A stretch of DNA of 64,000 nucleotides, taken from Armatimonadota bacterium (lineage in GTDB: Bacteria > Armatimonadota > Fimbriimonadia > Fimbriimonadales > GBS-DC). A model generated the notes under the pieces. The model worked only from the letters and a program-made list of their open reading frames with translations. It was not told the origin of the DNA and made no database searches. Position 1 is the first letter of the stretch, and the number at the start of each line of letters is the position of its first letter. Below are positions 1-64,000 of the stretch, piece after piece. Made by a program: the position numbers and the translations under genes. The stretch is from NCBI GenBank assembly GCA_037445735.1, contig JBBIJY010000014.1, positions 20,297 to 84,296 on the forward strand. Reading direction: 5' to 3'.

Positions 1-2
1 GG

Positions 3-476
3 CGCACCTGCTGGCGCGAGGGCGTCGGCTGTATGTGCGAGGAGAAGACCATCGTGATGGCGCTCCAGAATGTGCGCCTGAGCGATGACCCCGCCAAAAA
101 CGCCCGATATATCCCGCATAACAAGACGCTGACAAAAGCGGAGCTGCGCGCCCGCTGCGCCGAGTGCGTCATCTATAACGAGCATCAGCGCCAGAAGTAT
201 CAGCTGTTCGCGCCGCTCACGGTCGGCACGATTATCGGCATCGCCTACTTCTTCCGGGCGCCGCTGCAGGAGAAGGTGTTCAACCTGCTGTCGCTGCTGG
301 ATCAGCTGCTGGCGCGTTTCACGCTGATGCCCTCAGAGGCGCAGAAAGGCGTGCTGGAGGCGGCTGCCCGCGCGAATGAGACCGCCGCACTGATTCTCTA
401 CATCTCCCTGACCATCGTGGTGCTGAGCTACGCGCTGCGAATTGTGGAGACGGTGATTTTCAAATGGAAGCTCTGA
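3..476 (+). CDS. Membrane protein with Cys-rich segment, 5' truncated by the window edge
   Basis: Frame is open from base 3 (RTCWREGVGCMCEE...CAECVIY); two hydrophobic helices; stop overlaps the next gene. Confidence 0.65.
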   Translation, partial: RTCWREGVGCMCEEKTIVMALQNVRLSDDPAKNARYIPHNKTLTKAELRARCAECVIYNEHQRQKYQLFAPLTVGTIIGIAYFFRAPLQEKVFNLLSLLDQLLARFTLMPSEAQKGVLEAAARANETAALILYISLTIVVLSYALRIVETVIFKWKL

Positions 477-937
477 CGGAGTGGCTGGAGCAGCTGGAGC
501 GCCTGGCACAGCTGATGAGCCAGCGGGGCCTATCGAGGCTGGAGGTGCGCGTGGACGGGGCGCAGGTGCGCCTGAGCCGTGCCCAATCGACGACCGTGTC
601 CTATCATGAGGAGCCGATGCCACCCCTCTTCCTGGCAGGCTATACGGAACCGACACCCGCCGAACCTGACGAGCCGTCCAGCAGCTGGCAACCGCCAGTG
701 CCCATCGAGGTTCGCTCGCCAATGGTCGGCTACTGCACGCTGATGTCGATAGAGCCGGGTGCGCGCGTGGAGCGGGGTCAGCCCCTCGCCACGGTGGAGG
801 TGCTGGGCATCCCGAACGAAGTGCCCGCGCCCGTCACCGGCACTCTGCTGAGCTGGCAAATCGAAAATGGTGCCCCCGTCGAATACGGGCAGCCGATAGC
901 GCTCATCCAGCCCCTGACCGAAGAGAACCCTGAATAA
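464..937 (+). CDS. AccB/BCCP-like protein lacking the biotin-acceptor lysine
   Basis: AccB layout (N-terminal ..LSRLEVRVDGAQVRLSR, Pro-rich linker, EVRSPMVG...NEVPAPVTG...NGAPVEYGQP), but EVLGI replaces EAMKM. Confidence 0.75.
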   Translation: MEALTEWLEQLERLAQLMSQRGLSRLEVRVDGAQVRLSRAQSTTVSYHEEPMPPLFLAGYTEPTPAEPDEPSSSWQPPVPIEVRSPMVGYCTLMSIEPGARVERGQPLATVEVLGIPNEVPAPVTGTLLSWQIENGAPVEYGQPIALIQPLTEENPE

Positions 938-994
938 ACAACCGCTGGCAGCATGAGCTACCAGCGGTTGGACTGTAGGGAAGTGCGCCAGCTC

Positions 995-1837
<843 letters not shown>

Positions 1838-2095
1838 ACCTCCTCCGATTGTGTTGTGATGCCCCCGAATCGAACAGGCAGCCCCCCATGGGGAGGCTAC
1901 CTTCTCGGGAGCTTGACTCTATTATACCCAACCCGGAGAGCATTCTGCAGCAGCTCCAGCCTGGAGCCGCGACCCTGGCAATCAGCCCGCATGGGAGTTC
2001 ATCAGCAACGTGGGTCGCATCGCAGGTCCCGCGCGCCATGTTCGGCAGAGGAAGGTATACTGTTATTATCAGCGGTTCAGGAGGTTGCGAACGCG

Positions 2096-2680
2096 ATGGA
2101 CACAACGGGATTGATATTCGGGCTGGTGTGCATCGGTGGCGGCGCGCTGCTCCTGCTGATTCTTTTCATGGCGATGTACAACTCGCTGATTGCTAAAAAG
2201 AATCAGGTGGACTACGCCTACAGCGGCATCGATGTTCAGCTCAAAAAGCGTCACGATTTGATTCCCAATCTGGTCGCGACGGTGCGCCAGTATATGGAGC
2301 ATGAGCGCGAGCTGCTGGAGCGCATCACGGCGCTGCGGGCGCGGGCGGTTTCACCCGATTTGCCCGAAGGCGAGCGCATGCAGGTCGAAGCCGCGCTGTC
2401 GGGCGCCCTGCGCAGCCTGATGGTCGCCGTCGAGAACTATCCGAACCTGAAAGCGAACGAGAACTTCCTGCATCTGCAGGCGTCGCTGAACGAGATAGAG
2501 GAGCAGCTCGCCGCTGCCCGCCGTGCCTATAACGCCGCCGTCACCGACTACAATAACGCCATCGAGATGTTCCCGACGAACTTCGTGGCGTCGATAATGG
2601 GGCTGTCGCGACGAGCCGTGTTCGAAGCGGAAGCTGCCGAGCGCGCGACACCCGATGTCGCCCAGCTGTTCCAGCAATGA
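2096..2680 (+). CDS. lemA: LemA family protein
   Basis: N-terminal TM helix, YNSL...IDVQLKKRHDLIPNLV, ENYPNLKANENF, ARRAYN, FPTNFVA; start reset to ATG 2096 after GGAGG. Confidence 0.9.
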   Translation: MDTTGLIFGLVCIGGGALLLLILFMAMYNSLIAKKNQVDYAYSGIDVQLKKRHDLIPNLVATVRQYMEHERELLERITALRARAVSPDLPEGERMQVEAALSGALRSLMVAVENYPNLKANENFLHLQASLNEIEEQLAAARRAYNAAVTDYNNAIEMFPTNFVASIMGLSRRAVFEAEAAERATPDVAQLFQQ

Positions 2681-3678
2681 GCGCACCCGCAGGCGATTGG
2701 GATCAGCACTATCGCGAGCTGGAGCCGATACTGCGCGCGCTGGAGGAGGAGCGCCAGCAGCGCACGGCACGCTTCGGGCAGATCACGCTCTGGAGCGTTC
2801 TCATCGGCGGGCTGCTGAGCCTGGCGCTGGCGGCGTTCGCCAGCCCGGAGCTGGGCATCTTCGCCTTTGCCCCGCTCGGTGTCGCCCTCGTTGTGATCCT
2901 CGCCAGCTACGCCGCCATCACAAGCGACTGGTCGAAACTGTTCAAGTGGCGCGTGATTAGCCAGCTGGTGAAGTTCATCAGCCCCGACCTCGAATACCTG
3001 CCAGAACAATTCATCAGCGAAGCCGAGTTCAATCAAAGCATGCTGTTCCAGCGGGAGCCAGACCGCTATCGGGGCGAAGACCTGATCCAGGGCAAAGTCG
3101 GTCAGACCGCCATCCGCCTGTCGGAGGTGCATGCCGAATATAAGGTGGAACATTACGACTCAAAGGGCAACCGCTACACGACCTGGCACACGCTGTTTCG
3201 CGGGCTGTTCATTATCGCCGATTTCAACAAGCACTTCAACGGCATCACGCTGGTGCTGCCCGATACTGAAGAGGGGCTGCTGGGCTGGCTGGGTCAAACG
3301 CTCCAGAGCTGGAGCGCCAGGCTCGGCATGCAACCGGGCGAGCTGGTCAAACTGGAAGACCCGGAGTTCGAGCGGGCGTTCAAGGTCTATTCCACCGACC
3401 AGATAGAGGCGCGTTATATCCTGACGCCGAGCCTGATGGCGCGCATCCTGCGCTTTCGGGAGTTGACCCGCAGCGAGATACGGCTCGCCTTCATCGCCTC
3501 GCAGCTGTATCTTGCGATCCCGACCACCCATGATTACTTTGAGGCGCCGTCGGTGTTCGCGCCGACAGGCATTTTGCTCAAGCCGGAAACGATTGGCAGG
3601 TACCTGCACGAGCTGCAGTTCGCGCTGGCAGTGGTGGACGAGCTGAACCTGAACACGCGCATCTGGACGAAGCGATAG
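2677..3678 (+). CDS. DUF3137-like membrane protein (common LemA partner)
   Basis: Two TM helices, EDLIQG, TLFRGLF..ADFNKHF, KLEDPEFERAFKVYSTDQIEARYILTPSLM; ATGA overlap with lemA. Confidence 0.75.
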   Translation: MSAPAGDWDQHYRELEPILRALEEERQQRTARFGQITLWSVLIGGLLSLALAAFASPELGIFAFAPLGVALVVILASYAAITSDWSKLFKWRVISQLVKFISPDLEYLPEQFISEAEFNQSMLFQREPDRYRGEDLIQGKVGQTAIRLSEVHAEYKVEHYDSKGNRYTTWHTLFRGLFIIADFNKHFNGITLVLPDTEEGLLGWLGQTLQSWSARLGMQPGELVKLEDPEFERAFKVYSTDQIEARYILTPSLMARILRFRELTRSEIRLAFIASQLYLAIPTTHDYFEAPSVFAPTGILLKPETIGRYLHELQFALAVVDELNLNTRIWTKR

Positions 3679-3684
3679 GCGGGT

Positions 3685-4203
3685 TCAGCCCAGTCGCTCC
3701 AGCAGGGCGCGACTGCGCCCATCCAGCGCGTTCAGGTCACGAATCTCGTAGCGGCTGCCATCCACCGCCACAATCAGGTAGCGCACGGGCGATAGCTCGT
3801 GGATATTATCGCGCCAGTTGCGCACATAGAACAGGCGTCGCCCGCGGTCGGTCTCCACATCCCAGCGCAGTTGCCCGTACTCTTCGTTGAGCGCATAGAC
3901 CTTCTGGATGATGGGAATAAAGTAGCGGCGTTCCAGCTCCTCCTGCAGGATGGCGAGCGATTCGGGCGCCATCCCCTCCAGCGAGCGGAACATGCCAATC
4001 TCTCTGCCCTCGCGTGTGAGGATGCTGATGTAGTGGTCAGGGTCGGAGAAGGGGAAGGCGCGGGCGAACTGCACATCTTCATGCACCTCGCCGTCGGGCA
4101 GGCGCACGCGCACCTGCCGACCGTTCGGCACGCGCTCAATCAGCACGCTGGATGGCTCCAGCCACCGAATCTCCAGCTGGCTCATCTCTTGAGGATACCC
4201 CAT
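3685..4203 (-). CDS. DUF1854-like protein
   Basis: RAFPFSDPDHYISI...EIG, ELERRYFIPII, WDVETDRG, DGSRYEI. Confidence 0.7.
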   Translation of the reverse strand: MGYPQEMSQLEIRWLEPSSVLIERVPNGRQVRVRLPDGEVHEDVQFARAFPFSDPDHYISILTREGREIGMFRSLEGMAPESLAILQEELERRYFIPIIQKVYALNEEYGQLRWDVETDRGRRLFYVRNWRDNIHELSPVRYLIVAVDGSRYEIRDLNALDGRSRALLERLG

Positions 4204-4222
4204 CGTTTGCCACCGGGATTTC

Positions 4223-6076
4223 TCAGTTGCCCGTTTCAAAGAAGGTGCGGAGCCATTCAGCGGCGATCGGTACGGCAACCTCGCTGCCATGCCCCGCTTC
4301 TTCCGCCATCACGCAGACCACCACGCGCGGGTTCTCAGCCGGCGCGAAGGCGATAAACCATGAATGCGTTTTGCCGCCCTTGCGAAACTCGGCGGAACCC
4401 GTTTTGCCTGCCACATGGATGCCCGCGATTCTCGCCCGCCGCGCCGTGCCCCGCTCCACCACGCGCACCATGCTCTCAATAATCGCGTCCCAGTTCTGGG
4501 GCGATGCCGGAATGCGATGGATCACTTCGGGCTTCGCGGTGTAGAGCACGGAGCCGTCGGGCGCGATAATCTGGCGCACCAGATGCGGGCGATAGATGAC
4601 GCCGCGATTGGCAAGCCCCATCGTGGCGACCGCCATCTGCAGGGGTGTGGTGAGCAGATAGCCCTGCCCGATTCCGTAGTTGAGCGTCTCGCCGCCGAAC
4701 CATGGCTGATGGAGTGTGGCGCGTTTCCAGTTGGGATCGGGCACCAGCCCACCGCGCTCGTGCGGCAGGTCGATGCCTGTCGGCTCGCCCAGCCCGAACA
4801 GCCGTGACCAGTGTGCCAGCCGCTCTGGGCCCAGCTTCTGCGCCGTGATGTAATAAAAAGTGTCGCACGATTGCGCGATGGAGTTATAGAAATCCACGAA
4901 GCCGTGTCGTCGCCAGCAGCGGAAGAATCGGCGCCCCAGCGGATAGCCGCCCGGGCAGACGACATGGGAGCGTGTGGTCAGCACGCCTGTCTCCAGCCCT
5001 GCCAGCGCGACAAAGGGCTTGAAAGTGGAGCCAGGCGCATACGCCGCCTGCACCACGCGATTATGGAGCGGGGCGCGCGGGTCGTTGAGCAGCGCCCGCC
5101 AGATGTTCGAGGGGATACGCGGCACAAACAGGTTGGGGTCAAACGCGGGCTGGCTCACACATGCCAGCAGCTCGCCCGTGCGCGGGTCCAGAGCCACCAG
5201 CGCGCCCACATGACCCTGAAGCAGCTCATGGGCTCGCTGCTGAAGTGTCGCGTCAATACTCAACACCAGTCGTGCGCCGGGCACAGGCTCCAGCTGCTGC
5301 AGGGTGCGCACGCGCCGTCCCAGCGGCGTTACCTCCACCTGCTCGCCGCCCGGCAGACCGTGCAGGTAGCGTTCATACTGGCGTTCCAGCCCGCTTTTGC
5401 CCACGAAGTCAGTGCCGTCATAGATGGCTCGGCGTGCGATGGGCGCTGTTTCATCCGTGTCTGCAAACCCATTGCCAGCCGTCGCCTGCTGCTGGTAGCG
5501 AATGAGTTCCTCTTCGGAAATCTGTCCCACATAGCCAATCAGGTGGGCAAACACCTTGCCGTGGGGATACCAGCGCATCGCCTGCAGGGTGACCTCCACT
5601 TCTGGCAGGTTGTACTGGCTCTCCAGCAGGTCAACAGCCTGCTCGTAGTCGACGCCCTTGCGTACAATCAGGGGCACATAGGGGTTGATGCGTGGGTTCA
5701 TAACCAGCGCGCGCAGCTCGTCAGGCGCCATATTCAGGCGGCTGGCGACAAGCGGGATGCGCTGCGGGTTCTTGCGCAACAGGTCGGGCAGCACGCTGAC
5801 CACGATCTGGGCGCGGTTGGTGGCGAGCGTGCGTCCCAGACGGTCGACAATCAGCCCGCGCGGGGGCGCGATTCGTATCAGGCGCGTGCGCACCAGCTCC
5901 GCCCGCGTCGCCAGCTCCTCCCCATGCAGCACCTGCAGATACCAGAGTCGCGCCGTTAGCACCATCACCACCAGCCCGATGAGCATCAGCAGTGCGTACT
6001 CCCGCGGCTGGATGGGGCGCCGGTCTTCGGAACGGATGCCCAGATAGCGTTTCGGTCGCGCCTGCATGGTTCTCAT
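4223..6076 (-). CDS. mrdA: Penicillin-binding protein 2
   Basis: RLWYLQV, PPRGLIVDRLG, PGSTFK (SxxK), SCD, GKTGSAE. Confidence 0.9.
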   Translation of the reverse strand: MRTMQARPKRYLGIRSEDRRPIQPREYALLMLIGLVVMVLTARLWYLQVLHGEELATRAELVRTRLIRIAPPRGLIVDRLGRTLATNRAQIVVSVLPDLLRKNPQRIPLVASRLNMAPDELRALVMNPRINPYVPLIVRKGVDYEQAVDLLESQYNLPEVEVTLQAMRWYPHGKVFAHLIGYVGQISEEELIRYQQQATAGNGFADTDETAPIARRAIYDGTDFVGKSGLERQYERYLHGLPGGEQVEVTPLGRRVRTLQQLEPVPGARLVLSIDATLQQRAHELLQGHVGALVALDPRTGELLACVSQPAFDPNLFVPRIPSNIWRALLNDPRAPLHNRVVQAAYAPGSTFKPFVALAGLETGVLTTRSHVVCPGGYPLGRRFFRCWRRHGFVDFYNSIAQSCDTFYYITAQKLGPERLAHWSRLFGLGEPTGIDLPHERGGLVPDPNWKRATLHQPWFGGETLNYGIGQGYLLTTPLQMAVATMGLANRGVIYRPHLVRQIIAPDGSVLYTAKPEVIHRIPASPQNWDAIIESMVRVVERGTARRARIAGIHVAGKTGSAEFRKGGKTHSWFIAFAPAENPRVVVCVMAEEAGHGSEVAVPIAAEWLRTFFETGN

Positions 6077-6119
6077 CCCTTTCTATCGGGTTCCCCACCT
6101 GTACTGCGTGCCTGGATGG

Positions 6120-8414
6120 CTATCGCAGCCCGTGTTTGCGGCAGTGGCGTTTGGGTTCGGTGCCCCTGATAAAGGTGCGTCGCACCACCTCCGGGCAATA
6201 GTCGGTGGCGAGCAGTCCCGTGTCGGCACAGATCAGCACCGACACCGTTTCAGGCGGTTTGGGCGGTCGTGGTGGCGGTGAGGGTGGGGGTGGTGGGGTG
6301 GCGCGGGGTGCGCCCGTGGGTATCGGCTGCGCGGTCTGGTCAGCAGGGGCGGGTTCAGGCTGGCTTGCAGGCGGCGGCGCAGCTGGCTGGGCAAGTGTCG
6401 CCCCTGTCTCCTGTTCATCTGCACCCCTCACCCCAACCCTCTCCCCAGAGGGGAGAGGAGGTTCAACTGTATCTCTCTCCCCAGCGGGGAGAGTCTCCCC
6501 CGCAGGGAGAGAGGGCGCGGGTGAGGGGGATGGCTCTTTGGGCAACTGGGCATCGATTTTCAGCACCTGCTCCATCAAATCTGCCCAGATACGGGTGCAG
6601 ACGGTGCCGCCGAAGATGCGTTGCATCGGCTTGTATTCCCAGCGGTGCGTGCGCTCATCATAGTGGGCGCTGGCGACCCAGACCACCGCCAGATAGCGGT
6701 CGGTGTAGCCGATGAACCATGCGTCGCGGTAGTCGCTGGTGGTGCCCGTTTTGCCGCGCGCGTTCGGGATACGGCTGGCGGCGCGCCCTGTGCCACGCAC
6801 AACCGCCTCGCGCAGAATCTCATCAATCCAGCGCGCACTCCGCTCCGACAGCACACCCTCGAACACCTCCGCTTTCTGATCCAGCAGCACCACGCCGTCG
6901 CGATCGACCACGCGCCGAATGAGGATCGGCTTGATGCGGTTGCCGTGGGTGGCGAACACGGTGAAGGCTTCCGCCATCTCGATGGGTTTGACAGCCGACG
7001 CGCCCAGCGCGATGGGCAGCACTGGCTCCAGCGGCGATTCGAAGCCGAACCGCTCGCGGGCGAACCGCACAATTGTGTCGGCGCCGACCATCATCCCCGC
7101 GCGAACTGCAGGGAGGTTCACCGAGAACGCCAGCGCGCGCGTGACGGTAATGACGCCGCGGTAGCGCCCATCGGCGTTCTGGGGTCGCCAGGGTCGCCCG
7201 GGCACGCCCGACGGCAGGCTGATGGGCGCGTCCAGAATGCGGCTGGTGGGCGTCAGTTTGCCCAGCTCGAACGCGGTGGCGTACACAATCGGCTTGAATG
7301 CCGAACCGGGCTGGCGCCGCCCCTGCGTGATGGCGTTATATTGCGACTGGCTGAAGTTGCGCCCACCGACCAGTGCACGGATGCCGCCTGTGCGAAGATC
7401 GATCAGCACAATCGCGCCCTGATTGACCCCGCGCGATTCGAATTCGCGGATACCCCGCTCCAGTGCCTGCTCGGCAGCTGCCTGCATCTGGGAATGGAGC
7501 GTGGTGTACACCTTCAGGTTGCCCTGCAGCAGCAGCTCGCGTCCATAGAGGTCTTCCAGCTGGCGCAGCGCGTCCATCACCGCGTAGGGCGCACGGAACT
7601 GCATGCGCGGGCGACGCTTCGTCAGGCGCAGCGGCTCCTTTTTGGCGGCGTCGCGCTGGGCAGGCGTGATGTAGCCCTCCTGCGCCATCAGATCCAGCAC
7701 CAGATTGCGCTGGCGAATCGCCTCGTCGGGATTACCAAACGGCTCATACGCTGACGGGCGTTGCGGCAGAGCCGCTAACAGGGCGCACTCTGCCAGCGTG
7801 AGCTGATCCAGCGGCTTGTTAAAATAGACCCGCGCTGCTGCCCTGACCCCATACGCACCGTTGCCGTAATAGACCTGATTGAGGTACAGCTCCAGGATAC
7901 GCTCTTTGCTCAGGCGACGCTCCAGCTCCTGCGCCAGAATAATCTCCTGCAGCTTGCGGCTGACCGTGCGCCGCTGGGTGAGGAAGGCGTTGCGGGCTAA
8001 CTGCTGAGTCAGCGTGCTACCACCCTGCTGAATCTCGCCCTGCGTGAGGTTGACCCATGCGGCGCGGGCGACCCCACGCCAGTCGACCCCGTGATGGCGC
8101 CAGAACCGCCGATCCTCTTTGGCGATCGTGGCATTGATAAGATGTTTTGGGATCTCACTGAGCGCGGCGGGTTCGCGATACTCTTCGGCAATACGCGCCA
8201 GCAACACGCCATCGGCAGAGTAGATATAGCTCGCCTCGCGCGGCTTGTAGTTTTCGAGCACCTCGACGGAGGGCATCATCTGCGCCACCTGATAGTACAG
8301 CACGCCGACAAAGGTCATGGCACCCAGCATCAGGCTCAAAAAGAGCAGCGCCAGATACGCCAGGAAACGCTTCCAGCGGCGACGCCTGCGACGCGCTCTC
8401 ATCACGCTACTCAC
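6120..8414 (-). CDS. Class A bifunctional penicillin-binding protein (PBP1A family)
   Basis: Transglycosylase EDRRFWRHHGVD, GGSTLTQQL, RKLQE; transpeptidase PGSAFKP, SVN, KTGTT; Pro-rich tail with a Cys/His motif. Confidence 0.9.
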   Translation of the reverse strand: MSSVMRARRRRRRWKRFLAYLALLFLSLMLGAMTFVGVLYYQVAQMMPSVEVLENYKPREASYIYSADGVLLARIAEEYREPAALSEIPKHLINATIAKEDRRFWRHHGVDWRGVARAAWVNLTQGEIQQGGSTLTQQLARNAFLTQRRTVSRKLQEIILAQELERRLSKERILELYLNQVYYGNGAYGVRAAARVYFNKPLDQLTLAECALLAALPQRPSAYEPFGNPDEAIRQRNLVLDLMAQEGYITPAQRDAAKKEPLRLTKRRPRMQFRAPYAVMDALRQLEDLYGRELLLQGNLKVYTTLHSQMQAAAEQALERGIREFESRGVNQGAIVLIDLRTGGIRALVGGRNFSQSQYNAITQGRRQPGSAFKPIVYATAFELGKLTPTSRILDAPISLPSGVPGRPWRPQNADGRYRGVITVTRALAFSVNLPAVRAGMMVGADTIVRFARERFGFESPLEPVLPIALGASAVKPIEMAEAFTVFATHGNRIKPILIRRVVDRDGVVLLDQKAEVFEGVLSERSARWIDEILREAVVRGTGRAASRIPNARGKTGTTSDYRDAWFIGYTDRYLAVVWVASAHYDERTHRWEYKPMQRIFGGTVCTRIWADLMEQVLKIDAQLPKEPSPSPAPSLPAGETLPAGERDTVEPPLPSGERVGVRGADEQETGATLAQPAAPPPASQPEPAPADQTAQPIPTGAPRATPPPPPSPPPRPPKPPETVSVLICADTGLLATDYCPEVVRRTFIRGTEPKRHCRKHGLR
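6424..6529. repeat. REP-like palindromic element (inverted pair) inside the PBP1A coding sequence
   Basis: cccctcaccccaaccctctccccagaggggagagg ... gggagagagggcgcgggtgagggg; same family as 9720, 24189, 41956 and 59161. Confidence 0.8.
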
Positions 8415-9606
8415 CTCTGCGAACCTCCCTCAAGCGCACAATCGCGTCGATGAGCCGGTGTGCCGCGACGCGCTTGGGCAACAGCGGCAACGGCTCGATG
8501 CGCCCGTCCGCGTAGAGCAAAGTGAGCCGATTGGTGTCCACCTCGAAACCGCTCTCTGGCTCCAGCACATCGTTGACGGCGATCAGGTCAAGCCCCTTCT
8601 GAAGCAGCTTCTGATGGGCGTGTTCAAGCGCCTTATCGGTCTCGGCGGCGAAGCCTATTAGCAGCCGATGCCCTTTGCGCGGGGCGACCGTGCCCAGAAT
8701 GTCGGGGTTCGGTACAAGGCGCAGATGCCAGACGCGGTTGTCCCGCCTGCGCTTACGCGGATAGACCCGTTCCGGACGATAGTCAGCGACCGCCGCGACG
8801 CTGATGAATAGATCGCAGCGCTCAAACTGTTCCAGCACCGCCTGCAACATCTGCTCGGCGGTCTGCACGCGGATCAGCTTCACGCCAGCGGGCGGCTGGA
8901 GCGCGGTCGGACCTGAGATCAGCACCACATCGGCGCCGCGCTCGGCAGCCGCTTGCGCCACCGCGTAGCCCATCTTGCCGCTGGAGCGGTTGCCAATAAA
9001 GCGCACGGGATCAATCGGCTCATAAGTTGGACCGGCGGTCACCAGCACGCGAACGCCGTTGAGTTCACCGGTGCGGTGCAGGCGTTGTTCAACCGCCTCG
9101 ATGATGGTCGGCGTGTCGGCGATTTTGCCCCAGCCTTCGTCGCCACACGCCATAATGCCGTAGGTGGGATCGATGAACTCCACACCGCGCGCCTGCAGGG
9201 TCTGCACATGGAGCTGGGTGGCGGGATGCGTCCACATAGCGGGGTTCATCGCGGGCGCAATCAGGATCGGTGCGCGGGTCGCCAGCGCGATGGTGGTCAG
9301 CATATCGTCCGCCAGCCCCAGCGCGAGGCGGGCAATCGTGTGCGCGGTGGCAGGCGCGATCAGCATCAGATTGGCATCCTGCGCCAGACGGATATGCGCG
9401 ATCTGACCGGGCCAGGGTTCATCGAAGGTGTCGACTGTAACAGGGTTGCCGGTGAGCGCGGCGAAGGTGGCAGGAGCAATCAGGCGGGTGGCATGGGGGG
9501 TCATCACCGCATGCACGGTATGTCCGCGATGCATCAGCTCCCGCGCCACATCGCACGCCCGATATGCCGCCACACTGCCACAGACACCCAGCAGAATCTG
9601 CGCCAC
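8407..9606 (-). CDS. coaBC: Bifunctional phosphopantothenoylcysteine decarboxylase/synthetase
   Basis: GVCGSVAAY, APAMN, MACGDEG, TAGPTYEPIDPVRFIGNRSSGKMG, GFAAET. Confidence 0.95.
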   Translation of the reverse strand: MAQILLGVCGSVAAYRACDVARELMHRGHTVHAVMTPHATRLIAPATFAALTGNPVTVDTFDEPWPGQIAHIRLAQDANLMLIAPATAHTIARLALGLADDMLTTIALATRAPILIAPAMNPAMWTHPATQLHVQTLQARGVEFIDPTYGIMACGDEGWGKIADTPTIIEAVEQRLHRTGELNGVRVLVTAGPTYEPIDPVRFIGNRSSGKMGYAVAQAAAERGADVVLISGPTALQPPAGVKLIRVQTAEQMLQAVLEQFERCDLFISVAAVADYRPERVYPRKRRRDNRVWHLRLVPNPDILGTVAPRKGHRLLIGFAAETDKALEHAHQKLLQKGLDLIAVNDVLEPESGFEVDTNRLTLLYADGRIEPLPLLPKRVAAHRLIDAIVRLREVRRGE

Positions 9607-9719
9607 ACAGAGATTGTACCCTCTATCGTCAAACCGAAGGCTTCCGGGATTGGTTTGCGCCCCAACCCCTGAGGCTGTTCGAAAAAAAAATCGCTGGCAT
9701 CATATCTGCCTGTGTGAAG

Positions 9720-9762
9720 CCCCCTCACCCGTACCCTCTCCCCCGCCTGCGGGGGAGAGGGG
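9720..9762. repeat. REP-like palindromic element, intergenic
   Basis: cccctcacccgtaccctctcccccgcctgcgggggagagggg. Confidence 0.8.
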
Positions 9763-9783
9763 TTTAGCTGCTCCCTCTCCCAA

Positions 9784-10477
9784 CCCCTGAGGCTGTTCGA
9801 AAAATCGCTGATGTCTGCCACACCCAAAGCCATACCCAAAAACCACCCCCGCCCACATTCACCAACTTCACCCTGTTCCACAACACCCACATCCCCACAC
9901 CCAACGACGCGCCTGCACCCCCGAACGACACTCCACATAACTCCCATACGCCCCCTTGAGATTCCCAAACACCGGCTCAATCCGATATCGCGCTCGCAAC
10001 GCCCACCCATACCGCCCCAAACGCCCTAACGCCCGCACCCGCGCACCCGCACGCCCCTGCTGACGCCCACTCGGCTCGCCCCGCACCACAGGCGCCCATC
10101 CCACCCGCCCTACCTGCTCCAGCAACCGCGCCCGATACCCGTACAACTTATCCCCTACCAACAACGCCCCCACCCCCACCACACCCGCCCCCTATGCCCG
10201 TAGCCACGCCCCCAACCAACGCCCCTCATCCGCATACGCGCCTCCCAGCGACGCCCCCACGACCCACACCACGCCCCCTTGCCCGTACCCCAAGCGGGGG
10301 GCGTCCGCGTCAGGGTGGCATGGGATGTTCTTGGGTGAACTGCTGGGCGAGGCGGAGCATGTGTTGGACGCTGAGGGTGGCAAGGGTTGCCAGCAGGGTG
10401 CGTGTGTTGGATTGGGTTTTGGCGTGCATAGGGGAGAGGATACCCTACTCAGAGGATTTTTCGAACACCCTCAGGGG
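9784..10477 (-). mobile_element. Degenerate, internally deleted IS5-like insertion sequence
   Basis: 23-bp terminal inverted repeats with 1 mismatch (9784-9806 cccctgaggctgttcgaaaaatc; 10455-10477); fragmented DDE transposase (RGRP, GAYADEG, LVGDKLYG, RYRIEPVFGNLK) spread over several frames; only about 690 bp. Confidence 0.75.
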
Positions 10478-10674
10478 GTATTCTAAATGCGCCAACAGAT
10501 CGATACCACCCCCCACTCCTCCACAGCCTCTACCCCTCCTTGCAAAAAGGGGGCGCACCTCCTGTAGAATCGCTCTACCAAACCGCACTCCAGGAGGCAC
10601 ACCCAGAAGGGATGTTTTGTGCTCCCAGGCTTTGTTCATCGGCAGGTTCTGTTTTAATCGCTGGAGCGATGATT

Positions 10675-11340
10675 CTAATCCCCGCAACGAATAGTAAGAT
10701 GGAGCAGGGGTTCATCGGGGAATACTCTGTGAGCTGGAGCACGCGATTCCAGAAACAGGTCGCAATAGGCGGTTTTGAGCGTGTTGAAGTCGCGCTCGGT
10801 GATTTGCAGTGGGATGCCCGAAGTGAAGGTGGGGTACATCATATCGGCAGGGTTGTCGCTGTGCCCGCCGATGCCCAGCGCGTGCCCGAACTCGTGCGCC
10901 GCCACGCTCCGTATATCCACCGCGCTGTTGCCCTTAACGCCAATCGAAACCTCCGCCCGCACCAGCAAGCCGTTGGAACGATAGGTGTATCGGGTCAAGC
11001 CGTCGCGCGTGCCGGGATTAAAGCGTACCACCACCTGCGCATTTTCAGTGCTCTCCACCACCACATAGCGGATTCTCAGCCCGCTATACTCCACCCACTG
11101 GTCGAACCCCTCCTGTGCGATCGCCTGACGGACAGGCGTGTAGCTCTCATCTTTGACGAAGGCGACGCTGATGGGAAAGCCGTTCCAGTGCAGTAACCGC
11201 TCCAGTTTCGGCACATAGTTCGGCGTGAAAGTCTCGGCGGTGCAGACCGCCTGTTGACCTGTCTGCACCCCACCACACGCGCCAAGACCAAGTGCCAGCG
11301 CGACCAGCAGCCCATAAAGCCATCGCTTCTGCATCGGCAT
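10675..11340 (-). CDS. Matrixin-family (metzincin) metalloprotease, predicted lipoprotein
   Basis: Lipobox [17 protein letters not shown] zinc motif and Met-turn DMMYP; GAGGTG RBS before ATG 11340. Confidence 0.85.
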
Positions 11341-11400
11341 CTCACCTCTCATTTTGGGCATCAGGACAGGTATAATGTACCCTACAGGGAGGCGAAAGCG

Positions 11401-11615
11401 ATGAAATCGGGCATCCATCCGAAGTATGTGATGGCGACGGTTCACTGCGCGTGTGGCAACACCTTCCAGACGCTATCGACGAAAGAGGAGATACGGCTGG
11501 AGGTGTGTGCGGCGTGCCATCCCGTGTTTACGGGCGAGGGCACGCGCCGCGTGGTGGACACCGAAGGGCGCGTGGAGCGCTTCATGCGCAAATATCAAAA
11601 CTACGGGAAGCAGGG

Positions 11616-11619
<4 letters not shown>
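11401..11619 (+). CDS. rpmE: 50S ribosomal protein L31 (zinc-binding type)
   Basis: MKSGIHPKY...CACGN...[12 protein letters not shown]...[16 protein letters not shown] at 11371 and GGAGG RBS. Confidence 0.95.
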
Positions 11620-12602
<983 letters not shown>

Positions 12603-13348
12603 GGCGCTGTTCCGCGTCGGGTTCCGAGAAGATGTGGTCGGCGTCGGGGATAGGACGGAACTCGAACGGGCGCGCCTGCCCGAAGGCGCTCTCATAGGCG
12701 CGACCCTCCTGGGGGCTGACGGCGGTATCCGCCGTGCCGTGCAGCACCAGCACCGCGCCCCTGTATGTCCGCACCGCCTCCAGCGGCTTCAGTTCGGGCA
12801 ACTCCTTATAGAACGCGACGCCCACACGATTGCCCCCGATATTGACGGTCTTATCGGGCACGCCCGCTGGCGGCATCCAGCGCATCGGGTTCGACACGGG
12901 CGCCCACAGCACAACGGCTTTAATGTCGCCCGCGCGGGGCAGGCAGAGCGCCGCCACGCACCCACCCAGTGAGAAGCCCAGCAGCCCGATTCGGGCGGTG
13001 TCCACGCGCCGCTGCGCCCGCAGGAACGCCAGCGCGTTCAGCGCGTCCTCCACCTCGCCCCGAATCGTCATCTGCTCGAACTCGCCCTCGCTATCGCCCG
13101 AACCGAGAAAATCGAAGCGCAAGGCGATGAAACCCGCTGTCGTGAGGCGCCGCGCCGTCTGCACAAACAGCCGATGGGTCTCCGCTTTGTTCCCTGTGAA
13201 GCCGTGTAGCATCAACACCGCAGGCGCGCGTCGGCGTCCATCGGGCAGATGGAGCACGCTTGCCATCCGCTGACCCCGACTGGCTATCCACAGCAACCGC
13301 TCGTCCATCCCATGCAGGATACCTTCCCGCACCCTCTCAATCAACCCG

Positions 13349-13498
13349 TTTCCTTCCGGGGTAAGAGCGTTCGTTCAGCCCGCTCCCCGCGCTTCAGGTC
13401 GTGCAGCGGGCACCTCCTCACGAGGACACTCGCGTGTGTCCACTCATGTGGTAGCCGCACCCCCGCCCTTAGACCGCCTGTTTTACCTGCAGGAGAAG
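13349..13498 (-). ncRNA. Candidate structured RNA (possibly 6S-like or a leader); strand and ends uncertain
   Basis: Non-coding gap with complementary termini and three internal hairpins (13378-13411, 13416-13425, 13424-13441). Confidence 0.3.
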
Positions 13499-13525
13499 CT
13501 GTACCCTCCGCGAATCGGACCTTTG

Positions 13526-16500
13526 ATGAATTCACAGCGTGCAGGCAGCAACCTTCGGCAGCATGCGCGGTTCACATGGCAATGGGGTATGGGTTTGTTG
13601 ATAGGGGCTATCGCTCAGGTTCAGCCGCCTCCGCCCGCCGACTGGCAGCCCGGCGAGGGGCAGACCTTCACCCGACACGAGGTGTTCATCGAGACCCGCT
13701 CCAGCGAGCTGCCCAATCAGCCGCCGATGCTGACCCGTTTTGACCGAATCGTGCTGGGCGTGAAGGGCACGGGCAACGATATGAGCTGGTGGCGCAACAC
13801 GCGCCTGAAGCTTCAGCCGAACCGCGCCTATGCCGTCGAGTTCTGGCTGAAGGGCAGCGGCAACGGCGTCTGCGCCATCACAGGCACCAGCACGGTCAAT
13901 CGCGACATGACGCCGCCTGCCGACTGGGAGCGACGCCAGTTCATCTTCCGCACGCCCGCCGACACGCGCGACACCTTCCTGCGCTTCGGGCAGTGGCACT
14001 GGAACGGCGAGGTTCTGTTCGACCGCATCGTGCTGATGCCTGTGGAGATTGTGCATGCGGCGCTGGGCGAGGGCGAAACGGTGCGCGACGGGCGCTATCG
14101 CTTCGTCTCCCGCTATGACCAGCGGCTGTCCAACGCGCAGGCGCCCCTGCAACGCTTCACCGCCTTCTTCAACACCAACCGCTGGGTGTTCAGCCCGAAT
14201 CAGGAGGTGGTCTACCGCCATCAGGCAGCCCGATACACCATGCGGAGCGCGACGCTCTGGCTGAATGTGCCGTTTGAGCAGGGCGGTCGGCTGAGCGTTC
14301 AGGCGGGGCGCGAGGACGGCAACTGGCGCATCGTGGGCACGATCAGCGGGCGTGGCGAGCATCGAATCGAGCTGCCCGCCGAACTGTTTCCGACGCCCCT
14401 GCTGTTTGTTCGCCTGCTAACGCAGGAGGGCGGCACAATCCAGGTAGACCGCTATGTGCTGGAGGCGGAGCTGGAGGGCGCGGGACGCGCCACGCTCACG
14501 GGCAAAAGCCTCGTGCTGTTCCCCACGGTTCAGAACCGCCTGCTGACCGTCACTGACCTCCGGCTGGAACGCGATGGCAGCGGGCAGTGGTGGCTGACGG
14601 GTACTGCCACCAGCGCAGGGACGCAACCCCTGCGTGTGGAGCCGTATGTCGGCACGGAACGCGCCGCCATGCTCACGCTCCCACCGAACAAGCCCATGCC
14701 CATTCGCTTCCGGCTGCCGCCAGCGCGGCTGGAAACGATCCAGCTGGAGCTGGGCTTGCGGCGCGAGCGTGGTAGACCGCTCTGGCAGGTGAAGCTTGAG
14801 CTGGAGCCGAGCATTCTGGGCGCGGCGCACTACGGCTATCGGCTGGCGGGCACGCCTGCCGAGCTGGGCGTCTGGTGGTGCGAGTGGGGCTGGAAGGTGG
14901 GACGCGAGCGTCCCCTGCCCGATGCGACCGCCCGCGCCGTGCGCCTGAGCGCCGCACGCGGCGAGTATGAACCCGTGCAGATCGTTCTGCGCCCCCGCAG
15001 GGATACAACCCTCCAGCGCGTGGAGATCGGCGATCTCACGCGCGGCAAGAATCGGCTCCCTGCGAAGCAGCTCACCCTGCGCGAGGTTGCCTATGTGCGC
15101 GTGGAGCATCCGACCGACGGGCTGGGCGAGCCAGGCGACTATCCGGACCCGCTGCCACCGCTCAAAACACCCCTGCGCCTGACGGCGGAGCGCAATCAGC
15201 CGCTCTGGTTCACCGTCTATGTGCCCTACGGCACGCCTGCAGGCGACTACAGGGGCACGCTCCGCCTCATCACCGACAGGGGCACAGCAACCATCCCTCT
15301 GCAGCTGACCGTTTATGACTTTGACCTGCCGCGCACGCCTACCCTGCGCAGCGGGTTCGGCATCGATGCCCGACGCATCGAGCAGTATCACAAGCCGCGC
15401 ACTGAAGCCGAGAAGCGCGAGCTGTGGGATCGCTATATGCGCTGTTTTCGGGAGCATCGGCTCGTGCCCTACAGCTTCTATGCCTATGACCCGTACGAGG
15501 TGCGCTTCGAGGGCGAGGGCGACGGGCGGCGCGTGGTGCTGGACTTCACGCGCTTCGACCGCGCCGCCCGGCGCTACCTGGACGAGTTCGGCTTCAACGC
15601 CTTCGTGCTGCCCATTCACGGCTTGCCTGGCGGACGCCACCCGAACTATTCGCCGGGCGAGTTCGGTGGCTTTCGGGAGGGCACGCCCGACTATGAGCGA
15701 CTCTGGAGCGACTACCTGCGCCAGCTGGAGGCACACCTGCGCGAGCGCGGCTGGCTCAAAAAAGCCTATCTCTACTGGTTCGACGAACCCGAAACCGCCG
15801 ACTATGCTTTCGTGCGGCGCGTGAACGAGAAGATCAAGCGTGTCGCGCCCGGTCTCACGCGCATGCTGACGGAACAGCCCGAAGAGGCACTGATGGGCGC
15901 GGTCGATCTGTGGTGCCCGCTGACCGCCTTCGTGCATCCCGAATCGATTCGGGAGCGGCGTCGGGCGGGCGAGGAGATCTGGTGGTATGTCTGCACGGGT
16001 CCACGCGCGCCCTACGCCACGCTCTTTATCGACCATCCGGGCACCGAGATGCGCGTCTGGCTCTGGCAGACATGGCAATATGGCGTGCAGGGGGTTCTCA
16101 TCTGGCAGACCACATGGTGGCATAACGAGTTCGCCTATCCCGACAGGTTACAGGACCCGTGGCAGGACCCGATGAGCTATGTGTGGGACGCGAGCCTGAA
16201 GCCGGGCACGCGCCTGTTCTGGGGCAACGGTGACGGGCGACTGCTCTATCCGCCGCGCCGCGACCCCAACCGCGCGAGCGAACCCGCGATTGAAGACCCC
16301 ATCCCCTCCATCCGCTGGGAGTGCCTGCGCGACGGCGCGGAGGATTATGAATATTTTGCTCTGCTGGAGCGGCTCTGCGACGCGCTGGAGCGCCGGGGCG
16401 CACCCGCGGAGCTGGTTCAGGAGGCGCGGTCGCTCTTACAGGTTCCGCCCGATGTGTCGCGCAGCCTGACCGAGTTCACCTGCGACCCGCGCCCGCTTCT

Positions 16501-16558
16501 TCGCCACCGCGACCGCCTCGCCCGAATGATTGAACGGTTGCAGGCGATTGTGAGCTAA
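13526..16558 (+). CDS. Large secreted glycoside-hydrolase-like protein (DUF4091/GH123-like C-terminus); start uncertain
   Basis: AARGEYEPVQI, YPDPLPP, YWFDEP, WWYVC, GDGRLLYP, PSIRWECLRDGAEDYEY. Confidence 0.75.
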   Translation: MNSQRAGSNLRQHARFTWQWGMGLLIGAIAQVQPPPPADWQPGEGQTFTRHEVFIETRSSELPNQPPMLTRFDRIVLGVKGTGNDMSWWRNTRLKLQPNRAYAVEFWLKGSGNGVCAITGTSTVNRDMTPPADWERRQFIFRTPADTRDTFLRFGQWHWNGEVLFDRIVLMPVEIVHAALGEGETVRDGRYRFVSRYDQRLSNAQAPLQRFTAFFNTNRWVFSPNQEVVYRHQAARYTMRSATLWLNVPFEQGGRLSVQAGREDGNWRIVGTISGRGEHRIELPAELFPTPLLFVRLLTQEGGTIQVDRYVLEAELEGAGRATLTGKSLVLFPTVQNRLLTVTDLRLERDGSGQWWLTGTATSAGTQPLRVEPYVGTERAAMLTLPPNKPMPIRFRLPPARLETIQLELGLRRERGRPLWQVKLELEPSILGAAHYGYRLAGTPAELGVWWCEWGWKVGRERPLPDATARAVRLSAARGEYEPVQIVLRPRRDTTLQRVEIGDLTRGKNRLPAKQLTLREVAYVRVEHPTDGLGEPGDYPDPLPPLKTPLRLTAERNQPLWFTVYVPYGTPAGDYRGTLRLITDRGTATIPLQLTVYDFDLPRTPTLRSGFGIDARRIEQYHKPRTEAEKRELWDRYMRCFREHRLVPYSFYAYDPYEVRFEGEGDGRRVVLDFTRFDRAARRYLDEFGFNAFVLPIHGLPGGRHPNYSPGEFGGFREGTPDYERLWSDYLRQLEAHLRERGWLKKAYLYWFDEPETADYAFVRRVNEKIKRVAPGLTRMLTEQPEEALMGAVDLWCPLTAFVHPESIRERRRAGEEIWWYVCTGPRAPYATLFIDHPGTEMRVWLWQTWQYGVQGVLIWQTTWWHNEFAYPDRLQDPWQDPMSYVWDASLKPGTRLFWGNGDGRLLYPPRRDPNRASEPAIEDPIPSIRWECLRDGAEDYEYFALLERLCDALERRGAPAELVQEARSLLQVPPDVSRSLTEFTCDPRPLLRHRDRLARMIERLQAIVS

Positions 16559-16567
16559 GCGTTTTAC

Positions 16568-18034
16568 TCACTCACCCAGTCGTTTCAGGTTGGCGCGAGC
16601 CTCTTCGAAGCGGGCGTCGAGGGCGAGCGCCTGGCGATACATCGTTCTGGCTTTCGCGATGTCGCCTTTGCGTTCATAGGCGGCGCCGAGGTTATTGAGC
16701 GCGACGGGCGATTTCGGGTTCAGGCTCACTGCCTTCTCCAGCGCCCGGATTGCCTCGTTCACACGATTGGTGCGCAACAGCACCAGTCCCAGGTTGTTCC
16801 AGGCGACATCGGAGCGGTCGTTGATTTGAATCGCGGCGCGATACTGGGCTTCGGCGCCTTTGAGGTCGCCCGATTCCATCAGCAGGTCGCCCAGCGCGAG
16901 TCGGGCTTCGAACTGCTGGGGGTTCGCCGCCAGCACCTGCCGATAGAGGCGCATCGCCTCCTCTTTCTGACCCTTGAGCCGTCGGGCAGTTGCCAGATTG
17001 AGGCGGGCATCGTTCAGCTTCGGGTTGCGCTCTAAAGCGGTCTCCAGCGTGGCGATGGCGTCGTCGAGCCGTCGCTGGCGCAGGTAGACGAAGCCGAGCT
17101 GCGCCAGCGCGTCGGTGTCGTCGGGGCGCAGGTTCAGCGTGTTCTGCAGGGCGCTCGCCGCGGCGCTCAGGTCGCCCCGCTGAAGGTACAGCACGCCCAG
17201 ATTATAGTGCAGATCGGGCTGGCTGGGATTGAGCGATATCGCCTTCTGCAGGGTCTGGATTGCCTTCGGCACCTGGTTGGTGCGCGTGTAGCACTCGGCG
17301 AGTTTGAGCCAGCCCGCCGAATCGCTGGGCAGTTTCGGCATCACACGCTCCAGCTCCGTCGCCGCCTCCTTGAAGCGCCGGAGTTCCGCCAGTGCCAGCG
17401 CGTAGTTATAACGGAAAGTGTGATTGCCCGGCTCCAGCTCAACTGCCTTGCGGTACATCTCCAGCGCACGGCTGGGCAACCGCTGCATCTGATACACATA
17501 GCCCAGATTGTTATAGGCGTTCGCATCGCGCGGCTGGAGCTTAATCGCCTGCTGATAATGCTGAATCGCCAGCTGGTACTGCTTCGTTTTGGTGTACAGG
17601 TTGGCAATATTGTAGTGCGCATCGGCGGAGTTCGGCTTGAGTTCCAGCGTCTTTTTATAGGCGTTAATGGCTTTCTCGATTTGACCTGTGTGCAGGTAGG
17701 CATTCCCGAGGTTGTTCCAGGCTTCCGCGCTGTTAGGAGTCAGTTGCACCGCCTTCTCCAGCACGGGCACCGCTTCGGCAGGCTTGCCCGCTTTCAAATA
17801 GAGGTAACCGAGCCAGTTGGCGACCGTCTTGTTCTGCGGCGCCCGCTGATAGAGCGCTTCAAACGCCTCAATCGCCTCCTGAATCTTGCCCTGATTGGCT
17901 AACTTGATCGCTTCGCCGACGCTGATCTGGTTCTCACGGGTGGCAGACTCCTGCGCGGAACCTGCGAGCGAGAGCGTGAAGCCACCCATAAGCAATAGAA
18001 CTGCAACACTCCAACCCCAGACACTGGCTCGCAT
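16568..18034 (-). CDS. Secreted tetratricopeptide-repeat protein
   Basis: Signal peptide followed by many TPR units (AWNNLG, AHYNIA, LHYNLG); AGGAGG RBS. Confidence 0.85.
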   Translation of the reverse strand: MRASVWGWSVAVLLLMGGFTLSLAGSAQESATRENQISVGEAIKLANQGKIQEAIEAFEALYQRAPQNKTVANWLGYLYLKAGKPAEAVPVLEKAVQLTPNSAEAWNNLGNAYLHTGQIEKAINAYKKTLELKPNSADAHYNIANLYTKTKQYQLAIQHYQQAIKLQPRDANAYNNLGYVYQMQRLPSRALEMYRKAVELEPGNHTFRYNYALALAELRRFKEAATELERVMPKLPSDSAGWLKLAECYTRTNQVPKAIQTLQKAISLNPSQPDLHYNLGVLYLQRGDLSAAASALQNTLNLRPDDTDALAQLGFVYLRQRRLDDAIATLETALERNPKLNDARLNLATARRLKGQKEEAMRLYRQVLAANPQQFEARLALGDLLMESGDLKGAEAQYRAAIQINDRSDVAWNNLGLVLLRTNRVNEAIRALEKAVSLNPKSPVALNNLGAAYERKGDIAKARTMYRQALALDARFEEARANLKRLGE

Positions 18035-18095
18035 CTGAAAATCCTCCTGATCCTGTGGTGTTTGGACGGATTGAATTATACCCCTGTTCCGAGCG

Positions 18096-19031
18096 TCAGG
18101 GATAGACGACGATTTCCTCGCTGGTGTGGCTTCGGGCGCGGGCGAGGTAGCCTGTGCCGTCGGGCGTGCGCTCCCTGTGCGCCACGATGGACGACACACC
18201 TTCGGCGGACACATCGAACAGTTGCCCCACACCCATCGGGTTGACGCCTATCAGTTGAGGATGTCGCTGTGCGGCGGCGAGCAACCCATTCTCCCACGAT
18301 TCGCGCTGTTCTCGGGTCCATGGCAGCGGGTTAAAGGAGGGTTGAGTAATGATGGGCACGCCCCGCTTGACCAGTGCGTCCACCAGCTCGTGGAAGAAGG
18401 CGTCGTAGCAGATCAGCACGCCGACTTTGCCAGCGGGGGTCTCAAACGGTTCGAGCTGGTCGCGTGGCGCAGGGCACAGGTTCAGACCCGCCTCCTGCTC
18501 CAGCGGCACAAGGTTCACCTTGCGCTGGATGAGAATCCGTTCGCCCGATGGGTTATACACATAGCAGGTGTTGAACACGCAGTCGCCGCTGGCGATGGGC
18601 GCACTGCCCGCCACCAGGTAGCAGTGATAGGCGCGCGCCGCTTCCGAAAAGGTTTCGTGATAGACCCGCTCCACAAAGGGGCTGAGATGCGCCAGCAGTT
18701 TACGCACGGCGGTCGCGAAGGCGTTCGGCTGCCGTCCCAGCTCGCGGTCGCTGTAAGGGCTGATGCGGTACTTTTCCATCAGGCGGGCGCCCGCCTCCAC
18801 CATCGTCTTGCTGGTACGCACCCGCTCAAAATCCTGAGTAAACAGCAGTCCCAGCCCCACATCTTCGGGGAAGACCACCAGCAACAGCTTCTGCGGCACG
18901 CGCTGGCGAGCCGCGCTGGTCAGCTCCAGCACGCGCTTGCGAAATGCCTCCCGACTGCTGTAATCGTCCAGCTTATACGCCATCTGAATCGCGGCAAACC
19001 CTGTATCGTTCATCCATCGCCTCACTAACAT
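18096..19031 (-). CDS. Carbon-nitrogen hydrolase (nitrilase superfamily)
   Basis: VVFPE, RKVNL, GVLICYD catalytic E-K-C. Confidence 0.85.
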   Translation of the reverse strand: MLVRRWMNDTGFAAIQMAYKLDDYSSREAFRKRVLELTSAARQRVPQKLLLVVFPEDVGLGLLFTQDFERVRTSKTMVEAGARLMEKYRISPYSDRELGRQPNAFATAVRKLLAHLSPFVERVYHETFSEAARAYHCYLVAGSAPIASGDCVFNTCYVYNPSGERILIQRKVNLVPLEQEAGLNLCPAPRDQLEPFETPAGKVGVLICYDAFFHELVDALVKRGVPIITQPSFNPLPWTREQRESWENGLLAAAQRHPQLIGVNPMGVGQLFDVSAEGVSSIVAHRERTPDGTGYLARARSHTSEEIVVYP

Positions 19032-19032
19032 G

Positions 19033-20280
19033 TTATTCTACCTCTGTTGCAGTTGTTTTGCGTTCGCTGGGCGTGCGTTGCAGGAAACAGAGGATAAAGC
19101 GCGTGCCCTTGCCTGGCTCCGTTTCCACATGGATGTGCCCGCCCATCTGCTGGACGATGCCGTGCACGGCAGCCAGCCCCAGCCCTGTGCCCTGCCCGAA
19201 CGGCTTGGTGGTGAAAAACGGCTCAAAGATATGGGGCAGCACTTCAGGCGGAATGCCGCTGCCAGTGTCCACCACTTCCAGAATCACCCGTGCCTGACCG
19301 CTGCCGTTGCTGGTGCTGTCGCTTTCGCAGTAGCAGCGCTGACGGCGGTAGAGGCGGATGGTCAGCACGCCGCCTCTGGGCATCGCATCCCGCGCGTTGG
19401 TCACCAGATTGAGCAGCACCTGCGTCATCTGGTCAGGGTCGGCATAGAGCGTGCCCACTTTCGGTTCGATATCGAACATCAAGCGGATATTATCGGGCAG
19501 CAGTCGCTGGAGCATATCGCTGATTTCGGTCAGCCAGCGGGCGATATCGAGGGGCACCGGCTGCGCGATCTGGCGGCGGGCATAAGCCAGCAGCTGGCGC
19601 ACCAGCCCGGCAGCGCGCTCGCTCGCTTTCATCACCCCTTCCAGATAGCGGCGCACGCGCTCGTCGCTCGTGTGCTCCAGCGCCAGCTCCGCATAGCCCA
19701 TAATCGCCGTGAGCAGATTATTGAAATCGTGCGCCACACCGCCCGCCAGCCGCCCGATGCTCTCCAGCCGCTGAACCGCTGCCAGCTCCTCCTGAAGGCG
19801 TCGCAGCTCGGTGATGTCCGTCTGCACGCCCCACGCCCGCACGAGATACCCGTTTTCGACCACGCCCACCGCGCTATTCAGAAACCGTCGCTCCCTGCCG
19901 TCCCGATCCCGCTCCACGGTCTCCACATTCTCCAGGCGATAACCGTTCTGCACGAACTGGCGTAGCATCGCCTCATTCAGCGGATGCCCTGCCACCAGGC
20001 GGTCGCTCAGGCGCGTGCCGATAATCGGGGCTGGATCATCATAGCCATACATGCGGGCATAGGCGGGATTACATTCTGCCAGATAGCCGTAGCGCCAGAT
20101 CCACTCTATCTGTTCCTCCACTGGCAGGTCAATCGGGATGGGGCGTTCGGTTTCATAGCACCAGATGCCCTCATTTGCCAGCAGCAGGAAGGTGCGGTAT
20201 CGCGCCACCTGCTGCTCCAGCTCCGCAATGCGGGCAAGCAGTTGTTGCCGCTCCACTTGCTGCTTCCGCTGAGAGCGCAT
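19033..20280 (-). CDS. PAS-domain sensor histidine kinase
   Basis: AHDFNNLL H-box, NLVTNARDAM, DTGSGI, FFTTK, GTGLGL. Confidence 0.9.
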   Translation of the reverse strand: MRSQRKQQVERQQLLARIAELEQQVARYRTFLLLANEGIWCYETERPIPIDLPVEEQIEWIWRYGYLAECNPAYARMYGYDDPAPIIGTRLSDRLVAGHPLNEAMLRQFVQNGYRLENVETVERDRDGRERRFLNSAVGVVENGYLVRAWGVQTDITELRRLQEELAAVQRLESIGRLAGGVAHDFNNLLTAIMGYAELALEHTSDERVRRYLEGVMKASERAAGLVRQLLAYARRQIAQPVPLDIARWLTEISDMLQRLLPDNIRLMFDIEPKVGTLYADPDQMTQVLLNLVTNARDAMPRGGVLTIRLYRRQRCYCESDSTSNGSGQARVILEVVDTGSGIPPEVLPHIFEPFFTTKPFGQGTGLGLAAVHGIVQQMGGHIHVETEPGKGTRFILCFLQRTPSERKTTATEVE

Positions 20281-20338
20281 GGCTGTGCCTGAAGAGTTAG
20301 ATTCGCGTTTTCGCCTGAAGTTCCTGCCCTGACGCGGA

Positions 20339-22282
20339 CTATCGCCAGCCATACACGAACGCAGCAATCAGCAGCAGGCACGCACCCAGCATCATCACGA
20401 GCGCATACATGCGCACGGAACCACTCTGCAACCGCCGCACCATGCCGCCCATCGCGCGTGTCAGCCCCCCGGCTAAATTGACCAGCCCATCAATCAGCCC
20501 CTCGACAAGGGTGCTGATAACCCATGCCCATGCGCCACCGAACTGGACGCCCAGCCAGCGCATCGCGCCGTCATAGCCCCACTGCCGATACAGCACGCCC
20601 CACAGCCCCTGCAACTGCGCCTCCTTTGCGGGCATGCCCGACCGATAGCGCGCGATGCCCAGCGCCAGCCCCAGGAATGCCGCCAGCAGCGCAGATGCCA
20701 GCACCAGCGTCTTGCCGCTCTCACCCGCATCCTGCGCGAAGGCACTGGTCGGCTCCGCCGACGGCTTCAAAAACTCATGAATCGCATGCTCGCCTGGCAG
20801 CAGCCAGCCGAACAGCAACGAACCTGCCGCCAGCACAATCAGCACGCCCAGCACCACCCGGTATCGCTCCCGCTCCGGCGGATGGTGCTGAATCTTAGCG
20901 GTCGGTGGCGCAAAAAAGACCAGCCACACCAGCCGCGTCATGTAGAGCGCGGTCAGAAACGCCGTACCGATGCCGATCCAGAACAGCGCAGGCGCGCCGC
21001 CCCGATACGCGCTCAACAGAATCGCCTCTTTCGACCAGTAGCCCGAAAAGGGCGGAAAGCCGCTGATTGCCAGCAAGCCGACCACCATCGTTGCAGCCGT
21101 CAGGGGCAGGTAGCGGCGCAGACCGCCCATCTCCCGAATATCGCCCCGATGATGGAGCGCGATCAGCACCGACCCTGCGCCCAGAAAGAGCAGCGCCTTG
21201 AAAAACGCATGCGTCGCCACATGGAACATCCCGACCCAGAACGCGCCCATCCCACACGCCAGAAACATATAGCCCAGCTGGCTGACGGTGGAGAACGCCA
21301 GCACGCGCTTGATGTCGGTCTGACCCAGCGCGACGCTGGCAGCAAAAATCGCCGTGAACGCGCCCACCAATGCGACCATTAGCATCGCAGCGGGCGCAAG
21401 CACAAACAGCGGATGCACCCGCGTGAGCAGATAGACGCCCGCCGTGACCATCGTCGCCGCGTGAATCAGCGCGGAGACGGGCGTCGGACCCGCCATCGCG
21501 TCAGGGAGCCAGAAATAGAGCGGCAACTGCGCCGATTTGCCCGTCGCCGCCAGAAACAGCAGCAGCGCCACCGTCGTCGCCAGCCCCGTGCCCACGCCCA
21601 GCACCGCCTCCGCCCGCGCGTTCACCTGCTCAAACGACAGCGTGCCAAACTGCACCGCAATCATAAACATCGCCAGCAGAAAGCCCAGATCACCAATACG
21701 GTTCACAATAAACGCCTTGTTCGCCGAATCGGTGTTGTATTTCCAGTCCGCGTTCCGATAAAAGTAGCCAATCAGCAGGTAGCTGCACAGCCCCACGCCC
21801 TCCCAGCCGATGAACATCACCAGAAAGTTGCCCGCCAGCACCAGCACCAGCATAAAGAAGATGAACAGGTTGAAATAGGTGAAAAAGCGCGGATAATCTT
21901 CGTCCTCTGCCATGTAGCCCGTCGCGTAAAGGTGGATCAGCCCGCCGATGCCGGACACAATCAGGCACATCAGCACCGAAAGCGGGTCAATAACGAACTC
22001 GAACGGAACCCTGAGCTGTCCGACGGTGAGCCAGTCGGCAAGGGTGTGGATGGCTTTGCGCGATTCTTCGGGCAGCTTCAGGAGCGCCTGCAGAAGTTGC
22101 AGGCTGAACCCGAAGGCGGCGAACACCACGCCCGTGCCGACTGCGCCCACCAGCCATTTGCCGGCGCGGGCGCCCAGCCAGCGGATGAGCGCCCCGCCGA
22201 ACAGTGCGTGGAACAGAAAGCCTGCAAATGGCAGACCCAGAATCAGCAGAACCTTCTCCGTCGGTAGTAGATGGGTCTCCAT
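20339..22282 (-). CDS. nuoL: NADH-quinone oxidoreductase subunit L
   Basis: IHLYATGYM, GWEGVGLCSYLLIG, NRIGD, GKSAQLPL..WLPDAMAGPTPVSALIHAATMV, HAFFKALLFL. Confidence 0.9.
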   Translation of the reverse strand: METHLLPTEKVLLILGLPFAGFLFHALFGGALIRWLGARAGKWLVGAVGTGVVFAAFGFSLQLLQALLKLPEESRKAIHTLADWLTVGQLRVPFEFVIDPLSVLMCLIVSGIGGLIHLYATGYMAEDEDYPRFFTYFNLFIFFMLVLVLAGNFLVMFIGWEGVGLCSYLLIGYFYRNADWKYNTDSANKAFIVNRIGDLGFLLAMFMIAVQFGTLSFEQVNARAEAVLGVGTGLATTVALLLFLAATGKSAQLPLYFWLPDAMAGPTPVSALIHAATMVTAGVYLLTRVHPLFVLAPAAMLMVALVGAFTAIFAASVALGQTDIKRVLAFSTVSQLGYMFLACGMGAFWVGMFHVATHAFFKALLFLGAGSVLIALHHRGDIREMGGLRRYLPLTAATMVVGLLAISGFPPFSGYWSKEAILLSAYRGGAPALFWIGIGTAFLTALYMTRLVWLVFFAPPTAKIQHHPPERERYRVVLGVLIVLAAGSLLFGWLLPGEHAIHEFLKPSAEPTSAFAQDAGESGKTLVLASALLAAFLGLALGIARYRSGMPAKEAQLQGLWGVLYRQWGYDGAMRWLGVQFGGAWAWVISTLVEGLIDGLVNLAGGLTRAMGGMVRRLQSGSVRMYALVMMLGACLLLIAAFVYGWR

Positions 22283-22302
22283 CGCTCACGCCTCAGCTCG
22301 AC

Positions 22303-23403
22303 TCACGGCTTCTGTTGCGCCCGGCGGAACCTGGCGAGTCGTTCCTCGATCTCGCGCTTGAGTTCATCGGGTATACCGCTCTGCTCCTTCAGCAGGGCGA
22401 CCGCCTTCTCCTGATAGCGAATCGCCTCCTCCACTTTGCCCTGCTTGAACAGCGCGTAGGCGAGCGTGTCCAGAATGAACGGGTCCTTCTCGTTCGTCAG
22501 TTGCACGGCGCGTCGGGCGATTTCGACGGCGAGCGCGTAGTCGGGCGACTTGAGCGGTCGCTCGGTGTTGTCCTCCACGATGCTCCACGCCAGCATGTTG
22601 AGCGCGCCGGGATTGTTTTTGAACTCGCTGTTTGCCAGCTGACGCGCCAGCGCATAGGCTTTCGGCTCATCCACATAGAGCAGAATCTCGTAGCGTGTCA
22701 GCATGAATGTTGTTTTGTAGGCGGGGTAGCGCTTTTCAGCTTGCTGGAGCGTCTTCAGCGCGTCGGCGTACTTCTTCTGCTGGCGCAGGGTTTGCACGCG
22801 CCGCATGAGTTGACCCACCGCGGCTTCATCGCGCTCGCGTGCCTGGCGCTCCTTCGCAACCTGTTGCCAGTTGAACCTGCCTGCGAGCACCTGCTCCAGT
22901 ACCTGCTCCAGCTCCGCCATCGGGTGCCCAATCCACACGATGCGCCCGCGCTGGTCGATGACAAATGCGGTGGGGATGCCGTTCTGACCGGCGGCGGTCA
23001 TCCACGCCTTTGCCACCGTGCCCTGAGGGTCATCCACCGCGACGGTGTAGTCCATCTTCTCGCCCATCTCGCGCACGAACTGCTCCACGCGCGGGATGTA
23101 ATCATCGCTGGTGCTGCCCCGTGGGTTCTCCCAGATGCTGACGCCCACAAAGGTTACCTTGCCCGCGAACTTTCTGGCGAGTTCCGTCAGGTGCGGGATC
23201 GACTGCCGACAGGGACCGCACCAGGTCGCCCAGAACTCGACCACATAGACCCTGCCAGGTTCGAATTGCTGTACCGGGTCGCCCTTGATCCAGCGGGCAA
23301 CTTTGAGCGGGGGCGCCTTATCGCCCTCTTTGAGCGTTGCCTGCGCCCACAGCGCGGGCATCAGGCACAGCAGCAGACCGAGACTCCACCCGAGATGTCG
23401 CAT
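22303..23403 (-). CDS. TlpA-family thiol-disulfide oxidoreductase with C-terminal TPR
   Basis: Signal peptide, [25 protein letters not shown]. Confidence 0.85.
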
Positions 23404-23424
23404 CGGTTCACCTCCACGCTTTCA

Positions 23425-24321
23425 CTATACCCGACGATGCCGCTCCAGAAACGCCTGCAGGGCGGTGATGTCGCCCTGCTGAAGCCATTCGTGGATTTGT
23501 TGCAGGTGTGTTTGCAGGCGTTGCAGGAGGGGCGACAGCGCGTCGCGATTGAGCATCAGTAGTTCCGCCCAGAGCGCGGGGTCACTGCCAGCCACGCGCG
23601 TGGCGTCGCGCCAGCTGCTACCGCCCGACAGCTGAGAGGGATTCTCGTTTTGCAACGCCATCAGGCTGAACGCGATGCAATGGGGCAGGAAGCTGAGCAA
23701 CGCGAACTCGCGATCGTGCTGTTGGGCGTCCATCCGCATGGGGTTTGCCCTCAGCTGGCGCACGAACGCTTCCACCTGCTGGAGGGCGTCGGCGTCGGTG
23801 CGCGGGATGGGCGTCAGCACCCATATGGCGTCTTTGAACAGGTCAGCTCGCGCGGCGTGCAACCCGCTCCGCTCCGTGCCTGCAATCGGATGCCCGCCCA
23901 CAAATCGTTCTGGATAAGGCAGGCTCGCCTGCGCCCACGCCAGCACGGGCGCTTTCACGCTCGCCACATCGGTCAGCACAGTGGCGGGTTTCAGATGGGG
24001 CGCCAGCGCCTGAAAGCAATCGGGCATCGCGCCAGGCGGGGTCGCCAGCACAATCAGGTCGGCATCGGCGCACGCCTGAAGCGCGTTGCAGGGACGGTCA
24101 ATCACGCCCTGCGCCTGCGCGGCGGCGAGCGTGTCGGGGTCGATATCGTAGCCGCTTACTTCTAACCCCTCATCGGAACCGTTGCCTTCCCTCTCACCCG
24201 TACCCTCTCCCCCAAAGGGGGAGAGGGCTTTCTGAACCCTCTCACCCCAGAGGGGGTTGGCTTTTGCAGCCAGTCCGATGGAGGCGCCGATGCTGCCCAG
24301 CCCGATAATGCACAGGCGCAT
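23425..24321 (-). CDS. tyrA: Prephenate/arogenate dehydrogenase with in-frame REP-derived insertion
   Basis: IIGLGSIGAS, TDVASVK, GGHPIAGTE, SFLPH, RDATRVA. Confidence 0.9.
   Translation of the reverse strand: MRLCIIGLGSIGASIGLAAKANPLWGERVQKALSPFGGEGTGEREGNGSDEGLEVSGYDIDPDTLAAAQAQGVIDRPCNALQACADADLIVLATPPGAMPDCFQALAPHLKPATVLTDVASVKAPVLAWAQASLPYPERFVGGHPIAGTERSGLHAARADLFKDAIWVLTPIPRTDADALQQVEAFVRQLRANPMRMDAQQHDREFALLSFLPHCIAFSLMALQNENPSQLSGGSSWRDATRVAGSDPALWAELLMLNRDALSPLLQRLQTHLQQIHEWLQQGDITALQAFLERHRRV
24189..24259. repeat. REP-like element inside tyrA
   Basis: ctcacccgtaccctctcccccaaagggggagaggg...ccctctcaccccagaggggg. Confidence 0.8.
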
Positions 24322-24324
24322 TTT

Positions 24325-25281
24325 TCAGCGGATGTTCTGGTACACACCCATCTGGCGGAATCGCTGGTAGCGTTGCTCGCGCAGGGCATCGGGCGAGAGC
24401 GCGCTCAATTCGTCCAGCTGCTGGAGCACGGCGGTGCGAACGCTGAGCGCGGTGGTCTGCGGGTCGCGATGGGCGGCGCCGAGCGGTTCGGGAATAATCA
24501 GATCGATCAATCCCATCTGCAGGGCGTCTTCGGCGGTCAGGCGCAGCGCTTCGGCTGCCTGCGCCGCGCGGTTCGGGTCGCGCCACAGGATGGCTGCGCA
24601 GCCTTCGGGCGGAATCACCGAGTAGATGGCGTGTTCCAGCATCAGCACGCGATTGGTCGCCGCCAGCGCGATTGCGCCGCCGCTGCCCCCCTCGCCCAGA
24701 ATGACCGACACGGTGGGCACGGTGAGATCGAACAGCGTCAGCATCGAGCGGGCAATCGCCTCGCTGATGCCCCGCGCCTCCGATTCGACGCCCGGATCGG
24801 CAGCGGGCGTATCGACCAGCGTCAGCACGGGCAGGCGGAACTTCTCGGCGAGCTGGAACATCCGCATCGCCTTGCGGTAGCCTTCGGGCTTTGCCATGCC
24901 GAAGTTGCGCCGCTGGCGCTCCTTCAGGTCGCGCCCCTTCTGCTGACCCACCACAACCAGCCGATAGCGTCCCAGCCGCGCCAGCCCCGCCACAATCGCA
25001 GGGTCATCAAAGCCCAGACGGTCGCCATGCAGCTCCAGAAATTGCTCACACATCAATCGGATATAGTCCATCGCATACGGTCGTTTGGGATGGCGGGCCA
25101 GCAGCACCTTGTCCCACGGCTTCAGGTGCGCGAAAATCTGGCGCAGGAGCCGTTCACGCTGGCTTTCCAGCTCGGCAATCTCTTTCGAGCGGTCCAGCCC
25201 CTTCTCGGCTGCCAGCCGCCGCAGCTCCTCGATGGCGTTCTCCAGCTCGGTGATGGGCTTCTCAAAATCGAAGATGGTCAT
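24325..25281 (-). CDS. accA: Acetyl-CoA carboxylase carboxyltransferase alpha subunit
   Basis: FDFEKPI, ARHPKRP, ELHGDR, RNFGM, PEGYRKA, GEGGSGGA, PEGCAAILW. Confidence 0.95.
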   Translation of the reverse strand: MTIFDFEKPITELENAIEELRRLAAEKGLDRSKEIAELESQRERLLRQIFAHLKPWDKVLLARHPKRPYAMDYIRLMCEQFLELHGDRLGFDDPAIVAGLARLGRYRLVVVGQQKGRDLKERQRRNFGMAKPEGYRKAMRMFQLAEKFRLPVLTLVDTPAADPGVESEARGISEAIARSMLTLFDLTVPTVSVILGEGGSGGAIALAATNRVLMLEHAIYSVIPPEGCAAILWRDPNRAAQAAEALRLTAEDALQMGLIDLIIPEPLGAAHRDPQTTALSVRTAVLQQLDELSALSPDALREQRYQRFRQMGVYQNIR

Positions 25282-26096
25282 GGTCGCCCTCCCGCGTCGC
25301 TCTGGAGCATTTCCAGCAGGTAGATGAGCGTGGGGCGCACCTGACGGCGCGGCACGATGAGGTCGATCATGCCATGTTCGTGCTGGAACTCGGCGGTCTG
25401 GAAGTTCGCGGGCGTTTTGCCGACGCTGGCTTGCGCGGCGACCCGCTGACCGGCGAAGCCGACCAGTGCGCCCGGCTCGGCGAGAATCACATCGGCAAGC
25501 GAGGCGAAGCTGGCTAACACGCCCGCCATCGTCGGATCGGTGAACACCGCCAGGTAGGGCAGTCCTGCACGATGGTGGCGGGCGACGGCAGCGGTGGTTT
25601 TCGCCATCTGCATCAATGAAATCAGCCCTTCCTGCATGCGCGCCCCGCCCGATGCGCAGAACATCAGCACGGGGCACCGCTCATCAACCGCGCGTTCGAA
25701 GCAGCGCACCACCTTCTCGCCCACCACTGACCCCATGCTGCCACCCATGAAGGCGAAATCCATCACGCCCAGCACGACGGGCAGGCCGCCAATCTGCGCT
25801 GTGCCCGTGACGATAGCCTCCTGCTCGCCCGTCGCCTGCCGCCCTTTTGCTAACTTGTCGGGATAGTCGGGAAAGGCGAGCGGGTCGTTGGAAATGAGTT
25901 CGGCATCCATCTCCACGAAGCTGTCGGGGTCCACCGTGATGGCGATTCGCTCGCGGGCGCGCAGGCGGTGATGATGCCCGCAGTGGCTGCAGACCCGCAG
26001 CGCGCGCTCAAAGTCGTTTTTAAAAAGAATCTTTTTGCATCTGGCGCACTGCACCCACTGCTCCGCGTTGATCTGCACAGCCGCTCGCCGTTGCAT
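25278..26096 (-). CDS. accD: Acetyl-CoA carboxylase carboxyltransferase beta subunit
   Basis: CxxC...CxxC zinc ribbon, FMGGSMG, SGGARMQEG, LMQMAK. Confidence 0.95.
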   Translation of the reverse strand: MQRRAAVQINAEQWVQCARCKKILFKNDFERALRVCSHCGHHHRLRARERIAITVDPDSFVEMDAELISNDPLAFPDYPDKLAKGRQATGEQEAIVTGTAQIGGLPVVLGVMDFAFMGGSMGSVVGEKVVRCFERAVDERCPVLMFCASGGARMQEGLISLMQMAKTTAAVARHHRAGLPYLAVFTDPTMAGVLASFASLADVILAEPGALVGFAGQRVAAQASVGKTPANFQTAEFQHEHGMIDLIVPRRQVRPTLIYLLEMLQSDAGGRP

Positions 26097-26106
26097 GGCG
26101 GTGATT

Positions 26107-26538
26107 TTACCTGACAGGTCGCTTGGGCGGGATGGGCTGTCCGTGCGGGCAGGTCTCAGGCTCGTTCATCAGGCGGGCGATGCGGTCTTCGAACTCTTCG
26201 GAGATGTGATGCTCCAGTCGTTCGGCTTCAGCATGAGCCGCTTCGGGGCTGAAGCCGAGATGCTCGCACAGGTAGCGCTCCAGCAGGCGGTGATGGCGCA
26301 CGATCTCTTCGGCGTAGGCGCGTCCCTGCTCGGTCAGGCGCACGCCCCGATACGGCTGATGGCGCACCAGCCCCTGCTGTGCCAGCGATTTGCACATCTG
26401 CGATACTGCCGCAGGCGTGCAAGCCAGATGCTGTGCCAGCGCGGTCGTGCTGACAGGTTCCCCACCCTCGGACAGGCGCAGGATCGCCTTCAGATAGTCC
26501 TCCACCGAGACATTCCCACCAATTTTGCGATTCACCAA
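26107..26538 (-). CDS. DtxR/MntR-family metal-dependent regulator
   Basis: EDYLKAI, RHHRLLERYL, EAERLEHHIS, CPHGQPIP. Confidence 0.9.
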   Translation of the reverse strand: MVNRKIGGNVSVEDYLKAILRLSEGGEPVSTTALAQHLACTPAAVSQMCKSLAQQGLVRHQPYRGVRLTEQGRAYAEEIVRHHRLLERYLCEHLGFSPEAAHAEAERLEHHISEEFEDRIARLMNEPETCPHGQPIPPKRPVR

Positions 26539-26588
26539 CAGGAATTATACCCGACCTGTAGTATAACCCCATTTGTGGGAGGCGAACG

Positions 26589-27398
26589 ATGCGCCAGAGA
26601 GCCTTTACCTTGATTGAGTTGCTGGTTGTGATAGCAATCATCGCCATTTTAGCGGCGATGCTGTTCCCGGTGTTCGCGCAATCGCGCGAATCGGCGCGTC
26701 AGGTGGTCTGCATGAGCAACCTGAAGCAGATTGGCAGCGCGATGCGGCTCTATCTCACCGATTACGACGAGATGTGGTTCCCCGCCTTCACCAGCGAGCG
26801 ATTGCCTGGCTATCCGAACCCTTACAAGCCGTGGCTGGGGTTCGACACCACCAACGCGGCACCGATCGGCTGTTTCTATGGCGACACCACCCAGCCCGCG
26901 CGCCGACCGCCCCGAACAGGCATTATTGACCCCTATCTGAAAGATGAGGGGGTCAAACGCTGTCCCAGCATGCCCTCGATGTGGCAGACCGCGTATGTCA
27001 TCAACTGGTTCCACTCAAACTATAACTCGCCCTACTATGCGCGCAACCCCAACGCGCGGGGCAACGAATACAGCCCCGCGGTCAAGCAATTTAACTCGTT
27101 CAACTGCACCTGTCTGCCCGCGCCCGACGCGGAGGTGGAGGAGCCGTCTCGCACGCTGATGATGTGGGAGCATGGCTATCGCACGCCGCTGTGCAACTGG
27201 CTTCAGCAGGCGGACTGGCCGCTGCGCGGGCTGGAGTGGCAGCAGGGTCCGCCGCGCATTCCCGCCTATATGGACCACTTCCATTTCCTGCATCGTGCGG
27301 GCGCCAGCACGCTCTGGGCGGATGGACACGCGCGACGGATGCTCTATGACCAGCTGCGCCGCCCGATGTTCTCCGCTAAAAAGAGCATCTATCAATAA
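26589..27398 (+). CDS. Prepilin-type N-terminal cleavage/methylation, DUF1559/H-X9-DG family protein
   Basis: [39 protein letters not shown]. Confidence 0.9.
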
Positions 27399-27400
27399 GC

Positions 27401-27436
27401 AAAAGCCCCCGCCTCGCTGCTAAGGGAGACGGGGGC
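27401..27436 (-). terminator. Intrinsic terminator between convergent genes
   Basis: gcccccg...cgggggc stem flanked by AAAA, which is a U-tract on the minus strand. Confidence 0.5.
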
Positions 27437-27458
27437 ACAAGCGCGGCTCGCAACCCGC

Positions 27459-28121
27459 TTATGATTTACGCCGACGCAGGCGCAGGAAGCCTGCCAGACC
27501 CGCGCCTAACGCCAGCAGGCTCGCCGGCTCCGGCACCGCGTAGCGGAACAGAATCATGTCATATGGCTGTTGCAGGCGTGAGCCGGGAATATTTTGCCAG
27601 ATTGGGGTTAGAGCAGGCATGCCGCCATAATTGGTGGGCAAGCCGAATCCGGCGAGGGCGGTGCCTGCAACCGCTGGCGACCACGCATTGCTGCTGTTGG
27701 CAGCAGCAATCCAGCTGCTCACGGTCGACTGGTTCGGCATATAGTAGTCGTTTGGCGGCGGATAGTTGCCAATCCACACCGCTTCCCAGCCGCTGCCAGG
27801 AGTGATGGGCACATAGGGACCGCTTCCTATCTTCACATAGCCGCCCAGTCCCCAAACGGCTGCCCCGATGTCCCGGGCGACTACATACAGGTAGTCGGTC
27901 GTGCCGGCGCTGAAGGTGTAGTTGGCGGCGGTACCCCAGCCCAGAACTCCGCCGATGTAGGTCAGCGACGCACCTGAAGCATCACCCACATACAGGTCGT
28001 ACTGGTCGTCAGCCGACATCCATACATTCAGACCCACGGCGTGCAGAGCCGAGAGGCTCAGCGTTAGCGCAATCAACAATCCCGCAACTTTGAGCCGCAC
28101 ACCTGTGTTGGTTCGGTTCAT
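27459..28121 (-). CDS. PEP-CTERM sorting-domain surface protein
   Basis: Signal peptide; C-terminal VPEPASLLALGAGLAGFLRLRRRKS; GAGGAGG RBS. Confidence 0.9.
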   Translation of the reverse strand: MNRTNTGVRLKVAGLLIALTLSLSALHAVGLNVWMSADDQYDLYVGDASGASLTYIGGVLGWGTAANYTFSAGTTDYLYVVARDIGAAVWGLGGYVKIGSGPYVPITPGSGWEAVWIGNYPPPNDYYMPNQSTVSSWIAAANSSNAWSPAVAGTALAGFGLPTNYGGMPALTPIWQNIPGSRLQQPYDMILFRYAVPEPASLLALGAGLAGFLRLRRRKS

Positions 28122-28221
28122 CTCATAGACCTCCTCTTTGTTATACCACATGGCTGACAAAAAAATGGCTGACAAAAAAGTCAAGGCCCCCGTTCGGTTC
28201 ATCTCATAGACCTCCTCTTTG
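28111..28221. repeat. 30-bp direct repeat (RBS plus first codons) enclosing a 2x15-bp tandem repeat
   Basis: gttcggttcatctcatagacctcctctttg at 28111-28140 and 28192-28221; atggctgacaaaaaa x2 at 28150-28179. Confidence 0.9.
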
Positions 28222-28365
28222 GTGATAGGACCCACCCCATGTGCTTGCAGGTGCGTCCGATATACAGCCTGTAAAGCAACTTTCATGCCAGAGCCGACAG
28301 GCACGAGCGCCTACTCTTTAAATGACTCGAAAAACCCCCAGAAGCGGACATCGAAGAGGTCGAAA

Positions 28366-29691
28366 TCAGGCGTGTCGCCTGCGCTGAATAACGCCCAAAA
28401 TTAGGGCGAGCGCGCACAGCCAGGGCAGATAGTCGCCCAGCAGGGTATAGAGCGTGCCGCTGGGCGCGATACGCACCGTCGCCGTCAGCACAGTCGGCTC
28501 CATCTCTGGCGATTCCGCGACCACACGACCTACCCGATTGACAATCAACGAAACAGCCCTGCTTTCTGACCGCACAATCGGCACTCGATGCTCTGCGGCA
28601 CGAATGGTATGGATGGCGCCATGCAGATGATGAAACGCCAGATTGCCAGCAGTCGGATCATAAGTGGGCACGCCAATCAGCACCACACGCTTCTGGCACA
28701 GCTGGCGCACCGTGTCGGTAAACATCGTATCGTAGCAGATGGCGGCGCCCACAGGTCCGAATGGCGTCAGCAAAGGCTCCGCTTGCGTGCCCGGAATAGA
28801 GTTCTCACCAATGTAAGGGTGCATCTTGTGATAGGGTTGAGTCATTCTACCACCGGGGAAAGCGACCGCGGCGCAGTTGTAGTCGCCACTCCCAAACGCA
28901 ACCATCACCGGGATACCCATCTGTTGCGTCAGCGGCACTGCCTCCCATTCAGCAATCGATAGCTCTGGTATCACGGCGAACTGCGCTCCCGATTGACGAA
29001 CCTGCTGAATCAGCACGGGATCGGTGGGTTCACCCTGCACAGCAGCGACGCGCAGGGCTGTCCCGCGCGATTCGCTCCACCATGCTGCGATCGCGCCCAG
29101 CAGGTGAATCGCTGCCACTATCAGCAGCATGGCTGTGAGGGCGGGCGTCCACCGCCGCATCGCGAGTGCGTAGCCCAGCGCGCCCCAGCCACCCCAGAGC
29201 AAAAGCGACAACCCCCAGGCGCCCGTCACCATCGCCAGCTGCAGAAAGGGCACATCGCGCCAGACCGCCAGCGCCACATGGAACGGGATAAACACGCTGC
29301 CAACCAGATATTCCAGCAGTGTGCCCGCCGCGCCTATGAGCAGGACGGCTCGCAGCCGCGATAGATCACCCACATCACGCGCAATCAGCCCCACCACGCC
29401 CACCGCCAGACCATAAATCAGGAAGGGTAGAGCCTCCACCAGCCGTTGAAACTCCAGCACGAACCCCATCACTGTCAGCCCTGCAAGCCAGCCGTGCAGC
29501 AGCCCCATCAAGAGCACCATCAGACGCGGCATTACCCAGAGGGCAGCAAAGAAAGGGGCGAGCGCAACGAAGGCAAGGGGCAGGTCATGAGGTGGCAGAG
29601 ACACCCCCATCAAGAATCCACTCAGCACCACTTCCAGCGTCGCTGTTAGCCAATCGACCGCTTGCTTGCGCGTTACAATCGTCGCCATCAT
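28366..29691 (-). CDS. lnt: Apolipoprotein N-acyltransferase-like protein
   Basis: Multi-TM N-terminus and nitrilase domain: VIPE, YHKMHP, AICYD, IRAAEHRVPIVR, TLYTLLGD. Confidence 0.7.
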   Translation of the reverse strand: MMATIVTRKQAVDWLTATLEVVLSGFLMGVSLPPHDLPLAFVALAPFFAALWVMPRLMVLLMGLLHGWLAGLTVMGFVLEFQRLVEALPFLIYGLAVGVVGLIARDVGDLSRLRAVLLIGAAGTLLEYLVGSVFIPFHVALAVWRDVPFLQLAMVTGAWGLSLLLWGGWGALGYALAMRRWTPALTAMLLIVAAIHLLGAIAAWWSESRGTALRVAAVQGEPTDPVLIQQVRQSGAQFAVIPELSIAEWEAVPLTQQMGIPVMVAFGSGDYNCAAVAFPGGRMTQPYHKMHPYIGENSIPGTQAEPLLTPFGPVGAAICYDTMFTDTVRQLCQKRVVLIGVPTYDPTAGNLAFHHLHGAIHTIRAAEHRVPIVRSESRAVSLIVNRVGRVVAESPEMEPTVLTATVRIAPSGTLYTLLGDYLPWLCALALILGVIQRRRHA

Positions 29692-29724
29692 GGAAAGTAT
29701 ACGCTCCTTTCTCCCAATCGCCTG

Positions 29725-29976
29725 CAACAACCGCTGCGGCTGGCAGCTTATTTGCGACAGGCAGGTGTAGAGGTGCTCCATACCACCGAGATGCCTCTGG
29801 GCAACCGCACGCCTGACGAAGCCATCAAACAGGTATCGGTCCTACAGGAGTATGTGGTGGTGACCAAAGATAGCGATTTCGTGGACAATCTGCTACTGCA
29901 TGGCAATGTTTACAAGTTGCTTTTAGTCAGCAGGCGATTCTTGAGGCTTTATCGGGGGCGCAGTTTGTGGAACTGA
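29725..29976 (+). pseudogene. Fragment of a DUF5615/PIN-like toxin
   Basis: RLAAYLRQAG.EVLHT...TPDEAI...VVVTKDSDF; the expected N-terminal (F/L)xD motif is missing and the C-terminus degenerates. Confidence 0.55.
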
Positions 29977-30066
29977 CGCGCACGGGTTTGATGATTCACT
30001 GGTAGGATGGCTCTTTGGGGGCCGGGTACACTGCGCGGCGATGATGTACGCACCGCTAATCAAACC

Positions 30067-31656
30067 TCAGTGACCCTTCCGCAGGATTCTGCCAGCGCGG
30101 TTGCCAGTGAACTGCCCGTCGCGCAGCACCCAGCGCCCGTTGAGGATGAGATGCACCACGCCTTCGGACAGCTGATGCGGCTCGCGGAAGGTGGCACGGT
30201 CGGCGATGCGGGCATCATCGAACACCACTATGTCGGCATATGCGCCTGGATGCAGGGTGCCGCGATCCGTGAGTCCCAGTCGGGCAGCGGGCAAACCTGT
30301 CATTTTGAAGATGGCTTCTTGCAGGGTCAGCAGTCGCTCTTCGCGCACATAGCGTCGGATCACGCGCGGGAAAGTGCCATAACTGCGCGGGTGAGGGCGT
30401 TCCGCGCTCATCTTCTGCGGGTCATAGCCGACACCATCGGAGCCAATCATCGTGAGCGGGTAGCGCAGCACCGTGCGCAGGTCATCCTCACTCAGATTGA
30501 AGCAGGCGACGCCCACATAGAGACCATGCTCCAGCAGCAGGTCAATCACGAACTCTTCGGGCGATTGATTGGCAGCGGCGGCGGCTTCCGCAACGGTCAG
30601 CCCCTGCAGGGATCGATTGCCTGCCACTGAGCCAATCATGATGCTGTTCCAGTCGTCGTGCCGCTCGCGCATCTCCTGCACGATGCGTTCGCGGGTTGCG
30701 GGGTCGCGCAGGCGCTCGTACACTGCCTGTGGCTCGCCGTTCAGTACCCAGCTTGGCAGGCAGGCGACGCCCATCGAAGTCTGGTACGCCGTGTAGGGGT
30801 AGACATCGAGCATCACATCCAGCCCCTGCTTGACCGAATCGGAGACCCTCTGCAGCGTTTGCTTGACCTTGCCCCAGTTGGCGCGTCCTTCGGCTTTGTG
30901 GTGCGATAGCTGCAGGGGCAGTTCGGCGCGTTCGGCAATCTCGATGGCTTCCGCCACGCTCTCAATCAGGTGGTCGCCCTCGCTGCGCAGGTGGGTGGCG
31001 TAGAACCCGCCGTACTGCGCCGCGACCGTCGCCAGCTCAATCAGCTCCTGCGTGTCGGCGTAGCAGCCGGGCACATACTCCAGCCCGGTGGAGAGTCCCC
31101 ACGCGCCCGCCTCCATGCAGGTCGCCACCTCACGCTTCATCGCTTCGAGTTCGGCAGGCGTGGGACGACGCTGGTCGAAGCCCATCACTTTCTTGCGCAG
31201 TGTGCCATGCGCACACAGGAAAATCACATTGGTGCCGACGCCGCGCTCTTCCAGCTGGCGCAGATGCTCGTCGAAACTGTTCCAGTTGACCTCCGCACCG
31301 TAGGGCTTGAGCCAGCGCTGCTCCTGCTGGAAGATGGGGGTGGTGTCGGTTTGAGCGACACCCAGCCCGCAGTTGCCGACCACCTGCGTGCCCACCCCCT
31401 GATACAGCACGCTCAGCTGTTCAGGATGGTGCGGCAGGGAGAAGTCGGAATGCGTGTGGATGTCGATGAAGGCGGGCGCCACGCATAGACCCGCCACATC
31501 CACCACCATGCCCGCCTCCCAGTCGTCCAGCGCGCCCATCGCGACGATTCGGTCGTCCCGAATGGCAATATCTCCCCGCTGAGCGGGCGCGCCTGTGCCG
31601 TCATAGAGCGTGCCACCGCGCAGCAGGAGGTCGCAACGCCGATGAACCAGTTGCAT
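30067..31656 (-). CDS. N-acyl-D-amino-acid deacylase (amidohydrolase)
   Basis: PAFIDIHTHSD, GNCG, GLSTGLEY, THLRSE, SHHK, GSDG, HPRSYGTFPR. Confidence 0.9.
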   Translation of the reverse strand: MQLVHRRCDLLLRGGTLYDGTGAPAQRGDIAIRDDRIVAMGALDDWEAGMVVDVAGLCVAPAFIDIHTHSDFSLPHHPEQLSVLYQGVGTQVVGNCGLGVAQTDTTPIFQQEQRWLKPYGAEVNWNSFDEHLRQLEERGVGTNVIFLCAHGTLRKKVMGFDQRRPTPAELEAMKREVATCMEAGAWGLSTGLEYVPGCYADTQELIELATVAAQYGGFYATHLRSEGDHLIESVAEAIEIAERAELPLQLSHHKAEGRANWGKVKQTLQRVSDSVKQGLDVMLDVYPYTAYQTSMGVACLPSWVLNGEPQAVYERLRDPATRERIVQEMRERHDDWNSIMIGSVAGNRSLQGLTVAEAAAAANQSPEEFVIDLLLEHGLYVGVACFNLSEDDLRTVLRYPLTMIGSDGVGYDPQKMSAERPHPRSYGTFPRVIRRYVREERLLTLQEAIFKMTGLPAARLGLTDRGTLHPGAYADIVVFDDARIADRATFREPHQLSEGVVHLILNGRWVLRDGQFTGNRAGRILRKGH

Positions 31657-31689
31657 AGAGAGCAGGATACCCCACCTGTGAAGCGGGAA

Positions 31690-32106
31690 TCAACCCTGCA
31701 CACAGCGCAGGTGAACCCAGCCGCGGTTGGCATCGCGGGTGATGGGTTCGCCGACGGCAATCGTCTGGCGGCAGATGCGGCAGAAGCCCTCATAGCGGGC
31801 GGGGATACTGTGCTGAACGGGAGCGTTCATGCAGTCCACATGCACCCAGCGCCCACTTCGAGCGTGGCGCGTGATCAGCGCACCCTGTTGAATCGGTTGC
31901 AGGCAGGCGGGGCAGGTGCCCTCATAGCGAGCAAAGAGCAGCGGTGCACCCGCTTCCAGCAACTGCTCGTGTTGCTCCGTCAACAGGGCGAGCAGCTCAC
32001 TGGCAAGGAGATCGATCTCTATAACCGACTCGTTCGATACGCGCGGAGGCGACTGATCTGGTTTGCCCTGCTCGACCCAGCGGCGATTTTCCGGGATTGG
32101 CTTCAT
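31690..32106 (-). CDS. Small protein with two tandem CxxC...HxxC zinc-finger-like repeats (gene 4 of the ubiquitination-like operon)
   Basis: ARYEGTCPAC...WVHVDC and ARYEGFCRIC...WVHLRC; ATGA overlap with the E1 stop. Confidence 0.75.
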   Translation of the reverse strand: MKPIPENRRWVEQGKPDQSPPRVSNESVIEIDLLASELLALLTEQHEQLLEAGAPLLFARYEGTCPACLQPIQQGALITRHARSGRWVHVDCMNAPVQHSIPARYEGFCRICRQTIAVGEPITRDANRGWVHLRCVQG

Positions 32107-33590
32107 GCGGGACTCTCCTCCGTGTCGGGGGATGGCGCTTCGCTTCGGGGTCGTGGTGCGGGCGGCGCCTTCTGGCGGGGCGGCTTCAGGTAGCCACTGA
32201 TGCCGTCCAGCCCGGTTGCCAGCAGGCTACCCGCCTCGCAGGAGCAGAGGAAGCAGCTCGGATTGCGTTCGGCTTCGGCGGGGAACGCCTGCTGCGCCAC
32301 CAGGTCGTAATAGACATACGGCTGCGCGGGCAGGCAGCCCGTGGTCAGCTTCACGAACTCCCACACCAGCAGGTTCGCCACGACGCCGTTCAGGAACACC
32401 ACCTGCGGGTTGGGTATCCGCTCGCCCTGAATGTAGCCGTGCTGGATCGACATGGCACGCTGTTCGGGCGTGAGCTGCTCTTCCACGCTCTGGCGCACCA
32501 GATGCCCGACACAGCTGAGGCAGGCGGTCTCGCCCGGCAGGATGAGCTGCACCTGTCCGCCGCCCTGCGCGATGCGTCCCGCCTCCGCGCGTATGCCGAC
32601 GCCCGCGTCCAGATAGGGGATCAGCGCGCACACCGCCACCAGGTTCAAATACTGGCGCACGGTCGCGCTGTCCACCGCGCCGATCAGCACATCGCTTTCG
32701 AGCAGGGTGGTCAGCAGTTCGGGCGAGCGCGCATCGGCGGGCAGGGGCATGATGGTGCGCCATTCGGGGCTGCGAGCACGATTGAACCAGAGTGCGAGCG
32801 CCTTCACCTTGCGCCAGCGCCGAATCGCGCGATACCAGGTGGCGCCCACGATACGGTTCAGATTGCTCAGCTCCAGTCGGTCGGGGTCGATCAGCGTCAG
32901 ATGCCCGACGCCGAGCAGGGTGAGCGCCTGCGCAATCTGGGAGCCAAGCCCGCCCGCGCCCACAATCGCCACGCGCAGGTGGCTCAACAGCGCCTGACCC
33001 TCCACACCGAGCGCGCGCACCTGACGGTCGTACAGCTCCCGCTGGGCTTTGTCCAGCTCCGGCGGTGCAAGGTCAGTCGCATAGCGCATCTCGCAGGGCA
33101 GCCCCACGATGCGGATATGCTCAATCGGCACCACCTGCTGATTCACATAGTCCCACATGTGCCCGTCGAAGCCCATGTCGGAGCCGAACACCAGCGTGCC
33201 ATGCCGAAACGGGGGCGACAGCACCTCGGTGACGCGGAACTTCTGATAGTCGCTCTGGTGATCAATCGAGGAGAAGCGCGGTTGAGGCGTCCACGGATGG
33301 GAGTGGGCTTCCAGCAGCGACCAGCCCTCCGCTTCACAGCGCGTCAGCAGGGCATGCACGAACTCCGGGCGGGTGATGACGCGACTGGCGGAGCGCTCCT
33401 CGTAGGCGTCCGGCGGCACCTCCACCAGCTCGCGCACAAGGAACACCGCTCGCCCTGGCAGCTCCAGCGTGCGACACAGCATGAAGCACTTCGTCTCGAC
33501 ACAGCGGTCAGCGAGAAGCGCTTCGGTGAGGCGCGTCCAGAGCGTGCGCGTGATGCGTACCTCGCCACACAGAGCTTGCAACGGCTCCAC
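32103..33590 (-). CDS. JAB/JAMM peptidase fused to a ThiF/E1 adenylyltransferase
   Basis: JAB: E...HSHP-x6-SSID; E1: IVGAGGLGS, DPDRLELSNLNR, AVDS, LDAG, CLSC...HGY...CFLC. Confidence 0.9.
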   Translation of the reverse strand: MEPLQALCGEVRITRTLWTRLTEALLADRCVETKCFMLCRTLELPGRAVFLVRELVEVPPDAYEERSASRVITRPEFVHALLTRCEAEGWSLLEAHSHPWTPQPRFSSIDHQSDYQKFRVTEVLSPPFRHGTLVFGSDMGFDGHMWDYVNQQVVPIEHIRIVGLPCEMRYATDLAPPELDKAQRELYDRQVRALGVEGQALLSHLRVAIVGAGGLGSQIAQALTLLGVGHLTLIDPDRLELSNLNRIVGATWYRAIRRWRKVKALALWFNRARSPEWRTIMPLPADARSPELLTTLLESDVLIGAVDSATVRQYLNLVAVCALIPYLDAGVGIRAEAGRIAQGGGQVQLILPGETACLSCVGHLVRQSVEEQLTPEQRAMSIQHGYIQGERIPNPQVVFLNGVVANLLVWEFVKLTTGCLPAQPYVYYDLVAQQAFPAEAERNPSCFLCSCEAGSLLATGLDGISGYLKPPRQKAPPAPRPRSEAPSPDTEESPA

Positions 33591-33593
33591 TCC

Positions 33594-34043
33594 CTATCCG
33601 CGTCGCCAGCGTTCAAACGCCTTCTTAATGAGTTCGCAAACGCTCAGCAGGGAATGCCCTGCCAGCGGGTTCGCTGCAGGGTGCCACTCGTGGATATGCA
33701 GGCAGCAGGCGGTCCAGCCCTTCAGTGCCGGCGGCGCCTCACGGAACTGACCCCGATTGGGGTCATAGGAGGTGTCGCCGTAGAACACATGGGGCGGACG
33801 CTGCCCGTTCGCTAAGCGCAGGTTGTAATCCACATAGAACCAGTCGGGTGGGGTCTGGGGGTAGTGACGCGGCAGCAGGATCAGCACATCAGTGGTGGTG
33901 TAGTTGTAGCCACGGGGGAGCGGGAAGTCGTGAATGATGACCCACTCCCCGTCCTCGTCGTCATAGGAGGCTTGCTTCGTCTGCGAGTAGTGCGTCGCAG
34001 CGAGCGCCGCCTCGTAGGCGATCCGCTGCAGGCGTGTGTTCAT
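33594..34043 (-). CDS. Prokaryotic E2/UBC-fold protein (family E-like)
   Basis: WVIIHDFPLPRGYN...DVLILLPRHYPQTPPDWFYV; WTACCLHIHEWHP; 3 nt from the E1 start. Confidence 0.85.
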   Translation of the reverse strand: MNTRLQRIAYEAALAATHYSQTKQASYDDEDGEWVIIHDFPLPRGYNYTTTDVLILLPRHYPQTPPDWFYVDYNLRLANGQRPPHVFYGDTSYDPNRGQFREAPPALKGWTACCLHIHEWHPAANPLAGHSLLSVCELIKKAFERWRRG

Positions 34044-34073
34044 GGTGTCATCCCCGTGACAGCGATCCAGGGC

Positions 34074-34274
34074 TTAGCCGATACCGTCCTCCCAGCGCGG
34101 CAGCTCGGTGACGGCGGGTGCGCGGCGCACCACTTCCTGCGGCGTGGTCGGCTGAGATGGAGTGATCGGCGTGTTCAGCGTGGTCGGGTCGTTCGTGGTC
34201 GCAGGCGTCAGCGTAATCTCATAGTCGATGCCGTTCAGGCGAACCTTTTCCTTAACCGCGTTACCTGTTGGCAT
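34074..34274 (-). CDS. 66-aa putative ubiquitin-like modifier precursor
   Basis: GAGGTG RBS and GGGG-TATAAT upstream; first gene before E2 and JAB-E1; ends PRWEDG-IG. Confidence 0.65.
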   Translation of the reverse strand: MPTGNAVKEKVRLNGIDYEITLTPATTNDPTTLNTPITPSQPTTPQEVVRRAPAVTELPRWEDGIG

Positions 34275-34292
34275 ATGGAACACCTCACCCCT

Positions 34293-34315
34293 ATTATACC
34301 CCAAACCTCTGTCAA
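34293..34315 (-). promoter_or_regulatory. Putative sigma70-type promoter of the ubiquitination-like operon
   Basis: Minus strand TTGACA-gaggtttgggg-TATAAT; the -10 is perfect, but the 11-nt spacer is non-canonical. Confidence 0.55.
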
Positions 34316-34420
34316 GAGTTCCCTGCAAAGGGGAGAAAAAATCCCGTTTCGCCTCCCAGAGGCATCGATAAAGCAGGAAAAGGGTGGCTGGCTGACGAAT
34401 CATCCACACTGTGAGGTGAG

Positions 34421-36388
34421 ATGATGGAGACGATGCAGACCACAACGGCGATTGAGGCGTTGTTGCAGGAGCAGCGGGTCTTCCCGCCTTCGGACGAGTT
34501 TGTGCGACAGGCGAATATCAGCGATGCGGCTATTTATGAAGAGGCGGCGCGCGACTATGAGGCGTTCTGGGCGAAGTGCGCCGAGATTCTCGACTGGTAT
34601 CAGAGATGGCACACGGTGCTGGAGTGGAACCCGCCCTATGCGAAGTGGTTTATCGGCGGCAAGCTGAACGCCTGCTACAACTGCGTGGATCGGCATGTGA
34701 AGACATGGCGGCGCAACAAAGCCGCGCTCATCTGGGAGGGCGAGCCAGGCGAGGAGCGCGTGCTGACCTACAACGACCTCTATCGCGAGGTGCAGAAGTT
34801 CGCCAATGTGCTGAAGGCGCTGGGCGTGCGCAAAGGCGACCGTGTCTGCATCTATATGCCGCTCATCCCCGAAGTGGTGATTGCGATGCTGGCGTGCGCG
34901 CGAATCGGTGCGCCCCATTCGGTGGTGTTCGGCGGGTTCAGCGCGGAGAGCCTCTCGGATCGAATCAACGACGCGCAGGCGAAGGTGCTGATCACCGCCG
35001 ATGGCGGCTGGCGCCGCGGCTCGATTGTGCCGCTCAAGCGCAACGCCGATGATGCCCTGCGCAACACGCCCTCCATCGAGAAAGTGGTTGTCTATCAACG
35101 CATTGGCGGCGACTACACCGTGCCGATGCAGCAGGGGCGCGACCTCTGGTGGCACGAGCTGATGGCGAACGCACCGCTCACCTGCGCGCCAGAACCGATG
35201 GACAGCGAAGACCTGCTCTATCTGCTCTACACCTCCGGCTCCACAGGCAAGCCGAAAGGCATCATGCACACCACCGGCGGCTACCTTGTGGGCGTTGCCC
35301 TCACCACCCGATGGGTTTTCGACCTCAAGGATGAAGACATCTACTGGTGTACCGCCGATGTGGGCTGGGTCACAGGGCACAGCTATATCGTGTACGGTCC
35401 GCTGGCGAACGGGGCGACCTGCGTGATTTACGAGGGCGCACCCGACTATCCCGACCGCGACCGATTCTGGGCGATAGTGGAGAAATATCGGGTGAACATC
35501 CTGTACACCGCGCCGACCGCCATCCGCGCCTTCATGAAGTGGGGCGAGGAGTACCCGCGCCGCCACGATCTGAGCAGCCTGCGCCTGCTGGGCACCGTCG
35601 GCGAACCTATCAACCCCGAAGCGTGGATGTGGTACCACGAGCATATCGGCGGCGGACGCTGCCCGATTGTCGACACATGGTGGCAGACCGAGACGGGCAT
35701 GATTATGATCACGCCGCTACCCGGCATCGTGGCGACCAAGCCCGGCTCCGCCACCAAGCCGTTTCCAGGGGTGTTCCCGGACATCTTCGACGAGCAGGGC
35801 AACCCGGTGCCGCCGAACAGGGGTGGCTATCTGGTGCTGACACGCCCCTGGCCGGCGATGACGCGCGGGCTGTACGGTGACCCCGAACGCTTCCAGCAAA
35901 TCTACTGGAGCCGATACCCCGGCATCTATTTCACGGGCGACGGCGCCAAGCGCGATGAGGACGGCTACTTCTGGCTGCTGGGGCGCGTGGACGATGTGAT
36001 CAATGTGTCAGGGCATCGCCTCAGCACGATGGAAATCGAAAGCGCGCTGGTGGATCACCCGGCAGTCGCCGAAGCCGCCGTCATCGGTAAATCGCACGAG
36101 ATCAAGGGTCAGGCGGTGGCTGCCTTCGTGATTATCAAAGAGGGCTACACCGCCGATGAGCGATTACGCGAGGAACTCAAGCAGCATGTGGTGGCGAAAA
36201 TCGGCGCGCTTGCCCGACCCGATGATATTATCTTCACCGCCGACCTGCCCAAAACGCGCAGTGGCAAGATTATGCGTCGCCTGCTGCGCGATGTGGCGGA
36301 AGGGCGCGCACTGGGCGACACCACCACTCTCGCAGACCCCGCCGTCGTGCAGGCGCTCAAAGAGAAATACGAGGGTCAGGAAGAGTAG
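34421..36388 (+). CDS. acs: Acetyl-CoA synthetase
   Basis: [53 protein letters not shown]. Confidence 0.97.
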
Positions 36389-36558
36389 CCCTTCCCTCAC
36401 CGCTCCCCCGGCGTGCTGGCTGAAGCCATCCCGATGAAGCCCCTCTCCTGCACGCGGCAACTGCTTCCAGAGAGGCAAGCACGGAGGCAGTTGCCGCGTC
36501 GCGCTATCCACCGCTCAAAATCCCCCGCCATGTGGAATAACCTCTTCTGGCGATTACC

Positions 36559-38019
36559 ATGCTCGAACTGTGGAAGCACGGGCTGCTGTGGATCAGCACC
36601 GCGCTATATGGCTACCTGATCGTGCATCACACGATTCAGGCGCTTCTGTCGGAGCAGCGGGGGGCGAACCTGCGGCTGGTCATGCTGCTCGTGTGCTGCC
36701 TGGTGTTCGCCGTGATTGATAGCATGCTGCTCAGTGCGGAGCCGCGCCCCCATCCTGCTGTGCGCCTGCTCACCACGATTCAGTACATCGTGTCGGTTCT
36801 GTGTGCCGTGCTGTTCATCGCGCAGCTGAACGATTCGCTGGATTTGTGCCTTGCCCGCTGGCTGAAGGGCTTGTGGGTCCTCACAGCGTTGCTGATTATC
36901 ACCAGCCTGATGGGGCTGACAATTAGCTCGAAAATCGAGACGCTGGCACTCCCGCTCCTGCATGGCTATTATCTGCATAGCAGCAGCACGCCGCTGGGCT
37001 ACGCTTTCTCCGCGCTGACACTGACCGCCTTTCTGGCGACTTTTGTCGTGGCGTACCGCTCCTGGCGCCGCCAGAGCTGCGCCAATCGCCTGTTGCTGCT
37101 CATCCTGAGCCTGATTATCCCGCTGGTGTTAATTGACATGGCAACCTATTACAATCTCATCACGGGTGTACCGACATGGAATCTCTGCTATGCGATTATC
37201 TCGATGGGCTTATCGGCTCACCTGAACGCGCAGCTGCATGAGCTGACCCACAATTTGAAGCAGGCGCATCTGGAGCTGCAGGCGGCTTATCGCCAGATGA
37301 TTGAACAGGAGCGGCTCAGCACGATAGGGCAGATTGTGCGCGGGATTGTGCATGACCTGAAAAACTTTTTCAACACGGTTCAGTCACTGGCGGATGTGGG
37401 CGTAATGCGTTTGAAACGCGATCCGGCATTTGACCCCGCCGAATACTTTACCAGCATCGGCAACGCCACGCGTCAGGCGCACCAGTACCTGCTGGAGCTG
37501 CTGGAGATGACCCATGAGCAGGGCGAGCTGCAGATAGGGGAAGTATCGCCCGCCGAGATTGTGAACGAGGTTGCCCGCCTGTCGGGCGCCCGCTTCCTGG
37601 AGCCGCCCGTGCAGCTCATCAACAACATCCCGATCGGGCTGCGCATGGAGGCAGACCGCCGCTATCTGGCACAGCTGTTTTTGAATCTAACCCTGAATGC
37701 GCTGCAGGCGATGCGGGAGTGGCACGGCGAACGACGCATCGAGTTCGACTGGATCGAGCAGCCCGATTGCGTGGTGCTCACCATGCACGACACCGGACCC
37801 GGCTTGCCCGAAGAGGTAAGCGCTCATCTGTTTGAGCGTGAGGTCACCACCCGTCAGGGCGGCACAGGGCTGGGACTGATGCTGGCACGCCGCGCGCTGG
37901 AAAAGCACAACGCCACCGTAGAGGTGCATTCCGCGCCAGGCAAAGGCACACGGTTCATCTTCCGATTTCCCACACCACCCCGATTCATGCAGCAGCCCGA
38001 ATATGTCGCGGTGGCGTGA
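36559..38019 (+). CDS. Membrane-bound sensor histidine kinase
   Basis: About 7 TM helices, VHDLKN, NLTLNALQA, DTGPGL, GTGLGL. Confidence 0.85.
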   Translation: MLELWKHGLLWISTALYGYLIVHHTIQALLSEQRGANLRLVMLLVCCLVFAVIDSMLLSAEPRPHPAVRLLTTIQYIVSVLCAVLFIAQLNDSLDLCLARWLKGLWVLTALLIITSLMGLTISSKIETLALPLLHGYYLHSSSTPLGYAFSALTLTAFLATFVVAYRSWRRQSCANRLLLLILSLIIPLVLIDMATYYNLITGVPTWNLCYAIISMGLSAHLNAQLHELTHNLKQAHLELQAAYRQMIEQERLSTIGQIVRGIVHDLKNFFNTVQSLADVGVMRLKRDPAFDPAEYFTSIGNATRQAHQYLLELLEMTHEQGELQIGEVSPAEIVNEVARLSGARFLEPPVQLINNIPIGLRMEADRRYLAQLFLNLTLNALQAMREWHGERRIEFDWIEQPDCVVLTMHDTGPGLPEEVSAHLFEREVTTRQGGTGLGLMLARRALEKHNATVEVHSAPGKGTRFIFRFPTPPRFMQQPEYVAVA

Positions 38020-38079
38020 ACATTAAAGCAGGAATCGCGTGGTGGGCAGTCGAACCCTTTCCACAGGGAGGCGATAAGC

Positions 38080-38814
38080 GTGGAAGAGCCAGTTAAGCGC
38101 TCTGACGCTGTGGAAAAAGAGTACACACAAGCTGTCATCTATGGTCTGCTGGGACTGGTGATGCTGCTGCTAACATGGCTGTTCTGGCGCTATGGGGGCA
38201 TGTTCTACTCCTTCTCGTGGGGTTTCGGGCTGGTGTGGCTCGGCTCGTGGGTATATGCGGGCTGGTCGCTCTATAAAACGCGCAACATACCTGCCTATCC
38301 CGTGAGCTGCCCCTACTGCCAGAAGGAGAATGTGTTCGTGGCGCCGCCGCAAAGCGATTTCACCTGCGAACACTGTCGGCGGCTCGTGCCGGTGGAGAAC
38401 GGGCATGTGCTGGAGGTGGTGACGGTGCGTTGCCCCCACTGCCGCGCCACCGAGCAGGTCTCGCCCCGCGCCCGAACCGCCATCTGCGAGCATTGCCAGC
38501 GCGAGTTCAGCGTGGTCGCCCCCACACAGACGCAGGTCTCGATGCCCCTGCCGCAGGACGACCCCACACCCTACGAACTGGTGCTGCTCGGCGTGGAACG
38601 CCTGAAGGAAGAAGAAGCCATTGCCCATCTGGAGTCGTTCCTCACCCTCACCCGACCCGATGTGAAGAAACTGCTCCAGAGTGCGCCCGTGGTCATTCTG
38701 ACCAATCTGCCACGCCGAAAAGCCGAAATGCTGGTCAAAGACCTGCAGCAGTGGGGCATCAAAACGGAGATACGGGCGATCGAGGATCCGAGCCGCGTGC
38801 CCACACCATGGTGA
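38080..38814 (+). CDS. Membrane protein with double zinc ribbon and an L7/L12-C/ClpS-like C-terminal domain
   Basis: Two TM helices; CPYC/CEHC, CPHC/CEHC; VKKLLQSAPVVILTNL..KAE.L...L. Confidence 0.6.
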   Translation: MEEPVKRSDAVEKEYTQAVIYGLLGLVMLLLTWLFWRYGGMFYSFSWGFGLVWLGSWVYAGWSLYKTRNIPAYPVSCPYCQKENVFVAPPQSDFTCEHCRRLVPVENGHVLEVVTVRCPHCRATEQVSPRARTAICEHCQREFSVVAPTQTQVSMPLPQDDPTPYELVLLGVERLKEEEAIAHLESFLTLTRPDVKKLLQSAPVVILTNLPRRKAEMLVKDLQQWGIKTEIRAIEDPSRVPTPW

Positions 38815-38841
38815 GATAGCGGGCGGGTACAATCGAACCCG

Positions 38842-39588
38842 ATGAACCTGCCCGGAGCCTATTTTCAACGGCTGCGTCAGCAGCTACAGGAGCTGGAGCG
38901 CCGCTCGCTGAGCGCGATTGAGCAGGCAGCCGAGCGGTGCGCTCAGTGCCTGCTGCGCGGCGGTGCGATCCATGTGTACGACACGGGGCATCTTGTCTCG
39001 CGTGAACTTATCAATCGCGCGGGTGGGCTGGCAGCGTTCACCCCGTTCAGCTTCGACCTGCAGGTGCAGAACCCGCACCCCTATCGCGAGGCGCATGGGA
39101 TCAGCGCTGGGTCCACGCCCGATACTGTTCGCGCGATTGTGCGTGCCGCACTGGATCGCAGTCGCATCGTGCCAGGCGATGTGCTGATTATCGGCAGCGT
39201 GTCGGGCAAGACGCCGATCCCTGTGGAGCTGGCGTTGCAGGCACGGCAGCGCGGCGTGTTCACTGTTGCGCTCACCGCCCTTGACTACTCGTCCCGCCTC
39301 GAATCGGAACATGAGTCGGGCAAGCGGCTCTTTGAGGTGGCGGATCTGGTCATCGATAACGCTGCGCCCTATGGCGACGCGATGATGAGCCTTGAAGGGC
39401 TGGAGACGCCGTTCTGTCCTGCTTCGGGCATCGGCGGCGCCGCCGCGCTGTGGGCGCTGGTGGCGGGTATCGTTGAAATAATGGCAGCGGCAGGCAAGCC
39501 GCCCACCATCTTCGCCAGCATCAATCGTCCCGACGGGCAGCAACGCTACCAGCAGAGCATCGAACAGTTCAGACAGCGAGGCTATTGA
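38842..39588 (+). CDS. SIS (sugar isomerase) domain protein
   Basis: DTGH...E...RAGGL, GDVLIIGSVSGK, RLFEVADLVIDN..PYGDA. Confidence 0.85.
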   Translation: MNLPGAYFQRLRQQLQELERRSLSAIEQAAERCAQCLLRGGAIHVYDTGHLVSRELINRAGGLAAFTPFSFDLQVQNPHPYREAHGISAGSTPDTVRAIVRAALDRSRIVPGDVLIIGSVSGKTPIPVELALQARQRGVFTVALTALDYSSRLESEHESGKRLFEVADLVIDNAAPYGDAMMSLEGLETPFCPASGIGGAAALWALVAGIVEIMAAAGKPPTIFASINRPDGQQRYQQSIEQFRQRGY

Positions 39589-39589
39589 G

Positions 39590-40006
39590 ATGAAAACGAT
39601 ACTGTTTGTGTGTGTGGGCAACTCATGTCGGAGCCAGATGGCGGAGGGGTTCGCTAACGCGCTCGGTCAGGGCAAGGTGGTCGCCTTCAGCGCAGGCACA
39701 ATGCCCGCTGCACGGGTGCATCCGCTCGCCGTCGAAGCGATGCGCGAGATCGGCATCGATATCTCCCGCCAGTATCCCAAATCGGTGGAGGAGTTCGATA
39801 TGGGCAGTTTCGACGCGGTGGTCAGCCTGTGCGATGCGTCCACCGACACGCTGTGCCCCGCGAACTTCGGGGGCGTGCGCGAGCAGTGGAACATCCCCGA
39901 TCCCGTCGGGCTGCCGATGGAGGAGTTCCGCCGTATTCGCGACACGATTGGCGAGCGGGTCAAAGCGCTGGTTAACCGATTGCTGATGGAGGGCGATGGC
40001 TGCTGA
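39590..40006 (+). CDS. arsC: Arsenate reductase / LMW-PTP family
   Basis: CVGNSCRSQMAEG, SAGT, LC...CP, WNIPDP. Confidence 0.8.
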   Translation: MKTILFVCVGNSCRSQMAEGFANALGQGKVVAFSAGTMPAARVHPLAVEAMREIGIDISRQYPKSVEEFDMGSFDAVVSLCDASTDTLCPANFGGVREQWNIPDPVGLPMEEFRRIRDTIGERVKALVNRLLMEGDGC

Positions 40007-40664
40007 GCGACTGCGTGTGGTGATTGCGAGCCACAATCGCGCCAAGTCGCGCGAAATTGTTGCACTGCTGACCGAAGGGCTGCGCGATTTGCCAGTGGAG
40101 ATTCCGCTGTTGTGCGACTATCCGAACGCGCCTGTGCCGGACGAGACCGAATCGACCTATGCGGGCAACGCCGCGCTGAAGGCATGCGCCTGCGCACGGT
40201 TCACCGGCGAGGTCGCACTGGCGGACGACGCGGGGCTGGAGATCGACGCGCTCAATGGTCAACCTGGCTTGCACTCGCGCCGATTCGCGGGTGAGCAGAC
40301 GCCCTTCACCGTCAAGATGGGGCTGATACTGGAGCGATTGCAGGCGGTGCCTGATGAGCGGCGCACGGCTCGCTTCCGCTGCGCCGTCGCGATTGCCACG
40401 CCCGAAGGCGACCTGTACCTTTTTGAAGACACGCTGGAGGGGCGTATCGCGCAGGCGCCACGCGGACAGTACGGCTTCGGCTATGACCCCATCTTCTACC
40501 TGCCTGCGTTCGGCTGCACGCTCGCCGAGCTGCACCCCGCCTTCAAGAACCGTATCAGCCATCGCGCGAAGGTGCTGCGGCAGGCAATCCCGAAACTGCG
40601 CACGATTTTGCAGGCACGCCTGCAGGCACAGAGCGTCGAACTGGACGAGGCAGAAAGCGTCTAA
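39996..40664 (+). CDS. rdgB: Non-canonical purine NTP pyrophosphatase
   Basis: SHNRAK, NAALKA, ADDAGL, GFGYDPIF, KNRISHR. Confidence 0.9.
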   Translation: MAAERLRVVIASHNRAKSREIVALLTEGLRDLPVEIPLLCDYPNAPVPDETESTYAGNAALKACACARFTGEVALADDAGLEIDALNGQPGLHSRRFAGEQTPFTVKMGLILERLQAVPDERRTARFRCAVAIATPEGDLYLFEDTLEGRIAQAPRGQYGFGYDPIFYLPAFGCTLAELHPAFKNRISHRAKVLRQAIPKLRTILQARLQAQSVELDEAESV

Positions 40665-40681
40665 ACCTGTGGAGGCAAACG

Positions 40682-41899
40682 ATGAACATCCTCGAGAGCT
40701 TTCTATCGGCGATAGAGAGCCTGCGGGCAAACAAAATGCGCACACTGCTGACCATGCTGGGCGTGATTATCGGCGTGGGCGCAGTGATCGCAATGATCGG
40801 GATAGCGCAGGGCGCCCGCGCCTACACGCTGGAGCAGGTGCAGAAGCTGGGCGCGAATGTGCTGACCGTGCGCGCGGGTCAGGCACGGCGCGGCGGCGCG
40901 TTCCTGGGATTCGGCAGCGTGCAGACGATGAAGCCATCAGACGCCGACGCCATCCTCAAAAGCTGCGGCGGGCTGGTCGCTCGCGTCTCACCCGAAACCT
41001 CCTCATCATTCCAGGTGAAATATTTCAATCGCAATACGCGCACCAGCGTTACTGGCGCCTGGCCCGAATATGCCGAGATTCGCAATCTGGTGCTGGCGGA
41101 AGGGCGCTACTACAACGAGTCGGAAGAGCGCGCGATGGCACGAGTCGCCGTCATCGGGCACACCGTATGGGAAGAGCTGTTCCAGAACGGCGCATGCATC
41201 GGCAAGACCATCCGCATTAATGGTCAACCATTTCGGGTCATCGGGCGATTACAGTACAAGGGCGACACGGGCTTCCGCAGCTTCGATGACCGCATCTATG
41301 TGCCGCTGTCGACCGCGATGCGTCGCCTGATGGGCGTGGAGCATGTGGAGGGGCTTTCCGTCCAGGCAAGCTCAGGCGAGGTGATGGAAGCCACCCAGCA
41401 ATGTGTGGAAGAGACGCTCATGCGCGTGCATCGCATTCCGCCCTGGGAAGAACCCGATTTCCGCGTGTTCAATCAGGGCGAGTTCGTGGAGACGGTCGAG
41501 CAGACGGCGCGCACCTTCACCTTCCTGCTGGCGGGCGTCGCGCTGGTCTCGCTCATCGTGGGCGGTATCGGCATTATGAACATCATGCTGGTGTCGGTGA
41601 CGGAGCGCACGCGCGAGATCGGGCTGCGCAAGGCGATTGGTGCCACCCGTCAGAACATCCTCGCGCAGTTCCTGATCGAGTCGGTGGTCATCAGCGTCGC
41701 GGGCGGGCTGATTGGCATCGCAGTGGGCTATGCGGCGGCAACCTACATCAGCCTGCAGGCGAACTGGAAGGTGCTGATTCCTGTGGAGGGCGTGCTGCTG
41801 GCATTCGGTTTCGCTGCGCTGGTGGGCATCTTTTTCGGGCTGTATCCCGCGTGGCGGGCTGCCCAGCTGCAACCGATAGAGGCTCTGCGGTATGAATAA
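40682..41899 (+). CDS. MacB/FtsX-type ABC transporter permease
   Basis: RTLLTMLGVIIGV, GGIGIMNIMLVSVTERTREIGLRKAIGA, PIEALRYE. Confidence 0.9.
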   Translation: MNILESFLSAIESLRANKMRTLLTMLGVIIGVGAVIAMIGIAQGARAYTLEQVQKLGANVLTVRAGQARRGGAFLGFGSVQTMKPSDADAILKSCGGLVARVSPETSSSFQVKYFNRNTRTSVTGAWPEYAEIRNLVLAEGRYYNESEERAMARVAVIGHTVWEELFQNGACIGKTIRINGQPFRVIGRLQYKGDTGFRSFDDRIYVPLSTAMRRLMGVEHVEGLSVQASSGEVMEATQQCVEETLMRVHRIPPWEEPDFRVFNQGEFVETVEQTARTFTFLLAGVALVSLIVGGIGIMNIMLVSVTERTREIGLRKAIGATRQNILAQFLIESVVISVAGGLIGIAVGYAAATYISLQANWKVLIPVEGVLLAFGFAALVGIFFGLYPAWRAAQLQPIEALRYE

Positions 41900-41955
41900 C
41901 TCCCTCACCTCAGAGGAGAGAGCAAGTTAGCCATCCCTCCAGGGGGCGAGGGTAT

Positions 41956-42114
41956 TATCTATATCCCTCTCCCCCTCTGGGGGAGAGGGTGCGGGTGAGG
42001 GGGCAGGGTATCTATATCCCTCTCCCCCTCTGGGGGAGAGGGTACGGGTGAGGGGGCAGGGTATCTATATCCCTCTCCCCCTCTGGGGGAGAGGGTACGG
42101 GTGAGGGGGCAGGG
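41956..42114. repeat. Three tandem 53-bp copies of the REP-like element
   Basis: tatctatatccctctccccctctgggggagagggt(g/a)cgggtgagggggcaggg at 41956, 42009 and 42062; no spacers. Confidence 0.95.
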
Positions 42115-42149
42115 ACCGATGGACACATTCAGACGAGGTTCATACAACA

Positions 42150-42665
42150 ATGTCCGAAACAGGTCGGCAGGAGTTTCTCTATCGGGATGGGCCGATCGGG
42201 TTGCAGGTGCTGCCCGAACAGGGTGGCTGGCGCGTGGTGCTGCCCGACGGCACGGAGCATCGCGTGCTGGAGTGGCAGATTCGTGACGAGGGCGTCTTGC
42301 GCCTGCGCACGCCCGCGGGCGTATGGCAGCTGGGCTTCCAGCTCAGCGGCGACGAAATCACGCTGTGCTATCAGGGGCGCGTCTATCGGTTTCGAAGGGG
42401 CAGAGAAAAGCGAGCGTCGGGCAGCCACTCCAGCGCGGAAGGCATGCTCGCTGCCCCCATGCCGGGCTTAATTCGCAAAGTGCTGGTGCAGAGAGGCGAC
42501 ACGGTGCAGGCGGGTCAACCGCTGATTGTGCTGGAGGCGATGAAGACGGAGCAAACCCTGCGGTCGCCCTACGCCGGTGTGGTGCAGTCGCTCAACTGCC
42601 GCGAGGGCGAGATTGTGCAGGAGGGCGCCCTTCTGGTGGAAGTTCGCCCCATGCAGGCGGAGTGA
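42150..42665 (+). CDS. Biotin carboxyl carrier subunit of an acyl-CoA carboxylase
   Basis: APMPG...LEAMKTE...SPYAG with an intact biotinylation Lys. Confidence 0.85.
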   Translation: MSETGRQEFLYRDGPIGLQVLPEQGGWRVVLPDGTEHRVLEWQIRDEGVLRLRTPAGVWQLGFQLSGDEITLCYQGRVYRFRRGREKRASGSHSSAEGMLAAPMPGLIRKVLVQRGDTVQAGQPLIVLEAMKTEQTLRSPYAGVVQSLNCREGEIVQEGALLVEVRPMQAE

Positions 42666-42668
42666 GGC

Positions 42669-44303
42669 TCAGAGGCTGCGCACCCGATTGCGCCAGGCGA
42701 CCAGATCGCTCACACTGCCGAAGGTGAGCCACGGGGTCAGCACGCGCCGCCATGCATCCAGCGCCTGATACACATACACCGCTACCGACGGCCACTCGTA
42801 GCTCAGTTCGTAGTTGTGATGATAGATGATCCCGCCCCCGCGCAGCCACTTATTCAGCCCGTCCCTGATGAGGCGTGCGCCCAGCATGCGTGTGAACATC
42901 AGATCGACGCTTTCGCCCGATGTGCCGTAGCCTTCGGCGAGCGCGAGCGTGGCACGGTCCGCCGGTTGCGTGGCATAGTTCACATTATTGCTGTAAAGCG
43001 GGTCATAGGCGTCCACCAGCTCGATGCCGTAGCGTCGCTCCAGCGGGTTGCGCAGGTAGGGCGTGTGCGCCATCAGCCGTGCGCCAGGCGCAACAACACA
43101 GGAGCTGACCCAAGCCCGCACCACGCGCACGGGCGTCTCCTCCCGCAAAAAGCGCAGATAGCGATCGGTGAACTGGTTATTGGCGAAGTTCAGATAGCGA
43201 TGGCGATTGCACCAGCTGGTGGCGAAGCCCATCTGCCGCATCTCGTCCAGCGTGCCTTTCCAGTGGGCGCGGAACGCCGCCGGCGAACTCATCTCGCGAA
43301 ACGAGCCGTAAGGGTTCGTCCACGCCCGCGCATTCCCGAACCCCAGCGTGCTTTCAATCTGCCAGTAATGGTCGTGCCAGCAGCAGGGGAAACAACCATC
43401 CTGCTCCTGCAATAGAATCTGGTGAATCTGCGCCAGCTGCGCATTGTAGTTGCGCGCGTTGCGATGCAGGTAAGGGTTCGTCGGACTCAGATTGCTGAGC
43501 GCGCTGGTGGTGCAACCGCACTGCACGACCAGCCCCGTGGTCTGACAGAAGGCACGAATCCACTGCACCGACTGCAGATAGATGTCGTAGCTCCAGCCGG
43601 GCGCGTTCGGTGCGCCCCAGGTGCAGATGTGGTCGATATCCATGCTCAGCGGGCGGCTCCAGGCGGGATCCGCCTCCTCGTTCACCATCATCCACGGGAT
43701 CAACCAGGGCGAGGTTGCCAGCGAGCCGAGCGTCGGCACAAAATAGCGATTATACCAGCGCGCGATATACACATGGCTCGCCTGCGGGTGCAACTCGGCA
43801 TCCGGACGCAGCAACACCTGCAGGTTCGGATTCGTTTCATCGACGCTCAGCGCATGATAGATGTTATTCACCCGCGCAGTGAACGATTCCACGATTACGC
43901 GCGTGCCCGTCTGGGTCCAGACAGCGCGGCGCCCGATCATTTTAATGTCGGTTGGCGAGCCATCGAGCGGTGTGATGCCCCGCACGCCTGTGGCGGGCGT
44001 GCCGCCTGTGCCCTGCGGTGTTCGGTAGCCGACCAGATAGAGCGGTTTATCGCCTGGCGCGTAGTTCACCCAGCTGAAGATTTCCAGCCCCGATGTGTAG
44101 TCGGACAGGTAGGGCACGATGCCCATATCGTACTGGGCGTTGAACTGGCTCTTGCTCACATCACCCGCCACAATAATATCGGCAGGCTGACCCCAGAGCC
44201 ACAGCACGCTCTTCCACATGCGCGCAATGCGATCATTCTGAATGAACGCTGCATGCGCCCGATTGCGGGTCGGTATAATCAGAGCCACACGCTTGGTCGC
44301 CAT
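42669..44303 (-). CDS. 544-aa hypothetical protein, possible polysaccharide-deacetylase-like metal site
   Basis: Start MATKRV follows TG-c-TATAAT; MDIDH, WHDH and YHHN motifs. Confidence 0.55.
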   Translation of the reverse strand: MATKRVALIIPTRNRAHAAFIQNDRIARMWKSVLWLWGQPADIIVAGDVSKSQFNAQYDMGIVPYLSDYTSGLEIFSWVNYAPGDKPLYLVGYRTPQGTGGTPATGVRGITPLDGSPTDIKMIGRRAVWTQTGTRVIVESFTARVNNIYHALSVDETNPNLQVLLRPDAELHPQASHVYIARWYNRYFVPTLGSLATSPWLIPWMMVNEEADPAWSRPLSMDIDHICTWGAPNAPGWSYDIYLQSVQWIRAFCQTTGLVVQCGCTTSALSNLSPTNPYLHRNARNYNAQLAQIHQILLQEQDGCFPCCWHDHYWQIESTLGFGNARAWTNPYGSFREMSSPAAFRAHWKGTLDEMRQMGFATSWCNRHRYLNFANNQFTDRYLRFLREETPVRVVRAWVSSCVVAPGARLMAHTPYLRNPLERRYGIELVDAYDPLYSNNVNYATQPADRATLALAEGYGTSGESVDLMFTRMLGARLIRDGLNKWLRGGGIIYHHNYELSYEWPSVAVYVYQALDAWRRVLTPWLTFGSVSDLVAWRNRVRSL

Positions 44304-44369
44304 CCCGATTGCTATTATAGCACAGGGATGGGGGCAGGAGCACCAAGGCACGGCGCGAAACTGGCACTT

Positions 44370-45536
44370 ATGCGGTGGCTGTTGTGTGTGAGCGGGAGCC
44401 TCCTGCTTGGCTGGCTCTGGTCGAACCCGCCCGAACTGCAGGCACGAAGCGCGATTCTGATCGAAGCCAGCACGGGACAGGTGCTGTTCGAAAAGAATCC
44501 CGACATGCCTCTGCCGCCTGCCAGCCTGACCAAGATGATGACCGCGCTGATTGTGCTGGAGCGGTGCGGTCTGGATGAGGTGGTGACGGCATCGGCGCGC
44601 GCGGCGCGCGCCCGCGCCAGCTCGCTCCACCTCAAAGCGGGTGAGCGGGTCACGGTGCGCGACCTGCTCTATGCGCTGCTGTTGCGCTCGGCGAACGACG
44701 CCGCTGTCGCGCTGGCGGAACATACCGCTGGCTCGGTGGAAGGCTTCGTGCAGCTTATGAACGCGAAGGCGCGAGCGCTGGGCGCCACGCACACCCATTT
44801 CGAGAACCCGCATGGACTTCATCACCCGCGCCATCTCTCCACCGCGCGCGACCTCGCGCTGATTGCCCGCGCCGCGATGGAGAACCCCCAGTTCCGCGCG
44901 ATTGTGTGCCAGCGCAGGGTGCAGATTGCGCGCTCGATAGACCAGCAGGACCGCTGGGTGGTCACGAAGGCGAAGTTTCTGGAGATGTACCCGTGGGCGG
45001 AGGGCATTAAGACGGGCTTCACGCGCCAGGCGGGGCTTTGCTTCGCAGGCGCCGCCAGCAAAGCGGGGCGACGGCTTATCAGCGTCGTGTTGAACAGCCC
45101 CCAGCGCGAGCAGGACACCATCGCGCTGATGGAGTACGGCTTCAACGACTGGGTGCCTGTGGCGCTGGGTCAGGCAGGTCAGAGGGTGGGGCGCGCGCCT
45201 GTGAAGAACGGCGCTCAATCGGAAGTGCCCGTTCAGCTGGAGCAGGCGGCGATCTGGGTTGTGCCGCGAGCGGAGCAGCATCGCTATCGCTGGGTGCTGC
45301 TGCCCGTCGAGCTGCAGGCGCCTGTCGCGTCGAACACCCCCGCTGGCTGGGCGGTGCTGCAACGCGACGGTCAGCCTCTGCTCAAAATCCCGCTGCGAAC
45401 CGCTCAGAGCGTGTCCGCGCGTCCCGCCTCCTACACAGGCATCCTGCTCGGTGGCAGTTTGAGCCTGATCGCCTATTCACTCTTCCGCGTTCGCAGGACA
45501 AAACGCCCGCGCCCCGAACTGATACCGCGGAGGTGA
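44370..45536 (+). CDS. D-alanyl-D-alanine carboxypeptidase (peptidase S11)
   Basis: PASLTK, SAND, FENPHGL, GIKTGFT. Confidence 0.9.
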   Translation: MRWLLCVSGSLLLGWLWSNPPELQARSAILIEASTGQVLFEKNPDMPLPPASLTKMMTALIVLERCGLDEVVTASARAARARASSLHLKAGERVTVRDLLYALLLRSANDAAVALAEHTAGSVEGFVQLMNAKARALGATHTHFENPHGLHHPRHLSTARDLALIARAAMENPQFRAIVCQRRVQIARSIDQQDRWVVTKAKFLEMYPWAEGIKTGFTRQAGLCFAGAASKAGRRLISVVLNSPQREQDTIALMEYGFNDWVPVALGQAGQRVGRAPVKNGAQSEVPVQLEQAAIWVVPRAEQHRYRWVLLPVELQAPVASNTPAGWAVLQRDGQPLLKIPLRTAQSVSARPASYTGILLGGSLSLIAYSLFRVRRTKRPRPELIPRR

Positions 45537-45540
45537 TTGC

Positions 45541-46161
45541 ATGCAACGCAGAGTCGCAGGGCGCGTGTGGGCGCTGGTGTTCGCCCTCGTGCTGATTGCC
45601 ATCGTGGGCGTGCTGGGATGGTACTTCCTCATCTACACCCGCTCGCCTGGCTACGCCCTGAACCAGTTCTTTGACGCCGCGAAATCGAACGACAGCGAGC
45701 GGCTCGAACGCTATACCGACCGATCCGGCATGCTGATGATGCTTCTGCAGCAAATGGGCGATCCCGTGCAGCTGCTCTATCCGGGCTATCAGCGTCAGGA
45801 CATTGGCAAAGTAGAAAAGGTGGAGGTGGGCGCCATCACGGTGGAGGGCGAAACGGCGAAGGCGACTGTGACGATGGAGGTTGCCTCCCCACAGGGTCAG
45901 CGCCGCACCATGCGCCCAACCTATGTGCTGCGCAAAGTGGAGGGTCACTGGAAGGTCAATGTGCAGGATACGCTATGTGGCTCCTTCAACGAGTTTGTGC
46001 CTGCAGCTGCCCGCCAGATGGCAATTCGTCAGCTGCGTTCGATGGTCGCTCAGAATCCTGCTATGCTGCCAATGGCACGGATGCAACTGCAGAGTCTGCG
46101 TGCGGAGATCGATAAATATCCGCAGTTTCGCGACTTTCTGCGCAGCCTGGGTCTCTATTGA
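45541..46161 (+). CDS. Hypothetical membrane-anchored protein (NTF2-like fold possible)
   Basis: N-terminal TM helix, EGETAKATV...LRKVEGHWKV; GGAGG RBS. Confidence 0.6.
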   Translation: MQRRVAGRVWALVFALVLIAIVGVLGWYFLIYTRSPGYALNQFFDAAKSNDSERLERYTDRSGMLMMLLQQMGDPVQLLYPGYQRQDIGKVEKVEVGAITVEGETAKATVTMEVASPQGQRRTMRPTYVLRKVEGHWKVNVQDTLCGSFNEFVPAAARQMAIRQLRSMVAQNPAMLPMARMQLQSLRAEIDKYPQFRDFLRSLGLY

Positions 46162-47448
46162 ATGGCGTTGCATAACGGTTCGAAAAGGCTCCGCTGGTAC
46201 AGCGGGCTGACCGGCTATCACTGGCTGGTGCTGTCGGTCGCCGCCGCGGGCTGGATGTTCGACACGATGGATCAGTGGCTCTATGTGCTGGCGCGTCAGC
46301 CCGCGGTGGCGGATTTGCTGAACACCAGCCCTTCGGACCCGCGTGTGGCGCACTATTCGGGCATCGTGCAGGCGTGGTTCGTAATCGGGTGGGCGACGGG
46401 TGGCTTCCTGTTCGGGATAATCGGCGATCGGTTAGGGCGCACGCGCACGATGGCGCTCACCATCCTGATGTATGCGGGCTTCACGGGTCTGAGCGCGCTG
46501 GCGCAGAGCTGGCAGCAGCTGGCGCTGTTGCGTTTTCTGACGGGGCTGGGGATTGGCGGCGAGTTCGCGGCGGGCGCCGCGCTGGTCGCCGAGACCTTCC
46601 CTGCGCACGCGCGCCCCACCGCGCTCGGCATCATGCAGGCATGCTCGGCGATTGGCAACCTGATGGCAGCGATCCTCTATCGGCTGGTTGGACCCGAGTA
46701 CGGCTGGCGGTGGGTGTTCGCGATCGGCTTTTTGCCCGCGCTGCTGGTGTTTGTGATTCGGCTGTTTGTGCGGGAGCCGCAGCGCTGGGAGCAGGCGCGG
46801 GCGTCGGGTCAGCCGCTGGGCGCCCTCAGCGAGCTGTTCGGCGATCGGCTCTGGCGTCGCCATGTGCTGATTGGCATCGGGCTGGGCGCGGTGGGTGTGG
46901 TTGGCTTCTGGGGCATCGGCACATGGTCGCCCGATTTGCTGGCTCGCGCCCTGAACCCTGCAGGTGACCCTGCGCTGCGCCCGCTGGTCGAGGAGCAGAA
47001 GTCGTATGCGGTGATGGTTCAGCAGGTGGGCGCATTCTTCGGGATGCTGGGCTGGGCGATGCTGGCGCAGCGCATCGGGCGGCGCCCCACCTTCGCGCTC
47101 ACCTTCTTCATGTGCCTGCTGATTGTGCCTGCCACCTTTTTCCTGACCACCTCCTTCGCGCGGGCGATGCTGCTCTATCCGCTGCTGGGCTTTTTCACCA
47201 CCGCGCTGTTTGCGGGCTACGCCGTCTATTTCCCGGAGCTGTTCCCCACGCGCCTGCGGGCGACGGGCGTCGGGTTCTGTTATAATGTGGCGCGCTATCT
47301 GGCAGCCGCCGCGCCCTACACCTTCGGGCTGTTGACCGCCCACTTCAGCATCCAGTGGGCAGCGACTCTGCTTTCAGGCGTGTTCCTGCTGGGGCTGATG
47401 ATACTGCTGCTCGCGCCCGAAACGAAAGACCAGCCCCTGCCAGCATGA
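46162..47448 (+). CDS. MFS transporter
   Basis: GDRLGRTR motif A, GLGIGGEF, PELFPTRLRATG, APETK. Confidence 0.9.
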   Translation: MALHNGSKRLRWYSGLTGYHWLVLSVAAAGWMFDTMDQWLYVLARQPAVADLLNTSPSDPRVAHYSGIVQAWFVIGWATGGFLFGIIGDRLGRTRTMALTILMYAGFTGLSALAQSWQQLALLRFLTGLGIGGEFAAGAALVAETFPAHARPTALGIMQACSAIGNLMAAILYRLVGPEYGWRWVFAIGFLPALLVFVIRLFVREPQRWEQARASGQPLGALSELFGDRLWRRHVLIGIGLGAVGVVGFWGIGTWSPDLLARALNPAGDPALRPLVEEQKSYAVMVQQVGAFFGMLGWAMLAQRIGRRPTFALTFFMCLLIVPATFFLTTSFARAMLLYPLLGFFTTALFAGYAVYFPELFPTRLRATGVGFCYNVARYLAAAAPYTFGLLTAHFSIQWAATLLSGVFLLGLMILLLAPETKDQPLPA

Positions 47449-47458
47449 GCACCCGTAC

Positions 47459-48211
47459 CTAATTTCGATCCCAGCCCCACGGCGCCCAGGGACCTATCGG
47501 CTCATCATCCCCGCCAGGGCAGTAGGGCGGGTTCGTCCAGTTCGAAGCCGTGTGCCAGTCGCCCCGCAACGAGGGGCGCAACCATTGGGCGTGCCCATCC
47601 AGATACAGAATGTCTGTGCCGCCGTTGTGCTGAAACCAGATCTCGTTGGTCTGGGCGCAGTCGATGTCGGTGTCGGCGGTTCCGTTCGGCAGCCCATCTC
47701 GCCCCTGAACCTCCAGCAGGAACAGAGACTCAGCGGGGTAGCGCCACTGCCCAGCAAACGGATAATCCAGCACATGCTCGGAGACCGCATAGCTCATCCA
47801 GAACTCATAGGTGCGGCGCGAGGTCATTCGCAATCCCCATTCGGGCAGCGGCGGCGTGCGAAAGTTGGGCGACATCACAACCGGGTTGCTGGGGCAGCTG
47901 AAAAAGTTGCCGCGTGGAGTCTGAATATCGCCCGGCTTCATCTTTGTGTAGGGGATGAGCAGGAATGGCCACCAGTCTTCCATCCAGAAGCGGTTGGGTA
48001 CATTCGGTCCCGCCTTGCCAAACAGCCAGTCGTCATAGTCGGTCATGTACATCTGGCTGGCAAGCCCCAATTGCTTCAGGTTCGACAGGCATTGTGCTTG
48101 ACGCCCTTTCTCGCGCGCCTGTGCGAACACGGGGAACAGAATCGCCGCCAGAAGGGCGATAATCGCGATGACCACCAGCAGCTCAATCAGCGTAAAACCG
48201 TCTCGTCGCAT
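47459..48211 (-). CDS. Prepilin-type N-terminal cleavage/methylation, DUF1559/H-X9-DG family protein
   Basis: [39 protein letters not shown]. Confidence 0.9.
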
Positions 48212-48249
48212 GATGTGTCCTCCACCAGCAGAAGCATAGTCGACTCTTC

Positions 48250-48293
48250 TTTAAGATTTTGTTAAAAATGGCGTTTTTAATCCATTCTTAATA
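48250..48293. promoter_or_regulatory. Putative PhoB/OmpR-type operator (two pairs of TTAA with 11-bp period)
   Basis: TTAA at 48251/48262 and 48277/48288 in an AT-rich divergent gap. Confidence 0.35.
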
Positions 48294-48326
48294 ATGACAG
48301 AGGTAGAGTAGGCTGGAGGTTGAACG

Positions 48327-49289
48327 ATGAGAGCAACGAGGAGAGTAGCGAGCATGTTGACCCTGATTGCAGGGCTGGCGATAGCCGCCCCGGCTCAGGT
48401 CTGGATTAGCGAAGCGCTGATAAACCCGCCTGGCTCGCCTGATGCGGGACGCGAGTTTATCGAACTGCGCAGTTGCCAGCCGAACTGGTCGCTGCAGGGC
48501 GTCTGGATTATTGGCATCGATGGCGAATCGTTGTTTAACCCGGGCAACATCCACTGGGCGATTGACCTCAGTGCCTACAGCACGGGTTCGAACGGGCTGA
48601 TTTTGATCCGCGACGCCTCGCGCGTTCTGCTCCCAGAGCCTGACCCTGCCACGACCGTTGTGGTGATCACGGAGGCGTTCACGCCTGCTGGCATGCAGAA
48701 CGACAGCTATACAGTGGCAGTGGTGCGCAACTTCCGCGGCCAGCCGAACGATGATATCGATCAGGACAACGACGGCGTCATCGATAATGTGCTGTGGGAT
48801 GAAGCGTACGACGCTATCGGCTGGCTGGACGGTGAAACGGCGTCTGGTGAAGTGGATCAGGTCTACAGTGTGGCGCTGGGCGGCATCGAGGTGCCTGTGG
48901 ATGCACGGCGCGACAGCACGGGCGATGTGTGGGAGCCTGACGCCTATGTGCGCTTCAACGGCGATAACTGGATAGCCTGCGATGTCGGACGGTTAGTCTC
49001 AGGTCAGAACCAGGGTCCTTTCGGACCCTCCTCAACCCAACGGTATGTCAACGGCACTGTGCCGCCCGACTTTGACCGTCTCACACCTGGCTCTGCCAAT
49101 CCGGGCACGCGCCCGCCGCAGGTGGGCGATGTGGATTGCACCGGCTGCGTGGACGACGCCGACCTGTTAGCTGTGCTGTTCGCCTTTGGGCAATCGGGCG
49201 ATGACTTGCCCGAAGATGTAGATAGCGACGGCGTGGTGGATGATGCCGACCTTTTACTTGTTCTGTTTAACTTCGGTCAGGGGTGCTGA
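48327..49289 (+). CDS. Secreted protein with a lamin-tail-like N-terminus and a dockerin-like Ca-binding C-terminus
   Basis: Signal peptide, WISEALINPPG...EFIEL; GDVDCTGCVDDADLLAVL...EDVDSDGVVDDADLLLVL. Confidence 0.7.
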   Translation: MRATRRVASMLTLIAGLAIAAPAQVWISEALINPPGSPDAGREFIELRSCQPNWSLQGVWIIGIDGESLFNPGNIHWAIDLSAYSTGSNGLILIRDASRVLLPEPDPATTVVVITEAFTPAGMQNDSYTVAVVRNFRGQPNDDIDQDNDGVIDNVLWDEAYDAIGWLDGETASGEVDQVYSVALGGIEVPVDARRDSTGDVWEPDAYVRFNGDNWIACDVGRLVSGQNQGPFGPSSTQRYVNGTVPPDFDRLTPGSANPGTRPPQVGDVDCTGCVDDADLLAVLFAFGQSGDDLPEDVDSDGVVDDADLLLVLFNFGQGC

Positions 49290-49370
49290 ATCGCGCCTGC
49301 TGAATGAGCTTGGAGGAAAGGTGAGAACAGCGATGTGGAGTAAAGGAGAGAATCTTGAGAGGGTCAATCC

Positions 49371-50384
49371 ATGGATAACACAGTGGTGGTGCGAATCGAT
49401 CCCGTTCGGGTGACGCAGCCGTTGCCCGATGATGCTGATGATCCAGCGATCTGGGTGCATCCGACGCGCCCTTCCGCCAGCCTGATTATCGGCACCAACA
49501 AAGCGCCTGCGCCTCGCGGCTCGCTGGGCGTGTACGATTTAAACGGGCGCTTGCTCCAGCACATTACGGGGCTGGATCAGCCGAACAATGTGGATGTGAT
49601 GCGCGGCTTTGCGATGGGGCGGGCGCGCCTCGACATCGCCGTTGCCACCGAGCGCTACGCCAGTCGCCTGCGTATCTATCACATCGACACCCGACGCCGA
49701 AGGCTGATTGACATCACCGATCTGCAGACGGCGCGTGTCTTCCGCAACGAGCGCGGCGAACGCGCGATGCCGATGGGCATCGCGCTCTATCGCTATCCGC
49801 GCACGGGCGCCATCCATGCCATCGTGTCGCGCAAAGCGGGTCCCGAGCAGGGCTATCTCCACCAGTATCAGCTGGCGCCCACTGCCAGCGGCAGAGTCGG
49901 CGTGCAGTTTGTGCGTGCCTTCGGTGCCTTCAGCGGCTCGAACGAGATCGAGGCGATCGCCGTCGATAACGCGCTGGGCTTCGTTTACTATGCCGATGAG
50001 GGATCGGGTGTACGCAAGTATTACGCGGATCCCCAGCACCCGCAGGCAGGGCGCGAGCTGGCGCGATTCGCCACAGAGTTCAAAGGCGAGCAGGAAGGGA
50101 TCGCGCTCTACGCGCCCGACCGCACGCGCGGCTACCTGCTCTGCACTGAGCAGCTGCCCAGCAACAGTCGGCTCCATCTCTATCTACGAGCAGGTCAGCA
50201 GCGTGAGCCTGTGGCGGTTGTCGCCATCGGCGCCGACGCCACTGACGGACTGGACGCAACGGCGGCCAATCTGGGCAAACCGTTCCAGGCGGGGCTAATC
50301 GTCGCGATGAACAGTAAGGGGCGCAACTTCTGGCTCTACAGTGCTGAATCGCTCCTGCGGGCAGTCCGTACCACCAGGCGTTGA
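49371..50384 (+). CDS. Beta-propeller phytase (start may lie slightly upstream)
   Basis: DADDPAIWVHP, IGTNK, GVYDLNG, PNNVD, EAIAVD, EGIALY, TDGLD. Confidence 0.85.
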   Translation: MDNTVVVRIDPVRVTQPLPDDADDPAIWVHPTRPSASLIIGTNKAPAPRGSLGVYDLNGRLLQHITGLDQPNNVDVMRGFAMGRARLDIAVATERYASRLRIYHIDTRRRRLIDITDLQTARVFRNERGERAMPMGIALYRYPRTGAIHAIVSRKAGPEQGYLHQYQLAPTASGRVGVQFVRAFGAFSGSNEIEAIAVDNALGFVYYADEGSGVRKYYADPQHPQAGRELARFATEFKGEQEGIALYAPDRTRGYLLCTEQLPSNSRLHLYLRAGQQREPVAVVAIGADATDGLDATAANLGKPFQAGLIVAMNSKGRNFWLYSAESLLRAVRTTRR

Positions 50385-50511
50385 GATTGCTTCAATCCCT
50401 GCGACCATTTCCGCCCCGACCTGTTCAGAATGGTCAGGGTGTTGCATTTTTCCGCAAATTTCTGAAGTTCGCGCCCACCTGGTGTATAGTGAAGGTATGG
50501 AGGCAACTATC

Positions 50512-50610
50512 ATGCAACGGACAGCGCAATGGCACAGTTCAGCGCGCCGCCTCGCGAGCGCGCTCGTAAGAAGGCAAACTGATAAGAACGCAATGGAAGT
50601 TAAGCCTTGA
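50512..50610 (+). CDS. Putative 32-aa small protein
   Basis: TATAGT at 50485-50490, GGAGG 8 nt before the ATG, terminator immediately downstream. Confidence 0.35.
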   Translation: MQRTAQWHSSARRLASALVRRQTDKNAMEVKP

Positions 50611-50633
50611 TCCTCACACCCCACACTGCCGAA

Positions 50634-50666
50634 GGGGGGACACCGCCTGGTGTCCCCCCCTTTTTT
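50634..50666 (+). terminator. Rho-independent terminator
   Basis: ggggggacacc-gcct-ggtgtcccccc stem followed by tttttt. Confidence 0.8.
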
Positions 50667-50672
50667 ACAGGG

Positions 50673-52463
50673 CTACTTCGTGCTGGCGAGCCACGCGCGC
50701 TCATGCTCGATCACATAGCGGGCGATCTGGCGGCGCAGCGCCATCGTGTTCACCTCGCTGGTGCGGCGCATGTAGCGCCTGAGCGCGGCGAGCAGAATCT
50801 GCAGCAGGTCGCCCTCTGCGAAGGCGTGCAGGGCGCGCCGCGCATGCGATTCAATCGCATCGAACGCTTCGTAGGCGAACACGCGCGTCATCGCCAGCGG
50901 CAGGGTGATGTCCAGTCCCTTCTGCTGGAGCTTGCGCGTGCGCAGCCACGCGCTCTCCATCGCATAGAGCTGGATCAGGCAGTCAGCCAGGTGCCCCACA
51001 ATCTCCTGGCGCTCCTCCAGCTCGGTGCCGACCTGCTCCACCGCCATCCCGGCTGTCATGAGGAACGCCTTTTTGGCGCTGGTGATATATTTGCCAATCG
51101 CCTCCAGCGGGTCGACGGGATCGGGCGTGGGCATCTGCGGCTGGTTGAGTTCAGCGCGAATGGCTTGTGCCGCCTCCATCAAGCCGGGCAGTTTGCCCTT
51201 GAGCGCACGGCGCATCAGCTGATCCAGCATCAGCAGGCGATTGATCTCGTTCGTGCCCTCGAAGATGCGGTTGATCCGGCTATCGCGATAGATCTGCGCG
51301 GCAGGGAACTCTTCGGTGTAGCCGAACCCGCCGTGAATCTGCACGGTCTCATCCGCCACATAGTCCAGCACTTCGGAGCCGAACACCTTCAGGATGGCGC
51401 ATTCGACGGGGTACTCCTCGTCGGCTTCGCGATACCGGGCATTCGCGTCGGGCGCGAGCGGGTCGATGCCGTGAAACGCCTCGTCCAGCATGCCGGCGGT
51501 GCGGTAGACCGCGCTTTCCAGCGCGTAGATTTGAATCGCCATCTCTGCCAGCTTGTGCTGGATGAGTCCGAAGCTGGCGATGGGCTGTCCGAACTGCTGG
51601 CGCTCTTTGGCGTAGCGGGTGGCGATGGTGAGCGCCTCTTTCGCGCCGCCCAGCGCGGCGGCGGCGAGCTTGAACCGCCCGATGTTCAGCACGCCGAACG
51701 CCACATGGTGCCCCTTGCCAATCTCGTGCAGCACATTTTCGACGGGCACCTGCGCGTTCTCTAAAATCACGCGGCGCGTGCTGGAGCCTTTGATGCCCAT
51801 CTTATGCTCCTCACGCCCGACCGACACGCCGGGGAAGTTGCGCTCCACGATGAAAGCGGTGAACTTGTCGCCGTCCACTTTGGCGAACACGATGAAGAGG
51901 TCCGCCCAGCCCGCGTTGGTCGTCCACATCTTTTCGCCGTTGAGCAGATAATATTTGCCGTCGGGTGAGAGGGTGGCGCGGGTGCGGGCGGAGAGCGGGT
52001 CGGAGCCGCAGTTCGCCTCGCTCAGCGAGAAGGCGGCAATCAGCTCGCCCGTGGCTAACTTCGGCAGGTATTTCTGCTTCTGTTCAGGCGTGCCGAAAAA
52101 GAGGATTGGCAGGGTGCCGATGCCCACATGGGCGCCCCACGAGACGGCGAACGAGGCTTGCAGGCTCATCTTTTCGGCGATCAGCGTGCTGGTGGTTTTG
52201 GGCAGTCCCAGCCCGCCGAACGCTTCAGGCAGGTCGGCGCCCAGCAGCCCCAGCTCGCCCGCCTTTTTGAGCAGGCTGACGGTCAGCCCTTCCTGCTGAT
52301 GTTCGATCTCGGCGTTGCGGGGTTGCACCTCGCCGCGCACGAACTGCTCGGCAGCCTGCGCCAGCAGGGTGTCTTCCGAGCTGAAATCTTCAGGCACAAA
52401 CACCTGCGCGGGTTCCACCTCGCGCAGTAAAAACTCGCCACCACGCAAAGCGATAGTTCTCAT
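50673..52463 (-). CDS. Acyl-CoA dehydrogenase (long FadE-type)
   Basis: FSLSEANCGSD, LNGEKMWTTN, KMGIKGSST, RQQFG, QIHGGFG, RINRIFEGTNEI. Confidence 0.92.
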   Translation of the reverse strand: MRTIALRGGEFLLREVEPAQVFVPEDFSSEDTLLAQAAEQFVRGEVQPRNAEIEHQQEGLTVSLLKKAGELGLLGADLPEAFGGLGLPKTTSTLIAEKMSLQASFAVSWGAHVGIGTLPILFFGTPEQKQKYLPKLATGELIAAFSLSEANCGSDPLSARTRATLSPDGKYYLLNGEKMWTTNAGWADLFIVFAKVDGDKFTAFIVERNFPGVSVGREEHKMGIKGSSTRRVILENAQVPVENVLHEIGKGHHVAFGVLNIGRFKLAAAALGGAKEALTIATRYAKERQQFGQPIASFGLIQHKLAEMAIQIYALESAVYRTAGMLDEAFHGIDPLAPDANARYREADEEYPVECAILKVFGSEVLDYVADETVQIHGGFGYTEEFPAAQIYRDSRINRIFEGTNEINRLLMLDQLMRRALKGKLPGLMEAAQAIRAELNQPQMPTPDPVDPLEAIGKYITSAKKAFLMTAGMAVEQVGTELEERQEIVGHLADCLIQLYAMESAWLRTRKLQQKGLDITLPLAMTRVFAYEAFDAIESHARRALHAFAEGDLLQILLAALRRYMRRTSEVNTMALRRQIARYVIEHERAWLASTK

Positions 52464-52852
52464 CGGTCACCTCCATCGGTCTGTGCTACCGATAGTATAC
52501 CTCGATTTTTGACTGGCTGTTCGATTGCTCCCTTGCCTCATCGGGAGCGGGAGTGTAGATAAGCTCACCCGCTTGCAGCTTCCTGTGCATGTGCATGCCT
52601 GTGAACCTGTCGAAGGAAATAAGGGCAGGGTATAATCGCAGCGGAGGGCGTCTAAGAGGGTGTGGGCAGCAGTGCCCCGGAATGGACGGTTTCAACGGGT
52701 GCGTTTCGGGATGGTTGAAGCCTCGCGTCAGCCATCCGGAATTCAGCTGGTGGGGGTGTCCGCTTTCGCGACGCGGCGAGGCTGGAGCCGGGCGCCGAGT
52801 CTTGCCCTGCCAGGTTCCCGCCAGATTCAATCCACATCAACAGGAGGTTGAA

Positions 52853-55528
52853 ATGATGAAGCGGGTCTATCTCTTTGAGGAAGGACGCGCCGACATGCGC
52901 GACCTGTTAGGCGGGAAGGGCGCCAATCTGGCGGAAATGACCAACATCGGGCTGCCCGTGCCGCCGGGATTCACTATCACAACCGATGTGTGTCGCGACT
53001 ATATGCGCCGTGGGCGACTGCCCGATGACCTGATGGACGAGGTGCGCGAGAAGCTCGCTGTGGTCGAGCAGCGGGTCGGCAAGCGGTTCGGCGACCCCGA
53101 CAACCCGCTGCTGGTCTCCGTGCGCTCCGGCGCCAAGTTCTCCATGCCCGGCATGATGGACACCATCCTCAATCTCGGGCTGAACGACCGCACCGCGCAG
53201 GGCATGATTCGCCTCACCCGAAACCCGCGCTTCGTCTATGATGCCTACCGCCGATTCATCATGATGTTCAGCGATGTGGTGATGGACATCCCTAAAAAGC
53301 TGTTCGAGGAGCGATTTTCGGAGCTGAAAGCGCGGCTGAGCGTGACGCAGGATACCGAAGTGCCCGCCGATGCGCTCAAGGAGCTGGTGGAAGTGTTCAA
53401 ACAGATTGTACGCGAGCATGGCAAAGCGTTCCCGCAGGACCCCTTTGTTCAGCTGGAGATGGCGATTGAGGCGGTGTTCCGCTCGTGGAACAATGAGCGG
53501 GCAATTGTGTATCGCGAGCGGGAGAAGATTCCGCACGATCTGGGCACGGCGTGCAATGTGCAGGCGATGGTGTTCGGTAATATGGGCGACGATTCAGGCA
53601 CCGGTGTGGCATTCACGCGCAACCCTGCTACTGGTGAGAAGGTGCTTTACGGCGAGTTCCTGCCGAACGCGCAGGGCGAGGATGTGGTGGCGGGCGTCCG
53701 CACGCCGCTGCCGCTGGATGCCCTGCGCGAGCGGATGCCCGAACTGTATCAGCAGTTTCTGGAGATTGCCGACCGACTGGAGCGCCACTATCGCGATATG
53801 ATGGATCTGGAGTTCACCATCGAGCGGGGCACGCTCTGGATGCTCCAGTGTCGGGTGGGCAAGCGCACGGGTCGCGCGGCGGTCAAGATTGCCGTCGATA
53901 TGGTGCATGAGGGTCTGATCGGGCGCGATGAGGCGGTGCTGCGTGTCTCGCCCGCGCATTTAGACCAGGTGCTGCATCCGCATCTGGACGAGCAGGCGCT
54001 GGCGACGGGCGAATACCCGCTGATTGCGCAGGGGCTGGGTGCCTCGCCTGGCGCCGCGAGCGGACGCGCCGTGTTCGACTCCCGCCGCGCGATGGAACTG
54101 GGCAAAACCCAGCCCGTGATTCTGGTGCGCCCCGAAACGAACCCCGACGATGTGGGCGGCATGCTGGCATCCAAAGGGATTCTCACCGCGCGAGGGGGAA
54201 TGACCTCGCATGCTGCCGTCGTCGCGCGCGGGTTCGGCATCCCCTGCGTCGTCGGCTGTGAAGCCATCAGTGTGGATGAGGAGAACGCCCTCTTCCGCGT
54301 GGAGGTCGGTGGCGAGACGCTGACTGTGCGCGAGGGCGATTATATCAGTATCGATGGCACGACGGGGCGCGTCTATCTCGGCAGTGTGCCCACGCAGGCG
54401 CCCGAGATCGGCGCCGAGATGGCGACCCTGCTGCAATGGGCGGACCAGTTCCGACGCCTGCGCGTGCGAGCGAACGCCGACACGCCGCAGGACGCCGCGA
54501 AAGCGCTCGAATTCGGCGCAGAGGGTATCGGGCTGGCTCGCACCGAGCATATGTTCTTCGGTGAGGAACGCCTGCCGATTGTGCAGGAGATGATTCTCGC
54601 GAAGACGGCGAAGGAGCGGCGCGAGGCGCTCTCCCGCCTGCTGCCCTTCCAGCGGGCGGACTTCCTCGGCATTTTCGAGGTGATGCGCGGGCTGCCCGTC
54701 ACCATTCGGCTCATCGATCCGCCCCTGCACGAGTTCCTGCCCCGCCATGACGACCTTCTGCGGGAAGTGGTCCAGCTGGAGCTGACCGCGCCCGATTCGC
54801 CAGAGCTGGTCGAGAAGCGGCGCCTGCTCCAGCGCGTGGAGGAGCTGATGGAGGCGAACCCGATGCTGGGTCTGCGCGGCGTGCGGCTGTCCATCCTCTA
54901 CCCCGAAATCGTGGAGATGCAGGTCACCGCCATCATGGAGGCGGCGGCCGAAGCGCAGCGCCGCGGCTATGACCCCCATGTGGAGATTATGATCCCGCTG
55001 GTGGGACATGTGAACGAGCTGAAGGTGGTGCGCGACAATCTGGAGCGCGTCGCCAAAGAGGTGATGGCGCACGAGGGCGTGCAGCTCGACTACAAGTTCG
55101 GCACGATGATCGAAATCCCGCGTGCCGCGCTCACCGCCGACGAAATCGCCCAGCACACCCAGTTCTTCTCCTTCGGCACGAACGACCTGACGCAGACGGT
55201 GTTCGGCTTCAGTCGCGACGATGCCGAAGGCAAGTTCCTCGCCTATTATGTGGAGCAGAAAATCTTGCCGGAGAACCCGTTCGTGACGCTGGATCGCGAG
55301 GGTGTGGGCAAGCTTATCGAGATGGCGGTGCGGGCGGGGCGGGCGGTTCGGCGCGAGCTCAAAATCGGCATCTGTGGCGAGCATGGGGGCGACCCTGCCT
55401 CCATCGAGTTCTTCCATGAGCTGGGGCTGGACTATGTGAGCTGTTCGCCCTATCGCGTGCCGATTGCCCGCTTAGCCGCCGCTCAGGCGACCCTGCGCCG
55501 CCGCGTCGCCGTCACGGTGGATAAATAA
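52853..55528 (+). CDS. ppdK: Pyruvate, phosphate dikinase
   Basis: LGGKGANL, SVRSGA..SMPGMMDT, GGMTSHAAVVAR, SFGTNDL, GICGEHGG. Confidence 0.97.
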   Translation: MMKRVYLFEEGRADMRDLLGGKGANLAEMTNIGLPVPPGFTITTDVCRDYMRRGRLPDDLMDEVREKLAVVEQRVGKRFGDPDNPLLVSVRSGAKFSMPGMMDTILNLGLNDRTAQGMIRLTRNPRFVYDAYRRFIMMFSDVVMDIPKKLFEERFSELKARLSVTQDTEVPADALKELVEVFKQIVREHGKAFPQDPFVQLEMAIEAVFRSWNNERAIVYREREKIPHDLGTACNVQAMVFGNMGDDSGTGVAFTRNPATGEKVLYGEFLPNAQGEDVVAGVRTPLPLDALRERMPELYQQFLEIADRLERHYRDMMDLEFTIERGTLWMLQCRVGKRTGRAAVKIAVDMVHEGLIGRDEAVLRVSPAHLDQVLHPHLDEQALATGEYPLIAQGLGASPGAASGRAVFDSRRAMELGKTQPVILVRPETNPDDVGGMLASKGILTARGGMTSHAAVVARGFGIPCVVGCEAISVDEENALFRVEVGGETLTVREGDYISIDGTTGRVYLGSVPTQAPEIGAEMATLLQWADQFRRLRVRANADTPQDAAKALEFGAEGIGLARTEHMFFGEERLPIVQEMILAKTAKERREALSRLLPFQRADFLGIFEVMRGLPVTIRLIDPPLHEFLPRHDDLLREVVQLELTAPDSPELVEKRRLLQRVEELMEANPMLGLRGVRLSILYPEIVEMQVTAIMEAAAEAQRRGYDPHVEIMIPLVGHVNELKVVRDNLERVAKEVMAHEGVQLDYKFGTMIEIPRAALTADEIAQHTQFFSFGTNDLTQTVFGFSRDDAEGKFLAYYVEQKILPENPFVTLDREGVGKLIEMAVRAGRAVRRELKIGICGEHGGDPASIEFFHELGLDYVSCSPYRVPIARLAAAQATLRRRVAVTVDK

Positions 55529-55670
55529 GCTTCAGGGCGTGTATGGCTGCGGTCTCAGGCGCACTGCTGGATGACGACCGCTTCCATACACGCCTCCCAC
55601 CAAGAGGTAATTTGGCAATTCCTGCCCACCCCATTTTCGCAAAGCCCATTCTGCCAGTTGGGAAACCACT

Positions 55671-55712
55671 GCATCTCCCTCCTGCAGGTTCCCCCACTGC
55701 GTGAGGGGAACC
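55671..55712. repeat. Second palindromic repeat family (partial copy)
   Basis: ccctcctgcaggttcccccactgcgtgaggggaacc, nearly identical to 63485-63527. Confidence 0.7.
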
Positions 55713-55724
55713 CATGCTATAATG

Positions 55725-56786
55725 ATGGCGGTGCAGCGACTGTTCGGGAGTGAAGTGCCAGCGGAGGGCATCGGCATTCAGGTGCAGGGCGGCGTGATCA
55801 GCCGTTTCGGGCTGGAGGAGGAACTGTTCATCACGGAGCCGACGCGCCCCCACCTGAGTTCGCTCTACTACATGTCGCGCCTGCTGCTGCGCAATCCGCG
55901 CCACTACTATCGCTATTCCGCGACCAACTTCTCGCGCGGCGCCGACGCGCGCGAGTGCCTGATGAGCACAATCGAGATCGCGACGACACCGCAGCCCACG
56001 CCCGATGCGCTGCTGCGCGAGCTGCTCCTGCGTCGGCGTGAACTGACCGAGGCGGTCCGTGAAGCCTATATTGTGCCCGTGGGACATCTTTTCGACCTCG
56101 AATCGCCCACCAACACGGGCGGGCTGCACCTGCATCTGACCGTGCCCGACGAGGCGCGTGCGCGCGTCTATGCGAATATCGCCTACTTCCTGCCCCTGCT
56201 GATTCTGCTCTCGGCGAGCAGTCCCTACGCGGGCGGGCGATATTTTGGACCCTCCTATCGCGTGGCGCGCTCCTTCGCGATTGGCGCCCTGCGCGACGAC
56301 CCAACCTACCGCTTTCAGGATTTAATCTTCGCGCGGCGACTGGGCACAATCGAGATTCGCGCCTTAGACCCCATCTGGGATTGGGAGCGGTTGCGCTGGC
56401 TGCTGCTATGCGTGCAGGCGATTGCGAATATTCCGCACACCTATCCGCTGGATCGCGAGCGTTATGCGGCGTTGCGCGAGCAGGCGGCGTGCGAGGGCTA
56501 CACGCCTGCCCTGCAACGGCTCTATCGCGAGCTGCGTGCGTGGGTTGACCTGCCCGAAAGCCTTCTCATCCGCACAGCGTCAGACGAGATTGCGGAATGG
56601 TTGGCGCGCGAGGGCATCGAGGCGACCTGCGCCGCGCTGGATCACGCCTATCGGTATGGCGAGTTGCGGCGGGTGCCGCTGCGCACGCTCAAGCCCTCGC
56701 TCTGGCGCGGCATCGCGGGCTTCACCAGCTACTATCTGTTGCGCCTGCCGTATATCGCCTACAAAGCCTGGCGCGAATGGCATTAG
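55725..56786 (+). CDS. Glutamate-cysteine ligase family 2 (carboxylate-amine ligase)-like protein; start uncertain
   Basis: FGLEEELFI, TIEIAT, GGLHLHL, LSASSP, GTIEIRALD. Confidence 0.7.
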   Translation: MAVQRLFGSEVPAEGIGIQVQGGVISRFGLEEELFITEPTRPHLSSLYYMSRLLLRNPRHYYRYSATNFSRGADARECLMSTIEIATTPQPTPDALLRELLLRRRELTEAVREAYIVPVGHLFDLESPTNTGGLHLHLTVPDEARARVYANIAYFLPLLILLSASSPYAGGRYFGPSYRVARSFAIGALRDDPTYRFQDLIFARRLGTIEIRALDPIWDWERLRWLLLCVQAIANIPHTYPLDRERYAALREQAACEGYTPALQRLYRELRAWVDLPESLLIRTASDEIAEWLAREGIEATCAALDHAYRYGELRRVPLRTLKPSLWRGIAGFTSYYLLRLPYIAYKAWREWH

Positions 56787-59700
56787 CCCACCACCTGCAG
56801 CACCGATTCAACCGTTTCGCGGAAGCGCGCCTCCAGCTCGTCAGCCGGGTCGTAATCGAGGCTGCGGGCGAGAATCGTCAGTCGCTCGCCTGCGGGCAGG
56901 AGGTCGGGTTGCGCCTCAAACAGCAGGGCGACACGGTTACGCAGCTGATAGAAAAAGAGCCACGCGCTTTGAAGCACCTCATGGTCGGCACGGTGGAGGG
57001 CACCCACCTGCAGCAGCCAGTTCAGCATCAGGAGTGTGTTTTCGTGCATGTCGTCCGTCGCGCCCGATTGCGAGCGCGTCTCCAGCACGCGCTGTTGCAC
57101 CCAGAACTCGATGGCGGTCAGTGTGCCGCGTCCGAGTTTCAGGTGTCGCTCGCGCTGTTCAGGCGGCACGCGCTCGGTCAGCGCACGCTCAACAAGGTGC
57201 TGGATTGCTGCACGCTCCTCTGCTGAAAGCGGTTTGCCGAATCGGAAGGTATTCAGGGCGTTCAGGAACGGCTCGGTGAGGGGCGATTCGGGGTTCAGCG
57301 GGCGGATGCGCAGCGCGGCGAGTCGTTCCCACGGCTCGGCATGACGCTCGAAGTAGTCGCGCCAGCCCTGCAGGGTGCGCACAAGCGCGCCCGCGCCGCC
57401 TTCAGGGCGCAGGCGTGCATCCACCGGGCGGAACGCCCCCGCTTCCATCAGCCGCTGGCAGAGCTGCAGACAGCGTGTGGCGATCGCCGTCGCCATCGGC
57501 AGGCTCGCCTCATCCGGGCAGACGAAGCCGATGTCCCAGTCGCTGGCATAGCTGAGCTCGCTCGCGCCCAGACTGCCGAAACCAATCAGCAGGCACGCCT
57601 TCGCGACCGCCTGCGCGTGTGCCTGCCCCTCGAATTGCTCCTCGTCGATCTGGCGAGCCGCTTCCGCCCATGTGGTTCGCAGCAGCGTGTCGGCGAGCGC
57701 GGTCAGGTCGGCGGCGGTGTCGGTCGGCTCCGTTTCGCCCCACAGGTCGCGCGCGCCGATGCGCAGCCACTCGCGGCGGGCATAGGCAGCGATGTTCGCC
57801 ATGCGGGCGCGCGCCGTGCGGCAACTGATCAGCCGCTGCTGGAGCGATTCGCGGTGCGCTGCGTGCGACTTGGCGCCATAGGCGAGAATCTCCTCGCCAA
57901 ATAGCATATCGAGCAGTTCCAGATGCGCCATCAGGTGGTTCCACAGCACGGGCGACTGCGCGAGCTGGGCGAGGCGGTTCAGCACTTCGGGGCTGTCGGC
58001 GAAGGTGGTGTAGAGCATGGCACGGTTCGGCATCGCGTCGGCTAACCGCTCCAGCGCGGTGAGCGCGAGGTCCGGGTCGGGTGTGCGCGCACATGCCAGC
58101 AACAGTTCGGGCAGGATACGCTCGAAGGCGCGGCGTGTGGCGGGATCGGGCAACCCGTGCTGGGTGCCGACGGTCGGCACGAGCAGGCGGGCATACGCCT
58201 GATCCGGCTGGCGGAAGCCCAGCGCCTCCAGCGTTGCCTGCCAGCGCGATTGACCCTCCGGCGTGCCCAGCAGCTCGACCTCACCCTCTGGCAGCGGTTG
58301 AGAAGCAGCGGAGATAGTTGCCACCTCTTCCCAGAATGCGCGAGCGACGGCTCGATGCGCCTGCAACGCCTGCTCGAACGCCTCAGGATGCTCAAAACCC
58401 ATCGAGCGGGCGAAGCGGGCGCGGGCATCTGTGCCCGGCGCGGGCAGTGTATGCGTCTGATGACCGTAGATGAGCTGGAGCCGATGCTCCACCGTGCGCA
58501 GGAAGCAGTAGGCATCATGCAGCGCGCGCTCCTGCTCGGCGGTTATCAGGCGCGCCTGGCGCAGGCGACGCAGCGCATTGAGCGTGTTCGGCGTGCGCAC
58601 CTGCGAGAGCTGACCCCCGTACAGCAGTTGCAGTCCCTGCACGCCGAACTCGATATCGCGGATGCCGCCCCAGCCGTTCTTGATGTCGGTCTCCCACTCG
58701 TTGCGGGCGCGGGATTGCGCTTCCGAGCGTCGCTTCTGATCCAGAATCGCCTCCCATTCTTCCGCGCTGGTGCGGCGTCGATAGATGAAGGGCGTGAGGC
58801 TCTGCAGGAGCGCCTGCCCGACCTGCGGGTCGCCCGCGGCGACCCGCGCCTTGAGCAGCGCCTGACGCTCCCACGCCTCCGCCCAGTTCTCGTAGTAGTG
58901 CCGCGCGGCGCTGAGCGTGCGCACAATCGGACCGAACCGCCCCTCCGGGCGCAGGCGCAGGTCAACGCGGAACACGATTCCGCGCCTCATCGGGCGCGAG
59001 AGCGCATCCACCACGCGCTCGCACAGCCGCGTGAGCGCGGGCAATCGGTCGGGCGTGCCCGCCTCATCGCTGGCGATAAAGATGAGATCGATGTCGGAGC
59101 TGTAGTTCAGCTCGCGCCCGCCCCATTTGCCCAGTGCAATCACCGCGAGCGGGATATTCACCCCCTCACCCGTACCCTCTCCCCCTTTGGGGGAGAGGGG
59201 TTTTTGTTCGCCCTCTCCCCAGAGGGGAGAGGGTCGGGGTGAGGGGAACATCTCAAGCAGGCAAATCTCCAGCGCCGCCTGCACGCAGGCGTCCGCCAGG
59301 TCAGACAGCGCGCTCGTTACCTCAGGCAGTGTGCAGTGTCCCAGCAGATCCAGCGCGGTGATGCGCACATACTCCATCTGGCGAAAGTGGCGCAGGCGAT
59401 CCAGGCGCATCAGGTGTGAAGTGCAGGGCGTCAGCAGCCGCTTCAAATCGCGATAGAGGTCCGCGCGCCGACGCCGACGCAACAGCAGCGCAGGGTCTAA
59501 CAGCAGCTCCATCAGTTCGGGGTTCTGCAGGAGCGTGTCCGCCATATAGGGCGAGAGCGCAAGCATACGGAGCGGCGCCTGAAGCACAGCGGGCGATTCG
59601 GCAAACAGGCGATAGTAGGTCAGCGGGTTGCCCATCACCTCCAGCCAGCGATCCAGATACGCCAGCAGGCGATTGGGATCGGGCGCCTCGCGCAACGCCT

Positions 59701-59800
59701 GCTCCAGCACAGGCGCGAAACGATCGAACAGCTCCGCCTGCTGCCCTGCACCACGCAATCGCTCCCAGAGTTTGGGTTGATTAGTACCAGTTGGGTTCAT
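56783..59800 (-). CDS. glnE: Glutamine synthetase adenylyltransferase/deadenylyltransferase
   Basis: GKWGGRELNYSSDIDL, VDLRLRPEG, WERQALLK, GGIRDIEF; second domain ELSYASDWD, DARLRPEG. Confidence 0.92.
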   Translation of the reverse strand: MNPTGTNQPKLWERLRGAGQQAELFDRFAPVLEQALREAPDPNRLLAYLDRWLEVMGNPLTYYRLFAESPAVLQAPLRMLALSPYMADTLLQNPELMELLLDPALLLRRRRRADLYRDLKRLLTPCTSHLMRLDRLRHFRQMEYVRITALDLLGHCTLPEVTSALSDLADACVQAALEICLLEMFPSPRPSPLWGEGEQKPLSPKGGEGTGEGVNIPLAVIALGKWGGRELNYSSDIDLIFIASDEAGTPDRLPALTRLCERVVDALSRPMRRGIVFRVDLRLRPEGRFGPIVRTLSAARHYYENWAEAWERQALLKARVAAGDPQVGQALLQSLTPFIYRRRTSAEEWEAILDQKRRSEAQSRARNEWETDIKNGWGGIRDIEFGVQGLQLLYGGQLSQVRTPNTLNALRRLRQARLITAEQERALHDAYCFLRTVEHRLQLIYGHQTHTLPAPGTDARARFARSMGFEHPEAFEQALQAHRAVARAFWEEVATISAASQPLPEGEVELLGTPEGQSRWQATLEALGFRQPDQAYARLLVPTVGTQHGLPDPATRRAFERILPELLLACARTPDPDLALTALERLADAMPNRAMLYTTFADSPEVLNRLAQLAQSPVLWNHLMAHLELLDMLFGEEILAYGAKSHAAHRESLQQRLISCRTARARMANIAAYARREWLRIGARDLWGETEPTDTAADLTALADTLLRTTWAEAARQIDEEQFEGQAHAQAVAKACLLIGFGSLGASELSYASDWDIGFVCPDEASLPMATAIATRCLQLCQRLMEAGAFRPVDARLRPEGGAGALVRTLQGWRDYFERHAEPWERLAALRIRPLNPESPLTEPFLNALNTFRFGKPLSAEERAAIQHLVERALTERVPPEQRERHLKLGRGTLTAIEFWVQQRVLETRSQSGATDDMHENTLLMLNWLLQVGALHRADHEVLQSAWLFFYQLRNRVALLFEAQPDLLPAGERLTILARSLDYDPADELEARFRETVESVLQVVG
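59161..59246. repeat. REP-like inverted pair inside glnE
   Basis: cccctcacccgtaccctctccccctttgggggagagggg...ccctctccccagaggggagagggtcggggtgagggg. Confidence 0.85.
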
Positions 59801-59819
59801 ATAGTTGCTTAGTGTACTT

Positions 59820-60224
59820 CTAAATCGAATTCAAGAGTGTAAACCCAAAGTCTTCAAAGTCGATATCAACAGCCAGCGCATGTTGAATGTTCAGTTTGTT
59901 CATTATCACAAAACTTACATAGTCAACAAGGCTTACTCGTCGACGATTTGTTGCTCGCAGCAAACTCTCGCCCTGTAAATGCTCATCTCATGTGATCCAT
60001 TCTATGTTTATCACAGGCAATATGTTATCTATAAAATCATATGCTGGCTCTAATCCGTGTCGATTCTGTAAAACAGCAATCGTTTCCACAATCACATAGT
60101 TCGTTGTATACAGCAATGCGCCACTTGTTAACAGTCTGCTAAAAAGGGTGCTGGCTTGTACATGAAAGGAATCATCTGCATTAATGAGAGCCAGAAAAGC
60201 CGAAGTGTCTACAAAGACTTTCAT
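59820..60224 (-). pseudogene. vapC: VapC/PIN toxin interrupted by an in-frame TGA
   Basis: MKVFVDTSAF...TTNYVIVE...EWIT*DEH...SLVDYVSFVIM...AVDIDFEDFGF; TGA at 59988-59990, final TAG at 59820; low GC. Confidence 0.8.
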
Positions 60225-60451
60225 TGCTCCTCACTAAGGTACAGATCGTGATTTTCCGCAAGGTCGCGAATACCCAGGTGGTACTTTCCAACCACCGACA
60301 GTGCTTTCTGAACGCGCTGTTGATATTCGGCTGACTCGCGCTCCAGAAGGAGGCGAACCGCCTCTTCTATCAACCTCTCGACGCTGATGGCACGACTGTC
60401 GGCGATTCGCCGCAGTTCCTGTTCCAGTTCCCGACTCAACCTGATTGGCAT
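60221..60451 (-). CDS. Ribbon-helix-helix antitoxin (VapB/CopG-like)
   Basis: IRLSRELEQELRRIA...SVERLIEEAV...DLAENHDLYL; ATGA overlap with the PIN gene. Confidence 0.75.
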   Translation of the reverse strand: MPIRLSRELEQELRRIADSRAISVERLIEEAVRLLLERESAEYQQRVQKALSVVGKYHLGIRDLAENHDLYLSEEQ

Positions 60452-60481
60452 GGCAATTCCTCTCTATAGATGGTACCCGCG

Positions 60482-60856
60482 CTACCCTGTCACCATCCCT
60501 CTTGTCATCGAGCCGATGAGGGGGATTTCGTACCATTCGCCGTTATAGGCGTAGATGGCAGCTAACAGCGGGATAATCAGGCTCAACAGGGCGGGCACAA
60601 GGGCGCAAATCGTGCCAAGCCCGCAGGTGATAATCGCGACGATAATCACCGGCACCCACAGCAGCAGCAGCGCCAGCTGGAAGAAGAGCTGTTGCAGTGC
60701 GTGGAACGCCACGAAACGCGAGCGGTCGCGATAGACCAGATAGATGACCAGCGGCGCGAGATATTGCCCCAGTACCACCGCATAGCCGAGAAAGCCCGAC
60801 AGATGCGCCAGCATCGCCCAGAGGCGCTCATCCTGTGTCAAACCATCCTGTTCCAC
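60482..60856 (-). CDS. DUF4870-like membrane protein
   Basis: ERLWAMLAHLS...PLVIYL...SRFVAFHALQ...GEWYEIPLIG. Confidence 0.8.
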   Translation of the reverse strand: MEQDGLTQDERLWAMLAHLSGFLGYAVVLGQYLAPLVIYLVYRDRSRFVAFHALQQLFFQLALLLLWVPVIIVAIITCGLGTICALVPALLSLIIPLLAAIYAYNGEWYEIPLIGSMTRGMVTG

Positions 60857-62606
60857 TGTCCACCTCTATTGCATGGTTCGCCGTCCAGATGTCCTCTCCT
60901 GTTAGCAGTTCGTCATAATCGTGCAGTCTCCAGCGCAGGGTCGGATAGCCGTAGTAGGTCTCCTCTTCGAGTTCGAACACCACATCGATTCGGGTTTGGG
61001 GTTCGAGCGGCTGGTCGCCCCCGCCCCACAGCACGGCGTCCAGCACTGGTGAGCCTTCAGGGCGGATTTTAAGGAACAGATGCTTGCCATCGCGGCTGGT
61101 GCGGCTGCCCACCACCTGCACATCGCGGCACAGAAACAGTGGTGCCTCGTTGCCCACGCCGAACGGCTCCAGCAGTTTCAGCTCGCTCAATAGCCGTCCG
61201 TTCATCTCGTGCCCCTGCACCTGCAGGTCGATCCAAAGCTCTGGCACCAGGTCGTCGTCGGTCAGCGCGCGCTCGGCGGTCTCCAGCACCAGCTGGCGCA
61301 GTTCGTCGAGCCGCTCCAGCGCGACCACGAACCCGCCTGCAGCGGGATGACCGCCGCACCGCTGGCAGACGGCTTTCATCGAGTCGAGCAGCCGCGTGAG
61401 ATCGAAGGCGGGGATGCTGCGAATGGAGCCGCGCGCCAGCCCCGCCTCGTGTTCAAGGCTGACCACGAAGGTGGGGCGATAGAACAGCTTCACAAGGTTG
61501 CTGGCGACCAGCCCGATTATGCCGTGATGCCAGCCGAGCGAGCGCACGAAGAGTGCCCGATGGCGCAGGAGACCCTCCTGCTCGATTTGCGCCAGCGCCT
61601 CGTCGAGAATCGCCTGCTGGAGCTGCTGACGCTGACGGTTATGGCGGTTCAACTCCTGGGCAAGCATTCGCGCCGTGTCCTCATCCTGTTCCATCAGCAG
61701 CTGCAACGCGAGGCGAGCATCTTCCAGTCGCCCGGCGGCGTTCAGGCGGGGCGCAATCATGAAGCCGATATCGCGTGCCGTGAGGCGTCGCTTGCCCAGC
61801 CCTGCCACCTCGATCAGCTGTTTGAGTCCCACGCGCGGTGTGGTCATCAGCCGTTCCAGCCCGCACGCCACCACGATGCGGTTCTCGCCCAGCAGCGGCA
61901 TCACATCGGCAACGGTGCCAATCGCGACCAGCTCCAGCACCGCCTGACGGAACTTATCGACGGAGTAGCCCAGCGTGCGCACCAGCGCTTCCGCCACACG
62001 GAACGATACGCCCACACCGCTGAGATCGGCGAAGGGGTAGCGCGAATCGGGGCGATGGGGATTCACCACCGCCAGCGCGTTCGGCAGCGTGCTGTCAGGC
62101 TGATGATGGTCGGTAATCAGCACCTCCAGCCCGGCGGCGTTGAGCGCGTCGACGGCGTGATGGGCGCGCACGCCGCAATCGCAGGTCAGTACCAGCTTTG
62201 CCCCGATCTGGCGCGCGGCTTCAATCGCGTTCGGGTGCAGATCATAGCCCTCTTCATGGCGGCGGGGCAACATTGGCTCCGCCGGCACGCCCAGCCGACG
62301 CAGTGTGAACAACCACAGCGCCGTGGAGGTAACCCCGTCCGCATCATAGTCGCCGTAGACCAGCACGGGTTCCCGATTCCGGAACGCTCGCACCAGCCGT
62401 TGAACAACCTTCTCGCAATCGGGCAGGAGAAGCGGGTCCGCTAAATCGCTCAGCGAGGGATGGAGGAAGCGGTAGGCGTCGGTGGGCTCGGTGTAGCCGC
62501 GTGCCGTGAGCAGCTGCGCCAGCGGGCGACTGATGTTCAGCTCGCGCTGAAGATGCTCCGCTGCTTTCGGGTCTGTCGGGCGTACGCGCCAGCGGTATCT
62601 CGCCAT
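60828..62606 (-). CDS. recJ: Single-stranded-DNA-specific exonuclease
   Basis: YGDYDADG, TCDCG, TDHH, GTVADV, PRLNAAGR, RGSIRS, GGHPAAGG, LEPFGVGN. Confidence 0.95.
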   Translation of the reverse strand: MARYRWRVRPTDPKAAEHLQRELNISRPLAQLLTARGYTEPTDAYRFLHPSLSDLADPLLLPDCEKVVQRLVRAFRNREPVLVYGDYDADGVTSTALWLFTLRRLGVPAEPMLPRRHEEGYDLHPNAIEAARQIGAKLVLTCDCGVRAHHAVDALNAAGLEVLITDHHQPDSTLPNALAVVNPHRPDSRYPFADLSGVGVSFRVAEALVRTLGYSVDKFRQAVLELVAIGTVADVMPLLGENRIVVACGLERLMTTPRVGLKQLIEVAGLGKRRLTARDIGFMIAPRLNAAGRLEDARLALQLLMEQDEDTARMLAQELNRHNRQRQQLQQAILDEALAQIEQEGLLRHRALFVRSLGWHHGIIGLVASNLVKLFYRPTFVVSLEHEAGLARGSIRSIPAFDLTRLLDSMKAVCQRCGGHPAAGGFVVALERLDELRQLVLETAERALTDDDLVPELWIDLQVQGHEMNGRLLSELKLLEPFGVGNEAPLFLCRDVQVVGSRTSRDGKHLFLKIRPEGSPVLDAVLWGGGDQPLEPQTRIDVVFELEEETYYGYPTLRWRLHDYDELLTGEDIWTANHAIEVDSGTGWFDTG

Positions 62607-62709
62607 CCATCCCTCCTGACGGCGCGATTATACCCTGCTCACAAAATGCGCCCGTGCCCTCCACCAGCAGACTGTGAAGAATGTATAGTCAGGTATAATC
62701 TATCGCAAG

Positions 62710-62915
62710 ATGAAACTCATGACCGCCCTGCATGGGCAATATGTGGTGGATGCTGAAGGCAATCCCGTCGCTGTTATACTGGCATCAAGGTCTATCAGCA
62801 ACTGCTGGATGCATTGGAAGAGCTGGAGGCTGTCCAGGCGTATGACGCCGCCAGAGCTTTAGGCGAGCAACCGATCCCACCGGATGAAGCCTTTCTGTTG
62901 CTTGAGAGGCGGTGA
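62710..62915 (+). pseudogene. Frameshifted type II antitoxin remnant
   Basis: QYVVDAEGNPVAVIL in one frame continues as IKVYQQLLDALEELEAVQAYDAA...PIPPDEAF in another; shift near 62780; no toxin gene follows. Confidence 0.6.
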
Positions 62916-62940
62916 GATTATTCGAGCAATTATCAAGGTG

Positions 62941-63405
62941 ATGAAACGCTATCGATGGTGGCTGCTATCTGTTGTGCTGCTGGCGGCCTTGTCTTGCGCT
63001 GTTGGCTTTGTGTGGTCGCTGAGCCTGTCTCTGCGCTCTGTCGTGAAGGTTGCAGATGAGGCTGTTCTCGCGCTATTCCGTGGTGACCTCAACAACTTGG
63101 GCAAACTAACGCGGTGCGACGCCTGTGCAGCACGTATTCATCGAAAGTGGCGAAGCATTATAGATCGGCAAGGCAAACTGCGTAGTTGGCAATTTAAGCG
63201 TGTTGTGTTGATTTTTGATTGGGGATCAAGGATTTCAGAGGAGCATGCTGACCACGCCGGACACTATAGTGTAGAGTATCGGCTGAGCTTTGGGAAAAAT
63301 CGCGAAGCCACAGTAAGTTTGGAGATTGCCGATTCGGATGATGGCTATCGGGTCTGCAACATCGATGAGGTAAAGGTCCATGAATTGAAATTCCGATTTC
63401 CTTAG
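62941..63405 (+). CDS. Hypothetical membrane-anchored/exported protein, lower GC
   Basis: MKRYRWWLLSVVLLAAL signal/TM segment; AAGGTG before the ATG. Confidence 0.5.
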   Translation: MKRYRWWLLSVVLLAALSCAVGFVWSLSLSLRSVVKVADEAVLALFRGDLNNLGKLTRCDACAARIHRKWRSIIDRQGKLRSWQFKRVVLIFDWGSRISEEHADHAGHYSVEYRLSFGKNREATVSLEIADSDDGYRVCNIDEVKVHELKFRFP

Positions 63406-63484
63406 AGACTGTCCAAGGATTCACTACCTGAACCAGACGGCTTCAGCTGCTCAGTTGCAAAAGACACCCGATTGGACACAGGTT

Positions 63485-63573
63485 GCACCCCCTCCTGCAG
63501 GTTCCCCCCCGCTGCGTGAGGGGAACCAAGCCGCGGTTCCCCTTGCGAAGCAGGGGGAACTCACGGAGGGGGT
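63485..63573. repeat. Second palindromic repeat family (full double-hairpin copy)
   Basis: ccccctcc..ggttcccccc..ggggaacc..ggttcccc..gggggaac..ggaggggg. Confidence 0.7.
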
Positions 63574-63614
63574 ACTGGTCAATCTCGGCATGCTCAATTA
63601 TCGCCTCTGAATCC

Positions 63615-63860
63615 TTATCTCAATATCCATCCGCGGATCCGATTACGCGTGTTGAAGACCCACAACGAATAGACCAGTACAAATACAACAACTCTCACCG
63701 TCCATACCTCCAGGCTCGTGTCGACCCTCCCGTCCCACACATAGTCGACCATCCCCTTTAGTACCAACCAGGGGATCAATCCTGCAATCAGGGCTATCAG
63801 GTAGCGAATTACTCTCATTAGTAGAACACTGCCCTGCTTCTGGTCCCTGCCATTAGCCAT
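63615..63860 (-). CDS. Small two-TM hypothetical protein, lower GC
   Basis: GGAGG RBS, two hydrophobic segments. Confidence 0.5.
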   Translation of the reverse strand: MANGRDQKQGSVLLMRVIRYLIALIAGLIPWLVLKGMVDYVWDGRVDTSLEVWTVRVVVFVLVYSLWVFNTRNRIRGWILR

Positions 63861-64000
63861 TATTTCGCCTCCCATCTATCTATAGACCGCTGCAGGCGCA
63901 GGCGAATATGCACCACTGGCACCCGACTTCGCCATCAGGTCCCCCCGCCTGCTCCAGTGCCTGAACCCCACTTGATTACCCCTCCTCATAACCCATCCCC

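Follow-up and report, generated by a model that had tools for sequence, protein, structure and literature searches.

To our knowledge, the operons for ubiquitin-like conjugation characterised so far in bacteria are mobile, are linked to defence and use a beta-grasp protein as modifier. The operon analysed here lies in a window of 64,000 nucleotides from a hot-spring bacterium, a member of a thermophilic family of the Fimbriimonadales, and raises the question of what E1-, E2- and JAB-type proteins do beside a 66-residue peptide. We consider it probable that the operon encodes a relative of Type I Bub that conjugates a peptide and is fixed in the chromosome, and that this system is vertically inherited and serves regulation or quality control rather than antiphage defence; proteins carrying the motif PIPxNRRW are proposed to dock on it.

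Organisation of the operon

The operon consists of four closely spaced genes on the minus strand, whose products are, in order, a 66-aa peptide, a Prok-E2_E protein, a fusion of JAB with ThiF (E1) and a zinc-finger protein with tandem Cys/His repeats. A previous reading of the locus, made from its sequence only, had listed this gene set (modifier, E2, JAB-E1 fusion, tandem zinc finger) with gaps of 30 nt and 3 nt and a 4-nt overlap; the genes are present as described and the spacing is as measured. The features are as follows (positions in the window).

34293-34322, minus strand: promoter-like region; GGAAC (34318-34322), 19-nt spacer, TATAAT (34293-34298)
34074-34274, minus strand: peptide gene, 66 aa counted from an internal ATG, C-terminus ...LPRWEDGIG; putative modifier precursor with an N-terminal beta-hairpin (residues 7-22), a Pro/Thr-rich coil, LPRWEDG (G64) and a two-residue tail, IG, predicted to be cleaved
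33594-34043, minus strand: E2 gene, 149 aa; E2-like conjugating enzyme of the Prok-E2_E/BubB type, candidate triad D67, C114, H116
32103-33590, minus strand: JAB-E1 gene, 495 aa, GTG start
33096-33590, minus strand: JAB/JAMM peptidase domain (about residues 1-165; E32, H96, H98, S107, D110)
32103-33095, minus strand: ThiF-type E1 adenylation domain (about residues 175-470; GxGxxG, R246, Y386, C357/C360/C446/C449, Pro-rich C-terminal tail)
31690-32106, minus strand: zinc-finger gene, 138 aa; N-terminal M-K-P-I-P-x-N-R-R-W, low-confidence acidic helix, two ARYxGxCxxC...WVHxxC repeats (one zinc site each)

The TATAAT hexamer lies 18 nt ahead of the peptide ATG, which has a GAGGTG ribosome-binding site immediately 5' of it. 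The hexamer had been proposed as promoter-like, and 14 of 19 loci have an exact copy of it 5' of the peptide gene; by contrast, a consensus promoter scan detected no canonical sigma-70 pair on the operon strand. A nearby TTGACA was considered and rejected as its partner, because the spacer between the two is 11 nt. A GGAAC-type motif recurs approximately 19 nt upstream of TATAAT across those of the 19 compared loci that have the exact hexamer, and this motif, rather than TTGACA, appears to be the conserved upstream partner.

The sequence-only reading had been staked on the genes co-occurring in other genomes, and they do: of the 18 fetched loci, 13 have the complete set with the gene order unchanged. 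In all 18, peptide and E2 are encoded by distinct ORFs; no gene other than these four recurs across loci, and the flanks vary. Some genomes harbour peptide-E2 modules without an adjacent E1, extra peptide-E2 copies, or a lone E1. A search of sequencing runs for the 2.6-kb stretch gave no RNA data set and four DNA runs, all belonging to one study; one of these may be the source sample.

The E2-like enzyme

The second protein of the operon scored 52.1 bits against Pfam Prok-E2_E (PF14462; cut-off 25), as expected of the E2-fold protein that had been predicted, and its gene is the only Prok-E2_E gene in the genome. Its best solved-structure match was Citrobacter BubB (E 2.1e-6), with D67 aligned to the BubB D299 position. 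D67 and H116 were invariant in 14 of 14 E2s, and C114 occupies the same column as the Ser of Ser-x-His relatives. The equivalence of C114 and BubB S333 is not readable directly from the solved structure, because the E2-BubB sequence alignments end at residue 84 (the profile of the 14 E2s covers positions 31-84 only); we infer it indirectly.

The nucleophile column held Cys in 28 and Ser in four of 33 close E2 homologues (one fragment was unmatched), while in the best 150 Prok-E2_E superfamily representatives it held Cys in 80 and Ser in 57. A Cys-type E2 had been put forward as a mark of a variant system. Cysteine does stand where Ser-type relatives have serine, but it is common in the wider superfamily and is consequently unusual only in comparison with the characterised DUF6527-linked Bub operons.

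The JAB-E1 fusion

The claim of a fusion between a JAMM peptidase and a ThiF domain was well supported in its E1 part, which scored 123.7 bits against Pfam ThiF (cut-off 28.1), whereas the Prok-JAB model gave only 13.8 bits, under its cut-off of 25. The JAB metal site was nevertheless recognisable: E32, H96-x-H98, S107 and D110 match the metal site of Citrobacter BubCD position by position (E28/H91/H93/D104 positions, counted from the alignment) and are invariant in 16 of 16 aligned E1s. The GxGxxG stretch, the NLNR arginine, R246, Y386 and the CxxC...CxxC cysteines (C357, C360, C446, C449) are likewise invariant in all 16. The best solved-structure match of the fusion was BubCD (residues 12-425, E 3.5e-24), in which Y370 and R227 hold the positions of Y386 and R246. 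Y386 lies within the crossover-loop stretch GYIQGE, and the only invariant cysteines nearby are the CxxC zinc ligands. With a single ThiF domain fused to JAB, and with BubCD, MoeB and UBA5-type E1s as its best structural relatives, the protein falls outside Bil (Type I/II). Since no solved structures come closer than BubB and BubCD of Citrobacter, the operon is a relative of Bub/"6E", in agreement with the Bub-related variant proposed before.

The resemblance of the ThiF domain, with its zinc cysteines, to MoeB and ThiF could also mean that the enzyme works in a sulfur-carrier pathway of the ThiS/MoaD type. We regard this as extremely unlikely. All NCBIfam ThiF/MoeB models scored far below their cut-offs (e.g. 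69.9 bits vs. 275), and the genome carries a second, stronger ThiF-family gene elsewhere (279.8 bits). Moreover, the operon includes an E2 and a JAB domain, and the peptide is not a beta-grasp protein and carries a single Gly followed by a putatively cleavable tail instead of Gly-Gly. Thiamine, molybdopterin and nucleotidyltransferase genes were all absent from the 10 flanking ORFs, as had been noted for the first two and for CD-NTases.

The peptide modifier

The peptide reads ...LPRWEDGIG at its C-terminus, matching the EDG-IG ending originally described. The motif LPx[WC][EQ]DG was present in 49 of the 53 members of the peptide family; in 48 of these 49 motif carriers the Gly is followed by one to six variable residues, and one stops exactly at the Gly. 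This is the pattern expected for a processed precursor. The peptide gene is under purifying selection (dN/dS 0.04-0.51 in eight of eight tested pairs).

The description of the modifier as atypical was confirmed. In the AlphaFold model (pTM 0.28), the hairpin and a few helical residues near the C-terminus are the sole regular structure, the remainder being coil. The peptide had no Pfam family match, no member of its family matched a Pfam Ubl family, and the ESM Atlas gave no usable match. Comparison of the peptide family with three beta-grasp modifiers of related operons by hhalign gave a probability of 0.5%, the match being confined to the hairpin. Because homology to beta-grasp modifiers is thus undetectable, the peptide is called Ubl on context alone; it may descend from a Ubl, or its fold may be induced upon binding.

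Next, the E1 was modelled with peptide residues 1-64. The complex scored 0.75, vs. 0.00 for the best of three controls; 58 of 80 solved complexes and two of 110 mismatched pairs reach that mark. Peptide residues 50-64 were placed at the JAB active site and not at the adenylation site, with E1 residues 32, 34, 69-86, 94, 96, 98, 107, 109-110, 113 and 116-117 at the modelled interface. Confidence in the partner is low (pLDDT at least 51) and the three runs, agreeing in at least 0% of contacts, need not have any in common; we treat the predicted position of the tail in the JAB active site as supportive.

A small, Pro/Thr-rich peptide whose core is conserved and whose C-terminal follower varies might instead be the precursor of a ribosomal peptide product, with ThiF activating its C-terminus in the manner of MccB, JAB removing the follower and no protein being tagged; indeed, MccB and PaaA were among the weaker structure matches of the E1 (E about 2e-5). 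The closest enzymes, however, are the conjugating BubCD and BubB and not MccB, and a BubB-type E2 with conserved Asp/Cys/His is always adjacent. A transporter or immunity gene never recurs beside the operon, and conservation spans the entire peptide, including two hairpin lysines. We consequently find a peptide product improbable and retain peptide conjugation.

The zinc-finger protein and the PIPxNRRW motif

The fourth gene encodes one of a family of 65 proteins, all named merely "hypothetical protein". It did not reach any Pfam cut-off (best zf-ANAPC11 at 24.4 bits, cut-off 25, and DUF2175 at 24.1 bits, cut-off 25.1); among 17 homologues, zf-ANAPC11 was matched by four and Prok-RING_1 by four, the latter at E 0.022 or worse. 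The AlphaFold model (pLDDT 77) shows two separate 41-residue modules. Fold searches with this model returned nothing significant (Foldseek best E 0.023; best Z 4.9 among 48,161 chains), the weak matches being the ZNRF1 RING (Z 4.9) and Csf1, C1 and PARP fingers, and in the ESM Atlas the zinc-finger part matched unnamed clusters only (0.91). Fold matches of this strength to a predicted model would indicate neither a new fold nor an E3. The protein had been introduced as an extra candidate adaptor. The Cys/His repeats are there, but it is not an extra, since it stands at the position of bubE (DUF6527) in Bub operons. DUF6527 itself was not matched by any of the four operon proteins at E up to 1, by the 17 zinc-finger homologues, or in the organism's own genome (99.2% complete); the search of a control genome did find it.

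Twenty of 29 genomes of the family encode PIPxNRRW, at 26 sites in total, compared to none for the reversed pattern used as control. A Met could be assigned for 22 of these sites, and there the motif begins no more than four residues from it. Zinc-finger proteins account for 22 of the 26, and the remaining four have a hydrophobic segment and no finger. In the distant loci L069 and L070 the fourth gene starts with IPxNRR, followed by a membrane-type segment. The lysine of the N-terminal motif was considered as a universal acceptor site, and this was dropped because the position varies between proteins (K, R, Q or E). The motif KPIP[APT]PR forms the C-terminal end of nine of 14 E1s; its likeness to the zinc-finger N-terminus is only a lead.

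Distribution and genomic context

The E2 was detected in 24 of 28 other genomes of one Fimbriimonadales family (69-99% identity) and in none of 32 genomes from the rest of the order. A sample of 401 genomes of the phylum yielded the peptide in three, each of them from this same family. A literature search on Fimbriimonadales with ubiquitin, on Prok-E2_E and on later Bub types found the clade undescribed; the operon catalogues of two Bub preprints, which lay outside this search, might list such operons.

Eight of the 10 flanking ORFs matched ordinary Pfam families (AccA, AccD, pilin-like, PEP-CTERM, CN hydrolase, amidohydrolase, Acs and SIS); of the other two, one had a histidine-kinase-type ATPase domain only and one had no match. 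The GC content was 0.60-0.68 across the operon and 0.55-0.65 alongside.

The same chemistry might nevertheless belong to a module for antiphage or stress defence, resembling Bil and what has been proposed for Bub, with phage proteins being tagged during infection. According to PMC11601596, Bub operons often adjoin CapW or CapH+CapP regulators and lie in mobile elements, and they are suspected defence systems for which no phenotype is reported so far. The E1 partially matched the PADLOC E1-E2 models (best E 8.3e-17), and the extra peptide-E2 copies of some genomes could mean diversification. Conversely, the peptide and the E2 had no PADLOC match, the zinc-finger protein had one at E 0.053, and none of the 10 flanking ORFs was matched, in accordance with the housekeeping, non-defence context first described. 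No further gene recurs beside the operon across loci. In addition, the E2 distribution looks vertical and not patchy as in defence islands. We consider a defence function unlikely. Vertical inheritance in one Fimbriimonadales family and the varying housekeeping flanks make a regulatory or quality-control role more likely than an antiphage one.

Comparison with known systems

Two features of Type I Bub (6E.1) were found here: a JAB domain fused N-terminally to a homodimer-type E1, and a crossover-loop Tyr without a catalytic Cys. Four defining features were not: an E2-fused modifier, a beta-grasp modifier, DUF6527/BubE, and a Ser nucleophile. In the Citrobacter BubAB/BubCD/BubE system, as described in PMC11601596, the JAB-E1 domain order and the crossover-loop Tyr are the same as here, while the modifier is fused to the E2 (BubAB) and consists of one to three beta-grasp domains; in our operon it is a separate gene, predicted to be a hairpin plus coil. 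In both, the modifier sequence is encoded directly 5' of the E2, with a Gly at the processing site, and the E2s share one Pfam family as well as the positions of Asp and His. The E2 nucleophile is Ser in Type I Bub (oxyester intermediate) and Cys here, the E1 has a CxxC...CxxC zinc site at positions that hold other residues in BubCD, and the bubE slot is taken by the tandem zinc-finger protein. The defence-type regulators and mobile context given for Bub operons in that paper are both lacking here.

Unfused Prok-E2_E operons from Omnitrophota and Planctomycetales (L071-L073) share the E2 and E1 families and the order modifier-E2-JAB-E1, and have no adjacent DUF6527. They differ in their 81-99 aa modifier (Multi_ubiq 22.7 bits, cut-off 24.5), in having JAB and E1 as separate genes, and in a Ser-type E2.

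UBA5 is a minimal E1 that forms a homodimer and lacks a ubiquitin-fold domain; it recruits its E2 (UFC1) through a short C-terminal peptide, to which the KPIP[APT]PR end of the E1s might be likened as a starting point only. Pup is a tag of about 64 aa, largely unfolded, which belongs to the chromosomal system of its lineage and is attached by the glutamine-synthetase-like ligase PafA. Both tags are thus short, largely unfolded and chromosomal, but Pup works without E1/E2 enzymes. The genome carries two Pup_ligase-family genes (518.5 and 425.2 bits), so pupylation and the present system would coexist. Type II CBASS Cap2/Cap3 offers another parallel (PMC11601596, Discussion): an E1/E2-type enzyme acts on the C-terminus of a substrate other than a beta-grasp modifier, and a JAB peptidase acts on that same C-terminus. 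There, E2 and E1 are fused and the signalling enzyme itself is conjugated, whereas here a dedicated 64-aa peptide would be.

Proposed mechanism

The gene set, the conserved residues and the pattern of conservation are observed; the chemistry below is proposed by analogy with the homologous systems. The JAB domain would trim the 66-aa precursor immediately after Gly64 of LPRWEDG, and the ThiF domain would adenylate Gly64. The peptide would be transferred to the crossover-loop Tyr386 (equivalent to BubCD Y370) and then to E2 Cys114, within a putative Asp67/Cys114/His116 triad corresponding to BubB D299/S333/H335, so that the relay would go from an oxyester to a thioester. Finally, target proteins would receive the peptide. 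The PIPxNRRW proteins, namely the operon's own zinc-finger protein and small membrane proteins whose genes lie elsewhere, may dock on the machinery as targeting adaptors or as dedicated substrates.

It is conceivable, and we propose it tentatively, that this is the first E1/E2 pathway with a dedicated modifier other than a beta-grasp protein, running from a Tyr oxyester to a Cys thioester, directed by PIPxNRRW and acting as lineage-wide housekeeping tagging beside pupylation.

Significance

Thermostable components of this system could serve as a compact peptide-ligation tool. The natural Ser (L069, L070) and Cys (Fimbriimonadales) versions of the E2 beside the same Tyr-type E1 offer a handle on why Bub uses oxyesters, and the N-terminal motif common to zinc-finger and membrane proteins suggests a simple targeting code. 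A tag that is a short, mostly unfolded peptide and not ubiquitin-shaped suggests a new flavour of protein tagging: as only the C-terminal tail and a hairpin remain, the clade would separate the E1/E2 machinery from the ubiquitin fold. Conserved vertically among thermophiles of one family, the system is more likely to have a cellular than an antiviral role.

Layout and surroundings of the operon

The four packed minus-strand genes that had been read from the sequence alone were borne out. They lie head to tail, with spacings of 30 nt and 3 nt and a 4-nt overlap:

34074-34274, minus strand, peptide (modifier) gene, 66 aa counted from an ATG preceded by a GAGGTG ribosome-binding site
33594-34043, minus strand, E2 gene, 149 aa
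32103-33590, minus strand, JAB-E1 fusion gene, 495 aa
31690-32106, minus strand, zinc-finger protein gene, 138 aa

At window positions 34293-34322, TATAAT precedes the peptide gene and a GGAAC-type motif stands some 19 nt 5' of it. Comparison with the matching place in 18 related loci showed that this arrangement, with TATAAT exact or carrying one mismatch, recurs across genera; the GGAAC-type motif could be the promoter form of this lineage or a specific regulatory site.

Eight of the ten flanking ORFs belong to ordinary Pfam families (AccA, AccD, pilin-like, PEP-CTERM, CN hydrolase, amidohydrolase, Acs and SIS), with another protein carrying a histidine-kinase-type ATPase domain and one ORF without a match. 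None of the ten matched a PADLOC defence-system model, in agreement with the housekeeping flanks described earlier. The operon is probably a non-defence conjugation system; a defence role would use the same chemistry as that described here and is unlikely. The acs and amidohydrolase genes beside the operon are common only to the window and the closest genome (L021) among the 18 loci compared, and clustering of all ORFs of at least 80 aa from 21 stretches revealed no further gene recurring next to the operon. The Amidohydro_3 gene (30067-31656, same strand) begins 33 nt past the zinc-finger gene and may be co-transcribed with the operon in the window; this linkage was found only in L021 and is absent from other genera. 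At 26589-28304, a few kb away from the operon, a PEP-CTERM protein adjoins a type IV pilin-like protein that has an N_methyl motif and DUF1559.

Relationship to Bub and conserved E1 residues

The best solved-structure match of the fusion protein was Citrobacter BubCD (E 3.5e-24, residues 12-425), and that of the E2 was Citrobacter BubB (E 2.1e-6, or 1.6e-9 using a profile), in support of the proposed Bub-related variant. The family profiles expected from the sequence were recovered in part: the E2 matched Pfam Prok-E2_E (52.1 bits, cut-off 25) and the fusion matched ThiF (123.7 bits), while Prok-JAB scored 13.8 bits on the fusion, under its cut-off. The JAMM metal motif is nonetheless intact, as had been claimed, since E32, H96, H98 and D110 of the window E1 align to BubCD E28, H91, H93 and D104. 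R246 and Y386 align to BubCD R227 and Y370 (BubCD positions were counted off the alignment; the structure chain numbering is the paper numbering + 2). All six residues, together with C357/C360/C446/C449, are invariant in the 16 aligned E1s; the corresponding BubCD positions hold none of these four cysteines.

E2 nucleophile

D67 and H116 do not vary among 14 aligned E2s, and C114 falls in the same column as the Ser of Ser-x-His relatives. D67 aligns directly to the BubB Asp299 position; in the Bub E2s described by Ye et al., Ser333 works with His335 and Asp299 (PMC11601596). Cys was found in 28 of 33 close homologues and Ser in four, the other being a fragment that could not be matched. The E2 profile, searched against 1.84 billion representatives, retrieved 876 relatives (E up to 0.001); of the best 150 of these, 80 had Cys in the nucleophile column, 57 had Ser, three had another residue and 10 had a gap. 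Cys-type E2s are thus common in the superfamily. The Cys-type E2 of the sequence-only reading stands, but not as a rarity: the Cys nucleophile is unusual only against the characterised Bub operons. L069 and L070, the two nearest outgroup loci in which the modifier is of the peptide type, both encode an E2 of the Ser type and an E1 with the invariant Tyr; the nucleophile has thus switched between Ser and Cys inside one system type. In the window system, transfer from E1 to E2 is likely a Tyr-to-Cys relay.

A putative peptide modifier

The peptide family comprises 53 members in a large protein collection, and those with names are all "hypothetical". None of the 53 has a Pfam domain, ubiquitin-type families included. 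LPx[WC][EQ]DG is present in 49; in 48 of these the Gly is followed by 1-6 variable residues, and one member stops at the Gly. Of the remaining four, one is a variant (…NWKDGGY) and the others are seemingly truncated or frameshifted. Thermoflexus hugenholtzii, from a different phylum, has one family member (E 6.9e-4). The dN/dS ratio was 0.04-0.51 in 8/8 pairs, indicating a real coding gene. Of the 66 residues of the window peptide, 9 are Pro and 12 are Thr, and its AlphaFold model (20-sequence alignment; mean pLDDT 73.7, pTM 0.28) showed a hairpin (residues 7-13 and 16-22) with the rest as coil. Comparing profiles of the peptide and of beta-grasp modifiers from related operons gave a negative result (probability 0.5%). 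The modifier is thus as atypical as first supposed.

Predicted complex of the E1 and the peptide

When residues 1-64 of the peptide were modelled together with the full-length E1 fusion, the score was 0.75 (runs 0.78, 0.75 and 0.58), against 0.00 for the best of three controls; 58/80 solved complexes and 2/110 mismatched pairs attain 0.75. Partner pLDDT was at least 51 and contact agreement between runs at least 0%. The confident modelled interface lies between residues 50-64 of the peptide and, on the E1, residues 32, 34, 69-86, 94, 96, 98, 107, 109-110, 113 and 116-117. The model supports E1-peptide binding, and the interface it predicts is the JAB active site; it does not bear on the adenylation pocket. 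A tail modelled in the JAB site fits trimming after Gly64 (the Gly of the peptide's LPRWEDG), as the BubCD peptidase is described as cleaving BubAB just past its conserved Gly (PMC11601596). The JAB domain would trim the peptide precursor in the same way. Peptide maturation as the role of the operon, together with any other reading, takes up the small remainder of probability left beside conjugation and defence.

Zinc-finger protein and the PIPxNRRW motif

The zinc-finger family has 65 members without a Pfam match, save one annotated zf-Vps39_C. The repeat, ARYxGxCxxC...WVHxxC, occurs twice in 15/17 aligned proteins and once in two from one genus (L034 and L036). The window protein was modelled as a low-confidence helix followed by two small zinc modules, and every match to RING, PHD, C1, PARP and Csf1 fingers was weak. 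Target choice was proposed for such zinc-finger proteins by Iyer et al. 2006 (PMC1779556).

Apart from the fingers, the best conserved stretch is the N-terminus, M(A)KPIPxNRRW. A back-translated PIPxNRRW pattern found 26 sites in 20/29 family genomes (reversed control, 0). A Met could be placed at 22 sites, at most 4 residues from the motif; at the other four, the printed translations start at the motif. Fingers follow the motif in 22 proteins and a hydrophobic segment replaces them in four. Two of these four are encoded directly 3' of the zinc-finger gene (L096, G001:C4; L099, G003:C120), the others at an unlinked locus in the window's own genome (G000:C22) and, as an ortholog, in a sister genome (L106). 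In L096 and L099, from two genomes of the same genus, this fifth gene product has a PIPPNRRW head followed by a hydrophobic segment, and its tail is an acidic repeat. The 96-aa ORF at G000:C22:35766-36056, outside the window, starts M-A-R-P-I-P-T-N-R-R-W, after which comes a hydrophobic stretch of membrane type. In L069 and L070 the fourth gene likewise has an IPxNRR start and then a membrane-type segment. Moreover, 9/14 E1s terminate in KPIP[APT]PR, a few codons 5' of the zinc-finger start. PIPxNRRW may be a docking handle, and it might compete with the E1 tail for a single site.

Distribution

The homologues that have names stem from metagenome-assembled genomes of Fimbriimonadales (Armatimonadota), several with isolate names that read as hot-spring style. 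The E2 was present in 25/61 genomes searched, including the window's own: 24/28 other genomes of its family and 0/32 of the order's four other families. In an even sample of 401 genomes from the phylum, the peptide profile matched three, each of them in the window's family. The co-occurrence of the genes held up: 13/18 fetched loci of related genomes carry all four, ordered peptide, E2, E1, zinc finger. Three loci (L028, L034 and L036) lack only the E1, and two (L029 and L032) have peptide and E2 alone; these five are second peptide-E2 copies with no adjoining E1. In one genus, a JAB-E1 with a Lys/Arg-rich tail stands by itself on a separate contig (L076 and L077). Given these second copies and the solitary E1, a single E1 may serve several peptide-E2 modules.

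Comparison with known systems

In the 6e operon type as described by Iyer et al. 2006, polyUbl is accompanied by JAB-E1, a metal-binding protein and an E2/RWD-like domain that lacks the Cys (PMC1779556). Bub Type I (6E.1), as described by Ye et al., uses oxyester chemistry and consists of BubAB, BubCD and BubE; bubE is reported in all Bub operons (PMC11601596). A companion preprint gives every catalogued Bub Ubl one to three beta-grasp domains (10.1101/2024.11.21.623966). With Type I, the window system has the architecture of BubCD and the E1 Tyr in common. DUF6527, the BubE domain, was found neither in the operon nor in its genome (99.2% complete). The system departed from Type I in 4/6 features tested. 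Literature searches on Prok-E2_E, on Fimbriimonadales and ubiquitin and on later Bub types, supplementary operon tables aside, yielded nothing on this clade.

Three loci from Omnitrophota and Planctomycetales (L071-L073) are fully unfused relatives of the window operon. Their Multi_ubiq-like modifier, 81-99 aa long, ends in KFKRG (RFRRG in L073); the E2 is a Prok-E2_E of the Ser type, the E1 is a ThiF protein of 293 aa, and a JAB-sized gene that matches no Pfam family stands separately. They have no adjoining DUF6527. The window's own genome also carries two Pup_ligase-family genes 2 kb apart (G000:C3:96409-101112; 518.5 bits and 425.2 bits). They presumably resemble PafA and Dop, and the organism probably has a pupylation system as well.

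We infer from these comparisons that the system works like Bub, yet it lies outside both Bub Type I and Bub Type II as defined. Four features set it apart: the peptide modifier is not of the beta-grasp kind, the relay likely runs from Tyr to Cys, motif-headed partners replace BubE, and inheritance is vertical in one family.
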